Positions 1 through 64,000 are shown, numbered from the stretch's first letter. The stretch is DNA of 64,000 nt from an uncultured archaeon (GCA_964421955.1 CAYQYU010000005.1:1-64000); one strand, 5' to 3'. Notes: generated by a model not told the origin, from the letters alone. Made by a program: numbers and translations.

Positions 1-108
1 TTTGAGGCCGCATTCAAACTCGGCAGACACGAAGACATAGAAACCACAAAACTCTACCTCAGGAGTAAAGAGCATGAGATAGGTAATCTATATGAGAAGA
101 TATTCTGA
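1..108 (+). CDS. C-terminal end of a tyrosine recombinase/integrase (partial, begins before the window)
   Basis: Frame 1 reads FEAAFKLGRHEDIETTKLYLRSKEHEIGNLYEKIF*. LGRHEDIETTKLY resembles box II (LGH-x3-TT-x2-Y) with the catalytic Tyr. Confidence 0.65.
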   Translation, partial: FEAAFKLGRHEDIETTKLYLRSKEHEIGNLYEKIF

Positions 109-245
109 TGTTAAAAGTGTACCTAGGACTCGTATAGGACTGAAACTGATTCAATAGTATCGGCGTAGATACATACCCTATAAGGCGGTTGATTAGTTCA
201 GATTCAAGTAGTGTTGGAGCGATAGTTGTAGGACAGTAGTCGTGA

Positions 246-773
246 CTATATTCTCCCTGGGCTATCCTTGTGGTATGGTGGCCCGAAGCCAGCCTCCATT
301 ACCTCTTGTAGCCTGTTCTCCATTTCCTCAAGGTGTTCTTCGCCGTCTACTAATTTCCCGACTATATCATCAAAGTTATGGACTTCTTTAGTCTCTTGTT
401 CAGATTGTTGTTCCAATTCCTTGAGGTCTTCTACCATCTTCTGTATGACAGACTTAAGCATCTTGATATCTTTATCTACATCTTCTATATCATGGTCCAG
501 AGCTTTCTTTGTTTTACCAGGAGTTTTTTCTCTTTGACGGTTTTCTTCATGTTCTTCAACTCTCTTCTCAAGTTTCTCTAATTGGTCTATTATCTGTAAA
601 GCCTTGTTTGTTTTCTGCAAAAGCTCTTCGTTTTTATGAAGCTCATTTTTTAGCTCTGTTTCAATCTCTTTCTCCTCCTCTAACATGTGATGTAGACCTT
701 CATCCATAGTTTTAGTAACGGTTTCAAGGTTGCCAATAGTCTCATCTATATCCTGCGAATCTACTCTGGCCAT
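246..773 (-). CDS. Acidic coiled-coil hypothetical protein
   Basis: 175-aa ORF, E/K/L-rich heptad-like sequence. Confidence 0.75.
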   Translation of the reverse strand: MARVDSQDIDETIGNLETVTKTMDEGLHHMLEEEKEIETELKNELHKNEELLQKTNKALQIIDQLEKLEKRVEEHEENRQREKTPGKTKKALDHDIEDVDKDIKMLKSVIQKMVEDLKELEQQSEQETKEVHNFDDIVGKLVDGEEHLEEMENRLQEVMEAGFGPPYHKDSPGRI

Positions 774-887
774 AGTTTTAATCCCACTTATTAAGTTATA
801 GTAGAGGCTGATTAATAAAATGTCTATATTTAACCCTGTAACAGGGCTATTAGAAACATCGTTGGCAAATAGATGAAATGAATCAAG

Positions 888-1841
888 TTATTCTCGGAGG
901 AATACGGGCTTACCTTTGTCCAGCATTAGTTTATCGTCGAAATAGACTGTCGGGTTTTCGCATACTGCGTCCCAGTGTATTTCTGATTCCACGATTCTTT
1001 CATCTCCATCTGGTAGGAAGAATTCGTTGTCTCCAAATGCAATATGTACCGTCCCTAAAACTTTCTCATCATTGGTGTTGTTTCCGACAATTTCTGCGTC
1101 GGGATTAGTGCCGAAACCGAATTCTGCAATATTTTTAGCTCCTTCAATATTCTTCAAGTTCTCAACCAGTTTGTTTGGTTCCTCAGATTTTATCTCCACG
1201 ACATTGTTATCTTCTATTATTAGCTCGGTTTCTGTAGATTTTGGAGCCATAGCTAACTCATCTATAACCAGTTTACCTTCAGTATTAATCCCTGGTCCAA
1301 AGACTTCTCCCGAAGGTATATTGCCGAAGTCACCTTCTTCATGTAATATTCCGTCCAGCTTCCCAACTTTATCTGATTCTACATCCAGTCTCAATTCTGT
1401 TCCAGATGGAGTTTCAATCCTTATTTTCTCGGTGTCTTTGAGATGTTTGTATGCTTTATCGGTTATTTCGCTGACCCTTTCATAATCCGCCTGAACCGAT
1501 GTTTCCATGATTTCTTTGTCCACTTTAGGCATACTTGCACCCCTAACTCCTTCCTTTGTGGCCTTGCTTCTTGCCCTTGTGTGAGATACTGATTTGTTTG
1601 TCGGAGCAATGAAAACATCTGCATTTAACAGGGCCTCTTCAACCTCTTCAGGCAGTTCCTCTCCCTGAACTTCTGGTTCCGGATACTCGACATAATTTAG
1701 ATTCGCCTTTCTTTGTATCTCCCTTTTCAGAGCATCTATTATCTCCGGGTCATTTCCATCGTTTAGAAGTAGGACTTCCTCATCAGGTTTAACAGCCAGA
1801 CATTCTTTCAGTATAGTTTTAGCAGCAGACTCAAGAGGCAT
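888..1841 (-). CDS. Aminopeptidase, M29/leucyl aminopeptidase (thermophilic metalloprotease-like)
   Basis: Motifs GNIPSGEVF, NIAEFGFGTNP, DEKVLGTVHIAFGDN, IHWD. Start taken at MPLESAAK. Confidence 0.85.
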   Translation of the reverse strand: MPLESAAKTILKECLAVKPDEEVLLLNDGNDPEIIDALKREIQRKANLNYVEYPEPEVQGEELPEEVEEALLNADVFIAPTNKSVSHTRARSKATKEGVRGASMPKVDKEIMETSVQADYERVSEITDKAYKHLKDTEKIRIETPSGTELRLDVESDKVGKLDGILHEEGDFGNIPSGEVFGPGINTEGKLVIDELAMAPKSTETELIIEDNNVVEIKSEEPNKLVENLKNIEGAKNIAEFGFGTNPDAEIVGNNTNDEKVLGTVHIAFGDNEFFLPDGDERIVESEIHWDAVCENPTVYFDDKLMLDKGKPVFLRE

Positions 1842-1954
1842 GATAACAGGTTTACCCCGAAATGTTATGAGAATTGCCATCCAGCAATAAGTTATAGCTT
1901 ATTCAACCAGAATACTTATTATTGTTTGGTGACAACAATTTAATGGTGGTTAAT

Positions 1955-2323
1955 ATGACAGGGCAAACAGCTCAGAAGAAGATGAGTAATGATGAATTTT
2001 GGGAGACAGTTTTTGAAATCCCAAATATTTGGGAATCAGACCTCTATTATACAGAACCTGGCTATAAAGGAGGCGGAAGCATTGGAGGCGTAGCTTGGGA
2101 TTCCAAGTATTCCGTTGAAAATAGAGGTAACCCTGACTATGAAGACACTAACTGGAATGTCAAACTGAACTATGAAAACGGCTCCTTGAAACTAAAAGCC
2201 ACAACTTGGGAACTACACCCAGTCTACAGCTATCCACGAAGAACAAAACTGATGGGCGAAATATCCATCGAAGAAGGAATGCCGGAAGTAACAGAATTTC
2301 TTGAAGGCAGAGACTGGAGATAA
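1955..2323 (+). CDS. Hypothetical protein
   Basis: Acidic ORF with no recognisable motif. Start uncertain (ORF open from 1922). Confidence 0.6.
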   Translation: MTGQTAQKKMSNDEFWETVFEIPNIWESDLYYTEPGYKGGGSIGGVAWDSKYSVENRGNPDYEDTNWNVKLNYENGSLKLKATTWELHPVYSYPRRTKLMGEISIEEGMPEVTEFLEGRDWR

Positions 2324-2401
2324 ACACTCCTCCGCACGGTCCAAACTCCAGTTATCCAACATTCCGTCCGTTCAGCGGTTTTAGTTAAACTGTTGGGATA
2401 G

Positions 2402-2424
2402 GCGTTCAAATCGCGGCCCTGGCA
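2402..2424 (+). repeat. Putative att site: isolated tRNA 3' end (T-loop plus acceptor 3' strand)
   Basis: GCG-TTCAAAT-CGCGG-CCCTGGC-A matches tRNA T-arm and acceptor geometry. No matching 5' half (GCCAGGG..., D arm) upstream. Confidence 0.65.
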
Positions 2425-2432
2425 TCTCTCAT

Positions 2433-3374
2433 TCAGAACGTCCTGATGCCGTAGCCTATAGCGAAAGTTAGAAGCCCTGCGAGCAGGAAGGCCCCGATCC
2501 AGGCAGCAACGGTTCTCAGCATCTTTCGCCTCTCAATATTCGAACGTCCTTCAACCATGCCCGAACCGATAACCGCTGCGATAACCGCCTCGTTAAACGA
2601 GATAGGGATGCCGAGGAAAATCCCTATCTGGGCCAGCAATGCCGAAGTTCCGAGCGCGGCGATAGATCGGCGAGGGCCAATATTTGAGTAGTCGAATGAC
2701 ACCGCCCTTATTATCTTCGGAGAGTACAGCCATGAACCTATGAGAATTGAGATACCTCCGAGGAGCAGGAGAGCTGAAGTTGATGAGATAACTGTTCCCA
2801 GAGGACCTACTGCCAGCCCGACAGAGTTAGCCCCAGCGGTGTATGCAACATAGCTACCCGCCGCCAAGAGCAGGTATCGCATAACCTTCTCATTCTCCTG
2901 TTTTGAAATTGTGTGCCTGAGGACTTTTGCAATAGTATAGCCAAGGATTGCGGCGAGAGGAGGTATGAGAAGCCAGTAGCCGACCACCTCCGAGAGCGAT
3001 CCCCACCTTACAGGGTTACCAAAACCTATGCCCGCACCCACTACAGCACCAACCACGGTAAATGCGGTGGGCATCGGATAGTCAAAGTAGACGCTCGCCA
3101 GCACCAGCGCAGCACCGACCAACAGGATAGCCGCAGCCTGCATGGTAACTATCTCACCTTGCAAGAGACCTGAACCTACTCTACTGGTGACACTTCCTCC
3201 CTGGAGAACCGCACCCAAGAATGCGAAGATTCCCGCAAGAAGTGCAGATCTCAGCACGTTGGCGGATCGGGCGCTGTTGACCGGGCCAAACGCGGCTGCA
3301 ACCGAGGACGCACCTATAGATATACCCATAAAAACTGAAGCCATCAATGCTATTACAGATACTATTTCACTCAT
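2433..3374 (-). CDS. Inorganic phosphate transporter (PiT family)
   Basis: Multi-TM protein with duplicated PiT-like signatures IGASSVAAAFG and AGANSVGLAVG. Confidence 0.85.
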   Translation of the reverse strand: MSEIVSVIALMASVFMGISIGASSVAAAFGPVNSARSANVLRSALLAGIFAFLGAVLQGGSVTSRVGSGLLQGEIVTMQAAAILLVGAALVLASVYFDYPMPTAFTVVGAVVGAGIGFGNPVRWGSLSEVVGYWLLIPPLAAILGYTIAKVLRHTISKQENEKVMRYLLLAAGSYVAYTAGANSVGLAVGPLGTVISSTSALLLLGGISILIGSWLYSPKIIRAVSFDYSNIGPRRSIAALGTSALLAQIGIFLGIPISFNEAVIAAVIGSGMVEGRSNIERRKMLRTVAAWIGAFLLAGLLTFAIGYGIRTF

Positions 3375-3934
3375 TCTCTATCCTCGATGTTCCGCTTTAA
3401 AAGGTCTCTCTGCTCTTCTTCGGGAACACTGAGATCCATCTGGTAGCCCTCTCTATGGGACTTTACATCCACAGAGAAGTCATCTGTATCCAAATAGTAT
3501 CTCTTACCCCGGAGAATAAGCTTTGAATAAACCAGCTGCTCAAACTTCCTGAATGACTTTAGAGCCGTCGAGATGAATGGTCTTGCAGCCTCCTCGGACG
3601 CCTCCATCATCTCTTTTTCAGGCGTCTGCTTTTTCGCGGCCTTCTTGCCAGCAGCCGCCATTTTCTCCGAGGCATCCTTCAGATCTTCTTTCACTCCGTT
3701 ACTTTGTTCCTCGATCTCCTTTTCCCGTAGGAGGGCCTCGTCCACTGTCTTCTTCTTCATATCGTTCTCCGCCTCGGTAGTCTTGGGCCGCCAGTCATCA
3801 AACTCCTCGACGGATTCCTCATCCATTTCGCTCTGTTCCATCGCCTCCTTCACTTCTTCTCCGAACTCGGCAACTTCCTCCCAGTTGCCTGATTTTTTCA
3901 CGCCCGAGTTGGTCTCCTCAACTTCGTCTGGCAT
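3371..3934 (-). CDS. Conserved halophile hypothetical protein (DUF5828-like)
   Basis: SGNWEEVAEFGE...EFDDWRPK resembles a haloarchaeal family; 4-bp overlap with the PiT gene. Confidence 0.65.
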   Translation of the reverse strand: MPDEVEETNSGVKKSGNWEEVAEFGEEVKEAMEQSEMDEESVEEFDDWRPKTTEAENDMKKKTVDEALLREKEIEEQSNGVKEDLKDASEKMAAAGKKAAKKQTPEKEMMEASEEAARPFISTALKSFRKFEQLVYSKLILRGKRYYLDTDDFSVDVKSHREGYQMDLSVPEEEQRDLLKRNIEDRE

Positions 3935-3970
3935 CTCTATAGAAAAAGAAGGGTGAACGCAATTAAAAAG

Positions 3971-4570
3971 CTAAAGCCCAAGCTGGCGATTTACCGTAGA
4001 TTTCAGCTCGGAAAACACTTCTTTAATCGACTGGGAGCTATCCACAACAACTATGCTTTCATCAAGTCTCTCCGGGAGGCGTCTGTACCTCGTAACCACT
4101 TCTTCCTGGAAATCCAGGTTCTCGAATATGTTGTCATCGCTCCCTCTCTCCTCTATCCTTCCCATCCCGGTATCCGCGGAGATGTCGAGTATGAATACCA
4201 GGTCGGGCCTCAGGGCGTTCCGGTTGAGACTCTTCACCCAGTCATAGTCGGCACCAAGCGCAGCCTGGTAGACCAGGGATGAATGGTAGTAGCGGTCGCA
4301 GATAACAGTTTCTCCCTTCTCCAGGCGCGGAATAATCTCTTCTTCCAGGTGTACCAGGCGGTCGGCGGCGAACATCAGAGCGATCGCCTCTGCAGAATAA
4401 TCTCCCGAGGAAATCATTTCATCAACTTTTTCCCCTGCCTTGCCTCCAGTCGGCTCCGCTGTGTAGTGCGCATCAAGCTCCTCCACGAGCTTCTCCGCCT
4501 GAGTCGTCGTTCCGGCGCCGTCCGCACCCTCTATAACGATAAAGGTGCCCGGGTAGTCGGCCTCCCGCAT
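3971..4570 (-). CDS. tmk: Thymidylate kinase
   Basis: FIVIEGADGAGTTTQ P-loop, FAADR, VICDRYYHSSLVYQ. Confidence 0.95.
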   Translation of the reverse strand: MREADYPGTFIVIEGADGAGTTTQAEKLVEELDAHYTAEPTGGKAGEKVDEMISSGDYSAEAIALMFAADRLVHLEEEIIPRLEKGETVICDRYYHSSLVYQAALGADYDWVKSLNRNALRPDLVFILDISADTGMGRIEERGSDDNIFENLDFQEEVVTRYRRLPERLDESIVVVDSSQSIKEVFSELKSTVNRQLGL

Positions 4571-4652
4571 AACGAAATTCTTCGTTACCTATTCTTTTGT
4601 ACGCGTCGATGGATGAGAAATCCATTTATCCCTTCCACGTTAAATCTCGACC

Positions 4653-5369
4653 ATGGAAAGACCCATGCCGGCGGTCAAGGCAATAATCGAGAGAGACGGC
4701 AAACTCCTGGCGCTAGAGACAGAGGTTGACGAAAAGGTGCACTGGGTGCCTCCTGGCGGGCGAGTGGAGTACGGGGAAGAACCGGTAGAGGCTCTTGAGA
4801 GAGAAGTAGAAGAGGAAATAAGCTGCGAGCCCGATATAGGCGATCCCGTAGGGATGTACCATTTCTTCATCGGCCCGGATAACGAAGGCGATCAGGTCGT
4901 TCTGACCGCATTTGAGGTGGATATCGGGGAACAGGAGGTAGATATCGGGGACAATCCGGCAGATGAGAACATAACAGGCCTCCGGTGGCTGGAGCCGAAA
5001 GAGTTCATCGAGAAGACCGGCAACGAGAATCTGAAGAGACTGATCCGGGACTACAGCTCCGATCTTCCCAAACTCATCAGGGACAGGATACCCGAAATCG
5101 CGAGGGAGAACGGCGACGAGCTTGAAACGGTTAGACTGGATTCCGCAGAAGCCGAAGAATACCTCGGACAGAAGCTCGTGGAGGAGGCCGAGGAGTTCAG
5201 GGAGTCGGAAGAGATAGAGGAGCTGGCCGATGTCCTAGAAGTGGTTGATGCTCTCATTGACAGGAAGGATGTATCCTGGGAAGAGATCGAGAGGATCCAG
5301 GAGCAGAAGAAAGCGGAGCGCGGAGGATTCGAGGATGGCCTACTTTTGCAACGTTCGCGAATCAGGTAA
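4653..5369 (+). CDS. NUDIX hydrolase fused to a MazG-like NTP pyrophosphohydrolase
   Basis: Nudix box PGGRVEYGEEPVEALEREVEEE; C-terminal KLIRDRIPEI...KLVEEAEEF...EELADVLEV...KKAERGGF. Confidence 0.85.
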   Translation: MERPMPAVKAIIERDGKLLALETEVDEKVHWVPPGGRVEYGEEPVEALEREVEEEISCEPDIGDPVGMYHFFIGPDNEGDQVVLTAFEVDIGEQEVDIGDNPADENITGLRWLEPKEFIEKTGNENLKRLIRDYSSDLPKLIRDRIPEIARENGDELETVRLDSAEAEEYLGQKLVEEAEEFRESEEIEELADVLEVVDALIDRKDVSWEEIERIQEQKKAERGGFEDGLLLQRSRIR

Positions 5370-5373
5370 ATTC

Positions 5374-5619
5374 TCAGTAGCTATAGGCATCGCTGAGCTG
5401 CCACAGATGGAAGATCAATGCAGCCAACGTCAGTTTCCCTAGTACAGGGACGGAGACCGAGTAGGACGTCAGGATCGGTCCGAGAACAGGTATAGCCCCG
5501 GCAAAGAATACGAAGACTCCTAGCCCCGCCCAGATGAAAACCGCCTTTAACAGATCGAGATGCAGCAGCTGCGTGAGCCCTGGTACAAAGAGATTGACTA
5601 AAGCTCCAAGCAGACCCAT
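5374..5619 (-). CDS. Small membrane protein
   Basis: 81-aa hydrophobic ORF filling the gap between genes. Confidence 0.65.
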   Translation of the reverse strand: MGLLGALVNLFVPGLTQLLHLDLLKAVFIWAGLGVFVFFAGAIPVLGPILTSYSVSVPVLGKLTLAALIFHLWQLSDAYSY

Positions 5620-5697
5620 TCTCCTACCAAATATTTGTAGAGCTGATTAAAGAGTTCAGGGCAAGAGTTTTGACAGTTAGATCCGAACTTCTCTCTA

Positions 5698-6960
5698 ATG
5701 GAGCACCAAGACCTTTCCGATGCGGACCCCGAGATACACGAAGCGCTGAAAAACGAGATTCAAAGACAGGAGAGCGAGGGACTCGAGATGATCGCCTCCG
5801 AGAACTTCGTGCCCCGGCAAATACTTCAGGCACAGGGCTCTGTGCTGACCAACAAGTATGCAGAAGGATATCCTGGCAAGAGATACTACGCCGGATGCAA
5901 GTACCACGACAGAGTTGAACAGCTTGCGATCGACCGTGCAAAAGAGGTTTTTGGGGCGGACCACGCGAATGTCCAGCCACACAGCGGCTCGCAGGCGAAC
6001 TTCGCCGCCTACTTTTCGGTGCTCGAAGCTGGCGACAAAATTCTCGGGCCTGTACTTTCCCACGGCGGCCATCTCACACACGGCCACGGCGTCAACTTCT
6101 CAGGAGAACTCTTTGACTTTGACACCTACGCAATCAACGATGAGACGGAAAAGTTCGAGCGAGAAGACATTATTGAAGCGGCGAGAGAACACGATCCAGA
6201 TCTCATCGTATGTGGTTACTCCGCGTATCCACGGGAAATTCCGTTCGATGCCTTCCGCGAGGCCGCGGACGAGGTGGACGCGCTACTGATGTGTGATATC
6301 GCCCATGTATCTGGCCTGGTAGCGGCAGGCGAGCACGAATCACCTTTCCCGGAGTGCGACATCGTTACAACCACGACGCACAAGTCGATTAGAGGTGCGA
6401 GAGGCGGCATGATTATGTGCAAGGAAGAGTTTGCGAAAGCAGTTGACAAGGCAGTTTTCCCTTTCTCACAGGGCGGCCCCTTAATGCACCAGATCGCGGG
6501 CAAGGCGGTATGTCTAAAGGAGGCTCAGAAACCTTCGTTCAAAGACTACGCAAAGCAGATCAAGAAGAACGCGAAGGCTCTCGCACGGGGACTCCATGAA
6601 AATGGTCTAAGCCTGGTTTCTGGCGGTACAGACAACCATCTCGTGCTCGTTGATCTTCGGAACGAGGACTTGACTGGCAAGGAGGCGGAGGCCGCGCTTG
6701 AAGAAGTCAATATTATCACCAACAAGAACATGGTTCCTCAAGACCCGGAATCCCCTCGAGTGACCTCGGGTGTCAGGATCGGAACTCCAGCGTTGACAAC
6801 GCGCGGAATGGAGGAAGAAGAGCTTGAAGAGATCGGGGAGATGATCGCCGAACGCATAAAGAACTCTGATGACCGCAGCAAGAAGAAAGAGATCAGTGCC
6901 AGGGTGAAGGAGATTCTTGAGGAATACCCTCTATACAGAGATTCTGAAGTTGATTACTAG
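5698..6960 (+). CDS. glyA: Serine hydroxymethyltransferase
   Basis: [43 protein letters not shown] (PLP lysine). Confidence 0.97.
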
Positions 6961-7790
6961 AAATCCACCATATCAAACCTTGCTTCAAGGCCCAGTCCTC
7001 CGCTTTCAGGTTCGTAGACCTCCAGCTCCCCGCCGTAATTTTCCAACACATACCTGGCTACAGGAAGCCCGGTGCTATCACCTTCTTTCGGCTGGAAAAC
7101 CCTCTCTGCCTCTTCATGGCTGATTCCAGGCCCGTTGTCGTAAACCCTGAGGACAAGCGAACCTTCCTCCTCGTACACCTCAACTCTCATCTCTGCGTCC
7201 TCTGTCTCCGGCAGGACGTATTCACGGAAGTTTTTGTCGACGGTGTTGAGAAGGAAGAATACAGACTCGCCGGCCCTGATTTCCCGACCTGACTCAAGTT
7301 CTTCCAGCCCTTTACCGTCTATCAAAACGTACTCCTTATCTTTAACTGGCGAGATAAGCCGCTCGTATTCTACAGTTTCTCCAGGGTTGTGGTCACGAGT
7401 TATAATATCCCTGTAGTCCTCAAGTCCCTCGTGGACTTCAAGATACTCTTCTACAGCTTCCCTAGGGCCCTCAGGTATCGTTTCATCGTTTATAGCCTGC
7501 CTGAAGACTCTCTCTGCATGTTCAGGATCGTCACCATTCTTGAAGAGACCATTGTATGCATCTATAATGTCTTCAGCCTTCAACCGCTCAGGCCCTATCT
7601 TTTCATGGGACCTCTCTTTGCTCCACGGTCTTTTTTCACCGGTGCTCTCGTCCCAGTGAACCTTATGGAAATCATTTTTCATCTCGTGGTTTACAAGAGC
7701 ACTCGGAGGAGGCATCCTGCCAAGGAGAACGTCCCAGGCAATATCCGAGAGATCAAATTCAAAGTAGTCCTGGTTTTGATCCTGCACCAT
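6957..7790 (-). CDS. Histidine kinase-like protein (HATPase_c domain), no sensor domain
   Basis: Possible H-box NHEMKN; G1 [10 protein letters not shown]-box VFQP, G2 [13 protein letters not shown]. Confidence 0.75.
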
Positions 7791-7912
7791 AAAACTGCAT
7801 CAAGCACACAGACTTAAGTATTTGATCACTATATGATAACAACGTATCTTCTGGGCTTCTTGACAAGAAATTAAACGTTAAGCCGAGAAACTATTTTTGA
7901 AGAGGGAGACGG

Positions 7913-8941
7913 ATGGAACAGTACCATAACCTGGTCAAAAATATTCTATCAAAGGGCAATTACAAACCCAACAGGACTGATTCCGATACTATCTCAACCT
8001 TCACAGAGTCTTACACAATAGATTTACAGGAGGGCTTCCCGCTGCTCACTACCAAGGACCTCTCGGGCTTCCGGTGGAAATCACTGATCTACGAGCTGCT
8101 CTGGTTCTTCTCGGGCGAGGAGCACATCAGGAATCTCAGGGAGAACACCAAGCTCTGGAATGCCTGGGCAGACGAGGAAGGCAAGCTGGACACCGCTTAC
8201 GGCCGTTTCTGGAGGCGCTATCCCATTCCCGAGGAAGCGCAGCAGCTCGAGGGCGAGACCTGGGCAGATAAAGACAACAGGTGGGTTACGGAAGAGGATG
8301 ACTCGCTTGTTTTCGACCAGGTTCAGTACGTAATCGATACTCTAAACGGGGAAAACCCGGACAAGGATCACAACTCCCGGAGACTGATAATCAACGCCTG
8401 GCATCCCGGAAATGCCGCGGTCTCTGGACTGCCGCCCTGCCATTTCACGTACGTCATCAACGTCCAGGACGGCAAAATAAACACCCATCTCACGCAGCGT
8501 TCCGCCGATACAGCGCTCGGAGTTCCCTTCAACATCGCAGAATACGCCCTTGTCACCCACATGATCGCGAACCAGACCGACTTTGAGGTCGGCAAGTTCT
8601 CCCACACGCTCGTGGACGCTCACATCTACTGCGGGAAAGGAGAGCGGGGTGAATGGTACGGCGAAAACCTCTCAGAGCTAAAGCGGAAGGTCGAGAGCGC
8701 AGACTCCCGGGACGATTACCTGGAGATAAGGGACTGGATACTCGAGAACGCGCCTGACGAGCCAGAGGGAGAGGAGGGCCACGACCACATTCCAGGACTC
8801 CTGAAACAGCTCTCGCGTGAACCCCGGGAAAGACCTGAGATGGAGGTCCCGGAGAAACCTATCGACGAGATGGAGTTCGACGACTTCAAGCTGAAAGACT
8901 ACAATCCACACCCCGGCATCAAGTTCTCGGTGGCGGAATAG
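7913..8941 (+). CDS. thyA: Thymidylate synthase
   Basis: GFPLLTTK, ELLWF, SRRLII, LPPCH, QRSAD, GVPFNIA, DAHIY. Confidence 0.97.
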   Translation: MEQYHNLVKNILSKGNYKPNRTDSDTISTFTESYTIDLQEGFPLLTTKDLSGFRWKSLIYELLWFFSGEEHIRNLRENTKLWNAWADEEGKLDTAYGRFWRRYPIPEEAQQLEGETWADKDNRWVTEEDDSLVFDQVQYVIDTLNGENPDKDHNSRRLIINAWHPGNAAVSGLPPCHFTYVINVQDGKINTHLTQRSADTALGVPFNIAEYALVTHMIANQTDFEVGKFSHTLVDAHIYCGKGERGEWYGENLSELKRKVESADSRDDYLEIRDWILENAPDEPEGEEGHDHIPGLLKQLSREPRERPEMEVPEKPIDEMEFDDFKLKDYNPHPGIKFSVAE

Positions 8942-10117
8942 ATGTCCAGTTACAGGGAAGTGGCAAAAGAACTCAAGTCGCGGGGATCGAACCGGGAAGA
9001 TCCGTCACTCGATCCTGTTAACGGTGCGCTGGAAGAACTCGGGAAACCGGAAAGCGACTACAGTATTATTCTCGTGGGAGGCACCAACGGCAAGGGATCG
9101 ACCGCCGAGATGATCTCCCGGTGCCTCCAGGAGCTCGGTCACGACGTGGGCGTCTACAAGTCCCCTCACATGATATCACTCAGGGAGCGGATCCGTGTGA
9201 ACCATAGAGAGATCGAGGAGAAAGAGTTCGAGAGGCTTTACGAGGAAATTAACTCCCTGGATGCAGATCTCACATTCTTCGAGTTCATGACAGTGATGGC
9301 GTACCGGCACTTCTCCACCCACAGCGTCGACTACGCGGTTATGGAGGTGGGCATGGGCGGAAGGCTGGACGCGACGAACGTTGCGGAATCTGATATCTCA
9401 GTTATAACCAATATTGAGGAAGACCATACCCAGTACCTGGGAGAGACCCGGGAAGAGATAGCCCGGGAAAAAGCAGAGATAGCGCCCTGGAAAAGCAAAC
9501 TCGTTACCGGCGACAGAATGGAGCCGATACTCGAGGTCGCGGCCGAAAGATCAACCGAGGTTCTCGATCCACTGCCTGTCGAGAAGATCGGGAGCAAGTA
9601 CCTGGTAGAGGGCCAGGAGTTCGAGCTACCGGTGCGTGGAAGCTTCCAGGAAGAGAACCTGGAGACCGCGCTCCGGGTGGTCAAAGAACTTGAGGAATTA
9701 CCGGATCTGCAGCAGGCGTTTTCCGGCCTCGATTTCCCGGGAAGGATGGAGCTCGTGTCCCGGCAGCCCAGGCTGATCCTCGATGGAGCGCACAATCCTG
9801 CCGCGCTGAGAAAGGTGCTTGAAGATTTCCCGGAGGAGTTCACATGTGTCTTCAGCGCGCTGAAGTCCAAGGCCATAGGAGAGATGGTGGAGGTGCTCGA
9901 GGAACGGGCTACGAAGTTCTACTTTACACGGCCGGAGTTCGAGAGGGCGGAAGATCCGGAAGAGATCGCCGGAGAGGCTTCCATCGAGTATGAGGTGGAG
10001 GAAGACCCTGGCAAAGCCCTGGAAAGAGCACTTGACGAGGCTGGAGAAAGAGGTGCGGTAGTGGTCACCGGGTCGCTCTACCTTATAGGAGACATCAAGA
10101 AGCTCCAGCACCAGTAA
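8942..10117 (+). CDS. folC: Folylpolyglutamate/dihydrofolate synthase
   Basis: GGTNGKGST, SPH, EVGMGGRLDATN, PGRME, LDGAHNP, TGSLYL. Confidence 0.95.
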   Translation: MSSYREVAKELKSRGSNREDPSLDPVNGALEELGKPESDYSIILVGGTNGKGSTAEMISRCLQELGHDVGVYKSPHMISLRERIRVNHREIEEKEFERLYEEINSLDADLTFFEFMTVMAYRHFSTHSVDYAVMEVGMGGRLDATNVAESDISVITNIEEDHTQYLGETREEIAREKAEIAPWKSKLVTGDRMEPILEVAAERSTEVLDPLPVEKIGSKYLVEGQEFELPVRGSFQEENLETALRVVKELEELPDLQQAFSGLDFPGRMELVSRQPRLILDGAHNPAALRKVLEDFPEEFTCVFSALKSKAIGEMVEVLEERATKFYFTRPEFERAEDPEEIAGEASIEYEVEEDPGKALERALDEAGERGAVVVTGSLYLIGDIKKLQHQ

Positions 10118-10166
10118 CCGGCATTTTCAGGCAAATTTAAATGAGTGTGTTGACATTTCCTAGATT

Positions 10167-10352
10167 ATGGTCAGTCAGGGAACCTGGAACACTCTTTTCA
10201 GCTGGATAACCGGGAAACAGTGCTTAATCCCTGAAGGATGTCCTCCGCCTGTCGAGGGCGTGTTCGTCTATGGCCTGCTTCTCGTGGCCATAGCAGGATC
10301 GGCCTATTATGTCCACAGGAACGGGGTTCCGGAATGGAGAGAGTTATTGTAG
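10167..10352 (+). CDS. Small membrane protein
   Basis: 61-aa ORF with one hydrophobic segment; overlaps the folA start. Confidence 0.55.
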   Translation: MVSQGTWNTLFSWITGKQCLIPEGCPPPVEGVFVYGLLLVAIAGSAYYVHRNGVPEWRELL

Positions 10353-10813
10353 CCGCGGTATCCGAAAACGGCGTTATTGGGAAGGACGGGGATATCCCGT
10401 GGCACTTCCCCGAGGACCTGAAACATTTCCGGGAGACCACTATGGGATATCCTGTGGTGATGGGCAGCAGCACCTACAGGTCTCTACCTAGAGATTATCG
10501 CCCCCTTCCTGGAAGAAAGAATATTGTGCTCACCCGGTCAGGAATCGAAGCACCTGAGAGTGTGGAAGTAGCGAACAGTCTTGACGAGGCCTGGAGTATC
10601 GCAGAAGAGACTGGAAAAGGAAAAGTATTCATCATAGGCGGCGCATCGATCTATGAACAGGTTTTGCCCGATGCAGACAGGATGATCCTGACCGAGATAC
10701 ACCAGGAATACGATGGCGACACCCGCTTTCCTGACTGGGACCGCGAGAGCTGGAAGGAAGTCGAACGCGATGACCGGGAAGAACTCTCTTTCGTAGAATA
10801 TGTCCGGGAATAA
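10334..10813 (+). CDS. folA: Dihydrofolate reductase
   Basis: IVAAVSENGVIGKDGDIPW, PEDLKHF, RPLPGRKNIVLT, FIIGGA, GDTRFP. Start at MERVIV. Confidence 0.95.
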   Translation: MERVIVAAVSENGVIGKDGDIPWHFPEDLKHFRETTMGYPVVMGSSTYRSLPRDYRPLPGRKNIVLTRSGIEAPESVEVANSLDEAWSIAEETGKGKVFIIGGASIYEQVLPDADRMILTEIHQEYDGDTRFPDWDRESWKEVERDDREELSFVEYVRE

Positions 10814-10822
10814 TTTTCAGAA

Positions 10823-12511
10823 TCAGTTCGAGAAGCCCTCGAAGGAGTATTCTTCCTCTTCCTCATCTTCCCCACTGACCATGTCGAGAATCTCGTTTAC
10901 CTTTCTCATTATAGGCTCTGTCCGGCTTCCCTCTTCGGAAGCGGAGTTGAGATACTCCTCTATCTCATCCCCTTTCTCAAGGTACAGCAGCACTCCTCCT
11001 ATAATTGCCAGTATGACGAAGACCATGGCAGCCAGCACAAACAGCAGGCTTCCGCCCTGATCCGGGTTCTCGTTTTCTATTGACGTGGCGGAGATGTCTG
11101 ACGAGCCTGTAGTTGTATCCACTGTCTTTGAACGATCCCCTACCTCTATGTCCCAGGTTCCCTCACTCTCAATCTTCTTCACGAAGCTCGCCTCCCTGGT
11201 CTCTCCAGGGCCGACAGCCTCAAGCTCTTCCTCGAATTCTTCCCCGGCGAGCTCAAATGATACGGTATAGTTTCCTTCCGCATTCCCGTTATTTTTCACG
11301 CTAACAGTTATTTCCAGCGTATCTCCTGCACTGGGATCGCTAACGTTGAGGTCAATGCCCTGGACCTCGAAATCGGGACTCAGCTCGTCTCCAGTTATGG
11401 CAAAGACGGAGAAGCCTGGTGATTCGGCGCGGTAGTAGCGGTAGTCATCGTCATCGTCGGTCTCTTCGGTCGGTAATTCCTCCCATCCCTCGTCGTACCG
11501 CATCAGTCTTACCGAGTCGGGGTCTATAGAATTATTATCGATCCAGTCCTTCTCCACCCGGAAGCTGAAGTTCGCGCTTTCTATATCCCCGTCGGATATA
11601 TTGGTCTTCTCGAGTTCTATATACCTGTAAACGGTCCCTGAAGGATCTTCGTCAGCATCGTCTGGTCTGTCCCCAGAGGTGCTGGACTGTATCGCCACCC
11701 GGTCCTCAACATCGTCGGCTATCTTGATCTTGATGCTGGTCACCGGTGACTCGTCGAACTCGGCATCCTTGATGTCGCCTTCGTCAACCGAGAAAAGGTA
11801 CTCGGTCTCGTCAAACCCGGACTCAAGCGTGGCCGCGCCGCCACCACCGCCCGATGAACTCTCCTGTGTGGAAGAAGTTTCAGTGTTGTTATCAACATCC
11901 ACGGTATCCTCGTAGGAACTGAAGTAGCCTGCGCTATCGGTCACGTTGACAACCACATCGATCTCGTCCTCATCTTCAGGTTCCTCAAAAGTGTGAGACA
12001 ACGAGTTCGAGTTACCTCCTTCCGGATCCCCGCCGACCGTCCAGCTGTAGCTTAGAGGACCGTCAAACTCGTTAGTGGCGGATACGGTAAACTCTCGTTC
12101 TACCTCGTTGTCATCATCGTCATCGTCACCATCATCTCCAAAATCGATGTTGGTATCCCATGAAGCAGATACTTCCGGCCTGTCTCTCAGCACCTGTTTA
12201 ACTTCGGTTGAGTCGGTCTGGCTTCCGTTGCTGACTGTGAGCTTGATCGTATTTGTCTGGGAGGAATCGCGGTCGAATGTAAAGGTCGACTCTAGACCAG
12301 TGGCCTGCTCCGAGGCCTCGACCCAGTCCCAGTTATATGTCAGGGAACCTGATCCACTGGAAAGCTGTGCATCAAACGTCTTTGAAACCTCGTAACTGTT
12401 GCTGGAGTCGAGGACAATATCATCCGGATTGCCAGGATCGATAACTGCGTTGACAGCAGAAACTGTTCCCGTGAGCAGGATTATTGCCGCCAGGGCTGCG
12501 AAACGTCTCAC
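10823..12511 (-). CDS. Cell-surface protein with PKD-like, PGF-pre-PGF and CARDB domains and a C-terminal TM anchor
   Basis: Signal peptide; LTYNWDW/LSYSWTV PKD-like strands; FRVEKDWI...AESPGFSVFAITG; VSVKNNGNAEG; C-terminal hydrophobic helix. Confidence 0.85.
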   Translation of the reverse strand: MRRFAALAAIILLTGTVSAVNAVIDPGNPDDIVLDSSNSYEVSKTFDAQLSSGSGSLTYNWDWVEASEQATGLESTFTFDRDSSQTNTIKLTVSNGSQTDSTEVKQVLRDRPEVSASWDTNIDFGDDGDDDDDDNEVEREFTVSATNEFDGPLSYSWTVGGDPEGGNSNSLSHTFEEPEDEDEIDVVVNVTDSAGYFSSYEDTVDVDNNTETSSTQESSSGGGGGAATLESGFDETEYLFSVDEGDIKDAEFDESPVTSIKIKIADDVEDRVAIQSSTSGDRPDDADEDPSGTVYRYIELEKTNISDGDIESANFSFRVEKDWIDNNSIDPDSVRLMRYDEGWEELPTEETDDDDDYRYYRAESPGFSVFAITGDELSPDFEVQGIDLNVSDPSAGDTLEITVSVKNNGNAEGNYTVSFELAGEEFEEELEAVGPGETREASFVKKIESEGTWDIEVGDRSKTVDTTTGSSDISATSIENENPDQGGSLLFVLAAMVFVILAIIGGVLLYLEKGDEIEEYLNSASEEGSRTEPIMRKVNEILDMVSGEDEEEEEYSFEGFSN

Positions 12512-15500
12512 TCACGGCACCTCGTACATTACCGTGAACTTGCCTCCAAATAGGATTTTGCCAGTAGACCCTTCCGACATCCATGTCTCGTTCCTGTAAA
12601 CTGTGTCTCCGTCAGTCTTCAGCCCCAGTAAGTATCCTCCACCGTAGTCTGTCGAGTTGCCTGCCACGAGACCGCTTATGCTTGTCTCCCCGTTGGTGCC
12701 CGTGACACCAGTTCCGGAGTGGGAGACATTTGTCCTGTTCGACCTGACGATTACCAGAGCCTCCGAAACCAGTTCGTCATTGCTGTCGGTAACGTTGAAG
12801 TTGACCTCGACTTCCCTGGGATTGGTAAGCGTCACCGAGACATTCTGGTACTCCAGCGTTTGGGAGTTGTTCTTGTTCCCAAATACCTCGGTTCTTTTAT
12901 CTATCTCCACTTTCTTCGAAATTGAGGTGTAGTCGTCGCGGATAACTGTTATAGTCACATTATCTCCCTCTTCCTGACGGTGGAACAGTGCGTTTCCAGA
13001 GCTGTCTGTTTCGTTCTGGCCCCCATTGACTATGACTGTTGCGTTCGCCAGAGTTTCCGAAGTGGAATCGTCTTTAACTGTTACGCGGAGACTTCGGCCA
13101 TTGTTGAGTTCAAGTGTCAGGTTCTTGATAACTCCAAGTTCACCGCTACCGACAACGGTCCTGTTTGGCTGGTAGCTCTCGTTGTCGCTGTCAACCCATA
13201 TGTTGTAACCTACGTCTTTCAGGCCCGAGAAGCTGTACTCGCCGCTCGAGTAGGATGTGGACCGGAAGATCTCCTCCGTCGAGTTCCAGATGCTGATGTT
13301 TCCTGATCCAAGTATTGCGCCCGTGGAGTTGTCCGTGATATTCCCTTTCAGCGTCTTGCCGTCGCTGAGGCTAAAGTTTTTGTGGCCGGAAAGCCCTGCT
13401 ACATTAACTCTGGTTTTGTTAGCCTCGTAATCCGTGTTTTCTGGAGGAATTATCTGGAAAGTGTGGTTGTGAGACTTCAGGGTCAGGTTGTAGAACCCGT
13501 TCGAGTCGGTGGTATCCGAGTCGAAGCTGTCCCGGCTGTCGTTCCTCGCGAACACTCTAATCCCGCTTGCTCCGACTGCTGCGCTACTCGAGCCGTTGAA
13601 TACGTAGCCCTCAACACTCTTCCAGCTATCAAGCTGGAAGTCTATCGAAGTATTTTCAAACAGAACCAGCTGTTCCTCCAGAGTCCTGTAATTGCTGCTG
13701 TCAGGGAGGATCTTGATCCGGTAGAAAGTTTTCTTCGGCAGCCCTGTTACGTTGAAGAAGTCGCTGGAGTTGAAGGTATCGTACTTCCAGACGTTCGCTC
13801 CCGGCCCTGTCACGGTTACATTTCCGCTTATCAGACTGCCGTCCGCACCTGTTACATTCCCGCTCAAAGTGGCGTTCTCCACACTCGAGCTGAAGTTCAG
13901 CATCTCGGTATCCGAACTGATATTGACAGCGGTCCTGTTACTATCTATACCGGGTTTGTGGATGTAGACATCAACCCTGTAAGAAACCTGTTCCAGCCCA
14001 TTGATCTCATAGTACCCTGAACTATCCGTCTCAGCAAAGCCGTAGGAATGTTTTGTGCCGTTCCAGACGAACACTTCCGCTTCAAGTCCCTGGCTTCCCT
14101 CTTTTACCCAGCCCTTCAGCGTTGCGCCGGTTGAAACTGTTAAGTTCCTGTCAAGCCTTAAACCGGTATTGGCGTTTATAGTGGCACTGTCCTCTGTAAT
14201 CTTGTAGTTGGAGTTGAAAGGCGGGATGATTTTGATGTTGTAGTCGGTGTTGTTCGTCACCTTCGTGGAGAACGTGCCGTTACTGTCCGTGACCGTTTGC
14301 GTGAATTTTCTCTCCGACCGGTTCTCCAATATTACGCGGGCATCAGATATTACACCCCCGGTACTGTTCACAACTGTTCCGTTGAAATCAACCTTTACCG
14401 GGAACTCGAACTCTCCAGATACATTCGTGATATTATTTTTCTGGACCTTTGCTATCTTCGGCCCGGCAATACTTACTATAGGAGATCCGGAACCGGTCTC
14501 GAACTTGGCGACCATGACCTCGTAGCTGCCGTTAGGAATATTCGATAGGGTGAAGCCCGGGGGTTTTATCCCGTTCTTGATGTAGGTCCTGCCCCGGGTA
14601 TCATTGAAGACGCCGGCGGCGTACTTCACGTTCGATTTCCTGGAACCTTCAAGAGTGCCCGAAACATCGCCTGTGTGAGAGGTAATATTGAAGTCGAACC
14701 CGGGGAAGGATGAGGGCGACTGTTCATCAATCTCAACGGTCGGATTGAATGCATCATAGGTATCGTTCCTTGAGTTGTTCATGACCTCTATCTTGTAGTT
14801 GCCCGGGGAAAGTCCTGTGAAGTTGAATGCTCCATTACTATCGGTGAATTTGACAAGCCTCGGTGGAGCTACGGTGAGAGGTGTCCTCGAAAGATACTCA
14901 CCGTTGTAACCGGTCAATTGGATCTTAACATCTGGTCCGTAACTGCGGTTCGAGTTGTTGAATACCTGTCCCGATACGAAGTAGCTGTTGTCGAGCGCAA
15001 AGTCGTTTATACGGGGCTTTGGAGCAGCTGGCAAAGCGCCCGGGAACGGCTTGGAAGCATTCCTTGAGGCCTTGGCCGAGAGACCGTATCCTGAGGCGTT
15101 GACCATTATCCAGTACTTGTGGAGCCCGGTCGCGTTCAGCCTGTAAAGCCGCTCATTATTATTCGACCCAGGGTTCATGTTGGTCAGGTTGTCGATGCCG
15201 GTCTCGTACGCACTCCTTGGAATCTCGGTGGCGTTCTCCCAGTAGAACATACTGATATTAGGTGTTCCGGAAATCTCCGGCTGGGGAGGACCTCCCTGGG
15301 GAGCCCGTATCCTGCCTGTGACATCAGAATTATTCCTCACCACATCGATATTGACCCTGGAGCTTGCCGATGCCGAACTTGTGTCATTAACTGTGTAGCG
15401 GCCCTCACCAATCTGGGTTATGTTCAGCGTGCCGTTATTGTCAAATGAGTCAAATAGACTGAATGTCGGCGCCCCAGCCCTGTTCTGCAGTTCAAAGTTG

Positions 15501-15706
15501 CCTGAACCGCCTATTATCTCCAGAGTGTTGCCAATAAATGTGACGTTGGGCCCAGAAAAAATGAAATCAAAGGTTGTATCCGTAGCCGGATCGCTGTCGG
15601 CAACTCCGAAAGATGGCTGGGCCGATACCATGCCTACCAGAAACAGGAGTGAGATGGAAAGAGCTATCGTGGCTTCTCTACGGCTCCCAAAAACATCGCT
15701 CGGCAT
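12512..15706 (-). CDS. Large secreted glycoprotein with tandem carboxypeptidase-regulatory-like beta-sandwich repeats
   Basis: 1064 aa, signal peptide, repeated TDSNG.F/Y and G.V motifs, dense N-x-S/T sequons. Confidence 0.85.
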   Translation of the reverse strand: MPSDVFGSRREATIALSISLLFLVGMVSAQPSFGVADSDPATDTTFDFIFSGPNVTFIGNTLEIIGGSGNFELQNRAGAPTFSLFDSFDNNGTLNITQIGEGRYTVNDTSSASASSRVNIDVVRNNSDVTGRIRAPQGGPPQPEISGTPNISMFYWENATEIPRSAYETGIDNLTNMNPGSNNNERLYRLNATGLHKYWIMVNASGYGLSAKASRNASKPFPGALPAAPKPRINDFALDNSYFVSGQVFNNSNRSYGPDVKIQLTGYNGEYLSRTPLTVAPPRLVKFTDSNGAFNFTGLSPGNYKIEVMNNSRNDTYDAFNPTVEIDEQSPSSFPGFDFNITSHTGDVSGTLEGSRKSNVKYAAGVFNDTRGRTYIKNGIKPPGFTLSNIPNGSYEVMVAKFETGSGSPIVSIAGPKIAKVQKNNITNVSGEFEFPVKVDFNGTVVNSTGGVISDARVILENRSERKFTQTVTDSNGTFSTKVTNNTDYNIKIIPPFNSNYKITEDSATINANTGLRLDRNLTVSTGATLKGWVKEGSQGLEAEVFVWNGTKHSYGFAETDSSGYYEINGLEQVSYRVDVYIHKPGIDSNRTAVNISSDTEMLNFSSSVENATLSGNVTGADGSLISGNVTVTGPGANVWKYDTFNSSDFFNVTGLPKKTFYRIKILPDSSNYRTLEEQLVLFENTSIDFQLDSWKSVEGYVFNGSSSAAVGASGIRVFARNDSRDSFDSDTTDSNGFYNLTLKSHNHTFQIIPPENTDYEANKTRVNVAGLSGHKNFSLSDGKTLKGNITDNSTGAILGSGNISIWNSTEEIFRSTSYSSGEYSFSGLKDVGYNIWVDSDNESYQPNRTVVGSGELGVIKNLTLELNNGRSLRVTVKDDSTSETLANATVIVNGGQNETDSSGNALFHRQEEGDNVTITVIRDDYTSISKKVEIDKRTEVFGNKNNSQTLEYQNVSVTLTNPREVEVNFNVTDSNDELVSEALVIVRSNRTNVSHSGTGVTGTNGETSISGLVAGNSTDYGGGYLLGLKTDGDTVYRNETWMSEGSTGKILFGGKFTVMYEVP

Positions 15707-15781
15707 ATAGATATTTGTTTATCATAGCCATTTATAGGGTTAACCGGGCCGGGAGAAGGATAGAGGACAGCTTTGCGAGAC

Positions 15782-16561
15782 CTACAGAAACCTGAGCAGG
15801 ACTATCGCTATGAGGATGGCTGCCATAACTATCGCGCCGAATGTGCCGGGGCCTATGTCGAGGAAGCTGGCGATGTCTGAAAGCCCGGGGACGATGCCGG
15901 CAAGCATCGCAGCCGAGACAAAAAGTATTGTCAGCGATATGATGATCATGAAGGTGGTGAACGCCTCCTGCTCGTCGCCCTCTTCCTTCATACCTTTCAT
16001 CTCCTGGCCGATCTTCCATATCTCATCGAGGATTATCAGTGCCGCGGGAATCAGGACAAGCAGCAGGAATGCGTTGAGACCGCCCGCCCACACTATCACA
16101 TATCCGAGATAGGGAACCGAGAACATTACCTCGCCCACCAGTTCATCGGCTTCGACAAATCCGGGATCGGGGTCCTCGTTGTTGTCTCCCTTCGTCTCGA
16201 ACCTCAGATTTTCCCCGCTACCTTCGACTCCTATAACGCGGTGGGTGGTGACCTCGTCTTCATCGCTCTGGAAGGTGATGACATCATTCTCCCGGATGTT
16301 CTCTGGCTTGACGCCGTATACGAAAACTACCGCGCCTGTTTCAATAGCCGGCTCCATCGACCCTGACTCGACAACGTAGGCCTCTTTTGCACCCACGAGT
16401 TGGGGGACCGAGTAGAGAACAAAAGGTAGCAGGAGTATAGCAATAACAATCCAGGAAAAGCTGCTCAAATTCAGTCCCGGGAGATTTATCTCAGGTGCGG
16501 AAAGTTCAAGACCCGAATTCTCCTCCTCTTCATCATCCTCGTAGGAGTAATCGTATCCCAT
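15782..16561 (-). CDS. sipW: Signal peptidase I, SipW/ER-type (S26B)
   Basis: ESGSMEP (Ser), TTHRV (His), TKGDNNEDPD, VPYLGY; several TM helices. Confidence 0.92.
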   Translation of the reverse strand: MGYDYSYEDDEEEENSGLELSAPEINLPGLNLSSFSWIVIAILLLPFVLYSVPQLVGAKEAYVVESGSMEPAIETGAVVFVYGVKPENIRENDVITFQSDEDEVTTHRVIGVEGSGENLRFETKGDNNEDPDPGFVEADELVGEVMFSVPYLGYVIVWAGGLNAFLLLVLIPAALIILDEIWKIGQEMKGMKEEGDEQEAFTTFMIIISLTILFVSAAMLAGIVPGLSDIASFLDIGPGTFGAIVMAAILIAIVLLRFL

Positions 16562-16573
16562 AGCTTTTCCTCC

Positions 16574-17710
16574 TCACCTCGGAAGGTTAAATCTCTCGAT
16601 GATATCGCGGCGTCTCCAGTAAAGCACGGCAAGCAGGATCAGGAGCAGAAGTGCGAGCAAACCTGACTGCGACTGGAAGAAACTTGGCGTAGGAGTTTCC
16701 GGTGTCTCAGGACTCTGTGGACTCTCCTGGTCTGGCTGTTCCTGCTCGGACTCTTCCCCTGTCATGAGTTCCAGGCTGAAGGACAGGCTCGATGTTTCAT
16801 CCGCCGTAATTTCCTGGTCAGCGGTCTCGAAAATGTAGCCAGATACGGAGGCGTTCACAAGGTAGTCGCCCTCGGCCAGACTGAACCGGGCGATTCCGGA
16901 TGCGTTCGTGTCGCCGGAGGTTTCAAAGCTGTCACCGGAGACCTCGACTGTAGCGCCCTCTATAGCGGTGCCGGATTCGTTAGTGACCGTCACTTCAAGG
17001 ATTCCGATATCCACGTTATCTGAATCACTGCTGTCCTTCGAAGTTCCGGAACTCTCGATCCTGAAGTTATTCGTGCCGTCGCTGGTACTGGTTTCATCAT
17101 CTCCGTTATTGCCGTTGTCGTCACTGCCGTTATCGCCCCCTCCATTCGAGTCATCGCCAGAGGGTTCTCCTGTCGCCGCGACAAGGTCGAAGCCGAATGA
17201 GTCTGTCTGTGCCGCATTTGTCGCCCCCTTAGGAAGCAGCCATTTCACAACTATTCTCTTTTCATCCGACGGACTGAGGTCTCCGAGGAAGCTCCACGGG
17301 TTGCTCATCTGGGTCCAGTTGTTAACTATCAGGAGCTTCTCGCCCGGATCGTGTTGAAGGTTGCCGCCGGTCGATTCTATCCACGCGGTGAAGTTCATCT
17401 CCTCGTCGAGCTCGCCGTCAGGGTCACAGCTACCTCCCTCGGCATCTGCCTCGGGTTCAATGCAGGAGTTGTCGCTGTCGTCTGTCTCGTTGAGCTTTAT
17501 GTAGAGGCTGTAGGTATCGTTAAGACTGATATCAACCACCCAGAGACCGGAGTCGCCGGGCAGGACGTTGTCAAGCTGGAAGCTTGGTGCGTCTCTGGTC
17601 TGGCCAGCGTAGTAGGTGTCGAAGCTTGCATTAAACGTGTTCTCTTGCGCAGTTACTGGAGCCAGGAAAAGCACCAGTAGCAGAGCGGATAGAACGAGTT
17701 TTCTCATCAC
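16574..17710 (-). CDS. Membrane-anchored TasA-like protein with linker and beta-sandwich domain
   Basis: LDNVLPGDSG, CIEPEADA, AAQTDSFGFDL shared with the neighbouring TasA-like proteins; G/D/N/S linker; C-terminal TM plus YWRRR. Confidence 0.75.
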   Translation of the reverse strand: MMRKLVLSALLLVLFLAPVTAQENTFNASFDTYYAGQTRDAPSFQLDNVLPGDSGLWVVDISLNDTYSLYIKLNETDDSDNSCIEPEADAEGGSCDPDGELDEEMNFTAWIESTGGNLQHDPGEKLLIVNNWTQMSNPWSFLGDLSPSDEKRIVVKWLLPKGATNAAQTDSFGFDLVAATGEPSGDDSNGGGDNGSDDNGNNGDDETSTSDGTNNFRIESSGTSKDSSDSDNVDIGILEVTVTNESGTAIEGATVEVSGDSFETSGDTNASGIARFSLAEGDYLVNASVSGYIFETADQEITADETSSLSFSLELMTGEESEQEQPDQESPQSPETPETPTPSFFQSQSGLLALLLLILLAVLYWRRRDIIERFNLPR

Positions 17711-19650
17711 TGTCCGCCTCCTGGAAGATCCACTTCAAGCCCATGGTTTTTGCCGGGATCAAGTCTGTGGGTCATATTATCGTGTAGCTGCTGCTCGCCC
17801 GCTCTTGAACCGTCCCATCCCGCGAACGGTTTGGAATAGACCGCCAGCGTAACGTTCACACCGTCGCTGCAGACTCCTTCGTCCTTCACATCAAATCGGG
17901 CTCTCACCGTGTCTCCGCCCTGAATCAGCTTAAATGCCTTGTCGCTTTCGATACATTCGACCTGTTCAGGGTTGCCTCCTGGATTGGTCAGTCCGTCATC
18001 GATGTTTCCATGCCTGTGCCGGATCATGCTTCCCCTGTCATGGTAGAGCTGGTCTGACAGGTTCTCAATTGGATGGCCCTCAACGAGATCAATCTGGTAG
18101 TACTCGTCTTCTCCCTCACCGTTATCCTGGTCTACATCGATAGGCTCACAGAAGTCGAAGACCACGTGGCTCAGTGCGAACGATCCTTCTCCTCCTGTTT
18201 TATCGTCGCTCGTAACTTCAATTACGTATGTTTCAGTTCCATCACCGTTCTGGATTATATCGACCAACTCCACTGTGAAGGCTCCCGAGGGCACGGTCTT
18301 CTGATCTCCCTCGCCCTCGAGCTTCACTGATTCCTCGAGCTGGCCTGCCTTGGTCTTCACCCAGACAGAATCATTACCGTTCTCCAGCGTGATAGTGAAC
18401 ACGTCAGACTCATTTTCTCCTTCTTCTCCCAGTTCGTGCCCCAGAGACTCAAACTTGACCCTGCTAGAACTCTTTATCTGGGCCCCATATTCTCCTTCTC
18501 CAGTATCGCCGTTGCTAAAGGTTCTATCCGACCCATAGTAGCCATCACTGGGATCGACTATGCCGCCGCAGTCCTGGCATTCCGCGAAAGTCTCTGTGCT
18601 GAAAGTGTTCTCCGCGCTGATCTCTGTGTCGTGGAAACCCGTCACTTCCTGGTCAGGGTTGTTCCTTTCCTGGACAATATCGAATGAGAAGTCGAAAACC
18701 TTTTCCTGTTCCTGGACCTCGCAAACGTCTTTTCCATTCATCCGCCACCGGAAGCCGATGTGCTGTATATCTGTTCCAAAGGCCGATATTCCTGAAGCGG
18801 TCGGGCTGAGCGTAATCCCTTTTTCGAGTTTTTCCCCGATCTCGTGTGCGGTTCCGTTCGCGATCACGCGCTCGTTCTCGTATCTGTTGTCGCCGTCATC
18901 GTACCACACCAGGAACTCCAGTTGATCGCCGAGACCTCTATCCGGCTCCGGCAGGTCGATAGTTAAGGAATAGTTGCCAGAGGTGTAGTTGGTAGTATTG
19001 TAATCTACAAGGACCTGTTCGTCGGCCTCATCCGGCTTCCATCCTCCGCCGGACGCCTTCTCGTAGCTCGCGAGCGTCAGCGTCCTGTTGCAGTCGATCT
19101 CGAAGTCGACCGTCACCTGGTATTCCTCGTGGTCGAACTCCATTTTATCCGTCTCGACACAGCCTTTTTCGCCGCCGGAAACGCTGTATCCTGACTCCGA
19201 GACGTTGCCGTGTTTCCAGGCGATTTTTCTATCGCCGTAGAGGTTGTCCTCGCTGAGGTTGTGGATGACCTCGCCCTCAACAAAGTCGACCTGGTAGTAA
19301 GAAGGTTCTGGATCCGGGCCCGCGGTCTGGTTGACGGAGAAATTCATCCAGTACGGGTTTGTCTCACCCTCGAACGAGATAGTGGCCTCGCCTGTATCGC
19401 CGGGCTCGATCCCGGTCAGGTTGAAGATGGCCCCAGGATTATTTGTCAGCGGCTGGTCCTCAATACTATTGTTGTTGTAGGATTCTTCCCACCCTACCTG
19501 GAGGTCGATAGATCCTGTTTCAAAACGGTTGTCCTGACTGGTCTCGATGTCGAAGAAAGAGTAGGCGGCCGCAGAACCTGTTAACATGAGTAAAGCTACA
19601 GCTACCACTGCAACTGCTGCTCTACCGATCGAGTGATTCTTTGCTTTCAT
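17707..19650 (-). CDS. Multidomain SipW-class (TasA-like) secreted protein
   Basis: Signal peptide then AYSFFDIETSQDNRFETGSIDL; IEPGDTG, VWYDDGDN, QERNNP; two copies of an unnamed ~120-aa domain. Confidence 0.8.
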   Translation of the reverse strand: MKAKNHSIGRAAVAVVAVALLMLTGSAAAYSFFDIETSQDNRFETGSIDLQVGWEESYNNNSIEDQPLTNNPGAIFNLTGIEPGDTGEATISFEGETNPYWMNFSVNQTAGPDPEPSYYQVDFVEGEVIHNLSEDNLYGDRKIAWKHGNVSESGYSVSGGEKGCVETDKMEFDHEEYQVTVDFEIDCNRTLTLASYEKASGGGWKPDEADEQVLVDYNTTNYTSGNYSLTIDLPEPDRGLGDQLEFLVWYDDGDNRYENERVIANGTAHEIGEKLEKGITLSPTASGISAFGTDIQHIGFRWRMNGKDVCEVQEQEKVFDFSFDIVQERNNPDQEVTGFHDTEISAENTFSTETFAECQDCGGIVDPSDGYYGSDRTFSNGDTGEGEYGAQIKSSSRVKFESLGHELGEEGENESDVFTITLENGNDSVWVKTKAGQLEESVKLEGEGDQKTVPSGAFTVELVDIIQNGDGTETYVIEVTSDDKTGGEGSFALSHVVFDFCEPIDVDQDNGEGEDEYYQIDLVEGHPIENLSDQLYHDRGSMIRHRHGNIDDGLTNPGGNPEQVECIESDKAFKLIQGGDTVRARFDVKDEGVCSDGVNVTLAVYSKPFAGWDGSRAGEQQLHDNMTHRLDPGKNHGLEVDLPGGGQ

Positions 19651-19670
19651 GGTTCTGCGTTCCGCTCGCG

Positions 19671-20429
19671 CTAGCTATTCCAGGGGTTCTGCGGGTTCTG
19701 GTTGTTACGTTCCTGTTCCGCGAACAGCTCGATGTCGAGCTTCATGGTGTCGGTCTGCTGGACGTTTCCTGAGTCCCAGAACGCCCAGTGGATCGAAATG
19801 AACCTGGTCTCCGAGTTCTGGAACGGGTCCTTGGTTATCGACGAGTCCTGCCATCCGATGCTGTCAGGCTCGTTACTGTGGTCTCCATCTAGCAGGACGG
19901 TCTCGTTGTCGATCCTCTTCGCCTTCAGACCCATGATCTTCCGCTCTCCCTGCTGGTTCTGCTGTAGCTTGCAGTTGGTATCCGCGTTGTCGTGGAACAC
20001 CTTGAACTGGACACGGTTCTGGAGCTCTCCATTACCCGGCCCCTGGGAGTTGTCTCCCGCCTCTTTCTCTGGCTCGGTCAACGTGGGATCGTCTGTGTCC
20101 CTGACATCCATCTTCATCCAGAGCCAAGACGGGTTATTGAAGACATGGGTGCTGACTGTCAGACAGCCTGAATCACCAGGCTTGACATCGTCGAGCTCAA
20201 TGACTGGTCCAGCATTGTCGACCAGCTGGGGCTCTTCCCCTTCTCCGGAGGTCTCTACTACTCCTCCATTGTAGGTCTCTGCCCAGTCAATCTTCAGGTC
20301 GACAGCGCCAGCCTCAAAGCTGTTACCGGTTGCGGCCTCTGTATCGTTGAAGTAGGCCAGTGTACCAGACCCAGCTACAGCTCCAGCGATGCCAATCACC
20401 ATGAGTGACGCGAATATCTTCTTGTTCAT
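19671..20429 (-). CDS. TasA/camelysin-like protein with SipW-cognate signal peptide
   Basis: MNKKIFASLMVIGIAGAVAGSGTLA-YFNDTE...NSFEAGAVDL, VKPGDSG; SD AGGTGA upstream. Confidence 0.85.
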   Translation of the reverse strand: MNKKIFASLMVIGIAGAVAGSGTLAYFNDTEAATGNSFEAGAVDLKIDWAETYNGGVVETSGEGEEPQLVDNAGPVIELDDVKPGDSGCLTVSTHVFNNPSWLWMKMDVRDTDDPTLTEPEKEAGDNSQGPGNGELQNRVQFKVFHDNADTNCKLQQNQQGERKIMGLKAKRIDNETVLLDGDHSNEPDSIGWQDSSITKDPFQNSETRFISIHWAFWDSGNVQQTDTMKLDIELFAEQERNNQNPQNPWNS

Positions 20430-20462
20430 CTTGGTTTTCACCTATGATACGTTGAAGCCCTC

Positions 20463-20511
20463 CCCTTCCGGTTAAAGAAGGGAAGAGCAGGTGTAGAGAC
20501 TGAGTCTCTAC
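20463..20511 (-). promoter_or_regulatory. Two-hairpin intergenic RNA element, copy 2
   Basis: Plus strand CCCTTC-cggttaaa-GAAGGG (20463-20482) and GTAGAGAC-tga-GTCTCTAC (20493-20511). Confidence 0.6.
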
Positions 20512-21800
20512 GACTGTGTCCATGGATTCTGTGGGTTAGGGTTGTTCCTTGCCTGCTGTGTGTAGAACTCCATGTCGTACACCAGACTGTCTGTCTGCGC
20601 CTCGTTTCCTGCGTCTTTAGTGAAGTTCCACTTGAACCCGATGTGGCTCTCTCCAGGCTGGTACGGATCGATCTCCTCTGTGGAAGGATCGCCGTCGAGC
20701 CTCACTCCGTCTGAGAGATCGACTTCTTCAGTGTCACAGATCTGAGATCTGAGATCTGAGAAAATCTGCTCAACGTTGGACTGATTCGCTAGATAGGCGT
20801 CTGAGGGGCTCGAAGCAACGTTCTCTAGAGTCGTTGTGTTGAACTCCGCACCCTCGTAGGCAACGGTGATAATCCTCACACCATCGCCAATAGCCTGCTG
20901 TGCCTCCGTCTCCGGATCAGGTCCTGACTTGGAATTGCCGTCACTTAGAACGACCATTACCTTTTCAGCCCCCGAATTGGAGTCGGGACCAGTCAGCTCA
21001 CTGTGAGCAGTGTCGATTCCTGAACCAAGATTCGTTCCCCCTTCCGGAACTACAGCTGCTATCGAGTCGTTGAGCGCCTGCTTGTCGCCAGTCAGTGGTT
21101 CATCAAGAGTTGCACTGTCGGCGAAAGTCACCAGCGCTCCCTGATCATTCGACCCGAGAGAGTTGACAAGAGCATAAGCTCCGTCCTGCGCGGCATCAAA
21201 CTTCCCAGGATCCTGAGGGGGTGGATTCTCTCCCTGTGTGCCTGCGCCGTCCATAGAACCTGATCTATCCAAGACCAGGGCAAGATCGACAGGAACCTCA
21301 CTGCATGTCTGCGTAGTGGTCGTGATCTTCTCTTCGCCGTCTTCAAAGACGTTGTCTCCATCGTCATACCAGACAACATGGCTGAAGTGGTCGTCAATCT
21401 CTCCATCTCCGTCCTGACCACAGTTGGGTTCCGCCTCAAGCTCAGGGTCATTACATCCGTTGTCACTATCCGCATCCTGCTGGAGCCTGAACCATACCCA
21501 GCCAGGATTCGTCTGGAGATCAAGGTTGATGGTCGCCTCCCCGTAGTCTCCCGGCTTCAGATCACTGAAGTTGAAGACAGGCCCAGGATTATCCGTGACT
21601 TCCTGAATCTCGAAAGGCGTCTCCTCAGTTGCAGGAGCGTTGTAGTGCTCCGTCCAGCCGATCTTGAGGTCGAGAGCGCCGGCTGCAAACGTGTTTCCAG
21701 TCACTGACTCCGTATCGTTGAAGTACGCCAGCGTACCAGACCCAGCAACAGCTCCGACGATCCCGATAACCATCAGGGAAACCAAAATTCTTCTGTTCAT
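20508..21800 (-). CDS. TasA-like protein with an inserted von Willebrand A domain
   Basis: SipW-type signal GSGTLA-YFNDTE; vWA DLALVLDRSGSM (MIDAS), GGTN, VLSDG; TasA C-terminus AQTDSL...QARNNP; SD GGAGGTGA. Confidence 0.9.
   Translation of the reverse strand: MNRRILVSLMVIGIVGAVAGSGTLAYFNDTESVTGNTFAAGALDLKIGWTEHYNAPATEETPFEIQEVTDNPGPVFNFSDLKPGDYGEATINLDLQTNPGWVWFRLQQDADSDNGCNDPELEAEPNCGQDGDGEIDDHFSHVVWYDDGDNVFEDGEEKITTTTQTCSEVPVDLALVLDRSGSMDGAGTQGENPPPQDPGKFDAAQDGAYALVNSLGSNDQGALVTFADSATLDEPLTGDKQALNDSIAAVVPEGGTNLGSGIDTAHSELTGPDSNSGAEKVMVVLSDGNSKSGPDPETEAQQAIGDGVRIITVAYEGAEFNTTTLENVASSPSDAYLANQSNVEQIFSDLRSQICDTEEVDLSDGVRLDGDPSTEEIDPYQPGESHIGFKWNFTKDAGNEAQTDSLVYDMEFYTQQARNNPNPQNPWTQS
21751..21797. 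repeat. 47-bp exact repeat, copy 1 (signal-peptide coding region)
   Basis: GCTCCGACGATCCCGATAACCATCAGGGAAACCAAAATTCTTCTGTT is identical to 22644-22690. Confidence 0.9.
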
Positions 21801-21860
21801 TCTAATTCTCACCTCCTTTTGATTCTGTTCTTGCTTTGTGGTTTTGCATACGATCACGCC

Positions 21861-21923
21861 TTTCTTCCTCGGTTAAAAGGAAGAAAAGAGGGGAAATGTG
21901 GGAGACAGAGCTAGGCTCTGTCT
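21861..21923 (-). promoter_or_regulatory. Two-hairpin intergenic RNA element, copy 1
   Basis: Plus strand TTTCTTCCT-cggttaaa-AGGAAGAAA (21861-21886) and AGACAGAGC-tag-GCTCTGTCT (21903-21923). Confidence 0.65.
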
Positions 21924-22696
21924 TAGTCCTGAGCTGGCGGATTCAGTGTGGTGTCTGCACCGATGTCTTCAGGTGCTAGATTTTCACACTCAAAGCCTTC
22001 CTGGTTTCTGGACTGAGTTGCGTAGAGGTGTAGATCCGCTACGTACTCGTCAGTCTGAACCAGGTTGTCTGCGCTGCTTGGCAGAGTGACGTTGACTGCG
22101 ATGAACTTCCTCTGGTTAGGTGAGAGTGCCTCACCATCGGTACCAAAGGCGTTGTAACTGGAGTCAACTAGCTCTAAGACCTGGCTGGAACCATCAGCAG
22201 GCACTGGAGTCTCATCGAAGCCTCCGATGATTCTGTCACCGTCTTCCTCGTTGTAGATGTTGTCTCCATCATCTACCCATGCTGTCATCTGGAGTTCTCC
22301 TGCGAGCTCTCCTTCGTTAGGAACAAATCCGTCTCCTACACTGTTCCCTTCATCAGAGTGATCTGCTTCTGGCTCTGTGACTGAGACTTCGTTGTCCTCT
22401 ACATCTGTGATTGCTGCACAGACGTAGGATGGGTTGTCGCTGACTTCGAAGGCGAAGGTTGTCTCGTTGGTATCACCAGGCTTCATGTCGCTGATGCTGA
22501 AAGCCGGTTCGCCATTGAAGTCAATCAGTGCGCTGTCACCGTTGGCATAGCCGAACTCTAGGTCAATGCTTCCCGATGTGAATGTGTTCCCTGTACTGGA
22601 TTCGGTGTCGTTGAAGTAGGCGAGTGTTCCTGATCCTGCTACTGCTCCGACGATCCCGATAACCATCAGGGAAACCAAAATTCTTCTGTTGATCAT
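21923..22696 (-). CDS. TasA/camelysin-like protein, probable major fibre subunit
   Basis: GSGTLA-YFNDTESSTGNTFTSGSIDL, MKPGDT, WVDDGDN, VQTD; first gene of the cluster, with SD GGAGGTGA. Confidence 0.85.
   Translation of the reverse strand: MINRRILVSLMVIGIVGAVAGSGTLAYFNDTESSTGNTFTSGSIDLEFGYANGDSALIDFNGEPAFSISDMKPGDTNETTFAFEVSDNPSYVCAAITDVEDNEVSVTEPEADHSDEGNSVGDGFVPNEGELAGELQMTAWVDDGDNIYNEEDGDRIIGGFDETPVPADGSSQVLELVDSSYNAFGTDGEALSPNQRKFIAVNVTLPSSADNLVQTDEYVADLHLYATQSRNQEGFECENLAPEDIGADTTLNPPAQD
22644..22690. repeat. 47-bp exact repeat, copy 2
   Basis: Identical to 21751-21797. Confidence 0.9.
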
Positions 22697-23092
22697 TCAA
22701 AATTCACCTCCGGTCGTTTTCCGAAATTCTTGATTGTTAGAAGGGGTTTTCAGAAAGTATGAAGCCGCGTCAAAACCCGCGGAAAAAAACGTATCTGTCT
22801 CTGGAAGACAAGAAAAACGGTTGCAGATACTTGAAGCTCTCTGTCCCCCTCCCATGGTATTCCTACTTTTGAGTTACAAACCTTTTATACGAATCCAAGA
22901 AAGCCTTATAAAGGACGGAGGAAACTCCATCGGCTCAAAGGAGCCTTCTGCGCTCTTCATAGAAACCGAACAGTCCAGAAATTAGAGATAGAAAAACGGC
23001 TTGTTACGCTTTGATAGTAACCTTATCGGCGTTTAGAGTTTTTCTGTCTTATCCCGTCAGGGTAGTAAAAATCTAGGAAGTTCACGGCAGTA

Positions 23093-23455
23093 TCAATGGC
23101 TGGCCGCGACATAGTAGGCAAGAACTACCAGGCCGAGATCTCTCAACGCGATGGTCCACATGCCCATCGAGGCAACGGTCAAAGTTATGCCCAGGAGCCA
23201 GAGACAGATGACCGACGCGACCAGCCGTGTTTTGCGTTTCGAGGCCAGTGCCAGTCCGAGAAGGGTTTCAGCGCCGCCAGTTAGATATACGAACTGTTCC
23301 GAAGTCAGGGGCAGAAGAGACTGGAGCCACTGGGGTTCAAAGCCCGTCCAGAGCAGCGGCATGAAGAATTTTGATGCTCCTGCCAGGAAAACAACAAGCG
23401 CGAGGCCGTAGAGCCCTGCAAAATCACCGTAATCGTAGATGCGTCTCCATTTCAC
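23093..23455 (-). CDS. DoxX-like membrane protein
   Basis: Four hydrophobic segments, AGASKF, GGAETLLG, LRDLGL. Confidence 0.7.
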   Translation of the reverse strand: MKWRRIYDYGDFAGLYGLALVVFLAGASKFFMPLLWTGFEPQWLQSLLPLTSEQFVYLTGGAETLLGLALASKRKTRLVASVICLWLLGITLTVASMGMWTIALRDLGLVVLAYYVAASH

Positions 23456-23517
23456 ACGAAAGTTTTTCTCGCCCGGAGTTTTGTCTGTTTCGGGAGGAAA
23501 AGAAGAGGCAAACTCGA

Positions 23518-24333
23518 CTATGTTATCCCGTAGTCATCCATCAGATCCAGGAAACCATACAGATCGTCGGCGACCCTGCTGTTATACAGCATCAGTCTCC
23601 TCCGGTCGGTCTCTCCGTATTCTTCAAGATTTGATTCAGTTAGATCTGCCGTCACAACGTCCATCCCGTCACGCAAAAGTAGATACGACGCTGCAGCAGA
23701 TAGGCCTCCAAGAGCATAGCTCTCAGGAGCTATATCTCCCAGCTGGTTCAGAACATTCATGCCCGTACTGGCCGCGATAGCACCCCAGACCCCTGAAGTT
23801 GCAAGATAAACCGCAGTGTTCTTCCGGGAGTCATCCGCGAAAACCTCAGGATTCATATCCGAATAGGCGTTGCTGAAGAAAACCTTCTGGGCGAGAGCGT
23901 TCTCATCTCCGTTTTCGATCCTCCGCTCAATACTCTCCGTCCGGTCTCCGGTAAGCTTTCCTGCAAGAGTTATCATAACCGTGTTCCAGGTAGTCGGAAC
24001 ATCCAGATCCTCAAGCTCGGTTCCCACATAGTCCTCCACAGCATCGAAGTTTCCATCGGCCACAGTTTCCTCAACAAGCTGGAGATGTGCCGCATGCCGT
24101 GTCTCATGGAGATTGTTGATACCCAGAGGACTCAAGTATACCCTGTCAAACCTGTCTCCACCTACATGCGGAACCGCAAGGGTGAAGTCTATCTCGATGT
24201 CATCCAGAGCCGTGTCGAAGAAATCTTCAAGCCGGTCAAGCTCCTTCTCAGACCTCTTTCTGTATCCTTCAAGACGTCCATCTAGAACTCCCTCAACCCT
24301 GTCAAACCTCCGGGAGCTATCCAGTATAGACAT
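23518..24333 (-). CDS. Hypothetical protein with two C-terminal hydrophobic segments
   Basis: 271-aa acidic ORF. Confidence 0.7.
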   Translation of the reverse strand: MSILDSSRRFDRVEGVLDGRLEGYRKRSEKELDRLEDFFDTALDDIEIDFTLAVPHVGGDRFDRVYLSPLGINNLHETRHAAHLQLVEETVADGNFDAVEDYVGTELEDLDVPTTWNTVMITLAGKLTGDRTESIERRIENGDENALAQKVFFSNAYSDMNPEVFADDSRKNTAVYLATSGVWGAIAASTGMNVLNQLGDIAPESYALGGLSAAASYLLLRDGMDVVTADLTESNLEEYGETDRRRLMLYNSRVADDLYGFLDLMDDYGIT

Positions 24334-24421
24334 CTGGTTTGCACACCTAGCTACAACTCATAAATAACGGCAGGTCGCGAGACCTGTTAGCTGAAAAGAA
24401 TTCTCTACGAAGTTTCCAGTA

Positions 24422-26683
24422 ATGAAAGTCAAAGATCTGGAGATACCCCGGGAAATCAGGCAGGACTTCATCTCCGAGGGCATCGAGGAGCTGAACCCGC
24501 CGCAGATAGACGCGGTAGAATCAGGTTTGATGGATGGCCGGGACATGGTGGTCGCGTCACCCACCGCTTCAGGCAAAACCTTCATCGCGGAGCTGGCGAT
24601 GGTAAAACAGGTTCTGGAACGCGGGAAGAAGGCGGTCTACATCGTCCCGCTCAAGGCGCTCGCAGCGGAGAAATACAAGGACTTCTCGGAGCGATATGGA
24701 GACCTCGACGTGAGACTATCGATAGGGGATCTCGACGACGCAGGTGAAGGCCTGGAGACCGCGGATATTGTAGTAGCGACCTCCGAGAAGCTGGACTCGA
24801 TGTTAAGACATAATCCGTCATGGATCCATGACATAGGGCTCGTTGTGGTTGACGAGATACATTTACTTACGAGCCCAGAGCGCGGACCCACACTCGAAGT
24901 CACTATATCCCGCTTACGAGATATCCTGGAGTTCCAGCTGCTTGGTCTTTCCGCGACCATCTCTAACTCGGGAGAGCTCGCGGACTGGTTAGACGCGGAA
25001 CTCGTCGAGTCCTCTTATAGACCCGTGGAATTGAAGCACGGCATCTACTGGGAAAACGAGATCGAGTTCTACCCGGAAGACATAGATGAGAGTTCAGTTG
25101 AAACGAACAGCGAGACCAGGAAAGAATCTTCATTCAGCACAGGAAAGGAGGTGAAAGAGGAAGAGAACGATATTGACTCCGAGACCTATTTTATCGAAGA
25201 CCACCACGGCCGCGGCTCGCTAAACATTATAGAGGACACGCTGGAAAAAGACAAGCAGGCAATCGTCTTCTGCTCCTCGCGTAAAGGCGCGGAGAAATCA
25301 AGTGACCGGTGCTCGGGCGTTGTCGAAGCCGAGCTCGACAGAGAAGAACGTCAGGAACTCAAGGACTATGCAGAGCGGATAGAAAATGCGCTCGGATCGC
25401 CGACCTCACAGTGCAAGAGGCTTGCGGCGAACGTCGAAAAGGGCGCGGCGTTCCACCACGCAGGACTTCTAGCGAAGCAGCGCTCGCTCGTGGAAGAAGC
25501 GTTCAGGAAAGGCCTCGTAAAAACAGTCTCCGCCACGCCCACGTTAGCAGCGGGCGTCAACCTTCCCGCGTTCAGGGTTATTATCCGGGACCTGAAACGG
25601 TACACGGGAAGGGGAATGGAGTATATCCCGGTTCTCGAATACGAGCAGATGACAGGTAGAGCAGGAAGACCAAAATACGACGACCGCGGGGAGGCCATAT
25701 CGATCTCAAAGAACCCGGGAATGAAAGAGGACGTCCTGGAGCGATATATCCTCGGCCAGGCGGAGCGCATACAGTCGAAGCTTGCAGTCGAGCCCGTGCT
25801 CAGGATGCATACGCTGTCGCTCGTCGCCTCCCGGTTCTGCACTTCGATGACCGAACTCAAAGAGTTCTACCGCGAGACCTTTTACGCCTTCCAGTTTGGT
25901 GATATGCAGGAGGTCGAAGAGAAGATCGAATCTGTGGTCGCATCCTTGAGAGACTACGGCTTTATACAGGAAGACGAGATGAAGCCTACAAAGATCGGGA
26001 AACGAGTCTCCGAGCTCTACGTCGATCCGGATTCTGCGCATCACATTCTTGAATGCCTGGAGAAGACCCGGGAAGAAGATACAAGGCCAGTATCCTACCT
26101 CTTCATGCTCTCGAGAACCACGGAAGTCAGGAAGCCCCGGGTCAAGGATGGTGAACGCGGCGATATCGAGGGGGCTCTGGAAGATGCCGCAGAGTATATT
26201 CTCGAAGAAGTTCCAGGGGAATGGGAGCCGTCCTACGACTCCTTTTTGCGTTCTATGAAGAACGCGCTGATACTCAAGGCCTGGATCTCGGAGCTCGACG
26301 AGGAGAAGATAATGAATAAGTACGGTGTTGCGCCGGGAGGCATCCGGGCCAAGGTCGATAATGCCGACTGGCTGCTGTATGCCTCCGAAGAACTCGCAAG
26401 GATGAAGAATATTGAGCTTGAAGGCGATATAGATAGGTTGAGGACCCGGCTGAAGCACGGCATAGAAGAGGAGTTACTTCCACTGGTGAAATACGACCAG
26501 ATCGGAAGAGTTCGGGCAAGAAAGCTCTATGATCACGGCATCAGGGACCGAGAAGCTATCCGGGAGACCCGCTTCGAGAAGTTGAAGAAGCTGATAGGTA
26601 AACGTACCGCACAGAAGCTGAAGAAGCAGGTGGGCCAGGAAAACATCTTCGATCGCGAAAACGTGCTCGACTACTTCGACTAG
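24422..26683 (+). CDS. hel308: Ski2-like ATP-dependent DNA helicase Hel308/Hjm
   Basis: SPTASGKT, DEIH, LSAT, FHHAGL, ATPTLAAGVNLPA, QMTGRAGRP, IGRVRARKLY. Confidence 0.93.
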   Translation: MKVKDLEIPREIRQDFISEGIEELNPPQIDAVESGLMDGRDMVVASPTASGKTFIAELAMVKQVLERGKKAVYIVPLKALAAEKYKDFSERYGDLDVRLSIGDLDDAGEGLETADIVVATSEKLDSMLRHNPSWIHDIGLVVVDEIHLLTSPERGPTLEVTISRLRDILEFQLLGLSATISNSGELADWLDAELVESSYRPVELKHGIYWENEIEFYPEDIDESSVETNSETRKESSFSTGKEVKEEENDIDSETYFIEDHHGRGSLNIIEDTLEKDKQAIVFCSSRKGAEKSSDRCSGVVEAELDREERQELKDYAERIENALGSPTSQCKRLAANVEKGAAFHHAGLLAKQRSLVEEAFRKGLVKTVSATPTLAAGVNLPAFRVIIRDLKRYTGRGMEYIPVLEYEQMTGRAGRPKYDDRGEAISISKNPGMKEDVLERYILGQAERIQSKLAVEPVLRMHTLSLVASRFCTSMTELKEFYRETFYAFQFGDMQEVEEKIESVVASLRDYGFIQEDEMKPTKIGKRVSELYVDPDSAHHILECLEKTREEDTRPVSYLFMLSRTTEVRKPRVKDGERGDIEGALEDAAEYILEEVPGEWEPSYDSFLRSMKNALILKAWISELDEEKIMNKYGVAPGGIRAKVDNADWLLYASEELARMKNIELEGDIDRLRTRLKHGIEEELLPLVKYDQIGRVRARKLYDHGIRDREAIRETRFEKLKKLIGKRTAQKLKKQVGQENIFDRENVLDYFD

Positions 26684-27384
26684 GGAGCGAGATAAACCTC
26701 GGCTCTTCCCTCATCCACGTCTGTGTACTCGACCCTCCAGCCGTTTCTCTCCAGGCCGTGAACGAAGCTTCCGAGCAGGTCCCTGTAGATGGAATCCTCT
26801 CCACCATCATTTCTGCGGTCAAAGTCAAACTTTACAGGAGGATTATAGAGGTTGTTACTGTGGTAGTCGTTCAGGAGCACGACGCCGGAAAGCTCATCCA
26901 TCTCAGTTATAGAACTCGACCATTCATCCATTATCTCAAACGCACTCCTGACTATCTCCGCGGCATCCTCCCTATCATTTTCCTCAAGAACTTTACCAGG
27001 AACTCTCTCCGTCTGCCAATCCCTCCGGGCCAGAGTTCCGGCCATGCAGTCCTCTATAACATAGACCACGTCACCGAGACCTCCATCGCTCATCACCTCT
27101 GCAGCACTTAGAGGATCTGGGTATTCATCTTCCCAGGAATCCAGAACAACCGTTTCGCCAGACATTTCAAACTCTGAAGTCTCAGGATCTGTTCCAACAT
27201 AAACAGAGACTTCTGCGCCGTCTACACAGTCTTGTATCGATTCAGAGAGCTCTTCATCGTCAGAAACAGTTTCTAAAGGATCTTGATCTACACCAAACTC
27301 TTCTCCCGTTGCTTCAGTTAAATTCAGGCTTGTAGCACCGTCTTCAACCTTCCCCCCTCTTTGGGAGGCTTCTGACATATACAA
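26680..27384 (-). CDS. Hypothetical acidic protein
   Basis: 234-aa ORF with proteome-like composition. Confidence 0.7.
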   Translation of the reverse strand: MYMSEASQRGGKVEDGATSLNLTEATGEEFGVDQDPLETVSDDEELSESIQDCVDGAEVSVYVGTDPETSEFEMSGETVVLDSWEDEYPDPLSAAEVMSDGGLGDVVYVIEDCMAGTLARRDWQTERVPGKVLEENDREDAAEIVRSAFEIMDEWSSSITEMDELSGVVLLNDYHSNNLYNPPVKFDFDRRNDGGEDSIYRDLLGSFVHGLERNGWRVEYTDVDEGRAEVYLAP

Positions 27385-27430
27385 GGGTTACCAAAAGGCT
27401 TTTAAAAATTTTCTGTCCTGCTGTGGGTTC

Positions 27431-28288
27431 TTATCTGATGCTTTCCTCCAGCCTGTCGATCAAATCCTGGTTTCCAACGTGAAAAGGTACACGCTGATGT
27501 AGTTCCTCAGCTTCAACCTGCAGAATCGATTTTTCGCCATCGCTTGAGGCACCTCCAGCAGTTTCAACAATGAAAGAAATAGGATTGCACTCAAAAATAA
27601 CTCTTAGCTTTCCATTTGGAGCATCAGTTCTTTCAGGATACGCAAACATCCCTCCCTGGTGGATAACCTGGTTTACGTCGCCTACAAGCGATCCGCCGTA
27701 CCTGAGCTTGTACTCACCAGATATTTCAGACTCGAACTGCCTGAAGCGGTCGTTCCAGTGCTTGTTGCCGCCGAAACCGTACACGTACGCCTCCGGCATC
27801 TCCAGATCCCCGGATGCAAGATAGAGCTCGACCTCGTCTCCCGGTTTCTCCTCGATCACATACTCGTTTACCTCTCCTTCGCGGGCGACCATAACCGTTG
27901 TCAAAGGCCCGAAGACAACGTAGAATGCGGCGACAAGATTCTCTCCTTTACAGGGTAACTCGCCGTCGTAGATCCCGACTATTATCCCTACGAGATTGTT
28001 GGTGGGGATGTTCGAGGAGCCGTCGAGAGGGTCGACTGAAACGGAAAGGCCCTGGCCGCAGTCAGTGACAACCTCTTCCTCCTCGGAGGCGAACTCTCCC
28101 ACTCCTTCTATAGAGGTTATCTTCTCCTTCAGAAGTTCGTTGGCCCAGACGTCTGCCTCGAGCTGTTTCTCGTCGCTAGGGTTCTCCTCACCAACGTACT
28201 CGCGGCGGTGGAGCATTCCGGAAGAGATGTGTGGAGCGGCCTCCGCAACCTCTTCTATTACCCTGTCGACAACTTCTTCCTGGTTCAT
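27431..28288 (-). CDS. fbp: Fructose-1,6-bisphosphatase class I
   Basis: ASEE, VDPLDGSSN, LRYGGSLVGDV, GKLRVIFECNP. Confidence 0.95.
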   Translation of the reverse strand: MNQEEVVDRVIEEVAEAAPHISSGMLHRREYVGEENPSDEKQLEADVWANELLKEKITSIEGVGEFASEEEEVVTDCGQGLSVSVDPLDGSSNIPTNNLVGIIVGIYDGELPCKGENLVAAFYVVFGPLTTVMVAREGEVNEYVIEEKPGDEVELYLASGDLEMPEAYVYGFGGNKHWNDRFRQFESEISGEYKLRYGGSLVGDVNQVIHQGGMFAYPERTDAPNGKLRVIFECNPISFIVETAGGASSDGEKSILQVEAEELHQRVPFHVGNQDLIDRLEESIR

Positions 28289-28292
28289 TGTA

Positions 28293-29096
28293 CTAGAGAT
28301 GGTCCGGCTTCTTGCCCTCGAATATTACCTCTCCAAGCTTGTCTAAAAGGTTCTCAGGGCTCTCGCGCTGGAAGATGTTTCTCCCGACCGCGATACCGTT
28401 TCCGCCCGCGTCAATAGTGCTGTATACATCGTCGAGGAAAGCCTCATCGCTCCTTTTTGAACCCCCGCTCATGACCACCTTCGTCTTGCCAGTCATGTTG
28501 ACCACGTGCTCCATGTCCTCCCTCGATCCCGGGTACTTGCACTTAACCATGTCTGCGCCCAGTTCGAGCCCTAGCCTCGCGGCGTACGCGATAACATCAG
28601 GATCGGTATCTCCTCCGTAGTCTGAGTTTCCCTCGATGCCGTGTCCACGAGGATACGCCCACATTACAACAGGGACGCCGTATTTTCTCGCTTCCTCCTG
28701 GACCTCTCGGAACTCCTTCCACATCTGGTCCTCGTAGTCACTTCCTGCGTACATTGTGTAGCCGATGGCGTCGGCACCCAGCTCCTCGACCGCGTACTTT
28801 ACGGTACACTGTTTAGGAGAGTAGTAGTCATCCGGATTCCTCAGGTTCGAGTTGCCATTGAGCTTTAGGAGCAGATTGACCTCGTCCTCGAACTCGGGAT
28901 GGTAGGCTTCCGCTACACCTTTCTGGACCGCGATGCATGTTACCGCATCGTGTCTCGCCACCTCGAAAACGTTTCTAGGATCGGCGCTTTCCGGCTGTGG
29001 CTCAAAGTCCACAGGGCCGTGTTCGACACCGTGGTCGTATGCAAGGATCAGGGAGTTTCCGTTCCGCACAATCGGAGAGTCATCCATATCTTTCAT
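28293..29096 (-). CDS. Class I fructose-bisphosphate aldolase (DhnA type)
   Basis: LAYDHGVEHGP, WAYPRG, ELGADMVK, MSGGSK, AVGRNIFQ. Confidence 0.92.
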   Translation of the reverse strand: MKDMDDSPIVRNGNSLILAYDHGVEHGPVDFEPQPESADPRNVFEVARHDAVTCIAVQKGVAEAYHPEFEDEVNLLLKLNGNSNLRNPDDYYSPKQCTVKYAVEELGADAIGYTMYAGSDYEDQMWKEFREVQEEARKYGVPVVMWAYPRGHGIEGNSDYGGDTDPDVIAYAARLGLELGADMVKCKYPGSREDMEHVVNMTGKTKVVMSGGSKRSDEAFLDDVYSTIDAGGNGIAVGRNIFQRESPENLLDKLGEVIFEGKKPDHL

Positions 29097-29166
29097 AATA
29101 CAAAGTATTACGTTCCTGTGTTTAAAGATTTACCCCGATCACAGAACGTCCCTGCAAGACCCTGTA

Positions 29167-29346
29167 CTACCATTCAGAGTACTTATCTATTACCTCCCGG
29201 ACCGCTTCCGAGTCTTCCCGGAAGGAATATCTTCCGCCAGAATGGCGCTCCAGCACCTCCCCTGCCGGGGTTTGACTTGTCTTCTCCTCAAGCTCGTATC
29301 CGAACTGTTCACCGTGAATTTCATCAAGTCTGTCGGCTAGTGACAT
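29167..29346 (-). CDS. Small hypothetical protein
   Basis: 59-aa acidic ORF (MSLADRLDE...) in the intergenic gap. Confidence 0.5.
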   Translation of the reverse strand: MSLADRLDEIHGEQFGYELEEKTSQTPAGEVLERHSGGRYSFREDSEAVREVIDKYSEW

Positions 29347-29441
29347 CTTTCTCACAGCTACAAAGAACCCTGTGCCTCCCAGATTTATCAGGCTACCTTG
29401 AAGTGGAAAGCACACTTCAATCTTCCCGACCAATTGTGAAT

Positions 29442-29996
29442 ATGGCCCTGAAGCAGTCCGATTCTGAACTCGAAGCTGGTGATCAAGTACCGGGATTTGA
29501 GCTCGAAAACCATGAAGACGAAAAAGTAGCACTGAGCGACCTCGACAACTACGACGGCGTGCTCGTCGTCTTCATGTGCAACCACTGCCCGTATGTGAAA
29601 GCACAGACAGAGGAGCTCAGGAAGCTTGACAGAGAGTTCTCTTCGATAGCCATAGTAGGCATCAACCCGAACGCAGAGACCCATCCAGACGACTCAGTCG
29701 AAAAAATGGGAGAATTCGTCGAGGAAAATGGCCTCGACTCCGAACATTTCTACTACCTCGCTGATCCTGAACAGGAGATTGCGGAAGCTTACGGCGCGGT
29801 CTGTACGCCCGACCCGTTCCTGCTCGACATGCGCCACCGCCTGTTCTACCACGGCCGGCTGAATGATAAGATGGCGCCAGACCAGGAGGTCGAAAACAGG
29901 GAGATGAAGTCGGTCATCCAGGACATGCTGAAGAGCCGCGACCCTCTAGAGGAACAAAAACCTTCACAGGGATGCAGCATCAAGTGGAAAGAATGA
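29442..29996 (+). CDS. Thioredoxin-fold/AhpC-TSA family redoxin
   Basis: VFMCNHCPYV, YGAVCTPDPF, YHGRLND, GCSIKWK. Start at MALKQSD. Confidence 0.9.
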   Translation: MALKQSDSELEAGDQVPGFELENHEDEKVALSDLDNYDGVLVVFMCNHCPYVKAQTEELRKLDREFSSIAIVGINPNAETHPDDSVEKMGEFVEENGLDSEHFYYLADPEQEIAEAYGAVCTPDPFLLDMRHRLFYHGRLNDKMAPDQEVENREMKSVIQDMLKSRDPLEEQKPSQGCSIKWKE

Positions 29997-30559
29997 AACA
30001 CAGCATCGAGCCAGATGAACACGAGCTCGGTAAGGCCCGACGGGCATTAGAGAATGCGGTTTCAAAGTACGAGCATTCAGTTGAAGCAGGAGAAATCAAG
30101 TTCTATCTGGGCTGGCAGGATACCAAAAATTCCGCGACAGTCATCACCGAGACGACTGACTTGGTCACGGTCATCCTGAACCCGGGAACAGAATGGGAGG
30201 AAGAGCTGGAGACAGAGATACTCAGGAGCCTGCTGGAAATAGAGTTTATAGGGAAGGCAGATTATGAAATGATAAGTTTCAACTGGCAGGATGTCACCAA
30301 GTGGGCCTATGTCATCACCAGGATGAACCGGTTGCTCGACGAGGAGGCCAAGGAATACGAGTCGCTAGACGATAACTGGACAGATCTGAGGGAAGAACTC
30401 GGTGATGAGATAACCGAACAGTCAGAGTTTTTCCACATCAACTCGGTCTCCCTCGGGGAGATGCTCGGGGAGGCGCTGCTGGAGGACCACGACCTCGACG
30501 AATTTCCGGGGCTGAAGCAGAGCGATATTGCTGAAGCGGGTGACAGGATCTTTGAGTAG
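29993..30559 (+). CDS. Hypothetical acidic protein
   Basis: ATGA overlap with the upstream gene; acidic ORF. Confidence 0.7.
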   Translation: MKHSIEPDEHELGKARRALENAVSKYEHSVEAGEIKFYLGWQDTKNSATVITETTDLVTVILNPGTEWEEELETEILRSLLEIEFIGKADYEMISFNWQDVTKWAYVITRMNRLLDEEAKEYESLDDNWTDLREELGDEITEQSEFFHINSVSLGEMLGEALLEDHDLDEFPGLKQSDIAEAGDRIFE

Positions 30560-31094
30560 AGCTGCATTTGTCGGTCGGTTCCAGCCACTGCATAAAGGCC
30601 ACCAGAGAGTCATAGAGGAATACCGGCAGGAATACGACGATTTCCTGGTAGTCGTCGGAAGCGCCTCGAAGGATCGAGAGGAGGACGACCCGTTGAGCCT
30701 TGAGGAGAGGAAAAAGATTATTCGCGGATGCTTCCCGGAAGTTGAGATTGTCCCGAAGGAAGACGAGCCGGACAACCAGGAATGGGCGCAGAACCTGGAG
30801 GAAAAAGTTGAAGCCGACGTAATAATTTCAGGCAACGATCTCGTCCAAAGACTCGTGAAAGAACACACTTCGATGGAAGTCGTGGAGCAGGAACTCTACG
30901 ACCCTGACATTTACTCCGGTACCGAGGTAAGGAGAAGGATCCGTTCAGGAGAAGAATGGCGGTACCTTGTACCAAAATGTGCAAAGGAGGCAATAGAGAG
31001 CCTGGAAGACACGATCCGCGACTCAGGAATCCAGTACGATTTCAAGCCGGGCTGGAAGAAAGAGAACGCCTATCACAACACGGCTGACGAATAG
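30552..31094 (+). CDS. Nicotinamide-nucleotide adenylyltransferase (archaeal NadM-like)
   Basis: GRFQPLHKGH, VVGSA, SGNDLV, YSGTEVRRRI. TTG start inferred. Confidence 0.88.
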   Translation: MSRAAFVGRFQPLHKGHQRVIEEYRQEYDDFLVVVGSASKDREEDDPLSLEERKKIIRGCFPEVEIVPKEDEPDNQEWAQNLEEKVEADVIISGNDLVQRLVKEHTSMEVVEQELYDPDIYSGTEVRRRIRSGEEWRYLVPKCAKEAIESLEDTIRDSGIQYDFKPGWKKENAYHNTADE

Positions 31095-31874
31095 TTACTT
31101 TTTCGCTTCCGGAATCTTCTCCACTAGGTCTGTGGCGGTCATACCGTGGCCGTACCGGTCTGCGGCGAGCTCGCCCGCTTTCCCATTTACCCAGGCACCG
31201 AGTCTCGCGGCCTCTACAGGGTTCAGTCCCTGGGACACGAGCGAGGCTATGACGCCAGTAAGAGTATCGCCTGTCCCCCCGACAGTCATATCGGAAGTCC
31301 CCGTGGAATTCTCGTATTTTCTGCTCGAGGTAAAAATCTGGTCGATCGAGCCTTTCTGGACCACTATCGAACCGCGGTTCTCGACAAAAGCCTCCAAAGG
31401 CTCTCCTGCCCTATCTTCCATCATCTGCGCCTCTCCAAGGTGCGGGGTGAACACTGCCCTGGAAAGTTCTGCATCGAGCGCAGGCCTGATGGCGTCGGCA
31501 TCGATCACCACCGGTTTCTCGGTGGAGGATACAAAATCTCTGACCGCCTTCTCATCCGCCTCTCCGAGACCTGGACCAATCACGAGCGCGTCCGCCCACT
31601 CCCTGAGCTCTTCCGCCCGGTCAAGGCCGCTCTCGTCAAAGTATGGCGAAGGATACGAGCCGACGATCAGGTTCTCGCTGTAGGATGCAACGACGTCCCG
31701 GGAATCCTCTGAGGTAAGGATCTTCACGAGGTCGCATCCTGACCTTAACGCAGCTTCCGCGGACAGCGCGGGCGCACCGGTATAGTCGATGCTCCCTCCG
31801 ATTATTCCGACGCGGCCGTTCTCCCCCTTGTGGGAACCTGGCTTCCTCTGGAGCCTGTCGAGAAGTTCCTGCAT
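31095..31874 (-). CDS. nnrD: ADP-dependent NAD(P)HX dehydratase
   Basis: SHKGENGRV, GGSIDYTGAP, IGPGLG, IDADA, TPHLGE, GGTGDTLTG. Confidence 0.92.
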   Translation of the reverse strand: MQELLDRLQRKPGSHKGENGRVGIIGGSIDYTGAPALSAEAALRSGCDLVKILTSEDSRDVVASYSENLIVGSYPSPYFDESGLDRAEELREWADALVIGPGLGEADEKAVRDFVSSTEKPVVIDADAIRPALDAELSRAVFTPHLGEAQMMEDRAGEPLEAFVENRGSIVVQKGSIDQIFTSSRKYENSTGTSDMTVGGTGDTLTGVIASLVSQGLNPVEAARLGAWVNGKAGELAADRYGHGMTATDLVEKIPEAKK

Positions 31875-31984
31875 AAAGACTACTGGTATACCGCCGTAAA
31901 AATAGTCTTTGATGCCTTGAGAAAGGTTTCTAATGGTCATCGGCAGGTTTTTATTGACCTCAGATAAACGTGTTACGTGGTATT

Positions 31985-33010
31985 ATGGTAAACGTCGCTG
32001 TAAACGGTGTCGGAACTATTGGAAAGCGGGTCGCGGAAGCGGTCAAAAAACAGCCGGATATGGATCTCTACTGCCTGTCAGATGTTTCCACAAACGGCGG
32101 CCTGAGAACGGTCCTGAGTGAGAGCGGTCCTCTCCACGGAACGACCCTAGTCGCATCAAACGAGGATGGACTGGAGAACCTTGAGGACGGGGGAATGCAT
32201 GTCGAGGGACTTCTGGAAGACCGTATCGACGAGATAGATATTATCGTTGACTGCACCCCTCCCGGGATTGATGAAAGCAACAAGGAGAACCTCTACGAGC
32301 CGAACAATGTCAAGGCGATCTTCCAGGGAGGAGCGCCGGGAGACATATCAGAGGTAAAGTTCAACGCTGATGCCAACTACGATGAAGCCCGCGGAGAAGA
32401 CTACGTGAAAGTGGTTTCCTGCAACACCACCTCTCTTTCAAGGACAATGAGCGCAGTGGATGAAACATTCGGCGTGGAAGAGGCAGTTGCCAACCTTGTA
32501 AGGCGGGGAGGCGACATACCCCAGGACTCCAGAGGACCGATCAACTCCACGATTCCGGTAACCGATGTGCCATCTCACCACGGGCCTGATGTCCAGGCAG
32601 TGATGCCACATCTCGACATCAAGACGCTCGCGGTCAAGGTCCCGGTCACCTACGGACACGTCCACATGGTGAACGTCGAACTCGAAAATGATGCGAGCGA
32701 GGAAGAGGTGCTTGAGGCCTTCAGAGAACAGCCCCGCGTTTCCCTTGAGTCAGCGGGCGACGGATACGACTCTACCTCAAAGCTGCATGAGAAGATGCGT
32801 GACCTGCATCGACCGCGTTCCGACATGCAGGAGGCCGCGGTCTGGGAAGAAACCGTTACGGTAGATGACGGAACGCTCTACTGGATCCACATGGTCCACC
32901 AGGAGTCGATCGTCGTTCCAGACAACATCGATGCGATCCGTTCGATGCTTGACATGGAGAACAGAGACGCCTCTATAGAAAAGACAAATAAGGCAATGGG
33001 ACTCGAGTGA
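31985..33010 (+). CDS. gap: Glyceraldehyde-3-phosphate dehydrogenase, archaeal type II
   Basis: NGVGTIGKRVA, VVSCNTT, PSHHGPDV, HQESIVVPDNIDAIR. Confidence 0.95.
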   Translation: MVNVAVNGVGTIGKRVAEAVKKQPDMDLYCLSDVSTNGGLRTVLSESGPLHGTTLVASNEDGLENLEDGGMHVEGLLEDRIDEIDIIVDCTPPGIDESNKENLYEPNNVKAIFQGGAPGDISEVKFNADANYDEARGEDYVKVVSCNTTSLSRTMSAVDETFGVEEAVANLVRRGGDIPQDSRGPINSTIPVTDVPSHHGPDVQAVMPHLDIKTLAVKVPVTYGHVHMVNVELENDASEEEVLEAFREQPRVSLESAGDGYDSTSKLHEKMRDLHRPRSDMQEAAVWEETVTVDDGTLYWIHMVHQESIVVPDNIDAIRSMLDMENRDASIEKTNKAMGLE

Positions 33011-34144
33011 TCACGCCAGGTAGGCTATATCTCTGACCGCCTCGACCAGAGATTCGATGTCAGAGCTGTTGTTGTAGAGGTAGGTCGATGCTCTCACCAG
33101 GGGTTCCTGCGAGTATTTTTGGAACCAGGAATGGACGCAGTGCATGCCGGAACGCACCGCAATGTTCTCCCGGGAAAGCATCAGCGCCACCTGATGGGAA
33201 TCCATATTTTCGACCCTGAAAGAAACTATACCTGTTCCGTTGCTGACTACCTCCACCTTTTCAATATCTTCAAGACCCTGTTCCAGTTCGCAGGTCAGCT
33301 CCTTTTCGTGGCTTTCAACCCTCTCAAGACCTACCTCCTCGAGGTATCTGGCGGCCTCGCCGAACCCTATGAATCCTGCAAGGTTAGGAAGCCCGGCCTC
33401 CATTCTCTGCGGAAATTCCATGTACTCAGCGCCCGTATAAGTGGAATCCCTGACCGCTCCTCCTCCGACCTTCAATGGCTCGATTTTCTCCCTGGCCCTG
33501 TCGGAGACGTAGAGCGCTCCGGTGCCTGACGGACCCAGCATCTTGTGCCCGGAGAAGGCAACGAAGTCGGCGTCGAACCGGTCCACTGTGAACGGTCTGT
33601 GCGGCACGCTCTGGGCCGCATCTACAAGGCTGTACGCCCCGTTCTGCTCCGCGACCTCCAGAACCTCCTCCACCGGCACTTCGAAGCCGTCGAGGTTGGA
33701 AACATGGATGACGCTCACCAGGTCTCCCTCCTCCAGCCTGGAGTCCAGCGTCGACAGGTCGAGGCCGTTCCCGGTGTCAAGTACAACGTTTTCCCTTCCT
33801 GTGCGCTGCCACGGCACGAGGTTGGAGTTGTGCTCTCTATCGGTTGTGAAGACTCTCTCAAACGGGAATCCGCTTGAAACAGTGTTTATGGACTCCGTGG
33901 TACCCGAGGTGAAGACGAGGTCGTCTTCTGAGGCACCTATGAATCCCGCGACCCTTTGTCTCGCGGCCTCGAGCTCCTCGGAAGCCCTTTTCGACATTCC
34001 GTGATGGCTCCTGCCCGAGCACGCGGGATAGTCTGTATAGTATTCCCTGACCTTCTCTATGACCTGCCGGGGCCTTAGCGACATGCAGGCGCTGTCGAGG
34101 TAAACCCGATCCCCATCTAGCGCGGGAAAGTCTTCCTCTCTCAT
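33011..34144 (-). CDS. Cysteine desulfurase-like class V aminotransferase (SufS type)
   Basis: YLDSA, EHNSN, DAAQS, FSGHKMLGP, RSGMHC. Confidence 0.88.
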   Translation of the reverse strand: MREEDFPALDGDRVYLDSACMSLRPRQVIEKVREYYTDYPACSGRSHHGMSKRASEELEAARQRVAGFIGASEDDLVFTSGTTESINTVSSGFPFERVFTTDREHNSNLVPWQRTGRENVVLDTGNGLDLSTLDSRLEEGDLVSVIHVSNLDGFEVPVEEVLEVAEQNGAYSLVDAAQSVPHRPFTVDRFDADFVAFSGHKMLGPSGTGALYVSDRAREKIEPLKVGGGAVRDSTYTGAEYMEFPQRMEAGLPNLAGFIGFGEAARYLEEVGLERVESHEKELTCELEQGLEDIEKVEVVSNGTGIVSFRVENMDSHQVALMLSRENIAVRSGMHCVHSWFQKYSQEPLVRASTYLYNNSSDIESLVEAVRDIAYLA

Positions 34145-34554
34145 GGAACCCCACTGTAGTTGCCGGGGCTGTGGAACGGGTTTAGATAACCGAGATCAAG
34201 CGATCCAAGTGTGCTGGCGGTGCAGCCCTGCACCGCGTTCGGGCCGTTGCAGTTGCCGTAGACCACGAAGTTGTACGTACCGATCGCGACGTAGATCCCG
34301 GCTACAATCATTATTACTAGAAGCAGCCAGGTTATCTTTTCCAAGTGATGGTTGAGGAACCTTGCCAGTCGCCGGTCATGGTTCATCGCCCTCCCAATAA
34401 CAGAGGACCGGATCCTGGTCTCGAAGTCGGCCTCACAGTCACCGGTCTTCAAACGGCTAACCAGGCAGTCCAGAGCCTCCCTGGCCAGGCCACGGTACTC
34501 CGTGAAGAAGATGCCGAGAAAGCTGAAAACCACCAGAGAGATCAGACAGAGCAT
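34141..34554 (-). CDS. Hypothetical Cys-containing membrane protein
   Basis: Two TM segments; overlaps the desulfurase start by 4 bp. Confidence 0.65.
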   Translation of the reverse strand: MLCLISLVVFSFLGIFFTEYRGLAREALDCLVSRLKTGDCEADFETRIRSSVIGRAMNHDRRLARFLNHHLEKITWLLLVIMIVAGIYVAIGTYNFVVYGNCNGPNAVQGCTASTLGSLDLGYLNPFHSPGNYSGVP

Positions 34555-34649
34555 GTTGCCTGAATCAGCTTCTTCTCTAGAAAAGGGTTCTGGTAGAAAA
34601 ATCAAAACGGTAGGAAACCAACAAAACTCTTGTACACGATCAAGTTTCC

Positions 34650-35687
34650 ATGGAAGAAAAAATCCTGATGCTGGGGTGGGGATATCCCCCAGAGATCGAT
34701 GGAGGTCTCGACATCCACGTCGCGAGGCTTTTCGAGGAGCTGAGAGCTCTAGGGCTAGATGTCGATCTGGCGCTGCCCGCAGATAGAGCGCCTGAGAAGG
34801 AAGGCATCATCTCTCTCGATGCTGGCGAGGGCGACATGATGGAGCAGGTCAGGAATCTCAGCGGCGAGTTCGTCGAGCTGGCGAAGGACTACGACATCGT
34901 GCACACGCACGACTGGTTCGGAGCCGAACCGGGGCTGAAGGCGAAGAAGTACTCGGACGTCAAATGGGTCGCGACATTTCACTCCCTAAGTTCACAGCGC
35001 TCGAGGAAACCCTCGCATAGGATCGAGGAGATGGAGCGCGGCATGATTGAACGCGCCGACAGCGTGATCGCGGTCAGCGAGATGCTCGCAAGAGAAGTTG
35101 AGGAAAAGTACGAGCTGAAGCCCGAGGTCATACACAACGGATTCTCAAAAGCAGAGGTTAAAGGCCGCGATGTGAAGGAAGAACTCGGCATCGATACCAT
35201 GATCTTCTACGTTGGACGGCATGCGGAGCAGAAAGGCCTGGAACACCTGGTATACGGCTTCAGCAAGTTCCTGAAAAACAACAGTGGGAAGCTTGTACTC
35301 GGTGGAGACGGTCACATGCGGCAGGCGCTCGAAGAGTTCGTGGAGCTTCTCGGGATACAGGAAAACGTTGTATTCGCCGGATTCATACCCGAGGAAGAAC
35401 TCGGCGACTACTATGCCTCGGCGGACGTTTTCGTCTCGCCGTCTATCAACGAGCCGTTCGGCCTGACAGTTACAGAAGCAGTTAACGCAGGAACCCCTGT
35501 CGTCGCGACCAGGAACGGCGCAGAAGAGATCCTGCCCTCGAACTCCGTGGTACAGGTCAAGCCGGAATCCGACTCGATCTGTGAGGGAATCAGGAGAGCG
35601 CTGGACCGCGAGACCCCAGATTTCAGTTCAAGGAGCTGGGAAGAAGTCGCGGAAGAAACTCTGGAACTCTACAGACAGGTCAACTGA
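34650..35687 (+). CDS. Glycosyltransferase family 4
   Basis: GWGYPPEIDGGL, HTHDW, YVGR...QKG, EPFGLTVTEA. Confidence 0.92.
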   Translation: MEEKILMLGWGYPPEIDGGLDIHVARLFEELRALGLDVDLALPADRAPEKEGIISLDAGEGDMMEQVRNLSGEFVELAKDYDIVHTHDWFGAEPGLKAKKYSDVKWVATFHSLSSQRSRKPSHRIEEMERGMIERADSVIAVSEMLAREVEEKYELKPEVIHNGFSKAEVKGRDVKEELGIDTMIFYVGRHAEQKGLEHLVYGFSKFLKNNSGKLVLGGDGHMRQALEEFVELLGIQENVVFAGFIPEEELGDYYASADVFVSPSINEPFGLTVTEAVNAGTPVVATRNGAEEILPSNSVVQVKPESDSICEGIRRALDRETPDFSSRSWEEVAEETLELYRQVN

Positions 35688-35910
35688 TGACCTCGATTTC
35701 CTCTACAGGACCCGTGTGAAGAACCTGGTATCCATTTTCAACCTGCTGGAGATGGACAGGATCCTCAACGTAATAAGAGGAGTCGGAGCCCTCGGCCGCC
35801 GGAAGGTATACTCGCTCGCCCTCTTCTGATCTAACGACGAGAGCCACTCTTTCAGAAGTTTTAAGCCTTATCTCGGTTCCCCTGTCAGTCTCCCGGGTTT
35901 CGATATCCAT
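35680..35910 (-). CDS. Small conserved hypothetical protein
   Basis: 76-aa acidic ORF (ALVVRSEEGERVYLP). Confidence 0.65.
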   Translation of the reverse strand: MDIETRETDRGTEIRLKTSERVALVVRSEEGERVYLPAAEGSDSSYYVEDPVHLQQVENGYQVLHTGPVEEIEVIS

Positions 35911-35990
35911 AGTTATGAGATCGGCTTCAGCATTTTTAACGCCACGGTGAAATCACTCCCTGTTTTAAACCAACGGGACAATGATTCTCT

Positions 35991-37211
35991 ATGCTCCCGG
36001 TAACCCTTTCATTCGAGGTTCACCAGCCCCACAGACTGAGAATTGAAGGGGTGAACGAGGATGCAGACAACCTCTACCAGCGGTACTTTTCGGATGAAAT
36101 GAACGAGCACTTCTTCAAGGATGTCGCGGAAAACTGCTACTTTCCCGCTACCGAGAGACTTCTCAGGATCGCGAAGAAGAGAGAGGGCCGGGACCGTGAC
36201 CAGCAGCTCAAGGTCAATTTTTCAGTATCATCGAGCTGGATCGAACAGGCGAAACAGTACCACCCAGAGCTTATCGACATGCTGAACTCGTTTCCCGACA
36301 ACTCGATCGACTTCATCGGGCAGGCGCACTACCACTCTCTCGCAGGACTTTTCCACGACAAAGGAGAGTTCAGGCAACAGTTGAACAGGCACCGGGAGAT
36401 AATCAACGATACTTTCGGCGTGACGCCGCAGGTCATGACCAACACCGAGCTGATCTACCACAACGAGATTGGTAAAGTTGCGAGCGAGGAAGGGTACAGA
36501 GGAATCTTCACAGAAGGGGTTCCACGAATACTTGGATGGAGGTCTCCGAACCACGCCTACACGCAGCCCGACTTCGTGACGAAGGAAGGCAACTCCATAC
36601 TACTGAGAAACAGGAAGTTAACCGACGATGTCGGCTACAGGTTCTCCGCTGACTGGTGGAGCGAGTACCCGCTGACCGCGGACAAATACGCCGCCTGGTT
36701 AAGTGCCTGCCAGGGCGACATGCTGAATCTTTTCATGGACTACGAGACATTCGGGGAGCACCACTGGGAGGGAACAGGGATTCTCTGGTTCCTTGAGGCG
36801 TTTCCAAACGAGATGCTGAACCACGAGAACCTCAGGTTCGCAAAGGTAAGAGAGGTCGCAAAGAACGAACCGGTCGGGGAATTCGACGCCTTCGAGTACA
36901 ACACAGTTTCCTGGGCCGACCAGGAGATGGACGCCTCGGCCTGGCTCGGAAACCCGGTACAGAAACGGCTGTTCCAGAAACTCCAGGACCTCGAGGAAAA
37001 AGTGAAGAAGACCGACGACGAGGAGGTACTCGAGGTCTGGCGCAAGTTCCTGACCTCCGATCATCTCCACCACATCGCGACCAAGTCGTGGGACGATCAC
37101 GCGGTACACAACTACTTCTCCTACTTCGATCATCCATTCCAGGGATTTGCGGTCATCATGGAACATGTCATGGACTTCCAGGAACAGGTTGAGGAACGGT
37201 TGAGAAAATGA
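35991..37211 (+). CDS. GH57 alpha-amylase/alpha-glucan-active enzyme
   Basis: FEVHQP, NTELIY (nucleophile), FMDYETFGEH (acid/base), TSDH. Confidence 0.92.
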   Translation: MLPVTLSFEVHQPHRLRIEGVNEDADNLYQRYFSDEMNEHFFKDVAENCYFPATERLLRIAKKREGRDRDQQLKVNFSVSSSWIEQAKQYHPELIDMLNSFPDNSIDFIGQAHYHSLAGLFHDKGEFRQQLNRHREIINDTFGVTPQVMTNTELIYHNEIGKVASEEGYRGIFTEGVPRILGWRSPNHAYTQPDFVTKEGNSILLRNRKLTDDVGYRFSADWWSEYPLTADKYAAWLSACQGDMLNLFMDYETFGEHHWEGTGILWFLEAFPNEMLNHENLRFAKVREVAKNEPVGEFDAFEYNTVSWADQEMDASAWLGNPVQKRLFQKLQDLEEKVKKTDDEEVLEVWRKFLTSDHLHHIATKSWDDHAVHNYFSYFDHPFQGFAVIMEHVMDFQEQVEERLRK

Positions 37212-37250
37212 AATAGGCTAATAAGATTTTAGTGCCAATCAGTAGCTATA

Positions 37251-37793
37251 ATGGATGAACCTGCGGCCAAAGTAGAATTCTCCAAGTACGGGGAAGAGCT
37301 TACATTCGACGTTTACGAAAACGGTATAGTAGAGTACTGGGAGCCTGAAGAGATTTCAGGGCTGGAAAGAGTTAGGAGAGTCTTGGGGACAAGCTGGCAA
37401 GATCCTGAGACTTACGCCATGAACGATATGGTAGATGACTGGATTGATACTTGGGCGGAAACAGTTGAGTCTATTGATAGCTACGGTTCAGAAAGTTACG
37501 GATTGCTTACTGTTAGCGTCCATCCTGACCACCATGAAAAAGATGACTGGGAAGACGCATCCTGGGATCAGTTCTCCATAGACAGTGTACATTGGAGAAC
37601 TCCCTCCGCAGATGCTTTAGGTGCGGTAAGAGAGCTTGTTGATGAAACTCGCTACACCGGCATATGGAGATATATGACAGAGAACCCGCACTCCACAGTT
37701 ACGAGCCTGGTAGACGATGTACTCCATCTAGAACCGGAAGATATTAGGGAGGAAACGTCCTCACTTTCGTCCAAGACTCCAGAAACTGTCTAA
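37251..37793 (+). CDS. Hypothetical protein
   Basis: 180-aa acidic ORF. Confidence 0.7.
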   Translation: MDEPAAKVEFSKYGEELTFDVYENGIVEYWEPEEISGLERVRRVLGTSWQDPETYAMNDMVDDWIDTWAETVESIDSYGSESYGLLTVSVHPDHHEKDDWEDASWDQFSIDSVHWRTPSADALGAVRELVDETRYTGIWRYMTENPHSTVTSLVDDVLHLEPEDIREETSSLSSKTPETV

Positions 37794-37862
37794 ACATGGA
37801 TGACGCTTCTAGCGATAATGGTTGAGAAAATAAACTTTAACCCGCAACCGGCATAGAGAGTT

Positions 37863-38795
37863 ATGGAGGAAGAGATCAGAGAGTTCCTGGAAGAGAATCA
37901 CCAGCAGTTCGGTCTGCCGGAAGTAGAGTTCCTAGAGTTGGACGAGGGAAAACACAACTTCAACGCAGTCCTCAGCTCGGGGAAGAAACATTTTATCGCC
38001 CGGATTTCAATGCCTGTAACCGAGAACCAGCTGGAGAACGAGGCCCGTATGCTCGATCTCCTGGAGAAACATGGGGTTGAAAATGTGCCGAGGAAAAAAT
38101 CCTACCAGAGCAAAACCCCTATAGGACCGGTGCTGGTCGAGAGCTTTGAGGGAGAGAAAGATCTAGAAAGTGAGGACCTGAACCGAGACATAGTCCTGAA
38201 CGTTGCGAGGCTTCTGGCGGAGACCCATGCTATACCGGTTGAAGATTACAACCAGTTGTTTGACGCTGATGAGAAAGAGACCGTAGCCCTGGGAGAGGTC
38301 TATCAGAGAGACTTCCAAAAATGGTCGAAGGAACGGTTCAAGAAATACCTTGAAAATGTCGACGAGCCAGACGAAAGACTGAATAAACACATAGAGCTAC
38401 AGGAGGATATCCTCCAATCAGTGGATCTCCAGCAGGAAGTGACTCAGACAGTCGTCCACGGGGACGCCGGATTCAACTTTCGCGTCACCGGGAACACAAC
38501 ATACCTTATTGACTGGGAGTTTGGCAGAGTGGGCTATCCTGTACACGAGATACTGTACACGCTTGACAGGTTCTCGCTTGACGACGAGCTGGAAAACAAG
38601 TTTCTATCCGAGTACAGGAAACATAGGGATCTCGACATACCCGAACCAGATCTCGAACTATATCCTCAACTTCTGAAGTTAAACGATGCGGTATGGGCTG
38701 CAATGAGAATGGTGAAAGCGGAGGGGGAGGAAAGAGAAAAGTTCGGGGATATCTACGAGAAAAAGATAAAGAAGCTTGAGGAATTCCAGAGGTGA
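37863..38795 (+). CDS. Aminoglycoside phosphotransferase/choline kinase family protein
   Basis: VHGDAGFN, LIDWEFG. Confidence 0.85.
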   Translation: MEEEIREFLEENHQQFGLPEVEFLELDEGKHNFNAVLSSGKKHFIARISMPVTENQLENEARMLDLLEKHGVENVPRKKSYQSKTPIGPVLVESFEGEKDLESEDLNRDIVLNVARLLAETHAIPVEDYNQLFDADEKETVALGEVYQRDFQKWSKERFKKYLENVDEPDERLNKHIELQEDILQSVDLQQEVTQTVVHGDAGFNFRVTGNTTYLIDWEFGRVGYPVHEILYTLDRFSLDDELENKFLSEYRKHRDLDIPEPDLELYPQLLKLNDAVWAAMRMVKAEGEEREKFGDIYEKKIKKLEEFQR

Positions 38796-38799
38796 TAAA

Positions 38800-39507
38800 A
38801 TGCCAGAGAAACATTCTGTCGAGGTATCGGGAGAAAGGGTCGCCGCAGTCCACCACGAAGCTGAATCAGAAAAATTCATTTTCTTCTGCCACGGCTTCGG
38901 TTCCGACAAGGAGGGAAGCTACCAGAAGCGGTGCAGGAGAGTTTCTGAAGAGGGCTGGAACGCGGTGCGTTTCGACTTCCGCGGTAATGGAAACTCCTCG
39001 GGAGATTTTATCGAGCAGACCCTGAGTTCGAAGATAGAAGATCTGAAGGCTGTAGTTGACCACTTCCAGCCCCGGAGATACGTTTTCTTCGGCAGTAGCT
39101 TCGGGGGAAAGGTAGCGTTCCATGCCTCGCTCGACATGGAGCCAGAGGCAGTTATAGGCAGGGCGCCGGTCACCTACAACGAGATAATGGAAAAATTCCG
39201 GGCCGCCGTCGAGAAGAAGGGAGAGTTCACCCACCATCCCGGCGCCACCGTCGATCACCGTTTCTTTGACGACTTCGACAGGTACAACTTCTGCGATGTC
39301 GCGGACAAACTTGATGTGCCAGTCGCGATCTTCCACGGCGCGGACGACACCACTGTCCATCCAGAACACAGCTTCACGGCAGCGGAAGAGCTCCAAACGG
39401 ACATAATGCTCCAGAAGCTGAAGGGAGAGAAACACTCCTTTTCAGAAGAGGCCGAGAAGAGAATGAGAGAACAGATGCTGGACTGGCTGGATAAACTACC
39501 CCTCTAG
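38800..39507 (+). CDS. Alpha/beta hydrolase
   Basis: CHGFGS, FDFRGNG, GSSFGG nucleophile elbow, HGADD, EKHSF. Confidence 0.88.
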   Translation: MPEKHSVEVSGERVAAVHHEAESEKFIFFCHGFGSDKEGSYQKRCRRVSEEGWNAVRFDFRGNGNSSGDFIEQTLSSKIEDLKAVVDHFQPRRYVFFGSSFGGKVAFHASLDMEPEAVIGRAPVTYNEIMEKFRAAVEKKGEFTHHPGATVDHRFFDDFDRYNFCDVADKLDVPVAIFHGADDTTVHPEHSFTAAEELQTDIMLQKLKGEKHSFSEEAEKRMREQMLDWLDKLPL

Positions 39508-40644
39508 AGCTTTCGAGTAGATTCCTGTGGTCCAGGCAGCGATCTGTTCCCACCGGAAATTGTCCTCGACACGGTCGCGGGCGTTATCCCCCATCCAGTC
39601 AGCCCAGCTGGGATCGTTGAGGGCCCTGGAAACCTGGTAAGCTATCGAGCCCGAATCCGCCGGATAAGAATGTAGACCGGTGTACTCGTGGATTATGGTG
39701 TCCTTCATACCACCGACATAGCTCCCTACAGTCGCGGTTTCACACGCCGCAGCCTCGAGAGGTACGATTCCGAAAGGCTCGTAAACGGATGGTGCAACAG
39801 TCATTTCCGCCGTATTCATCAGCGAAAGCAGGTCTTCATCCGAAACGTAGCCGGGAAAGTGAACCTTGTCTCCCACCTTTTTCTTCGCGATCCCCTGGTA
39901 GTGCTCGGTCGCTCCCGAGCCGACCATAACGAACTTCGCATCGGGATTAGAGTCAATTATCTCAGGCATCGCCTGGATGAGATGACCCGGCCCCTTCTGA
40001 GGGTACATTCTACCGACGAAGAGAATTATGCGCTCCCAGTCGAGTGCGTAGTTGTCCCGCTGGATACTAGGGCTATGATTGTCGAACTTCTCAATATCCA
40101 CCCCGTTCGGAATATAGTTGACCTTCTCGTCCGGCAGTTCGAAAGTATGCTTTACCTCTTCAGAGATGTCTCTACCAACAGTGATGACCTGTGAGGACTC
40201 GTAGGTTCCGTACCACTCAAGATTGTGCTTCGTCCTCTGGTACTCGGAATCGATGGTTCCCTCCCGTCCCTGCGTGGTCGAGTGGACGGTGAATACCATC
40301 GGCAGGTCCAGGGTCTGTTTTATGCCTGCCGCACCAGTTACTGTCATCCAGTCGTGGGCGTGGACCATGTCAACCGGGTTCTCCTTGTGTATCTCGATCG
40401 CCTTCTTCTCCATCTCGTGGCCGAGCTTCATGCTCCAGGAGATTGTGTCCGGTGCGGAACCTGTAGAAGGAACACGGTGAACTTCAACTCCGTCGCGGTA
40501 CTCCGTCTCCTCCTCGGGACCGTAGGTCAGCACCACGGGTTCGTGTCCCTGACTCGCCAGCGTGGTTGCGAGATCCTCGCAGTGGGCCGCGATACCTCCC
40601 GCCTTGAACGGTGGGTACTCCCAGGTTAGAAAAAGCGGTCTCAT
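39496..40644 (-). CDS. Glycosyltransferase family 4 (glycogen-synthase-like)
   Basis: TWEYPP..GG, HAHDW, PNGVD, QKG, YEPFGIVPLEA. Confidence 0.92.
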   Translation of the reverse strand: MRPLFLTWEYPPFKAGGIAAHCEDLATTLASQGHEPVVLTYGPEEETEYRDGVEVHRVPSTGSAPDTISWSMKLGHEMEKKAIEIHKENPVDMVHAHDWMTVTGAAGIKQTLDLPMVFTVHSTTQGREGTIDSEYQRTKHNLEWYGTYESSQVITVGRDISEEVKHTFELPDEKVNYIPNGVDIEKFDNHSPSIQRDNYALDWERIILFVGRMYPQKGPGHLIQAMPEIIDSNPDAKFVMVGSGATEHYQGIAKKKVGDKVHFPGYVSDEDLLSLMNTAEMTVAPSVYEPFGIVPLEAAACETATVGSYVGGMKDTIIHEYTGLHSYPADSGSIAYQVSRALNDPSWADWMGDNARDRVEDNFRWEQIAAWTTGIYSKALEG

Positions 40645-40646
40645 AT

Positions 40647-41252
40647 CTACTGCACTGCCTCTCTCTTATCTTTAACGAGTTCTCTGTACTGATTTAAAAC
40701 CTCTTCCTCCCAGCCGTCCTCGTAAGGATCGATCACCGCCAGCTTTTCCTCAGGAACCTCTAGATCGAACAGCAGCGACGAGCGGGTATCGTGTTTCGTC
40801 GCAAGCACTCTATCCGCCTCAAAGGTTCCCTGCCATTCAAGCTCGGAAATCACTGCGGCGTGCTCGCCCTTGAATCCTCTCTCGTTCTCGGTCGAGTGAA
40901 TAGTTACCACGAGAGGGATCTCCGCGTACTTGGATAGCGCAACGCCGCCCGGGATCGTGGTCCAGTCGTTCGCGTGCACCACGTCAAATTCCTCTTCATC
41001 GAGCAGTTCACGGGCCTGACGCTTCAGTTCATTGTTGAGAACCATCGACCAGTTATAGATATTGTCGCCCTCGAAATGGACTGTGACACGGTGGACATCG
41101 ACACGATCGTCAACGCTGTAGTATGATCCATCCTCGAATGAAATTATAGCCGCTTCATGGCCGTTTTCCACCATATAACTCGAGATGGACTTGCAGTACT
41201 CCGATATTCCCTCTCCGTCGCGGAAATCTTTTGCCAGGAAAAGTGCCTTCAC
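40647..41252 (-). CDS. Stand-alone GT4 N-terminal domain protein
   Basis: VVHANDW, VTIHSTE.ER, ELEW; ends before the C-terminal Rossmann domain. Start uncertain (GTG at 41252 or 41276). Confidence 0.75.
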   Translation of the reverse strand: MKALFLAKDFRDGEGISEYCKSISSYMVENGHEAAIISFEDGSYYSVDDRVDVHRVTVHFEGDNIYNWSMVLNNELKRQARELLDEEEFDVVHANDWTTIPGGVALSKYAEIPLVVTIHSTENERGFKGEHAAVISELEWQGTFEADRVLATKHDTRSSLLFDLEVPEEKLAVIDPYEDGWEEEVLNQYRELVKDKREAVQ

Positions 41253-41256
41253 GTCA

Positions 41257-42432
41257 TCACCTGAACCGGTGTTCAAAGCCTACCTTTTTGCTTTTTTCGA
41301 CATCAGGCTGTGTAAATGCGTCAACATCGCGGAGCCAGGCAGAGTAGACAGCCAGGTACTGCATGAAAGCCACCATCTTGCCAGCCGCCCTATGCGAGAG
41401 ATCCGTGAGGCTGATTGTAACGTTTGGCATCTCTTCCTCATCGAGAGCGTCCTTTACTCCCTGGTATTCAGCATACAGAGACTCCTGCATCGACATGCCG
41501 TCGAGCATGCCTAGCTGCTTCCCCTTGACTTCGACATCGTAGAGTTCATCCGGTACCTCGAACTCTTCGTGTTCGTGGTTCTCGGTATTGAAAAACACAG
41601 GTATGATGTCTCTCTTTCCTCCAAAAATTCTCTGATTGGTGTGGTGCTGGAACTCTGGCCCCAGGTCGCCAGAAACAGTCTGGCCTTCACCATCTTTACA
41701 AACAGTCTCATGCATCAGCTGGACGAATAGGGGGTAGAATCCAAACATCCTCGTGGAATAGAAGCCGGTGAAAATATTCTCATAACCTTTCTTCTCAGCG
41801 TCGTAAAACGCCGCGGCAAGATTCAGTGCGGGATTGTACTGTTTATCCGGCGAGAGTTTCTCGTACATTTCCTCAGCGCCATCCCTGATCTCACTGATAG
41901 GCATGCCGGCGAACGCCGCAGGAACAAGAGCAGTCTCCGTGGCGCCTGAAAAACGGCCACCAATATCCGGATGTTCAATCCAGTTCAGGTCCTCGCGCTC
42001 GACGATCTGTCTCAAAGCACCATCGTTGTCGGAGGTCACCGCGAAGACAGGATAATCACGCTTCATGAAGTAGAGTGTCGATTCCAGAACGCCAACAGTT
42101 TCGCCCGATTTCGAGATAGGCATCACGAGAGTATTATCGGGATCAAGTTCACGGGAAATCCTGTTCAGGTAGTCAGGATCCATCGTAGTGACAAGCCTGA
42201 CATCTACATCCGTCTCAGGGAAAAAAGCGTACAGATAGGCCCGGAACGAAGTTATCGAGCCCCCGTTCCCTATCACAACAAGGTTATCGAAGTCATGCTC
42301 CTCCTCCAGCGAGGATTTTATCCTCTCCAGATCCGGCTCATAAGTCGCAAAGTCCGGCTCTCTCTTCCTCGGAAGCTCCTGTATCGAACGGTTCTTCTCG
42401 TTGAGATGATCTATCTCTATCTTGAATGACAT
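41257..42432 (-). CDS. pgi: Glucose-6-phosphate isomerase (SIS domain)
   Basis: IGNGGS, ISKSGET, IGGRFS, QLMHET, QPDVEKSK. Confidence 0.85.
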   Translation of the reverse strand: MSFKIEIDHLNEKNRSIQELPRKREPDFATYEPDLERIKSSLEEEHDFDNLVVIGNGGSITSFRAYLYAFFPETDVDVRLVTTMDPDYLNRISRELDPDNTLVMPISKSGETVGVLESTLYFMKRDYPVFAVTSDNDGALRQIVEREDLNWIEHPDIGGRFSGATETALVPAAFAGMPISEIRDGAEEMYEKLSPDKQYNPALNLAAAFYDAEKKGYENIFTGFYSTRMFGFYPLFVQLMHETVCKDGEGQTVSGDLGPEFQHHTNQRIFGGKRDIIPVFFNTENHEHEEFEVPDELYDVEVKGKQLGMLDGMSMQESLYAEYQGVKDALDEEEMPNVTISLTDLSHRAAGKMVAFMQYLAVYSAWLRDVDAFTQPDVEKSKKVGFEHRFR

Positions 42433-42433
42433 T

Positions 42434-44188
42434 TTACCTAGCCTCCAGCGCCATCTCGTGCGCCTCTTTATAGTTTTTGCCGAGTTCGCCCCATGATGTC
42501 AGCTGTGCCAGCCTCCTCGCGTTATGCTTTCTTTCAGTTATCTCGGTTTTCGAGTAAGATACGATATCGTCTATCATATCCGCGAGTTTCGATGCGGCTT
42601 CATCGTCAGGAATATTTCTTCGTTCGAGAACCCGGATACCTTTTCTGTCTTCCTCTGGAGCGGCCTCCATCAGGAACTGGCCGAAGCCAGCCATGTCGGT
42701 CGTGATCGAAAGCGCGCCATTTGCTGCGGTCTCCACAGGAGTGTAGCCCCAGGGCTCATAGTACGAGGGGAATATACCCGCGCTGCAGGCGACTATAGCA
42801 TCTTTGTAGCCCATCGACAGCAGCTTGTCTCCCATCGATAGATATGTCGGGTAGAAAACCACCTTGACCCGGTCATCTTCAGCATTTGTCAGGCCTTTCT
42901 CGTACATATGTTCAAGTATCTCGTCTTTCGGATAGTTGAGGTCATAGGCACAGTTGGAGGGATTACGGCCTCTCCTCTCATGGAAGTCTCTCTGGAGCGA
43001 TTCGAGCCCGGCGGAGGTATCCTCAACCAGTTTTTTCAGCCTGTCCCCGGGATCATCCCCGGAAGTCAGAGAGTTGAGAAGGCTGTGCTGTATCTTCGGC
43101 ATCACGGAGTCAACGTAGTCCTCGAGCTCCTGGTACAGGGACATATTCTCCAGTATCTCCGGCTTCACGCCCCTGACATCCGTGGGGATAAAGAAGAACA
43201 CGAAGAACTCGTCGCCCTCCTTCCCGTTGAGCTCAGCAAGGGCGTCTATGAAAGTGTCTATTCCCTTGTTGTGGAACTCGTACCGGCCCGATATGAACAG
43301 GATGCGGGGATCGCTCTCGAGGTCGACATCGTAGTATGGTTCAAAGTATGCGCGCAGAAACTCCTTCATCTTCTCCTTTTTCTTCGTGTGTTGATAGGAA
43401 AGTTCTTCCAGCGACGGGAATTCGTCAACGTTGAAGCCGTTCGGAAGTATCTTACCGGGCTCCACATCCAGTACAGCCGTGGCCTCATTTCCTGTAGTCT
43501 CACTGACCGTCGTGAAAACATCCGCGTTCTTGGCAGCGGCCTTCTCGGTCTCATGCTTCGCCTTCACGCCGTGTTCTGCCGCGAGTGAGTCGTCAACCTC
43601 GCCCTCCTCGACCGCGCCCTGCAGATCAAAGTCCGCGCTCGAAAGCGTTCTTCCAAGAACCGTGGCGTGAGTGGTGAAAACAGACGGGCTGTCAAAATTG
43701 AGTAGCGCAGGACCTGAGAGCCACTCGTGTAGCTGGACAACCGTGTCGCCTTCAAGCTCTCCCTCAAGCTTCTCGATCACTTTCCCGGCGGCGTAGCTCC
43801 ATTTCACCGGCTCATCAAATTCTGGACCGGCTGCGATAGAATCGACGTTGTACTCCTCGTAGAGCTCGGTCTTGATATCGTCAGCGCTCTTGTCCATCTC
43901 CGAGGGATCAATCAGTATACATGACGGCTGGCAGGATATTCGCCAGACACCGCAGTGCACTTTTATTCCCTCTTCTTCCTCGAGTTCTTTCAGCTTCTCT
44001 GCAGCTGGAGGACATTCTCTCGGCGCGAAGTCCTTCTCCGCATTTTCCTCATTATAGAAACCTATTGTGTAGTAATTACCGTCGTAGTACTCCTCCATCT
44101 TCGCGGCCTTCGATTTCAGCACCTGGTAGATACCTCCAACCTTGTTCGATACCTCGAAAGATACCTCGATGAAGTTGTCCGGAGCCAT
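42434..44188 (-). CDS. Glycogen synthase, GT3 family
   Basis: EVSNKVGGIY, HEW, FTTHATVLGR, GRYEFHNKG, FPSYYEPWGYTP. Confidence 0.92.
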   Translation of the reverse strand: MAPDNFIEVSFEVSNKVGGIYQVLKSKAAKMEEYYDGNYYTIGFYNEENAEKDFAPRECPPAAEKLKELEEEEGIKVHCGVWRISCQPSCILIDPSEMDKSADDIKTELYEEYNVDSIAAGPEFDEPVKWSYAAGKVIEKLEGELEGDTVVQLHEWLSGPALLNFDSPSVFTTHATVLGRTLSSADFDLQGAVEEGEVDDSLAAEHGVKAKHETEKAAAKNADVFTTVSETTGNEATAVLDVEPGKILPNGFNVDEFPSLEELSYQHTKKKEKMKEFLRAYFEPYYDVDLESDPRILFISGRYEFHNKGIDTFIDALAELNGKEGDEFFVFFFIPTDVRGVKPEILENMSLYQELEDYVDSVMPKIQHSLLNSLTSGDDPGDRLKKLVEDTSAGLESLQRDFHERRGRNPSNCAYDLNYPKDEILEHMYEKGLTNAEDDRVKVVFYPTYLSMGDKLLSMGYKDAIVACSAGIFPSYYEPWGYTPVETAANGALSITTDMAGFGQFLMEAAPEEDRKGIRVLERRNIPDDEAASKLADMIDDIVSYSKTEITERKHNARRLAQLTSWGELGKNYKEAHEMALEAR

Positions 44189-44292
44189 AGTGATAGATAC
44201 CGGATGCTTGTATAAAAACCTCGCAGGAAACCTCTTTGCTACCCAGAGGTCAAAAGGAGGGTTTTATAGCAGTAGATGCAGAGAAATTCGGT

Positions 44293-46056
44293 ATGAAGTA
44301 TACCCTGCATGAAAACCTCTCTGACACTTCAGGCGTGATATCCAACCTTCATGGCTTCTTCCACCGCTTCAACGACGGCGGCTTCAAGACCAAGTGGACC
44401 GGGTACTGGGTGCCTCCATACAAGTTCCTAGATTATTACGCGATGAAGGTCAACGGCATCTGGCTCGGCCCCGGAAGACTCGAAGCGACAGAATACGGCG
44501 ATAACTTCGTCTTCCACTACGGTCTCGATAGCCTTGACGTGAAGGAGAAAGTTCTGACGCCGGACGGCTACCCCGGGTTCAGGGTGGAACTCGAGATTTC
44601 AAACACCACAGAGGATCCGAAGGCGGTAAGAGCCGTCCTGGAGCCAGGGATCGACATAAGACCGAAACACGAGGACCTTGGCCCCGAGAACTACGATATG
44701 GACTACGGCCCGAAACGTTTGACGGTTTCCAGCAACGACAGGAAGCTTATGCTGTCCACCGAGGACGAGTTCGACCTTGAGGGCGACAGCTACGTCAAGA
44801 AGCACGAACCCCGGGAACCACAAAGGTGCTTCGTCCCCGGCAGCCTCATCTTCCGGCACGAGATAGAGCCAGGCGGAACCGAGACCATCGAACTTGATTT
44901 CTCTACCTCGGGGGGAAGCTTCGGATCGATCGAGAGCGTGGAACAGGAGTTTATCAACAGGGAGCTCGGCAGAACCTTTGAATACTCTATAGACAGCATG
45001 GAGAACCTAGTCTACGACAGGAAAGGTAAAGGAATCATCGCGGGCCATCCATGGTTCCAGAGCTACTGGGCCAGAGACACCTTCTGGACCCTTCTCGGCA
45101 TGATAGATGCGGGCTACTTCGAACTCTCGGAAGAGATACTTGAAAACTTCGCGGACCGGGGGCTTTCCACAAGGATTAACCTGGATGTAAATGGAGACGA
45201 TATGCCCCGGGCAGACACTGCGCCACTGTTCATAATTGCCTGTGACAAACTGAGGCGGCACTACAGGCTCAGTGAAAAGCTGGAGGACGCGATGGAAAAT
45301 GCGATGAAAGAACTGGAGCTTGACGGAAAAACTGTGGATCACGATTCCGAGGCCACTTGGATGGATACACTGGAGCGGACTCCAGCGGTCGACATCCAGT
45401 CACTCTGGCTGGAGGCCGCGAAGATAATGCACGACCCCAGGGAGATAGAGCTTGAGGAAGGTCTCGAAGAGTTTTGCGGAAGCGAGTACATGAAGGACTT
45501 CCTTGGAGAAAATGCTCCCTCAACGATCAATCCAGCGGTACCTTTAATGTTCGGACATGTTGACACCGAAAAATATATCGAGAAGATAAACGGGGAGTTC
45601 TCATCCCGCTACGGAGCAAGAACGAGGTCAATGGCCGACCTCGGCTACGAATCCTACGGCTACCATAACGGTAGCGTCTGGGGCCTGACTACTGGCTGGG
45701 CGGCGGCCGCCAACTTCAAGCACGGAAAATCCAGGCAGGGGCTTAATCTCCTTGAGAAGATGACACAGTTCCTTGACCGCAACCACCTGGGAGCGCTACC
45801 CGAGGTTGTTGACGCCGAGAACGGGGATCTTCTTGGATGCGGAGAGCAGGCCTGGAGTGCTGGAATGTTTGTCCATGTCGTCGACAGTTACCTGCTCGGG
45901 ATAGACGTCCAGGAAGACCATGTGGAGATCGATCCAGCGGGCAACATAAGCTGTGAGAGGAAGGGCAAGATAATAAGTGGCGAACAACTGGACCTTGAGG
46001 TCGAGAACGGTGAGGTCGAGGTCCTGAACGATCCCGACCTCGATATCAGGCTATAA
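44293..46056 (+). CDS. Amylo-alpha-1,6-glucosidase (glycogen debranching enzyme)
   Basis: AGHPWFQSYWARD, TWMDT, YHNGSVW, LPEV, QAWS. Confidence 0.9.
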   Translation: MKYTLHENLSDTSGVISNLHGFFHRFNDGGFKTKWTGYWVPPYKFLDYYAMKVNGIWLGPGRLEATEYGDNFVFHYGLDSLDVKEKVLTPDGYPGFRVELEISNTTEDPKAVRAVLEPGIDIRPKHEDLGPENYDMDYGPKRLTVSSNDRKLMLSTEDEFDLEGDSYVKKHEPREPQRCFVPGSLIFRHEIEPGGTETIELDFSTSGGSFGSIESVEQEFINRELGRTFEYSIDSMENLVYDRKGKGIIAGHPWFQSYWARDTFWTLLGMIDAGYFELSEEILENFADRGLSTRINLDVNGDDMPRADTAPLFIIACDKLRRHYRLSEKLEDAMENAMKELELDGKTVDHDSEATWMDTLERTPAVDIQSLWLEAAKIMHDPREIELEEGLEEFCGSEYMKDFLGENAPSTINPAVPLMFGHVDTEKYIEKINGEFSSRYGARTRSMADLGYESYGYHNGSVWGLTTGWAAAANFKHGKSRQGLNLLEKMTQFLDRNHLGALPEVVDAENGDLLGCGEQAWSAGMFVHVVDSYLLGIDVQEDHVEIDPAGNISCERKGKIISGEQLDLEVENGEVEVLNDPDLDIRL

Positions 46057-46068
46057 TATCAGGCTATA
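46043..46068. repeat. Perfect 13-bp tandem duplication
   Basis: ATATCAGGCTATA x2 across the stop codon of the debranching enzyme. Confidence 0.85.
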
Positions 46069-46099
46069 AAATGGACCGATCCAAAACAGATACTGGAAA

Positions 46100-46738
46100 A
46101 TGATCATCGTGAACTTCAAGGCATACCCTGCAGCTTCAGGAAAGAAAGCAAGGAAGCTGGGGAAGGAATGCCTGGAGGCGTCAGAAGAAACCGGGCAAGA
46201 AGTTGTGGCGGTTCCGACCTTTACGGATATTCTCAGGCTCAAAGACCTCGATCTGGAGACTTTCTCGCAGCATGTCGACGCCGTGGAGCCAGGAAGCCAC
46301 ACCGGCCACGTGACTCCCGAGTCGGTCAGCGAAGCAGGGGTTTCAGGAACGCTGATCAACCATTCGGAAAGACGGCTGGAGGAAAAAGAGATACAGGAAG
46401 CGATCGAACGGGCCCGGGAAAAAGGGCTGACAACGGTAGTGTGCGCGAAAGACCCGGAAGAATGCCGGCGCCTGTCCCGGTTTGAACCAGACTATATAGC
46501 GTTCGAGCCGCCGGAGCTTATAGGAGGCGACGTTTCTGTCTCCGAGGCAAAACCTGAACTGATTGAGGAGGCGGTCTCGAAATCCGAGGTTCCCGTTCTC
46601 ACGGGAGCCGGTATACACTCCCAGGATGACGTCGAGAAGAGCATAGAGCTCGGCTGCAAAGGCATTCTCGTGGCTTCGGCGGTTGTGAAGGCGGAAAATC
46701 CCTACGATGAACTCGTGGAGCTCTGTGAGGGACTGTGA
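46100..46738 (+). CDS. tpiA: Triosephosphate isomerase (archaeal type)
   Basis: VNFKAY, GSHTG, INHSE, FEPPELIG, GAGI, LVASAVVKA. Confidence 0.95.
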   Translation: MIIVNFKAYPAASGKKARKLGKECLEASEETGQEVVAVPTFTDILRLKDLDLETFSQHVDAVEPGSHTGHVTPESVSEAGVSGTLINHSERRLEEKEIQEAIERAREKGLTTVVCAKDPEECRRLSRFEPDYIAFEPPELIGGDVSVSEAKPELIEEAVSKSEVPVLTGAGIHSQDDVEKSIELGCKGILVASAVVKAENPYDELVELCEGL

Positions 46739-47997
46739 AAGAGGAGTGGCTGAAACGTTACAGGAACTCGGTCAACCTGGTAGATGACTCCCACGACGTA
46801 TTGGTAGGTTTCAACGCCAATATCGACGTCGTACTGGATGTCGATGGGATGGAAATAGACCTGGATGTAGATCCCGAAGAGCTGGAGAAGGTCTCCGGCC
46901 TGAAAGAACTGAAATCCGCATTAAAATACTACATGGAGAGAGGTGAGAACCGGGAGATAGAGCTTGAAGAACTCGACCATGAGTTCGACACCGGAGAAGA
47001 ATATATCGGAGGGCAGGCAGGCATAATGTCGAACTATCTTTCAGGTACGGGACATGGCGTGATATTTTACACTCCTTTCCTCTCGGAAGAACTCGCCCAG
47101 AATATCAACGAGAAAGTTCTCTACCCCGTTGTCGACGGCGGCTTCGTGCTCAAGAGCGTCAGGGATGCCGCCAATACTGACCGGACCAAGCGCAACCTGA
47201 TATTCGAGTACTCTTCACCAGAACCCGGTAGACTGATATTCTCCCGGAAGCTGAAAGGATTCGGACCCTACTTCAGGAAGGGTGTGGAGGAGAACTTTGA
47301 AGAGATACAGGAAAACATCGACAGGATCATCCTTTCAGGCTTCCACGATGCAGAGGGCAATATTGAAGCAAAGCTGAAGAAGTCCTGCGACCAGATCAGG
47401 CAGTTTGAGAAGCCAGTGCATCTCGAATATGTCCACCGGAACGATGAGCTGTCCTCTATGCTCGCCGAATACGTTATACCGGAAGTCGATAGTATCGGGC
47501 TTGACGAGACAGAACTCAGGAAGCTTTCCAGTGTCCTCGAACTCGACACGGAGATTGATGAGGAACCATCGCTCGGCGATGTCTTCCACGCCGCGAAACA
47601 GATAGTTGACAGGTTTGAACTGGACCGGTGCCATGTCCACACTATAAGGTTCCACGTAACCGTAACCAAAAAGGAATACGGAGTTCCCGGAGAACATGTA
47701 CGGGACGCGATGCTATACGGCGAAACTTCTGCAATACAGAAGTGCGACACGGGAGAGATGCCGGGAGAGGAGGAAATAAAGGACTTCGACATGGAGAACA
47801 AGCACCTGAACGGTCTCGAGGATTTCAGGCATTTCCAGGACTTCTTTGACCTCGACAACTTTGTGAAGAAAGGGGTCGCAGAACTTGAGGATCACAGGAT
47901 CGTCGCAATACCCACGCTCATCCACGAAGAGCCTAAGAGACTCGTGGGAATGGGAGATATTATCTCCTCGGGAGCATTCATCGCCGAGATCAACTAG
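46735..47997 (+). CDS. ADP-dependent glucokinase/phosphofructokinase
   Basis: GFNANID, GGQAGIM, ILSGFH, HLEY, SIGLDETEL, VGMGDIISS. Confidence 0.92.
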   Translation: MKEEWLKRYRNSVNLVDDSHDVLVGFNANIDVVLDVDGMEIDLDVDPEELEKVSGLKELKSALKYYMERGENREIELEELDHEFDTGEEYIGGQAGIMSNYLSGTGHGVIFYTPFLSEELAQNINEKVLYPVVDGGFVLKSVRDAANTDRTKRNLIFEYSSPEPGRLIFSRKLKGFGPYFRKGVEENFEEIQENIDRIILSGFHDAEGNIEAKLKKSCDQIRQFEKPVHLEYVHRNDELSSMLAEYVIPEVDSIGLDETELRKLSSVLELDTEIDEEPSLGDVFHAAKQIVDRFELDRCHVHTIRFHVTVTKKEYGVPGEHVRDAMLYGETSAIQKCDTGEMPGEEEIKDFDMENKHLNGLEDFRHFQDFFDLDNFVKKGVAELEDHRIVAIPTLIHEEPKRLVGMGDIISSGAFIAEIN

Positions 47998-49330
47998 AAT
48001 CCTGTATAAACTTCTTCACATTCGACTCCATGTCTTCAAGAATCTCTTCGAGAGCCTCTTCTGTATCGGCCTCGCAACGCACCGACATCTTTGGCTCGGT
48101 CGAAGAAGGCCGGATCAGGGCCCATCCTTCCTCAAACTCTACCTTGACGCCGTCCTTTGTAGAGTTCGGGTGATCCGAGTAGTGCTCGCGCACTTTCTCA
48201 ATAACTTTCTGCTTCGCACTTTGAGGACAGTCAATCCTGAGCTCAGGTGACACAGGATAATCCGGAAACTCCTTCAACTCTGCAACTAGATCGCGTTCCG
48301 AGACTATCTGGCACATCAGCGCCGCGGCGAAGAGACCGTCGTCGAACGGTAGACCTTGCGAGGGAAAGTAGAAGTGGCCGGAGAGTTCTCCCGCGAAAAC
48401 AATTTCGGGATCGCTGTGTATCATCTCGGAGACAAATGTGTGACCGACCCTGCATTCAACTGCTTCTCCCCCGGATTCTTCTATCTTCTCCTTCACAAGT
48501 TTCGAGGCACGGAGATCGTGCGCTATCTTTCCGGTCTCGAGTCCTAGGCACTCCTGGGCCAGTATAGCGAGAACCTCGTCAGCACCTATAACTCCATGCG
48601 AAGGTAGAATAAATCCCGCGCGGTCGCCGTCGCCATCGAATATTATACCTAAATCCTCTCCATCCATCGCTTCCTTCAACTGCTCCTGGGCCTCTTCATC
48701 TCTAGGATCTGGAAGGTGCGATGGAAAGCTTCCGTCTATCTCATCGTTAACACTCTTTACCTCACAACCTATGGATTCAAGCATCTCCTTCCCGAGCGTT
48801 GCCGTGACACCGTTTCCAAAGTTGACCGCGATCTCAAGTTCACGTTCAAGCTCTATTCTATCGGCGACAAAATCAGTGTAGTCACCCGTAATCTCTGCTT
48901 CCCGGACCTCCCCCTTTTCATTAGCACTATCAAAATCTTCCGATTCGTAAATCTCCTCGATCTCAATCATTCCTCCCTCACGGGAGACCGCCAGCGCATC
49001 ACCTCTGCAGAACTTAAAGCCAGTGTATTCAGGAGGATTGTGGGACGCAGTTACAACTGTTGCGGCTTCAATATCCCGGTCGATCATTCCGAAGTAGACA
49101 ACAGGCGAAGGAACCATTCCGGCATCGACAACATCGGTCCCCGTTGAAGTCACGCCACGAACAAAGGCATCCATAACTTCTTCCCCATGCTCCCGTCCAT
49201 CACGACCGACAAGGACTTCACTGGCCGAAGTCCAGGTTCCAAACGCCTTGCCCACCCTTTCCGCCTCATCCAGGCCTATTTCATCCGGGTAAGTACCCCT
49301 AAGATCGTAGGAATGGAAGAATGAAACCAT
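47990..49330 (-). CDS. Phosphoglucomutase/phosphomannomutase
   Basis: YDLRG, TASHNP, FDGDGDR, GELSGH, RPSSTEP. Confidence 0.95.
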   Translation of the reverse strand: MVSFFHSYDLRGTYPDEIGLDEAERVGKAFGTWTSASEVLVGRDGREHGEEVMDAFVRGVTSTGTDVVDAGMVPSPVVYFGMIDRDIEAATVVTASHNPPEYTGFKFCRGDALAVSREGGMIEIEEIYESEDFDSANEKGEVREAEITGDYTDFVADRIELERELEIAVNFGNGVTATLGKEMLESIGCEVKSVNDEIDGSFPSHLPDPRDEEAQEQLKEAMDGEDLGIIFDGDGDRAGFILPSHGVIGADEVLAILAQECLGLETGKIAHDLRASKLVKEKIEESGGEAVECRVGHTFVSEMIHSDPEIVFAGELSGHFYFPSQGLPFDDGLFAAALMCQIVSERDLVAELKEFPDYPVSPELRIDCPQSAKQKVIEKVREHYSDHPNSTKDGVKVEFEEGWALIRPSSTEPKMSVRCEADTEEALEEILEDMESNVKKFIQDSS

Positions 49331-49372
49331 GAATTAATTAGAGATAAAAGACACTTTTACACGTTTCTGAAC

Positions 49373-49864
49373 ATGGAACTGGAACTCTTGGACAAAGGAT
49401 TCGATCCTGATAGAGTGGAAAATAGTATCCGTGAGATAGTTGAATCCAACAGGTTGCTTTCAATGTCAACGATGGATGAAGAGCCGCATATCAATACCGC
49501 TTTCTACACATTTGATCAGGAACTGAACCTCTACATCCTCACGCCTCCAGATACTGAACATGGAGACAACCTCGAGGAGAGCAGTTCTATAGCGGTAGAC
49601 ATCCACGACAGCCACCAGGAATGGTAGGATGAAAAGAGAGGCCTCCAGATATTCGGAAATGCAGAAAAAGCCGAAAACCGTTCTAAAGCCCTCAAAATCT
49701 ACACAGAAAGGTTTCCAGAACTGGAAAAGTTCGCCTCTAATGTAGAAGAGCTTGAAGACCTAGACTCTATATTCTACATCATAGAACCGGAGAAGATCAA
49801 AGTTTTCGATGAGCCAAAGTTCGGAACCGAAACCTGGGTAGAAGCAAAGGTTGAATCCGAATGA
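49373..49864 (+). pseudogene. Pyridoxamine 5'-phosphate oxidase-like (FMN split-barrel) gene interrupted by an in-frame TAG
   Basis: Frame continues past TAG (49625-49627) as DEKRGLQIFGNAEK...FYIIEPEKIKVFDEPKFG...ESE*, ending in an ATGA overlap with the next gene. Confidence 0.8.
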
Positions 49865-50418
49865 AATTCTTCATAATCCACGGCACGGGTGGCGAACCTG
49901 ACGGCAACTGGTTTCCCTGGCTGAAAAGAAAGCTGGAGGATCAGGGACATGAAGTATTTGTACCGGATTTTCCAGGGATGGAAGAGCAGAGCCTGGAGAC
50001 ATGGATGGACACCTTCAACCAGTATAGAGAAGAGTTGACCGACGATACTGTTTTCGTGGCCCACAGTGTGGGACCTGCCTTCGTGCTGAATCTTCTTGAA
50101 CGCGGAGTGGAGGCGGAGGCCTGCTTCTTCGTGTCAGGATTTACAGGGCTCCTAGACAACAAATTCGATGAACCGAACCATACTATAACGGACCCAGAAT
50201 TTGACTTTGAGGAAATAAAGCAAAGCTGCAGTTATTTCAAGCTATACCACTCCCCGGACGATCCATATGTACCGCTAGAGAAGGCTAAGGACCTAGTAGA
50301 AAAACTTGATGCGGAACTGGAAGTGATTGAAGCCGGAGGACACCTGAACGAACCATCGGGTTACACCGATTTCCCAAAGTTGCTGGAAGATATAACATCT
50401 TACATCCGGAACAACTAA
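49861..50418 (+). CDS. RBBP9/YdeN family serine hydrolase
   Basis: IIHGTGG..NWFPWL, VAHSVG, DDPYVP, GGHLN. Confidence 0.9.
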   Translation: MKFFIIHGTGGEPDGNWFPWLKRKLEDQGHEVFVPDFPGMEEQSLETWMDTFNQYREELTDDTVFVAHSVGPAFVLNLLERGVEAEACFFVSGFTGLLDNKFDEPNHTITDPEFDFEEIKQSCSYFKLYHSPDDPYVPLEKAKDLVEKLDAELEVIEAGGHLNEPSGYTDFPKLLEDITSYIRNN

Positions 50419-50481
50419 TGTATTACAATACCCGAATAATCCTTGAAATAACAGGCCAATGTATTATGAATGCATTACAAT

Positions 50482-51000
50482 CTACCAGTATCCTTCAAGA
50501 ATGTCGGTGCGTTCCCAGTACTCTTCCTGCATATCCTTCAGCGACTTCTTCATGACCTTGGTGTCGAGAGAGGTCTCCATGAAGCCTCTGTCCTTCTCGT
50601 AAATCGGGACGAGCTGGACGTGGAGGTGCGGGATTGATTCTCCCGCCGCTTCTCCTATATTTATGCCGACGTCGATCCCTGCAGGTTCAACGACCTCGCG
50701 CTGGAGTTCTTCGACCCGGGCAACCATCGAGAAAAGCCGGTTGCGCTCCTCATCGCTCAAATCATTCATCGAGTTCACGTGTCGCCGGGGAACAACCATC
50801 AGATGGCCAGTGTTGTAGGGAAAGATGTTCAGCTCCACCATCAGGAAGTCGTCCTCGTAAATTTCGAGCTTTGATACGCGTTCATCGTCCTCTGACTGCG
50901 CACAGAAGATGCAGTCGATATCCTCAGGTATCTCCGCAGCCTCGTACTCCTCACGCTTGGGAGACCATAGGTATTGCTCGTACGGCTTGAGATCAGTCAT
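50482..51000 (-). CDS. HIT family hydrolase
   Basis: CIFC, NIFPYNTGHLMVVP, AGESIPHLHVQLVP. Confidence 0.92.
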   Translation of the reverse strand: MTDLKPYEQYLWSPKREEYEAAEIPEDIDCIFCAQSEDDERVSKLEIYEDDFLMVELNIFPYNTGHLMVVPRRHVNSMNDLSDEERNRLFSMVARVEELQREVVEPAGIDVGINIGEAAGESIPHLHVQLVPIYEKDRGFMETSLDTKVMKKSLKDMQEEYWERTDILEGYW

Positions 51001-51034
51001 AACCTAGAATTGTAACTCCGGATTTAAAGGTATT

Positions 51035-51796
51035 CTACAGAGGAGAGATTTCGTTGACCTTTACCTTCAGCCTCTGGGTTAGACCTCTCCGCGGAGGTTC
51101 CTCGCCCCTCAAACGGTGTGCCACATCTCTTATCGCGAGCGAGGCCTGAGAGTTCGGCTTGTAGGAAACAACAGGCTCCCTCAGGGCGATTCCTTCCCTG
51201 ACGTGAGGGTGGTCGGGAACAGTTCCGATTATGTCGGCCTCAACAAGCTCTCTTACATCTGCTAAATCGACCTCGGACTTCTCGCCTCTCACCGAGTTAA
51301 GCACCAGGCCAATCACGTCGCGGTTGAGCTGCTCTGCGAGTTTCTTTGCGCCGAGACAGTTGGTCAGCGACGGAAGCTCGGGCTCAGAAACCAGGAGAAC
51401 CTCGTCAGACGCCTCTACCGCGGCCTGTACCTCTTCATCCGTTCCCGCGGCCGCGTCGATAAACACGAAGTCTTTATCTCCAAGAAACTCTACTATAGAA
51501 TGCTTCAGATTCTCCGCGCTCGCGTTGAATTCAAGTACCGACGCCGGAAGAACAGATACTCCCGACGGATGCCGGGATACCGCCTGCGTAATGTAGGCCT
51601 CACCGTTGAGAACATCATTTAGTGAAACGTCCTGGAATCCAAGTCCGAAGTGCTGGGCCATGTTAGCGCCAGAAAAGTTGCCGTCGATTATCAGGACATC
51701 CTCTCCCTGCTGGGAGAGTTCGGCGCCAAGGTTGGCCGTCATGGTGGTCTTGCCAACGCCTCCTTTGCCTGAAATAACCGATATGACCCGGGTCAT
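51035..51796 (-). CDS. minD: MinD/ParA family ATPase
   Basis: ISGKGGVGKTT, IDAAAG; archaeal MinD-like. Confidence 0.85.
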   Translation of the reverse strand: MTRVISVISGKGGVGKTTMTANLGAELSQQGEDVLIIDGNFSGANMAQHFGLGFQDVSLNDVLNGEAYITQAVSRHPSGVSVLPASVLEFNASAENLKHSIVEFLGDKDFVFIDAAAGTDEEVQAAVEASDEVLLVSEPELPSLTNCLGAKKLAEQLNRDVIGLVLNSVRGEKSEVDLADVRELVEADIIGTVPDHPHVREGIALREPVVSYKPNSQASLAIRDVAHRLRGEEPPRRGLTQRLKVKVNEISPL

Positions 51797-51835
51797 TGTG
51801 TAAAGCTTCTCACGCACCTAATAAAAGCTTGTGCA

Positions 51836-52228
51836 TCAGTCCCTGAAAATGCGTGAACAGCCCTTTACATGAGCTCTGACCTCTGACACGTTGTCGATCT
51901 TGGCATTTACCCTTCTTATAGAGCCAGCCTGTACATCAGTGGCTATCTTCGTCACATTCTCCCCATTTTCGAACGTTATTGCCACCGCCTCCACATACTG
52001 GTCAGGATAGAAAAGAGCAGAGTGATGAGTGGAGTTAAGATCTTCCTGTTGCAGATCCACGTTCAGAGTGGTGCAGCGGATAGAGCTCTGCCGGTCCTCT
52101 GTCGACTGGTTCCCCGTGGTATCCAGCATCGCCGAGGCCCAGTTGACTACCACGACACCCACAGCTGCCGCCAGTAGAATTATCAGTACCGCGCCCGGCT
52201 TGATCAAAGTCACCCCTCGTCGGCTCAT
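51836..52228 (-). CDS. Putative type IV pilin-like protein (class III signal peptide)
   Basis: MSRRG|VT followed by a hydrophobic stretch; Cys pair in the globular part. Confidence 0.55.
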   Translation of the reverse strand: MSRRGVTLIKPGAVLIILLAAAVGVVVVNWASAMLDTTGNQSTEDRQSSIRCTTLNVDLQQEDLNSTHHSALFYPDQYVEAVAITFENGENVTKIATDVQAGSIRRVNAKIDNVSEVRAHVKGCSRIFRD

Positions 52229-52996
52229 TTACCGAAATTTTTGGATTACGCGCGATAAAAAGCCTTTGCTCTCAATTCTCGGCTCATACTCAATACCAGC
52301 CACCTGGGCCGCAACACCTCTGAACCGCTCAGAGACGTGATGCTCCGGATCGTGATGGACAACCGGCTTCTTCACGGCCAGAGCCTCCTGGACCTTGTCA
52401 TGCTCCGGAACCTCCATCATTATCGGATAGCCGATCATAGATTCGATCTCTTCAGCGTCGAGTTCAGAGTCGTGGCCCTTGACACGGTTGAGTACCACTC
52501 CAAGAACGTCGGTTCCTGCCTCTTCCGCGATGTTAACTGTCTTCAGTGCATCAGTTACCGCAGGCAGTTGAGGATTGGTTACCACAAGGACTTCATCAGA
52601 GGCCTCTATGGCATTGATCGACTCGTTTCCGAGTCCCGCGGCCGAGTCTACAAGAACAAAGTCCGGTTCACCAACAGTGTCTAGCAGGACATCGCTCAGG
52701 TTCTCCGGCGAAGTATCGACTAGGTCGTCAATCGAGAGACCTGCGGGCACAACCCTTAAACCGGAGTTGTGAATGTACATCGCCTCTGTGATATGTGCGT
52801 CACCCTTCAGGACATCGTGTAAAGTCTTCGGGTACAGCGGGATTCCCAGGTGAAAGCCCAGATTCGGATTCGTTAGATTGGCATCAAGAACGATGGTGTC
52901 CGATCCAAACTGTGTTAGAGCGGCACCGATGTTAGAAGTTACCGTGGTTTTTCCTGCGCCTCCCTTCCCACTGCTGACGCAAATCAAGCGGGTCAT
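52229..52996 (-). CDS. minD: MinD family ATPase
   Basis: SSGKGGAGKTT, DANLTNPNL, VDSAAGLG, VVLNRV; C-terminal amphipathic GFLSRVIQKFR. Confidence 0.9.
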   Translation of the reverse strand: MTRLICVSSGKGGAGKTTVTSNIGAALTQFGSDTIVLDANLTNPNLGFHLGIPLYPKTLHDVLKGDAHITEAMYIHNSGLRVVPAGLSIDDLVDTSPENLSDVLLDTVGEPDFVLVDSAAGLGNESINAIEASDEVLVVTNPQLPAVTDALKTVNIAEEAGTDVLGVVLNRVKGHDSELDAEEIESMIGYPIMMEVPEHDKVQEALAVKKPVVHHDPEHHVSERFRGVAAQVAGIEYEPRIESKGFLSRVIQKFR

Positions 52997-53125
52997 CGTA
53001 TCAAACACATTGATCTTCGGGTTTTAAATTAATAGGTCTGGCTGCAGAACCGGGAATCTTTCGCGATCGAGATCGGCCGACTGAAGTTTTATAGATTGAA
53101 ATAAGTTGGCAACCTATCGAACCCT

Positions 53126-55972
53126 ATGCCCGGAGAGTTTTCCAACAGGCTCAACGAGTTTGAAGATCGATGGCAGGAGCGCTGGGAGGAAGAAAAAATA
53201 TTCGAGCCCGAACCTTCCGACAGCGACAAGTTCTTTATCACGGTCGCATATCCCTACCCGAGCGGCGGAATGCATATTGGACACGCTCGCACCGATTTAC
53301 TTCCGGATGTTTTCGCCCGCTTCAAGAGAATGCAGGGATACAACGTTCTTTTTCCGATGGCATGGCATGTCACAGGAACACCTATCATAGGAGCACTTGA
53401 ACGCCTCAGAGAAGGAGAAGAAAAGCAGATAAAGACCTTGAGAGATACATTTAACGTCCCGCAGGAAGTCCTTGATTCCTTCGAGGAACCGATGGACTAC
53501 GCGGATTACTTCATTGAGAACAGTTACAAGCCGAACATGAAGAACCTTGGCTTCTCAGTAGACTGGAGACGCGAGTTCACGACCAACGATGATGCTTACA
53601 ACAGATTTATTGAATGGCAGTACCTGACTCTCCGCGACAAAGGCCTCGTAAAACAGGGAATGCATCCGACAAAGTACTGCCTCAACGACCAGAACCCAGT
53701 CACGACCCACGACCTTCTCGAGGGAGAGAGCGCCGAAAAACAGGAGTACTCGCTCGTTAAGTTCCAGGCTGACGACCTGGTCTTCCCAATGGCTACGCTC
53801 CGGCCCGAGACCGTGTTCGGAGTTACACACGCGCTGATCAATCCTGGCGAAGAATACGTTGTCGCAAAAGTCGGCGAGGAAAAATGGGTTATATCAGAAG
53901 AGGCCGCAGAAAAACTCGAGTACCAGGACCGCGAAATCGTGGAACTCGAGACGAAGACCGGGAAAGATTTCGTGGGAGAAGAGATCATGAATCCGGTAAC
54001 AGGTGACGAGGTCATGATCCTGCCCGCATCGTTCGTTGACCCTGACTCTGGTTCAGGAGTTGTAATGTCCGTTCCTGCGCACGCTCCATATGACTGGATA
54101 TCGCTAGAGGACCTGAAGAACTCACCGGATACCTTGAGAGAGTACGGTATCGATCCAGGGGAGGTGCAGGAGATAGAGCCCAAAGTAATCATAAACGTCG
54201 AGGGCTACGAGACCATTCCCGCGAGACAGGCATGCGTAGAGCACGGCGTCGAGTCCCAGGATGACGAGGAGGCTCTGGAGAGGGCAACTGAAGAAGTCTA
54301 CGAGAAGGAGTTTCATAGAGGAACTCTCAACGCGAACTGCCAGGACTTCGCCGGAGAGAAAGTCAATGCCGTGAAGGATCGATTGATTGAACAGTTCGAA
54401 AACATGGGCAGGTTCGACTCGATGCACGATTTCTCAGAAGAAGTTGTCTGTCGTTGCGGCGGAAAGGTCATCGTTTCGATGCAGGAGTCGTGGTTCCTTG
54501 AGTACGGTGATAAAGGATGGAAAGACCGAGTCCACTCGATGCTCGACGACATGAACATTATCCCCGGGGAGACACAGGAAGAATACAGGCACACTATCGA
54601 CTGGCTGGAATCCTGGCCTTGTATCAGGAATTTCGGGCTCGGCACCCCGCTCCCGTTCGATAAAGACTTCATAGTTGAACCGCTCTCCGACTCGACGATC
54701 TACATGGCGTTCTACACTATCAAACACATAATAGATGATGTCGATGCCGATAAGCTCGAGCCAGAGTTCTTCGACTACGTCTTCCGCAACGAAGGAGACG
54801 CCAGCGAAGTGGCGGAATCGACCGGGATCGACCAGGAGATAATAGAGCGCGCCCGTGAAAGCTTTGATTACTGGTACCCGCTCGACTGGAGGACCTCCGC
54901 GAACGAACTCGTGCAGAACCACCTCACTTTCATGATGTTCCACCACGAGGCACTTTTCGAGCAGGATTATCACCCGAGAGGTATCGCGGCCTGGGGAATG
55001 GTCCAGCTAGAGGGTGAGTCCATGAGCTCTTCAAAGGGGCACGTCGTTCTACCCGACAATGCAATCAAAGAATATGGGGCAGACACTGTCCGCTTTGCTT
55101 TATTCGCGGGTTCGGAACCCTGGCAGGACTTCGACTGGCGTTCTGACCGCGTCGAACAGCACCGCAACCGAATCAAGAACTTCTACAACCGGTCACTCCA
55201 GATCTACAATACTGGAGCTGAAAGGGAACATAACAACCTTGACCGTTACGCTCTGTCCAGGCTCCAGAGAATAGTTGAAAACACTACGGAGGCAATGGGC
55301 AACTTCCAGACCCGTAAGGCTGGATTGAACGCATTCTTCGAGCTAAACTCTCTTATTAACAGCTACAGGAAGCGCTCGGATGAACCGAACCAGAATGTGG
55401 TCAAAGAGCTGGTCGAGACCCAGGTCAGGCTGATGGCGCCGTTCACACCCCATGTATGTGAGGAACTCTGGAAAGAGTTCGGAAACGAAGGTTTTGTCTC
55501 AGAGGAAGACTGGCCTGAACCTGATGAGGAATTCGTGGATGAAGAGGTTGAGAACGCCCAGGAGCTCGTGGAGAACACTGTCGACGATGTGCGCGAACTC
55601 GCGGAAATAGTCGGGGAGTTTGAAGAAATCAAGATAATAGTCGCCGACGAATGGAAGCGAGAACTCTTCCTTGAGCTCAGAGACGTGGTCGAGGAAAGAC
55701 CAGAGTTCGGCGAAGCGATGTCTCAGCTCGTCGAGGACCGCAAAAGATACGCGGATGAGATCAAGAGATACCTAGAGAACTATCTCAATGATCCTGGAGA
55801 GCTTCCCGGCGAAATATTCTCATCGGACAGGGAAACAGAGATACTCCAGGAAAACAGAGAGTTTCTCGAGGACGAGTTCGGTGCTGAAATTGTTCTCGAA
55901 GCAGAAGAAGGATCGGAAGAAGAAAAAGCTTCCAGGGCGGAGCCCGGCAGACCTGCGATCGTGATGGAATAG
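53126..55972 (+). CDS. leuS: Leucyl-tRNA synthetase (archaeal type)
   Basis: AYPYPSGGMHIGH, ATLRPET editing domain, SVPAHAPYD, SDSTIYMA, SMSSSKG. Confidence 0.95.
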   Translation: MPGEFSNRLNEFEDRWQERWEEEKIFEPEPSDSDKFFITVAYPYPSGGMHIGHARTDLLPDVFARFKRMQGYNVLFPMAWHVTGTPIIGALERLREGEEKQIKTLRDTFNVPQEVLDSFEEPMDYADYFIENSYKPNMKNLGFSVDWRREFTTNDDAYNRFIEWQYLTLRDKGLVKQGMHPTKYCLNDQNPVTTHDLLEGESAEKQEYSLVKFQADDLVFPMATLRPETVFGVTHALINPGEEYVVAKVGEEKWVISEEAAEKLEYQDREIVELETKTGKDFVGEEIMNPVTGDEVMILPASFVDPDSGSGVVMSVPAHAPYDWISLEDLKNSPDTLREYGIDPGEVQEIEPKVIINVEGYETIPARQACVEHGVESQDDEEALERATEEVYEKEFHRGTLNANCQDFAGEKVNAVKDRLIEQFENMGRFDSMHDFSEEVVCRCGGKVIVSMQESWFLEYGDKGWKDRVHSMLDDMNIIPGETQEEYRHTIDWLESWPCIRNFGLGTPLPFDKDFIVEPLSDSTIYMAFYTIKHIIDDVDADKLEPEFFDYVFRNEGDASEVAESTGIDQEIIERARESFDYWYPLDWRTSANELVQNHLTFMMFHHEALFEQDYHPRGIAAWGMVQLEGESMSSSKGHVVLPDNAIKEYGADTVRFALFAGSEPWQDFDWRSDRVEQHRNRIKNFYNRSLQIYNTGAEREHNNLDRYALSRLQRIVENTTEAMGNFQTRKAGLNAFFELNSLINSYRKRSDEPNQNVVKELVETQVRLMAPFTPHVCEELWKEFGNEGFVSEEDWPEPDEEFVDEEVENAQELVENTVDDVRELAEIVGEFEEIKIIVADEWKRELFLELRDVVEERPEFGEAMSQLVEDRKRYADEIKRYLENYLNDPGELPGEIFSSDRETEILQENREFLEDEFGAEIVLEAEEGSEEEKASRAEPGRPAIVME

Positions 55973-56377
55973 ATGTCCACAGAAGAACTGGAGACCGGCA
56001 TTGAACTGACACTGGACAATCCCGAATACTACGTTGCCATTCTCACTCCTTTTGGCAAGAACTTTGACCTCATAGGAGATACCCCGAACTACACTCTGTC
56101 AGATATCGACACTTTTGTCTTCCCGGAAGAAACGGAGGAAACACTGGAAGGTCAGGTAAAGACGCTTGAGAAGCTCCGGATTCTTGAACGGGTTGATGGG
56201 GTTGAAACCACCAGGGTATATGGTCCGACTTACGCCCTGAAAGACGAAGATCACAGGGCCGATGCGTATCTATGCTGGAGGGCGATAAAGGATAACTACC
56301 ACGGTCGACCGGACCGGTTCCTGGAGTCTCCTGAGGAAGGTCTTGAAGAGCTTGAAGGCGACCTGTCTTTCTTCTAG
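55973..56377 (+). CDS. Hypothetical protein
   Basis: 134-aa acidic ORF abutting leuS. Confidence 0.65.
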   Translation: MSTEELETGIELTLDNPEYYVAILTPFGKNFDLIGDTPNYTLSDIDTFVFPEETEETLEGQVKTLEKLRILERVDGVETTRVYGPTYALKDEDHRADAYLCWRAIKDNYHGRPDRFLESPEEGLEELEGDLSFF

Positions 56378-56643
56378 TACCTTTTCAGACTTTCCTCCAG
56401 GCTCTTGTCGAGATGGCCGTCAACGTTGACATCCTGATCGAGCTCGTTCAGAGCCTTTCTCTGCGCATTTACAAGCTCCTCTAATCTTTCGGTGCGCTGG
56501 CTGAGGTAGGCCAGTGCAATCCAGATCTGTCCGACAGAAGCATTCTGGGCCTCCATGTAGGTATCTTCGTGCTGCTCCACAGAGTCAAGAAGTGATTCGA
56601 GCGAGACACGTAACTTTTCTGGAAGTCTTGAAACCCATTCCAT
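56374..56643 (-). CDS. Hypothetical helical protein
   Basis: ~89-aa ORF (AQNASVGQIWIALA). Confidence 0.7.
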   Translation of the reverse strand: MEWVSRLPEKLRVSLESLLDSVEQHEDTYMEAQNASVGQIWIALAYLSQRTERLEELVNAQRKALNELDQDVNVDGHLDKSLEESLKRY

Positions 56644-56694
56644 ACCGTCCAAGTTGCGTTAAAGACTTTTAACGTTCCCGTGTAGTTTCTCGGT

Positions 56695-57339
56695 ATGGAA
56701 ACGGGAGACCTCGTCCTCATCGACTATGTCGGAAAGACAGACGGAGAGATATTCGATCTAACACTGGAAGAGAAGGCAGAAGAGGAAGGAATCAAACGTG
56801 AAGATGTCAACTACACCGCTATACCTGTACTGATTGGAGAAGGCTACGTTATAGAAGGCCTTGAAGAGGCTCTCAGGGAAATGGAAGTAGGTGAGGAGCG
56901 GGAAATAACAGTTCCCGCGGAAAAGGCATACGGTTCCCGGGATTCAGACAATGTCGAGACATATCCCGAGAAGGAGTTCAAGAGACAGGATGTTCAGGTG
57001 AGACCGGGGGAGGAAATCATGATCGGGAATCGCCGTGGTCGAGTAATGTCGGTTAACTCCGGCCGTGTCCGTGTTGACTTCAACCACCCTCTCTCAGGAA
57101 AGGAGCTAGAATACTGGGTCCGGATCAATGAGAAGGTAGAGGACGAGGAGGAAATCGCAGAATACATTGCTGAGAGGCTCGCCGGCCACTTTGACTCGGA
57201 AGTTGAGGAAGGTGTTCTGAAAGTGGAGGTCATACATTCCCACGGAGACCACGAGCACGAAATGCCCGATAACAACAGGGAAGAACTCGAGAGACAGGTC
57301 AAGGAATACACCGATATCGACGTCGAGTTCCAGCAATAA
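56695..57339 (+). CDS. slyD: FKBP-type peptidyl-prolyl isomerase (SlyD-like, long archaeal type)
   Basis: IDYVG, GLEEAL, PAEKAYG, VDFNHPLSGK; His-rich HSHGDHEH. Confidence 0.9.
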   Translation: METGDLVLIDYVGKTDGEIFDLTLEEKAEEEGIKREDVNYTAIPVLIGEGYVIEGLEEALREMEVGEEREITVPAEKAYGSRDSDNVETYPEKEFKRQDVQVRPGEEIMIGNRRGRVMSVNSGRVRVDFNHPLSGKELEYWVRINEKVEDEEEIAEYIAERLAGHFDSEVEEGVLKVEVIHSHGDHEHEMPDNNREELERQVKEYTDIDVEFQQ

Positions 57340-57408
57340 ACCAATTTTATATACGTTCAGGATAACTTGTTATACATAATAGACAACGAGTAAAGGGGTT
57401 CTGAATCA

Positions 57409-58521
57409 ATGGAAGATCAGATTAAACAAGCACAGCGGAACAGTTCTGGATCAGTGCCACAGTCGAAAGGACAAAACCACGAGATAGACGAGGAACTTGA
57501 AGAACTTATAGAACAGCGCAAGGCTGAAATCAAGGTTATCGGTTCTGGCGGAGCAGGAAACAATACTATATCCCGGCTCGTCGAGGTCGGGATCGAGGGC
57601 TGCGAAACCATCGCGATGAATACGGATGCGCAGGACCTCCTGTACGCGAACGCGGATAGAAAAGTCCTGATTGGTAAAGAACTCACCGGGGGACTGGGGG
57701 CCGGAGCCGACCCAAAGGTCGGAGAAGAAAGCGCAAAAGAATCCCAGCAGAAGGTCAAAGATGCTGTATCCGGCGCGGATATGGTCTTCATCACCTGCGG
57801 ACTCGGAGGCGGAACAGGAACAGGTTCGGCACCAGTAATCGCACAGCAGGCGAAGAAAGAAGGCGCGTTAACAGTTGGTATCGTCACCCTTCCGTTCGAG
57901 ATGGAAGGTCAGGCCCGAAAGGATAATGCGGAGTACGGCCTTGAAATGCTCGAGGAAACAGTTGACACTCTAATCGTAATTCCAAACGACAAGCTTCTTG
58001 AGATTGTTCCAGACGTCTCACTCAATACAGCTTTCAAGATCGCGGACGAGATACTGGTCAACGCTGTCAAAGGCGTCACGGAACTCGTGACCAAGCCCGG
58101 ACTCGTCAACCTCGACTTCGCTGACATTAGAGCGGTAATGGGAGAGGGAGGCATCGCGATGATTGGAATGGGTCAATCCGACACCGATTCCCGGGCGCAG
58201 GAGGCAGTCCAGAAAGCGTTAAGCAACCCCCTGCTCGATGTCGAGATAACCGGCGGTAAAGGAGCCCTAGTAAACGTCACAGGTGGAACATCGCTCTCAC
58301 TCAACGAGGCTCAGGAGGTCGTTAACACAGTCTCCGACAGGCTGGACGACTCGGCGAAAGTTATCTGGGGCGCACAGATCAGGGAGGACATGGACTCCTC
58401 GCTACAGGCAATGATCATCGTCACAGGAGTCTCGTCACCACAGATTTACGGCCCCGACAAGACGCACAGCGACGAGTACGAGGACGAGATCGAGAAGGAG
58501 CTCGGTGTAGAGTTTATCTAG
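57409..58521 (+). CDS. ftsZ: Cell division protein FtsZ
   Basis: GGAGNN, NTDAQDL, GLGGGTGTG, NLDFADI. Confidence 0.97.
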   Translation: MEDQIKQAQRNSSGSVPQSKGQNHEIDEELEELIEQRKAEIKVIGSGGAGNNTISRLVEVGIEGCETIAMNTDAQDLLYANADRKVLIGKELTGGLGAGADPKVGEESAKESQQKVKDAVSGADMVFITCGLGGGTGTGSAPVIAQQAKKEGALTVGIVTLPFEMEGQARKDNAEYGLEMLEETVDTLIVIPNDKLLEIVPDVSLNTAFKIADEILVNAVKGVTELVTKPGLVNLDFADIRAVMGEGGIAMIGMGQSDTDSRAQEAVQKALSNPLLDVEITGGKGALVNVTGGTSLSLNEAQEVVNTVSDRLDDSAKVIWGAQIREDMDSSLQAMIIVTGVSSPQIYGPDKTHSDEYEDEIEKELGVEFI

Positions 58522-58540
58522 AACTCCTGGAGGCCAGAAC

Positions 58541-58789
58541 ATGGTCCTGGATATCATACTGCCGGCAGCCTTTGTATCTTTCTTTCTACTCGCTCTTCTA
58601 CTCGGAGCTATAGAGTTACTGGGAAAGGTTTACGGCACATTCCGCTGCCTTGTGAGAGATGATCTGAGTTCAGAGCAGAGGCTAATTTACCTGCTGTTGA
58701 TCTGGTTCGTACCCCTGGGCTGGCTGATCTACCTGTTACTGGGTGAGGAAAAGACGGGAGAGCTCTTCTCCACCGTCGAATTCCTCTAG
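58541..58789 (+). CDS. Small membrane protein (PLDc N-terminal-like)
   Basis: QRLIYLLLIWFVPLGWLIYLLLG pattern. Confidence 0.7.
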   Translation: MVLDIILPAAFVSFFLLALLLGAIELLGKVYGTFRCLVRDDLSSEQRLIYLLLIWFVPLGWLIYLLLGEEKTGELFSTVEFL

Positions 58790-58825
58790 GGAAAACTTTT
58801 AATCGGTCTATCAAAATGGATTTAT

Positions 58826-61006
58826 ATGAATCTAAGAAGTTCTCTGGTATTTTTGACAGTTCTCGTGCTTTTCTCAGGTCTTTCTGCCGCAGCTCCCATA
58901 CTTGACAGCTGGCACGAGGCAGACCGGGACCGGAACGGCAGGGTGTCAGAGAACGATCTTGGAGCATACCCTGACTACTGGTCGGCTTCAACCGACATCT
59001 ACAGTAGCTACGATGACCGGCTGAGATATGACTACAACTGTGACAAAGAATATGACAGTGAGGACCGTTCTCGGCTTGAAAATTACCTCGACGAGCCGGA
59101 GAAATACAGTATAAGCACATGTGACTATGACCATGACGGAATCTACTACCCCGAGGAGTTCAACAGTTCCGAAACTTACCCCGAGACAGGTCTGGTCAAC
59201 GGCGCAGTTAATTACGAGATATTGACTGGGCCTTCTTATCTTGTCCAGCCCCAGGAAACTTTCTCGGTTGAGTTTGCAGTTGAGAGGGTCGAATCTCCTA
59301 ACCAGAACCAGCAGGTTTCCGCGGTAGCCGGCATAGTTCCTGAATCGAGTTTCGGGAGCTCTCTGGAAAATTTTGACTCCGGTAAAGAGATTGCCGATTT
59401 TGAGAGGAGATTGAAGCCGGATGATAGAAGGTTATTTGGAAAGACCAGAGTAAGCGCCCAGGACCTGGGATCAGGAATCCATTACCTTGTAATGGGCCAG
59501 GAGACCGATAACAACGGTATAGAGGTTATAGCAGCCAGGAAATTCAGGGTATCTGAGATCGGTCTGGGGAGATGCAGATACGTTTCAAGCTCTGAGACAG
59601 GAGAAAACCCGGGAGTAAAGCTCCATGTTTACCACCCCTCCAGCAGCTCCAGCAGAGCGGTTTTATACGCCTATGCAAAAGACAACGAGAGCGAGGAGAA
59701 ATCATACTTTGTTGAGAGAGCGCACCAGATTGAAACCTCGTCAGGGATGAGGGAAATTACCTCCAACTCCTGGGAGATGGAGAGCGATCTGGGTGGCAGG
59801 AAAGAGGTGATAGTCGAGGTCGACACCCCGGGAACAGTATTGCGCAAAAGCTGCGGATTCCACACCTTTTCGGGAGATCAGGGCGAAACAGATATCCCCG
59901 AGGCTGATTTCGAGTACGCCCCGGAAACTCCGGAAGTGGGAGAGGAAATCCATTTCGACTCGACATCCTACGGAAAAACCCCTGATCCTATCAAAAGATA
60001 CCAGTGGGATCTGGATGGCGATGGAGAATTCACTACAGAAGAAGGTTCGGAGAGTTCCACGACCTGGAGATACGAAACCCCTGGAAGAAAAACGGTGACG
60101 CTAAAGGTAACTACAGAGCACGGGGACTCGGACATGGTGAGGAAAATAATCAGTTTGAGAGAATCAGCAGTAGAAAGGTCCAGGAATCCAGATAATCTTA
60201 TCCAGAGATGTAGATGGAACCGTGAAACTCTGAATTCTCCCTCCCGGGTAGTTCTGGGGGACTCCAGCTACAACTCACTGAAAGTCGTCTGGAAATCTGG
60301 AGGAAGAACTATTGCAACAGAATACGGGAGACCTGGAAGCGAGCTGAGCACAGTCCCTGACACCGGAGGTTTTTCAACCGGCGAACACGACCTCAAAGTG
60401 GTCGTTAGAACCGATAACCGTACAGGAGATTCTGACAGGCAACTGGCGGAAAAAGACTGTGGACGATTCAAAGTTCGAGAAGACGGAACACCGGGTGATG
60501 GATCGGCAGCACTCAGGATATCGAAAGACGAAGTGCGCCAGGGTTCAAACCTGATCCTGAGTGTAAATGTTGAGAACTCCGGACACATCCTGAGAATAAA
60601 GGATTCTTCGGGAGAAACAGTAAGAAGATACAGGGCAAACCAGAACGGGAGATTCAATTTCGAAGTACCTGAAGACGCGGAAACAGGAAAGTACACTGCA
60701 GCCCTCAAGAGAGACAGGAGAGGGAATCCGCTCGGATCAGTCCTGGATCTTATAACAGGTAACGTGGCCCGGGAAACATTTACTGTAGTAAAGAACCAGG
60801 TTGCCTGGAAGCAGAACTGCCAGGAAAATGGCTACACAACCGAAGGAATCCAGGGACAGATAAGCTGTATACAGGAAGATATTATCCCGAGATGCTTCGA
60901 GAATCCTGTATCGGAAAATTGCCAGAGAATAGGGCAGAGTCTCTGCCAGGACCTCCTGGACTATAACTACGACAGGGAAGCGCTGGTCTGCACCCCGGGC
61001 AGGTAG
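58826..61006 (+). CDS. Large secreted protein with a dockerin-like Ca-binding pair and a PKD domain
   Basis: Signal peptide; DRDRNGRVSENDL and YDYNCDKEYDSED; PKD motif YQWDLDGDG...YETPGRKTVTLKVT; Cys-rich C-terminus. Confidence 0.8.
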   Translation: MNLRSSLVFLTVLVLFSGLSAAAPILDSWHEADRDRNGRVSENDLGAYPDYWSASTDIYSSYDDRLRYDYNCDKEYDSEDRSRLENYLDEPEKYSISTCDYDHDGIYYPEEFNSSETYPETGLVNGAVNYEILTGPSYLVQPQETFSVEFAVERVESPNQNQQVSAVAGIVPESSFGSSLENFDSGKEIADFERRLKPDDRRLFGKTRVSAQDLGSGIHYLVMGQETDNNGIEVIAARKFRVSEIGLGRCRYVSSSETGENPGVKLHVYHPSSSSSRAVLYAYAKDNESEEKSYFVERAHQIETSSGMREITSNSWEMESDLGGRKEVIVEVDTPGTVLRKSCGFHTFSGDQGETDIPEADFEYAPETPEVGEEIHFDSTSYGKTPDPIKRYQWDLDGDGEFTTEEGSESSTTWRYETPGRKTVTLKVTTEHGDSDMVRKIISLRESAVERSRNPDNLIQRCRWNRETLNSPSRVVLGDSSYNSLKVVWKSGGRTIATEYGRPGSELSTVPDTGGFSTGEHDLKVVVRTDNRTGDSDRQLAEKDCGRFKVREDGTPGDGSAALRISKDEVRQGSNLILSVNVENSGHILRIKDSSGETVRRYRANQNGRFNFEVPEDAETGKYTAALKRDRRGNPLGSVLDLITGNVARETFTVVKNQVAWKQNCQENGYTTEGIQGQISCIQEDIIPRCFENPVSENCQRIGQSLCQDLLDYNYDREALVCTPGR

Positions 61007-61012
61007 AAATAC

Positions 61013-61270
61013 ATGAACAAGACCATAGCTCTTCTGCTATCTGCCACGGTGATAGTGGTGGTCGCGATTCTGGTAATATCTATCGCATCAAGCTCCTTCG
61101 CGGGCCTTGACAGAGACACGGAAAATATCAAAGAAACCGGTAAATGCCAGTACCAGGCAAACCAGGCCGGAGAACCTGGCGAAGTCGACAGGGAATGTAT
61201 ACCATACATAGAGGATAGTGACCGGAGAGACCAGGCAATAGCAAGCAGCGCAGGAGTCCCTGTAAGATAG
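61013..61270 (+). CDS. Small exported protein, possibly pilin-like
   Basis: N-terminal hydrophobic helix and a Cys pair. Confidence 0.6.
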   Translation: MNKTIALLLSATVIVVVAILVISIASSSFAGLDRDTENIKETGKCQYQANQAGEPGEVDRECIPYIEDSDRRDQAIASSAGVPVR

Positions 61271-61318
61271 CATCTTCTCCGAGCGATATTTAATTAAGCC
61301 CCAGTTCGTACTGAATAC

Positions 61319-61513
61319 ATGGAACATATAATCTCGTATGCGAGGCAGAGGCTTCCAGAGATCCTTCTCGCCGTAACATTCTTCTTCGTACTCAGCGCCA
61401 TAGCATACGGGCTTACCGGCAGCCTTGCACTCTCGGCTGTCCTGTTCCTGCTCTCGCTTGCAATGCTCTACTGGAATCTGGAAAATCTGGCCCGCAACCC
61501 GGAAGACAGCTAG
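61319..61513 (+). CDS. Small two-TM membrane protein
   Basis: 64-aa hydrophobic ORF. Confidence 0.6.
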   Translation: MEHIISYARQRLPEILLAVTFFFVLSAIAYGLTGSLALSAVLFLLSLAMLYWNLENLARNPEDS

Positions 61514-61549
61514 CGATGACGAACTCCTTATAAAACTTGGCTATAATCT

Positions 61550-61618
61550 TCTGGTTACGAAAACCCGCTTGAACCACTTCTGGTGGGAGGGTCACGAGTC
61601 TGACTCCTTCTAGCCAGA
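61550..61618 (+). promoter_or_regulatory. Structured 5' leader with a candidate ribosomal protein L1-binding motif
   Basis: TATA-like CTTATAAAA near 61530; ACCC-GCTTGAA-CCAC-ttctg-GTGG-GA-GGGT (61563-61592) enclosed by TCTGGTTA/TAGCCAGA. Confidence 0.45.
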
Positions 61619-61640
61619 GCTACATGCAGGTTTAACAGGT

Positions 61641-61841
61641 ATGGACTTCAACCCGAAAAAGCTCAAGAACAAGGCCAGGAACAAGCTGAACGAGTACATC
61701 CGAGTGCTCAAGATTTCACGGAAGCCTGACCGCGAAGAGTTCGAGATGAGCGCAAAGATCACTGGCGCCGGGATCATCCTCGTCGGTGTGATTGGATTCC
61801 TGTTCTACCTGATGTCGAACCTGCTACCACAGTACCTGTAG
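61641..61841 (+). CDS. secE: Protein translocase SecE/Sec61 gamma
   Basis: EYIRVLKISRKPDREEF...GIILVGVIGF. Confidence 0.95.
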   Translation: MDFNPKKLKNKARNKLNEYIRVLKISRKPDREEFEMSAKITGAGIILVGVIGFLFYLMSNLLPQYL

Positions 61842-61844
61842 AAA

Positions 61845-62276
61845 ATGATAATCACCGCACGGACCACAAGAGGTCGAGAAAAGACTGCGATCAACGAGAT
61901 GAGGTCGAAGATCAAGAACAAGGACCTCGACGTCAGAGCAGTCTTCCACCCCGAAGAACTGAAGGGCTACATCTTCATCGAGGGCAAGGAAAGCGATGTA
62001 AAACAGCTCTCCAGCCAGATTCGACATCTGCGGGGCGTTATCGACGAGGAAGTCGGAGTAGACAAGATCGAGAAGTACCTGAGCGAGGAACAGGAAGACA
62101 TCAAGATCGAGGTCGGCGACACCGTTGAAGTAGTCGGAGGCGCGTTCAAGGGCGAGGAAGCCAAGGTCAATCGAGTCGACGAGACCAATCGCGAGGTCAC
62201 GATCGAATTACTTGATGCGGCCGTACCGATCCCGACTACAGTAGACGTGGACATGGTGCGGAAACAGTCAAGCTAA
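61845..62276 (+). CDS. spt5: Transcription elongation factor Spt5/NusG
   Basis: LKGYIFIE; KOW GDTVEVVGGAFKGE; AAVPIP. Confidence 0.95.
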   Translation: MIITARTTRGREKTAINEMRSKIKNKDLDVRAVFHPEELKGYIFIEGKESDVKQLSSQIRHLRGVIDEEVGVDKIEKYLSEEQEDIKIEVGDTVEVVGGAFKGEEAKVNRVDETNREVTIELLDAAVPIPTTVDVDMVRKQSS

Positions 62277-62288
62277 GGTGATAATAGA

Positions 62289-62792
62289 ATGAGCGACGAG
62301 AAAACAGTCTCAACATTAATCGAAGGCGGAAGTGCATCCGCAGGCCCACCGCTGGGTCCAGAACTCGCACCCATCGAGGGTGTGAACGTTGGAGAGGTAG
62401 TAAGTGCGATTAATGAGGCGACGGCCGAGTTCGAGGGAATGGAGGTTCCTGTTGACGTAATAGTCAACGAAGAGACGGGCGACTTCAGGATAGAGGTCGG
62501 CAAGCCTCCCGCAGCAGCGTTAATCAAGGACGAGCTCGGAATCGAATCCGGCTCTGGCGAGCCAAACATCAACAAGGTTGCGGACATGAGCTTCGCCCAG
62601 GCGTGTAAAGTCGCGAGGATGAAGGTCAGCGACCTGAACTCGCTGACGCTCAAGAGCGCGGTGAAGGAAATAATCGGAACAGCCGACTCCATGGGAATCA
62701 CCATCGATGAAAAAGACGCACGGGATGTGCAAAAGGAGATTGGAGACGGCGAATACGACGACGAACTAGAAAACGAGGAGGACATCGAATAA
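62289..62792 (+). CDS. rpl11: 50S ribosomal protein L11
   Basis: GGSASAGPPLGPEL, PPAAALIK, KEIIGTADSMG. Confidence 0.96.
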   Translation: MSDEKTVSTLIEGGSASAGPPLGPELAPIEGVNVGEVVSAINEATAEFEGMEVPVDVIVNEETGDFRIEVGKPPAAALIKDELGIESGSGEPNINKVADMSFAQACKVARMKVSDLNSLTLKSAVKEIIGTADSMGITIDEKDARDVQKEIGDGEYDDELENEEDIE

Positions 62793-62793
62793 A

Positions 62794-63420
62794 ATGGACT
62801 TCGAAACAGCATTAGAGAAGGCCAAGGAAGAAGCGAAGGATAGGAACTTCACTGAGTCAGTCGATATTATATTCAACTTCAGGGACCTCGACCTGGAGGA
62901 CGCGAGCAACCGTTTCAACGAGGATGTCAAGCTGCCCTACCAGGCAGATGAAGACGTAAAGATCGCGGTGATCGGCGACACGCTTGCAAAGAACGCCGAG
63001 AACGCGGATCTCGAGATTACAGAAGACGAGCTTGAAGATTACTACGACGATCCTTCAAAGGCGAAAGAACTCGCGGAAGAGTACTCCTTCCTGATCGCCG
63101 AGGCGCCGCTGATGCCCGAGATCGGGCAGCAGCTCGGGCAGGTGTTTGGTCCGCGGAACATGATGCCGGATCCAATGCCGCCAGGAAGCAACCCAACCGA
63201 CAGGATCGAATCGCTGAGAAACACTGTAACCATAAGACTGAAAGAAGATCCGCTGATCCAGCTGAAGGTCGGCAATTGCGACCAGGACGAAGATCAGGTA
63301 GCCAGAAACGCCAGCGCAGTTTACGATTTCATCGAGGGCGAACTTCCAAAAGGAGACAACAACATCAAGACGGTCCTTCTCAAGACAACGATGGGGCCGT
63401 CAGTGGAGGTGTCAAACTGA
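62794..63420 (+). CDS. rpl1: 50S ribosomal protein L1
   Basis: RNFTESVD, LGQVFGPRNMMP, KTTMGP. Confidence 0.96.
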   Translation: MDFETALEKAKEEAKDRNFTESVDIIFNFRDLDLEDASNRFNEDVKLPYQADEDVKIAVIGDTLAKNAENADLEITEDELEDYYDDPSKAKELAEEYSFLIAEAPLMPEIGQQLGQVFGPRNMMPDPMPPGSNPTDRIESLRNTVTIRLKEDPLIQLKVGNCDQDEDQVARNASAVYDFIEGELPKGDNNIKTVLLKTTMGPSVEVSN

Positions 63421-63470
63421 TGTCGAAAACAAGTTTTCTCGAATCAGCCATCACCAGAGGTGAAGCCTGA
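63420..63470 (+). CDS. Putative 16-aa mini-ORF between rpl1 and rpl10
   Basis: MSKTSFLESAITRGEA*; SD GGAGGTG at 63405-63411; TGATG overlaps at both ends. Confidence 0.35.
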   Translation: MSKTSFLESAITRGEA

Positions 63471-64000
63471 TGGTACAACCTGTCCCCAAACAGATGACCC
63501 GGGAGCAGAAGGAGGAGAAGGTTGAGGAGTTCAGGCAGAAGATCGAGGACTATCCGGTTATCGGAGTGCTCGATATGCAGAATCTCCCTTCCAGACAGCT
63601 CCAGGAAATGAAGAAGGAGATGAAGGATTTCGCGGACATCAAGATGTCCCGGAAGACCCTGATGAAGATCGCGATCGACAACGCGGACAAGAACGAGGTA
63701 GAGCAGCTAACCGAAAACAATGCCACACAGCCCGCATTCATATTCTCAAACAAGGATCCCTTCCAGCTCTACAAGCTTATCCAGGATAATAAAACAAGCG
63801 CTGCGGCACAGGGCGGAGAAATCGCTCCAGACGATATCGAGGTTCCCGAAGGAGACACGGGAATCGGACCCGGACCAATGCTTGGAAAACTACAGCAGGC
63901 AGGGCTCCAGGTACAGGTCGAGGAAGGCTCCATCCATGTCCAGAACGCAGGAGTAATTGTGGAAGAAGGAGACGTTATCGACGCGGACGACGCGGAAATA
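63470..64000 (+). CDS. rpl10: 50S ribosomal protein L10/P0 (partial, runs off the window)
   Basis: MVQPVPKQMTREQKEEKVEE...NLPSRQLQEMKK...MSRKTLM...GDTGIGPGP; SD GAGGTGA. Confidence 0.95.
   Translation, partial: MVQPVPKQMTREQKEEKVEEFRQKIEDYPVIGVLDMQNLPSRQLQEMKKEMKDFADIKMSRKTLMKIAIDNADKNEVEQLTENNATQPAFIFSNKDPFQLYKLIQDNKTSAAAQGGEIAPDDIEVPEGDTGIGPGPMLGKLQQAGLQVQVEEGSIHVQNAGVIVEEGDVIDADDAEI

Follow-up and report, generated by a model that had tools for sequence, protein, structure and literature searches.

A TasA-family gene cluster with its own signal peptidase probably encodes a cell-anchored fibre or stalk in a nanohaloarchaeon

The window analysed here is a 64,000-nucleotide stretch of DNA from an uncultured archaeon (GCA_964421955.1, CAYQYU010000005.1:1-64000) that carries, on its minus strand, six co-oriented ORFs whose outer limits are exactly positions 15782-22696. 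In gene order on that strand, five paralogs of the TasA/Peptidase_M73 family (g1-g5) are followed by a signal peptidase I gene (g6), and the ORF coordinates agree with an earlier note on this DNA which had described six co-oriented genes with the peptidase gene last. The nanohaloarchaeal origin suggested in the same note is borne out by the GTDB family, which the source genome shares with 'Nanohaloarchaea archaeon SG9'. The features of the locus are as follows.

21923-22696, minus strand: g1, 257 aa; TasA-family protein with SipW-type signal and donor-strand motif, candidate shaft subunit
20508-21800, minus strand: g2, 430 aa; TasA-family protein with nested vWA domain, candidate adhesin-bearing subunit
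20766-21287, minus strand: vWA insertion in g2, Pfam VWA match at residues 191-364 of the 449-aa ORF, with DRSGS
19671-20441, minus strand: g3, 256 aa (252 aa from 20429); TasA-family protein, candidate shaft subunit, modelled
17707-19650, minus strand: g4, 647-aa fusion protein; family-profile match, modelled
18598-18645, minus strand: internal donor-strand-like motif of g4, residues 336-351, VTG/FHDTEISAENTF
16574-17710, minus strand: g5, 378 aa; TasA core with C-terminal membrane helix, candidate terminator and anchor
16628-16684, minus strand: C-terminal hydrophobic helix of g5, from a hydropathy scan
15782-16561, minus strand: g6, 259 aa; archaeal/SipW-type (ER-type) signal peptidase I
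10823-15706, minus strand: two further co-oriented surface-protein genes directly downstream, from Pfam matches

The start of g2 depends on the gene call, as the mechanical ORF begins at 21857 (449 aa) whereas the database call, P0003, has 430 aa. From g1 to g6 the intergenic gaps measure about 122 nt (from 21800; 125 nt from 21797), 66, 20, -4 and 12 nt, and the six genes are most likely one operon. The two downstream surface-protein genes follow with gaps of 75 and 0 nt ahead of them; the first encodes 1064 aa with CarboxypepD_reg repeats, and the second, of 562 aa, has CARDB as well as a membrane helix. A search of related loci found no homologs of these two genes next to TasA genes, with the one exception of a weak CARDB repeat match to a single ORF (L035 7048-8370, E 3e-07), and it is uncertain whether they are part of the putative fibre system.

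The first three proteins are recognised by public family models. PF12389 (Peptidase_M73, gathering cut-off 22.5 bits) scores 31.9 bits for g1, 25.4 for g2 and 24.1 for g3, and TIGR04088 (SipW-dependent-type signal, cut-off 19) scores 40.8, 38.5 and 36.5 bits respectively, which upholds the earlier reading of a SipW-type signal in three proteins. In g1 the motif AYFNDTESSTGNTFTSGSIDL occupies residues 26-46 and matches a purpose-built 22-column motif profile with E 4.3e-13. TIGR04088 gave no match to g4 or g5 at E≤0.01, and no Pfam family matches the TasA core of either protein. The signal of g4 is a variant, '...AAAYSFFDIETSQDNRFETGSIDL', that matches the 22-column profile with E 4.3e-5, in line with the variant that had been noticed in a fourth protein. 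The fifth paralog had been described as sharing PGD.G-type, EPE and QTD motifs but ending in a transmembrane helix, and g5 does contain LPGDSG, EPE, QTD and a C-terminal helix. A profile made from 48 family members recognises all five proteins (E 4.4e-83 for g3, 1.9e-74 for g2, 6.7e-72 for g1, 2e-36 for g4 and 2.3e-21 for g5), which as a profile match is far beyond chance; the proposed search for Peptidase_M73/TasA families thus returned g1-g3 above the PF12389 cut-off and all five genes with the family profile. Across the whole genome PF12389 has three matches, all inside this cluster. The matches in g2 (residues 36-67) and g3 (residues 5-53) lie mostly in the signal and strand region, and an ortholog in the relative G019 spans positions 2-192 of the 196 in the PF12389 profile. 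TasA was not found among PDB sequences with either the family profile or g1 (E≤1 or E≤10), so that the link of g1-g5 to Bacillus subtilis TasA rests on Pfam, TIGR04088 and the fold. In the tree, haloarchaeal proteins branch as a clade of their own (SH-aLRT 97) and g2-g5 group with nanohaloarchaeal proteins (SH-aLRT 83); the position of g1 is not resolved by the tree.

The donor strand of TasA is described as mature residues 28-38, the first 11, with F29, I32 and F39 (PMC9674648). The predicted cut after GTLA would leave a Y-F-N-D N-terminus in which F is the second residue and D the fourth, and the donor-strand motif present in g1-g4 agrees, at the sequence level, with where the strand lies in the published descriptions of TasA and AbpX. 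The F, D and E of this N-terminal stretch are invariant in the 48 family members. Six-frame ORFs of the whole genome contain the pattern F.D.E....N.F five times, where 0.17 occurrences are expected, and these sites are the N-termini of g1-g4 plus one internal site in g4. The GTLAYFNDTE stretch is absent from g5.

Predicted structures cover g3 and g4. The best Foldseek match to the AF2 model of g3 (pLDDT 75.6, pTM 0.71) is the TasA fibre 8aur_A, with E 3.3e-5, which is also the sole match at E≤0.001. Alignment with VIA gave 8aur_A a Z of 9.5 (rmsd 4.5, 160 residues aligned), moderately higher than the Z of 7-8 that VIA describes as common for unrelated jelly-rolls, and 8aur_A is the only chain at Z≥8 against the g3 model among 997 re-aligned and 48,161 representatives. 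The next strand-exchange filaments are the TasA monomer (Z 7.6), CanA (6.9), AbpA (6.7) and thread (6.6). The top Foldseek match of the g4 model is again 8aur_A, with E 3.9e-3. The earlier note had named the absence of a TasA jelly-roll from predicted structures as evidence against its reading; both models match 8aur_A best, and a TasA jelly-roll fold in g3 and in the core of g4 is supported by these predictions. Both models are silent on strand exchange, as their N-terminal strands have a pLDDT below 50.

g2 and g4 carry additional domains. The vWA domain of g2 (PF00092, 80.8 bits against a cut-off of 23.8) divides the family-profile match into residues 20-196 and 364-448 of the 449-aa ORF, and its MIDAS motif DxSxS is intact at residue 177 when translation starts at 21797, in keeping with the suggestion of an adhesin-bearing subunit. 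Subunits with an inserted vWA domain also occur in an Aenigmatarchaeota MAG and on a 42-kb contig. g4 starts with the variant signal and donor strand, followed by a TasA core that is split by a 'YYQVD' module (residues ~117-236), and the family-profile match accordingly falls in two pieces, residues 12-111 and 240-337. Its second half comprises the internal donor-strand-like motif, a domain X (~355-515) and a second module, 'YYQID' (~516-647). Residues 333-515 share 43% and 36% identity with separate secreted proteins in the loci L029 and L032, and a comparable g4-like fusion is carried by G050. As a profile match the internal motif is weak, scoring 2.2 bits as a second domain, and it may be a relic, being absent from the G050 fusion.

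g5 comprises an ordinary signal peptide, a family-profile match limited to profile positions 80-229, a CarboxypepD_reg domain (42.4 bits against a cut-off of 32.3) and an acidic linker. The hydropathy scan places a helix at residues 343-361, preceded by 'PSFFQS' and followed by RRR, which agrees with the membrane-anchored fifth paralog that had been proposed. An ortholog, P0084, shares 49% identity and the same architecture, likewise without the strand and ending in a helix and basic tail, and this architecture is common to P0086, P0088, P0090, P0096 and P0100 in the 1.84-billion library. The C-terminal helix can be read as a membrane anchor or, possibly, as a sorting signal. None of the NCBIfam CTERM models scored above its own cut-off against the g5 tail, the highest being MYXO-CTERM with 19.5 bits against a cut-off of 20. 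The genome encodes one gene of the exosortase/archaeosortase family (TIGR04178, 43.7 bits, cut-off 23; PF09721, 43.8 bits, cut-off 25.7).

The last gene had been called sipW. That it encodes a signal peptidase I is well founded, with 115.1 bits to TIGR02228 (archaeal signal peptidase I; 116.9 in the genome search, cut-off 51.85), but the name goes too far: the SipW equivalog model NF046067 scores 118.5 bits, under its cut-off of 190, which makes g6 an archaeal-type signal peptidase I that would work like SipW rather than SipW itself. Ser68 and His107 are invariant in all ten aligned sequences and Asp132 is kept in at least 90%. The protein has an acidic N-terminus and a C-terminal extension with two more hydrophobic helices, giving about four hydrophobic segments overall. 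The 922,649-bp genome holds three signal peptidase I copies, g6 included, and g6 shares 36-49% identity with the TasA-adjoining peptidases of relatives as opposed to 30-31% with its own two paralogs; it is orthologous to the peptidases beside TasA genes in related genomes. Among seven related genomes that carry a TasA gene, five have a peptidase gene no more than 0.5 kb downstream of it and in the same orientation. Relatives with three peptidase matches number 5/8 among the TasA-positive and 0/33 among the TasA-negative genomes, counts that are not independent since the genomes are kin. Gene counts and neighbourhood support the view of g6 as an extra peptidase that travels with the TasA genes, as expected of the dedicated peptidase envisaged in the earlier note.

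Of the 70 phylum genomes that the analysis covered, 12 have a TasA-like gene and 3 a multi-gene cluster. The synteny survey that had been suggested across Nanohaloarchaeota therefore recovers such clusters but does not make them a general nanohaloarchaeal trait, and their patchy presence argues against an essential role in symbiosis. Among wider loci, 25 of 35 have at least three profile-matching ORFs and 27 of 35 a peptidase. Multi-TasA clusters with the peptidase last or near last, all of them uncharacterised, occur in haloarchaea, Hadarchaeota, Thermoplasmata and Patescibacteria. The hadarchaeal clusters resemble the present one in having a TasA-like gene that ends in a membrane helix directly ahead of the peptidases and a further paralog with an internal strand motif, whereas those of haloarchaea use Tat-type signals, unlike g1-g5, and the patescibacterial peptidase is fused to a substrate-like domain, unlike g6. 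The 2026 preprint on AbpX says of archaeal TasA homologs, members of the TasA family proper, that 'none ... has been experimentally characterized' (bioRxiv 10.64898/2026.01.04.697558).

The closest bacterial counterpart is the tapA-sipW-tasA operon of B. subtilis, with which the cluster shares PF12389 and TIGR04088 matches above cut-off in g1-g3. The TasA donor strand is likewise described as beginning at the peptidase cut, with a SipW/archaeal-type peptidase encoded in the operon (PMC9674648). However, five TasA-core paralogs are encoded here compared with one there, the peptidase gene comes last, and g6 lies under the SipW equivalog cut-off. There is no separate TapA homolog, the nearest analogue being the 'donor strand + domain X' part of g4, and the strand-less, membrane-ended g5 and the vWA insertion of g2 set the present cluster apart from that operon. 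The sequence similarity of g1-g5 to TasA is too low for a PDB sequence match.

In organisation the cluster is reminiscent of the haloarchaeal Tafi system (tafA-G) of Haloarcula hispanica and Natrinema. The parts described there are a major pilin, a second pilin that is minor or acts as adapter, a tip protein of several domains from which the first strand comes, and TafF, a terminator that resembles the pilins and has a membrane span at its C-terminus; assembly is by strand donation (PMC11821415). Loss of its dedicated signal peptidase, TafD, is reported to abolish the fimbriae (PMC11821415; PMC12337348). The same division-of-labour logic applies, and TafF is assigned in Tafi the role envisaged here for g5 (PMC11821415). 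However, Tafi pilins are described as DUF1102-type (PMC11821415), a different family from g1-g5, in which Pfam gave no DUF1102 match at E≤0.01, and the best 50 listed structural matches include no Tafi chain. Tafi subunits carry Tat signals, whereas the twin-arginine motif is absent from the signals of g1-g5, and neither DUF5305 (TafG) nor a regulator gene was seen in this cluster. AbpX and AbpA of Thermoproteota also belong to the TasA superfamily and polymerise by donor-strand complementation, with signal peptidase I described as directly downstream of abpX and most abpX loci as including minor subunits and tip proteins (bioRxiv 10.64898/2026.01.04.697558). For the peptidase linked to AbpX ten membrane helices are described, as opposed to the approximately four hydrophobic segments of g6. 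The match of the g3 model to AbpA (7ueg) is weak, its Z of 6.7 (rmsd 10.1, 152 residues) lying in what the tool gives as the common range. The Pyrobaculum bundling pili had been cited as SipW-associated, which is contradicted by the published account of the ABP operon, in that no dedicated peptidase gene was found nearby (Wang et al., PMC9245690). The division-of-labour design is not new, the same roles being described for Tafi and the AbpX loci.

It is proposed that the operon probably encodes a TasA-superfamily fibre, or a short stalk, that is anchored to the cell and assembles extracellularly through donor-strand exchange. The subunits would be exported by Sec, and g6 would cleave after ...GTLA and thereby expose the N-terminal donor strand, YFNDTE..GN.F, of each subunit for entry into the open β-sheet of the next. 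The subunit roles are assigned purely from architecture. g1 and g3 (~230 aa mature) would be plain shaft subunits, and g2 would be of shaft type too, its core interrupted by a metal-dependent vWA adhesin domain. g4 may be regarded as a subunit fused to what is elsewhere a separate 'donor strand + domain X' gene and, having the most extra modules, would most plausibly form the distal adhesive end, although g1-g4, each with a strand and a groove, could sit anywhere in the chain. g5 would end the chain and tether the fibre to the cell, since an acceptor core without a donor strand can only receive. Cleavage by g6 at the GTLA site, polymerisation, the order of the subunits and a binding target of the fibre are presumed, as is a role in host capture.

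A bolder version of the anchored fibre, considered improbable, would be a polar, self-limiting TasA-type organelle for host seizure by an episymbiont, with g4 as tip, g2 as adhesin and g5 as sorted end. In such an organelle g4 would be a ready-made tip, with the initiator fused behind the first subunit and its strand filling the groove in cis, and g2 would display the vWA adhesin along the shaft. g5 would be fixed by an undescribed '[AT]TG.F' + helix + basic sorting signal as well as by its helix, and this signal would be read by the small unclassified archaeosortase-family enzyme of the genome.

The fibres might instead be free and bundle into a matrix that glues cells into aggregates or biofilm rather than form a host-aimed organelle, in which case g5 would serve only as a minor site of nucleation or attachment. 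TasA, ABP and Tafi fibres are indeed described as bundling and supporting biofilms (PMC9674648; PMC9245690; PMC12337348), the release of anchor-less 'non-finalised' chains is proposed in Tafi (PMC11821415), and among the family genomes 7 of 24 carry just one TasA gene, with none of the g5 type in the loci read. This is nevertheless thought unlikely, because a strand-less, membrane-ended g5 is encoded here and conserved in another organism and adhesin-type domains occur on two subunits, both of which better fit a cell-bound adhesive structure. The proteins have rather little chance of being separate monomeric secreted or surface adhesins that share a fold and signal, with a peptidase that merely processes that signal class. 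TasA is described as stable as a self-complemented monomer (PMC9674648) and the proteins of single-gene relatives, multi-domain and 470-660 aa long, could act alone, but the mature N-terminal strand is the best-conserved part of the family and its invariant F, D and E in all 48 members are hard to explain if the strand is unused. Moreover, g5 keeps the core yet has lost precisely the donor strand, and such paralog sets are described as forming heteropolymers in Tafi (PMC11821415). Finally, the Peptidase_M73 name and the PF12389 scores of g1-g3 above cut-off could be read literally as those of camelysin-like secreted metalloproteases. This is highly improbable as HExxH is absent from all of g1-g6, the closest structural match is the non-enzymatic TasA fibre, and the Pfam matches lie mostly in the signal and strand region.

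Overall, the cluster is probably a further case of a fibre type known from other archaea and bacteria, of which none has been described in this lineage, and the TasA/Peptidase_M73 family is one that annotation pipelines already name. About 7 kb of a 0.92-Mb nanohaloarchaeal genome is devoted to a five-subunit TasA-type system with its own peptidase, which, with any copy in 12 of 70 phylum genomes, counts as an accessory trait rather than as the basis of the symbiosis. Its clear part types (plain, vWA-inserted, module-rich fused and strand-less terminator) make the operon suitable for expression and imaging. How DPANN archaea with genomes of ~1 Mb attach to their hosts is largely unknown, and the cluster provides a concrete, testable candidate for an adhesion organelle.

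The TasA cluster is real and comprises six genes, in the order g1 to g6, which encode five TasA-like paralogues and a signal peptidase I:

21923-22696, minus strand: g1, TasA protein above the curated cut-offs of PF12389 and TIGR04088
20508-21800, minus strand: g2, above the same two cut-offs, with a vWA domain nested in the TasA core
19671-20441, minus strand: g3, above the same two cut-offs
17707-19650, minus strand: g4, TasA core matching the family profile, with a variant signal
16574-17710, minus strand: g5, TasA core matching the family profile, membrane-ended
15782-16561, minus strand: g6, archaeal-type signal peptidase I (TIGR02228)

The successive gaps from g1 to g6 are about 122 (with the g2 start at 21800; 125 from 21797), 66, 20, -4 and 12 nt, and all six proteins are strongly acidic (pI 4.05-4.41, Asp plus Glu 16-20%), as expected for a halophile. 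The source genome (922,649 bp in 27 contigs, 98.8% complete, the window being its contig C5) is placed in a family that supports the earlier suggestion of a probable nanohaloarchaeon. A profile of 48 TasA-family homologues (alignment A2) matches all five paralogues, with E-values of 4.4e-83 (g3), 1.9e-74 (g2), 6.7e-72 (g1), 2e-36 (g4) and 2.3e-21 (g5), and the HMM search proposed in the earlier note places g1, g2 and g3 above the curated cut-offs for PF12389 (Peptidase_M73/TasA) and TIGR04088. The Pfam and NCBIfam matches together with the family profile therefore show the earlier observation of the six-gene cluster to be right throughout, down to the variant signal in g4 and the membrane end of g5. 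Database annotations already call such proteins 'TasA family protein' or 'SipW-dependent-type signal peptide-containing protein', and a protease reading of g1 to g5 is rejected because the HExxH motif is absent. Sigma-70 and terminator scans of the window are not informative for an archaeon.

Directly downstream on the minus strand lie two large surface-protein genes. The product of 12512-15706 (1064 aa, CarboxypepD_reg repeats, 60 N-x-S/T sequons) is far less acidic than the neighbouring proteins (Asp plus Glu 10.9%, pI 4.96), and that of 10823-12511 (562 aa) combines CARDB, a membrane helix and an acidic tail. Beside the TasA genes of relatives no homologues of either were found, except that a single ORF of L035, one of the TasA-bearing loci (L numbers) fetched from other genomes, matches weakly in the CARDB repeat (E 3e-07).

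The AlphaFold2 model of g3 (mean pLDDT 75.6, pTM 0.71) has its best match in the cryo-EM TasA fibre 8aur_A, the sole Foldseek hit at E<=0.001 (E 3.3e-5), which VIA-align superimposes over 160 residues with a Z of 9.5 and an rmsd of 4.5. No other chain reaches Z>=8, whether among 997 re-aligned chains or in a comparison with 48,161 representatives that did not depend on Foldseek. 8aur_A is followed by the TasA monomer (Z 7.6), the CanA cannula (6.9), the archaeal bundling pilin AbpA (6.7, rmsd 10.1) and the Sulfolobus thread (6.6); the lower matches also include chaperone-usher pilins, intermixed with unrelated jelly-rolls. The split core of g4 likewise has 8aur_A as its best Foldseek hit (E 3.9e-3), and the TasA jelly-roll anticipated in the earlier note is thus borne out by both models. 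Among the best 50 structural matches listed there is no chain of AbpX or of the haloarchaeal tat-fimbriae (Tafi), to which a relationship may still exist. Sequence searches of the PDB returned no TasA, with either the family profile (only adenovirus fibre knobs, E>=0.015) or g1 alone (one fucolectin, E 0.17), so that it is the curated family models and the fold that link these proteins to Bacillus TasA. An uncontrolled three-copy complex prediction for mature g3 (A2, residues 26-252) scored 0.00 and counts neither way. The tree of 116 TasA-like cores, built by a quick method, leaves 40 of 112 inner branches open and is poorly resolved around g1 to g5, and for this reason no donor or duplication order is drawn from it. 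There is no support for the cluster having recently been acquired from a haloarchaeal host; the haloarchaeal proteins form their own clade and carry Tat signals.

The first residues of TasA after the SipW cut, 28-38, have been shown to reach into the next subunit to form fibres, with F29, I32 and F39 providing the hydrophobic contacts of this donor strand (Böhning et al., PMC9674648). In the donor strand of AbpX, mature position 2 is reported to be a conserved aromatic and position 4 a conserved acidic residue (bioRxiv 10.64898/2026.01.04.697558). By analogy, g1 to g3 are predicted to be cut after ...GSGTLA, which would leave Y-F-N-D-T-E..G-N-x-F, its F in position 2 and its D in position 4; the variant in g4 would start YSFFDIE. 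The F, D and E of the YFNDTE stretch are invariant in the 48 family members, and a 22-column profile of the motif, run against all six-frame ORFs of the genome, finds only g1 to g3 (E about 1e-12) and g4 (E 4.3e-5). Judged by these residues, most of the SipW-type 'signal' motif appears to be the donor strand itself.

The putative cognate peptidase g6 scores 115.1 bits on TIGR02228 (cut-off 51.85) and, with 118.5 bits, stays below the cut-off of 190 of the equivalog model for Bacillus SipW. It is one of three signal peptidase I genes in the source genome and shares 36-49% identity with the TasA-adjoining peptidases of relatives but only 30-31% with its own two paralogues; the catalytic Ser and His are invariant in 10 of 10 aligned peptidases. 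Five of the seven TasA-positive family relatives have a peptidase next to TasA, on the same strand and <=0.5 kb downstream, and none was found at the other two loci, one of which is an entire 17.5-kb contig. Three peptidase matches per genome occur in 5/8 TasA-positive genomes (4/8 if G020, a relative with two peptidase matches in one frame, is counted as having two genes) versus 0/33 TasA-negative ones, which have none (4 genomes), one (26) or two (3), although the kinship of these genomes makes this a pattern and not a statistical test. g6 is an extra peptidase copy linked to the TasA genes.

A different arrangement is seen in Patescibacteria and at one Woesearchaeota locus, where the C-terminus of signal peptidase I is joined to a motif of the substrate type (GGT[IL][AS]YF.D.E.S.GN.F.AGEW, near residues 250-266) and to another domain. 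The fused peptidase is the last gene of the cluster (L036, L037, L047, L048 at 9954-11483, L049, L053, L055, L056 and L058) and appears to carry its own cleavable, strand-bearing passenger.

The signal peptide of g5 is of the ordinary type (...APVTA/QENTF), and the protein starts after the donor strand, since only positions 80-229 of the family profile are matched. Its core is followed by an acidic linker, a CarboxypepD_reg domain (42.4 bits), a hydrophobic helix and RRR, and the orthologue P0084 (49% identical) has an equal architecture. When 1.84 billion representatives were searched exhaustively with the core of g5, 120 proteins came up at E<=0.001. Eight were inspected, mostly picked for a short N-terminal offset, and five of them (P0086, P0088, P0090, P0096 and P0100, the last with no evident signal peptide as listed) have the short N-terminus, helix and basic tail of g5; among the other three, P0089 has the tail and retains the strand. 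In the Hadarchaeota clusters a helix-ended TasA-like gene directly precedes the peptidases but keeps the strand motif. As read from its sequence, g5 is an acceptor-only, membrane-ended subunit, and with a groove and no strand such a subunit can only terminate a chain, a role likened to that proposed for the Tafi terminator TafF (PMC11821415).

The g5 tail (window 16574-16753) and those of its class carry '[AT]TG.F[FTI].S', a helix and a basic tail, and similar ends are found in two further ORFs of the genome; this tail type may represent a sorting signal not described before. A single exosortase/archaeosortase-family gene, small (170 aa) and of no named subtype (TIGR04178, 43.7 bits, cut-off 23), is present in the genome, and the sites listed for g5-type tails and archaeosortase in the source genome (G000) are G000:C1:51701-52618, G000:C15:9662-10864 and G000:C1:17226-17738. 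Adjoining the archaeosortase-family gene on the same contig, L061:1958-2386 has a 142-aa product whose N-terminal domain is of the archaellin/type IV pilin kind (TIGR02537, 24.8 bits, cut-off 20), so that surface proteins resembling type IV pilins are present in this genome as well.

Two subunits carry additional domains. The vWA domain of g2 (80.8 bits) sits inside the TasA core with its DxSxS metal site intact. The core of g4 is broken by a module of ~120 residues that starts 'YYQVD...', with a second copy at the protein's end. Residues 333-515 of g4, from the core to the last module, are 43% and 36% identical, respectively, to the N-terminal parts of separate secreted proteins at L029 9301-10689, in an Aenigmatarchaeota MAG, and L032 7358-9397, on the same contig as G044:C58 in a genome of the same order. 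These begin with their own signal and strand motif, and g4 keeps the motif internally, 'VTG/FHDTEISAENTF'; the comparison identifies g4 as a gene fusion. Among all six-frame ORFs of the genome, the pattern invariant in the family, F.D.E....N.F, has five occurrences where 0.17 would be expected, at the N-termini of g1 to g4 and at the internal site of g4, where the motif as a profile match is weak (2.2 bits). G050, of the same family, has a similar fusion of core, domain X and module with no strand motif at the junction.

The internal strand of g4 may fill the protein's own groove, or mark a second cut site, or be a relic. In the AlphaFold2 model of mature g4 (618 aa, alignment A5, mean pLDDT 58.4) confidence is high for the split TasA core (blocks at 85-95) and drops below about 50-76 for domain X, the modules and each of the two donor-type strands, a low pLDDT at which cis-complementation is not readable from the model. 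A Pfam search of domain X and the modules gave no family, a protein atlas search with the C-terminal module no usable match, and a homologue search with residues 300-647 only g4 itself; phmmer on the fetched loci then found the C-terminal homologues. Like g4, the TasA-like proteins of 376-377 aa encoded at two Hadarchaeota loci (L033:10332-11465 and L045:3780-4910) have a second strand motif inside the chain, 'AYFDIE.SIGN.F', at ~residue 242.

Of 40 relatives, the 24 that belong to the same family include 7 with a TasA-like gene, and the 16 from the order's other families include none. Across the phylum 12 of 70 genomes have a match at E<=1e-10, three of them several matches (the source genome, G050 and G044). 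The control genome of Haloferax volcanii gave no match to PF12389. A pattern-seeded scan covering one genome for each prokaryote species, which is not an unbiased survey, yielded 35 loci: 3 from Nanohaloarchaea, 6 from Hadarchaeota (two MAGs), 1 each from Aenigmatarchaeota, Woesearchaeota and a further archaeon, 3 from Thermoplasmata, 10 from haloarchaea, 9 from Patescibacteria and 1 labelled Gammaproteobacteria. At least three profile-matching ORFs occur at 25 of the 35 (mechanical ORF calls, a few overlapping), and a signal peptidase, usually the last gene, at 27, some of the eight others being cut off by a contig end or by the limit of the flank fetched. The haloarchaeal clusters L050, L051, L052, L054 and L057 have a twin-arginine (Tat-type) leader ahead of the SipW-type motif, e.g. 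'...SRRRLLAG...GAGTFAYLSD', and peptidases lengthened at the C-terminus by about 370-390 aa. In related nanohaloarchaea with a single TasA protein (L019, L020, L021 and L024), this protein ends in a conserved domain about 200 residues long, '...TVEISP..GN.TVEELYDYRLP...WVVKDDLY...TIDWTWG.GGTDGGAF...', which has no Pfam match and is absent from the window's cluster.

PF12389 is reported to be widespread in archaea, the text consulted naming no DPANN lineage (Wang et al., PMC9245690), and the AbpX preprint states that no archaeal TasA homologue has been characterised (bioRxiv 10.64898/2026.01.04.697558). A full-text literature search found no related paper on Nanohaloarchaeota with SipW, TasA or camelysin (for TasA one paper, unrelated by title) and nothing joining DPANN with TasA. 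The AbpX and Tafi loci also hold tip, minor-subunit, anchor and peptidase genes (bioRxiv 10.64898/2026.01.04.697558), and for Tafi an equal model of tip, adapter, shaft, terminator and peptidase has been proposed, with tafA and tafD knockouts made (PMC11821415, PMC12337348). What is new is the lineage, for which no case had been described, while the kind of system is already known. The cluster very probably encodes a strand-exchange system of the TasA superfamily, equipped with a dedicated peptidase, a terminator or anchor and adhesin-bearing subunits; that it polymerises, in what order its subunits stand and what it binds are inferred. The cluster's patchy distribution argues against an essential role, and host capture is a plausible candidate role.
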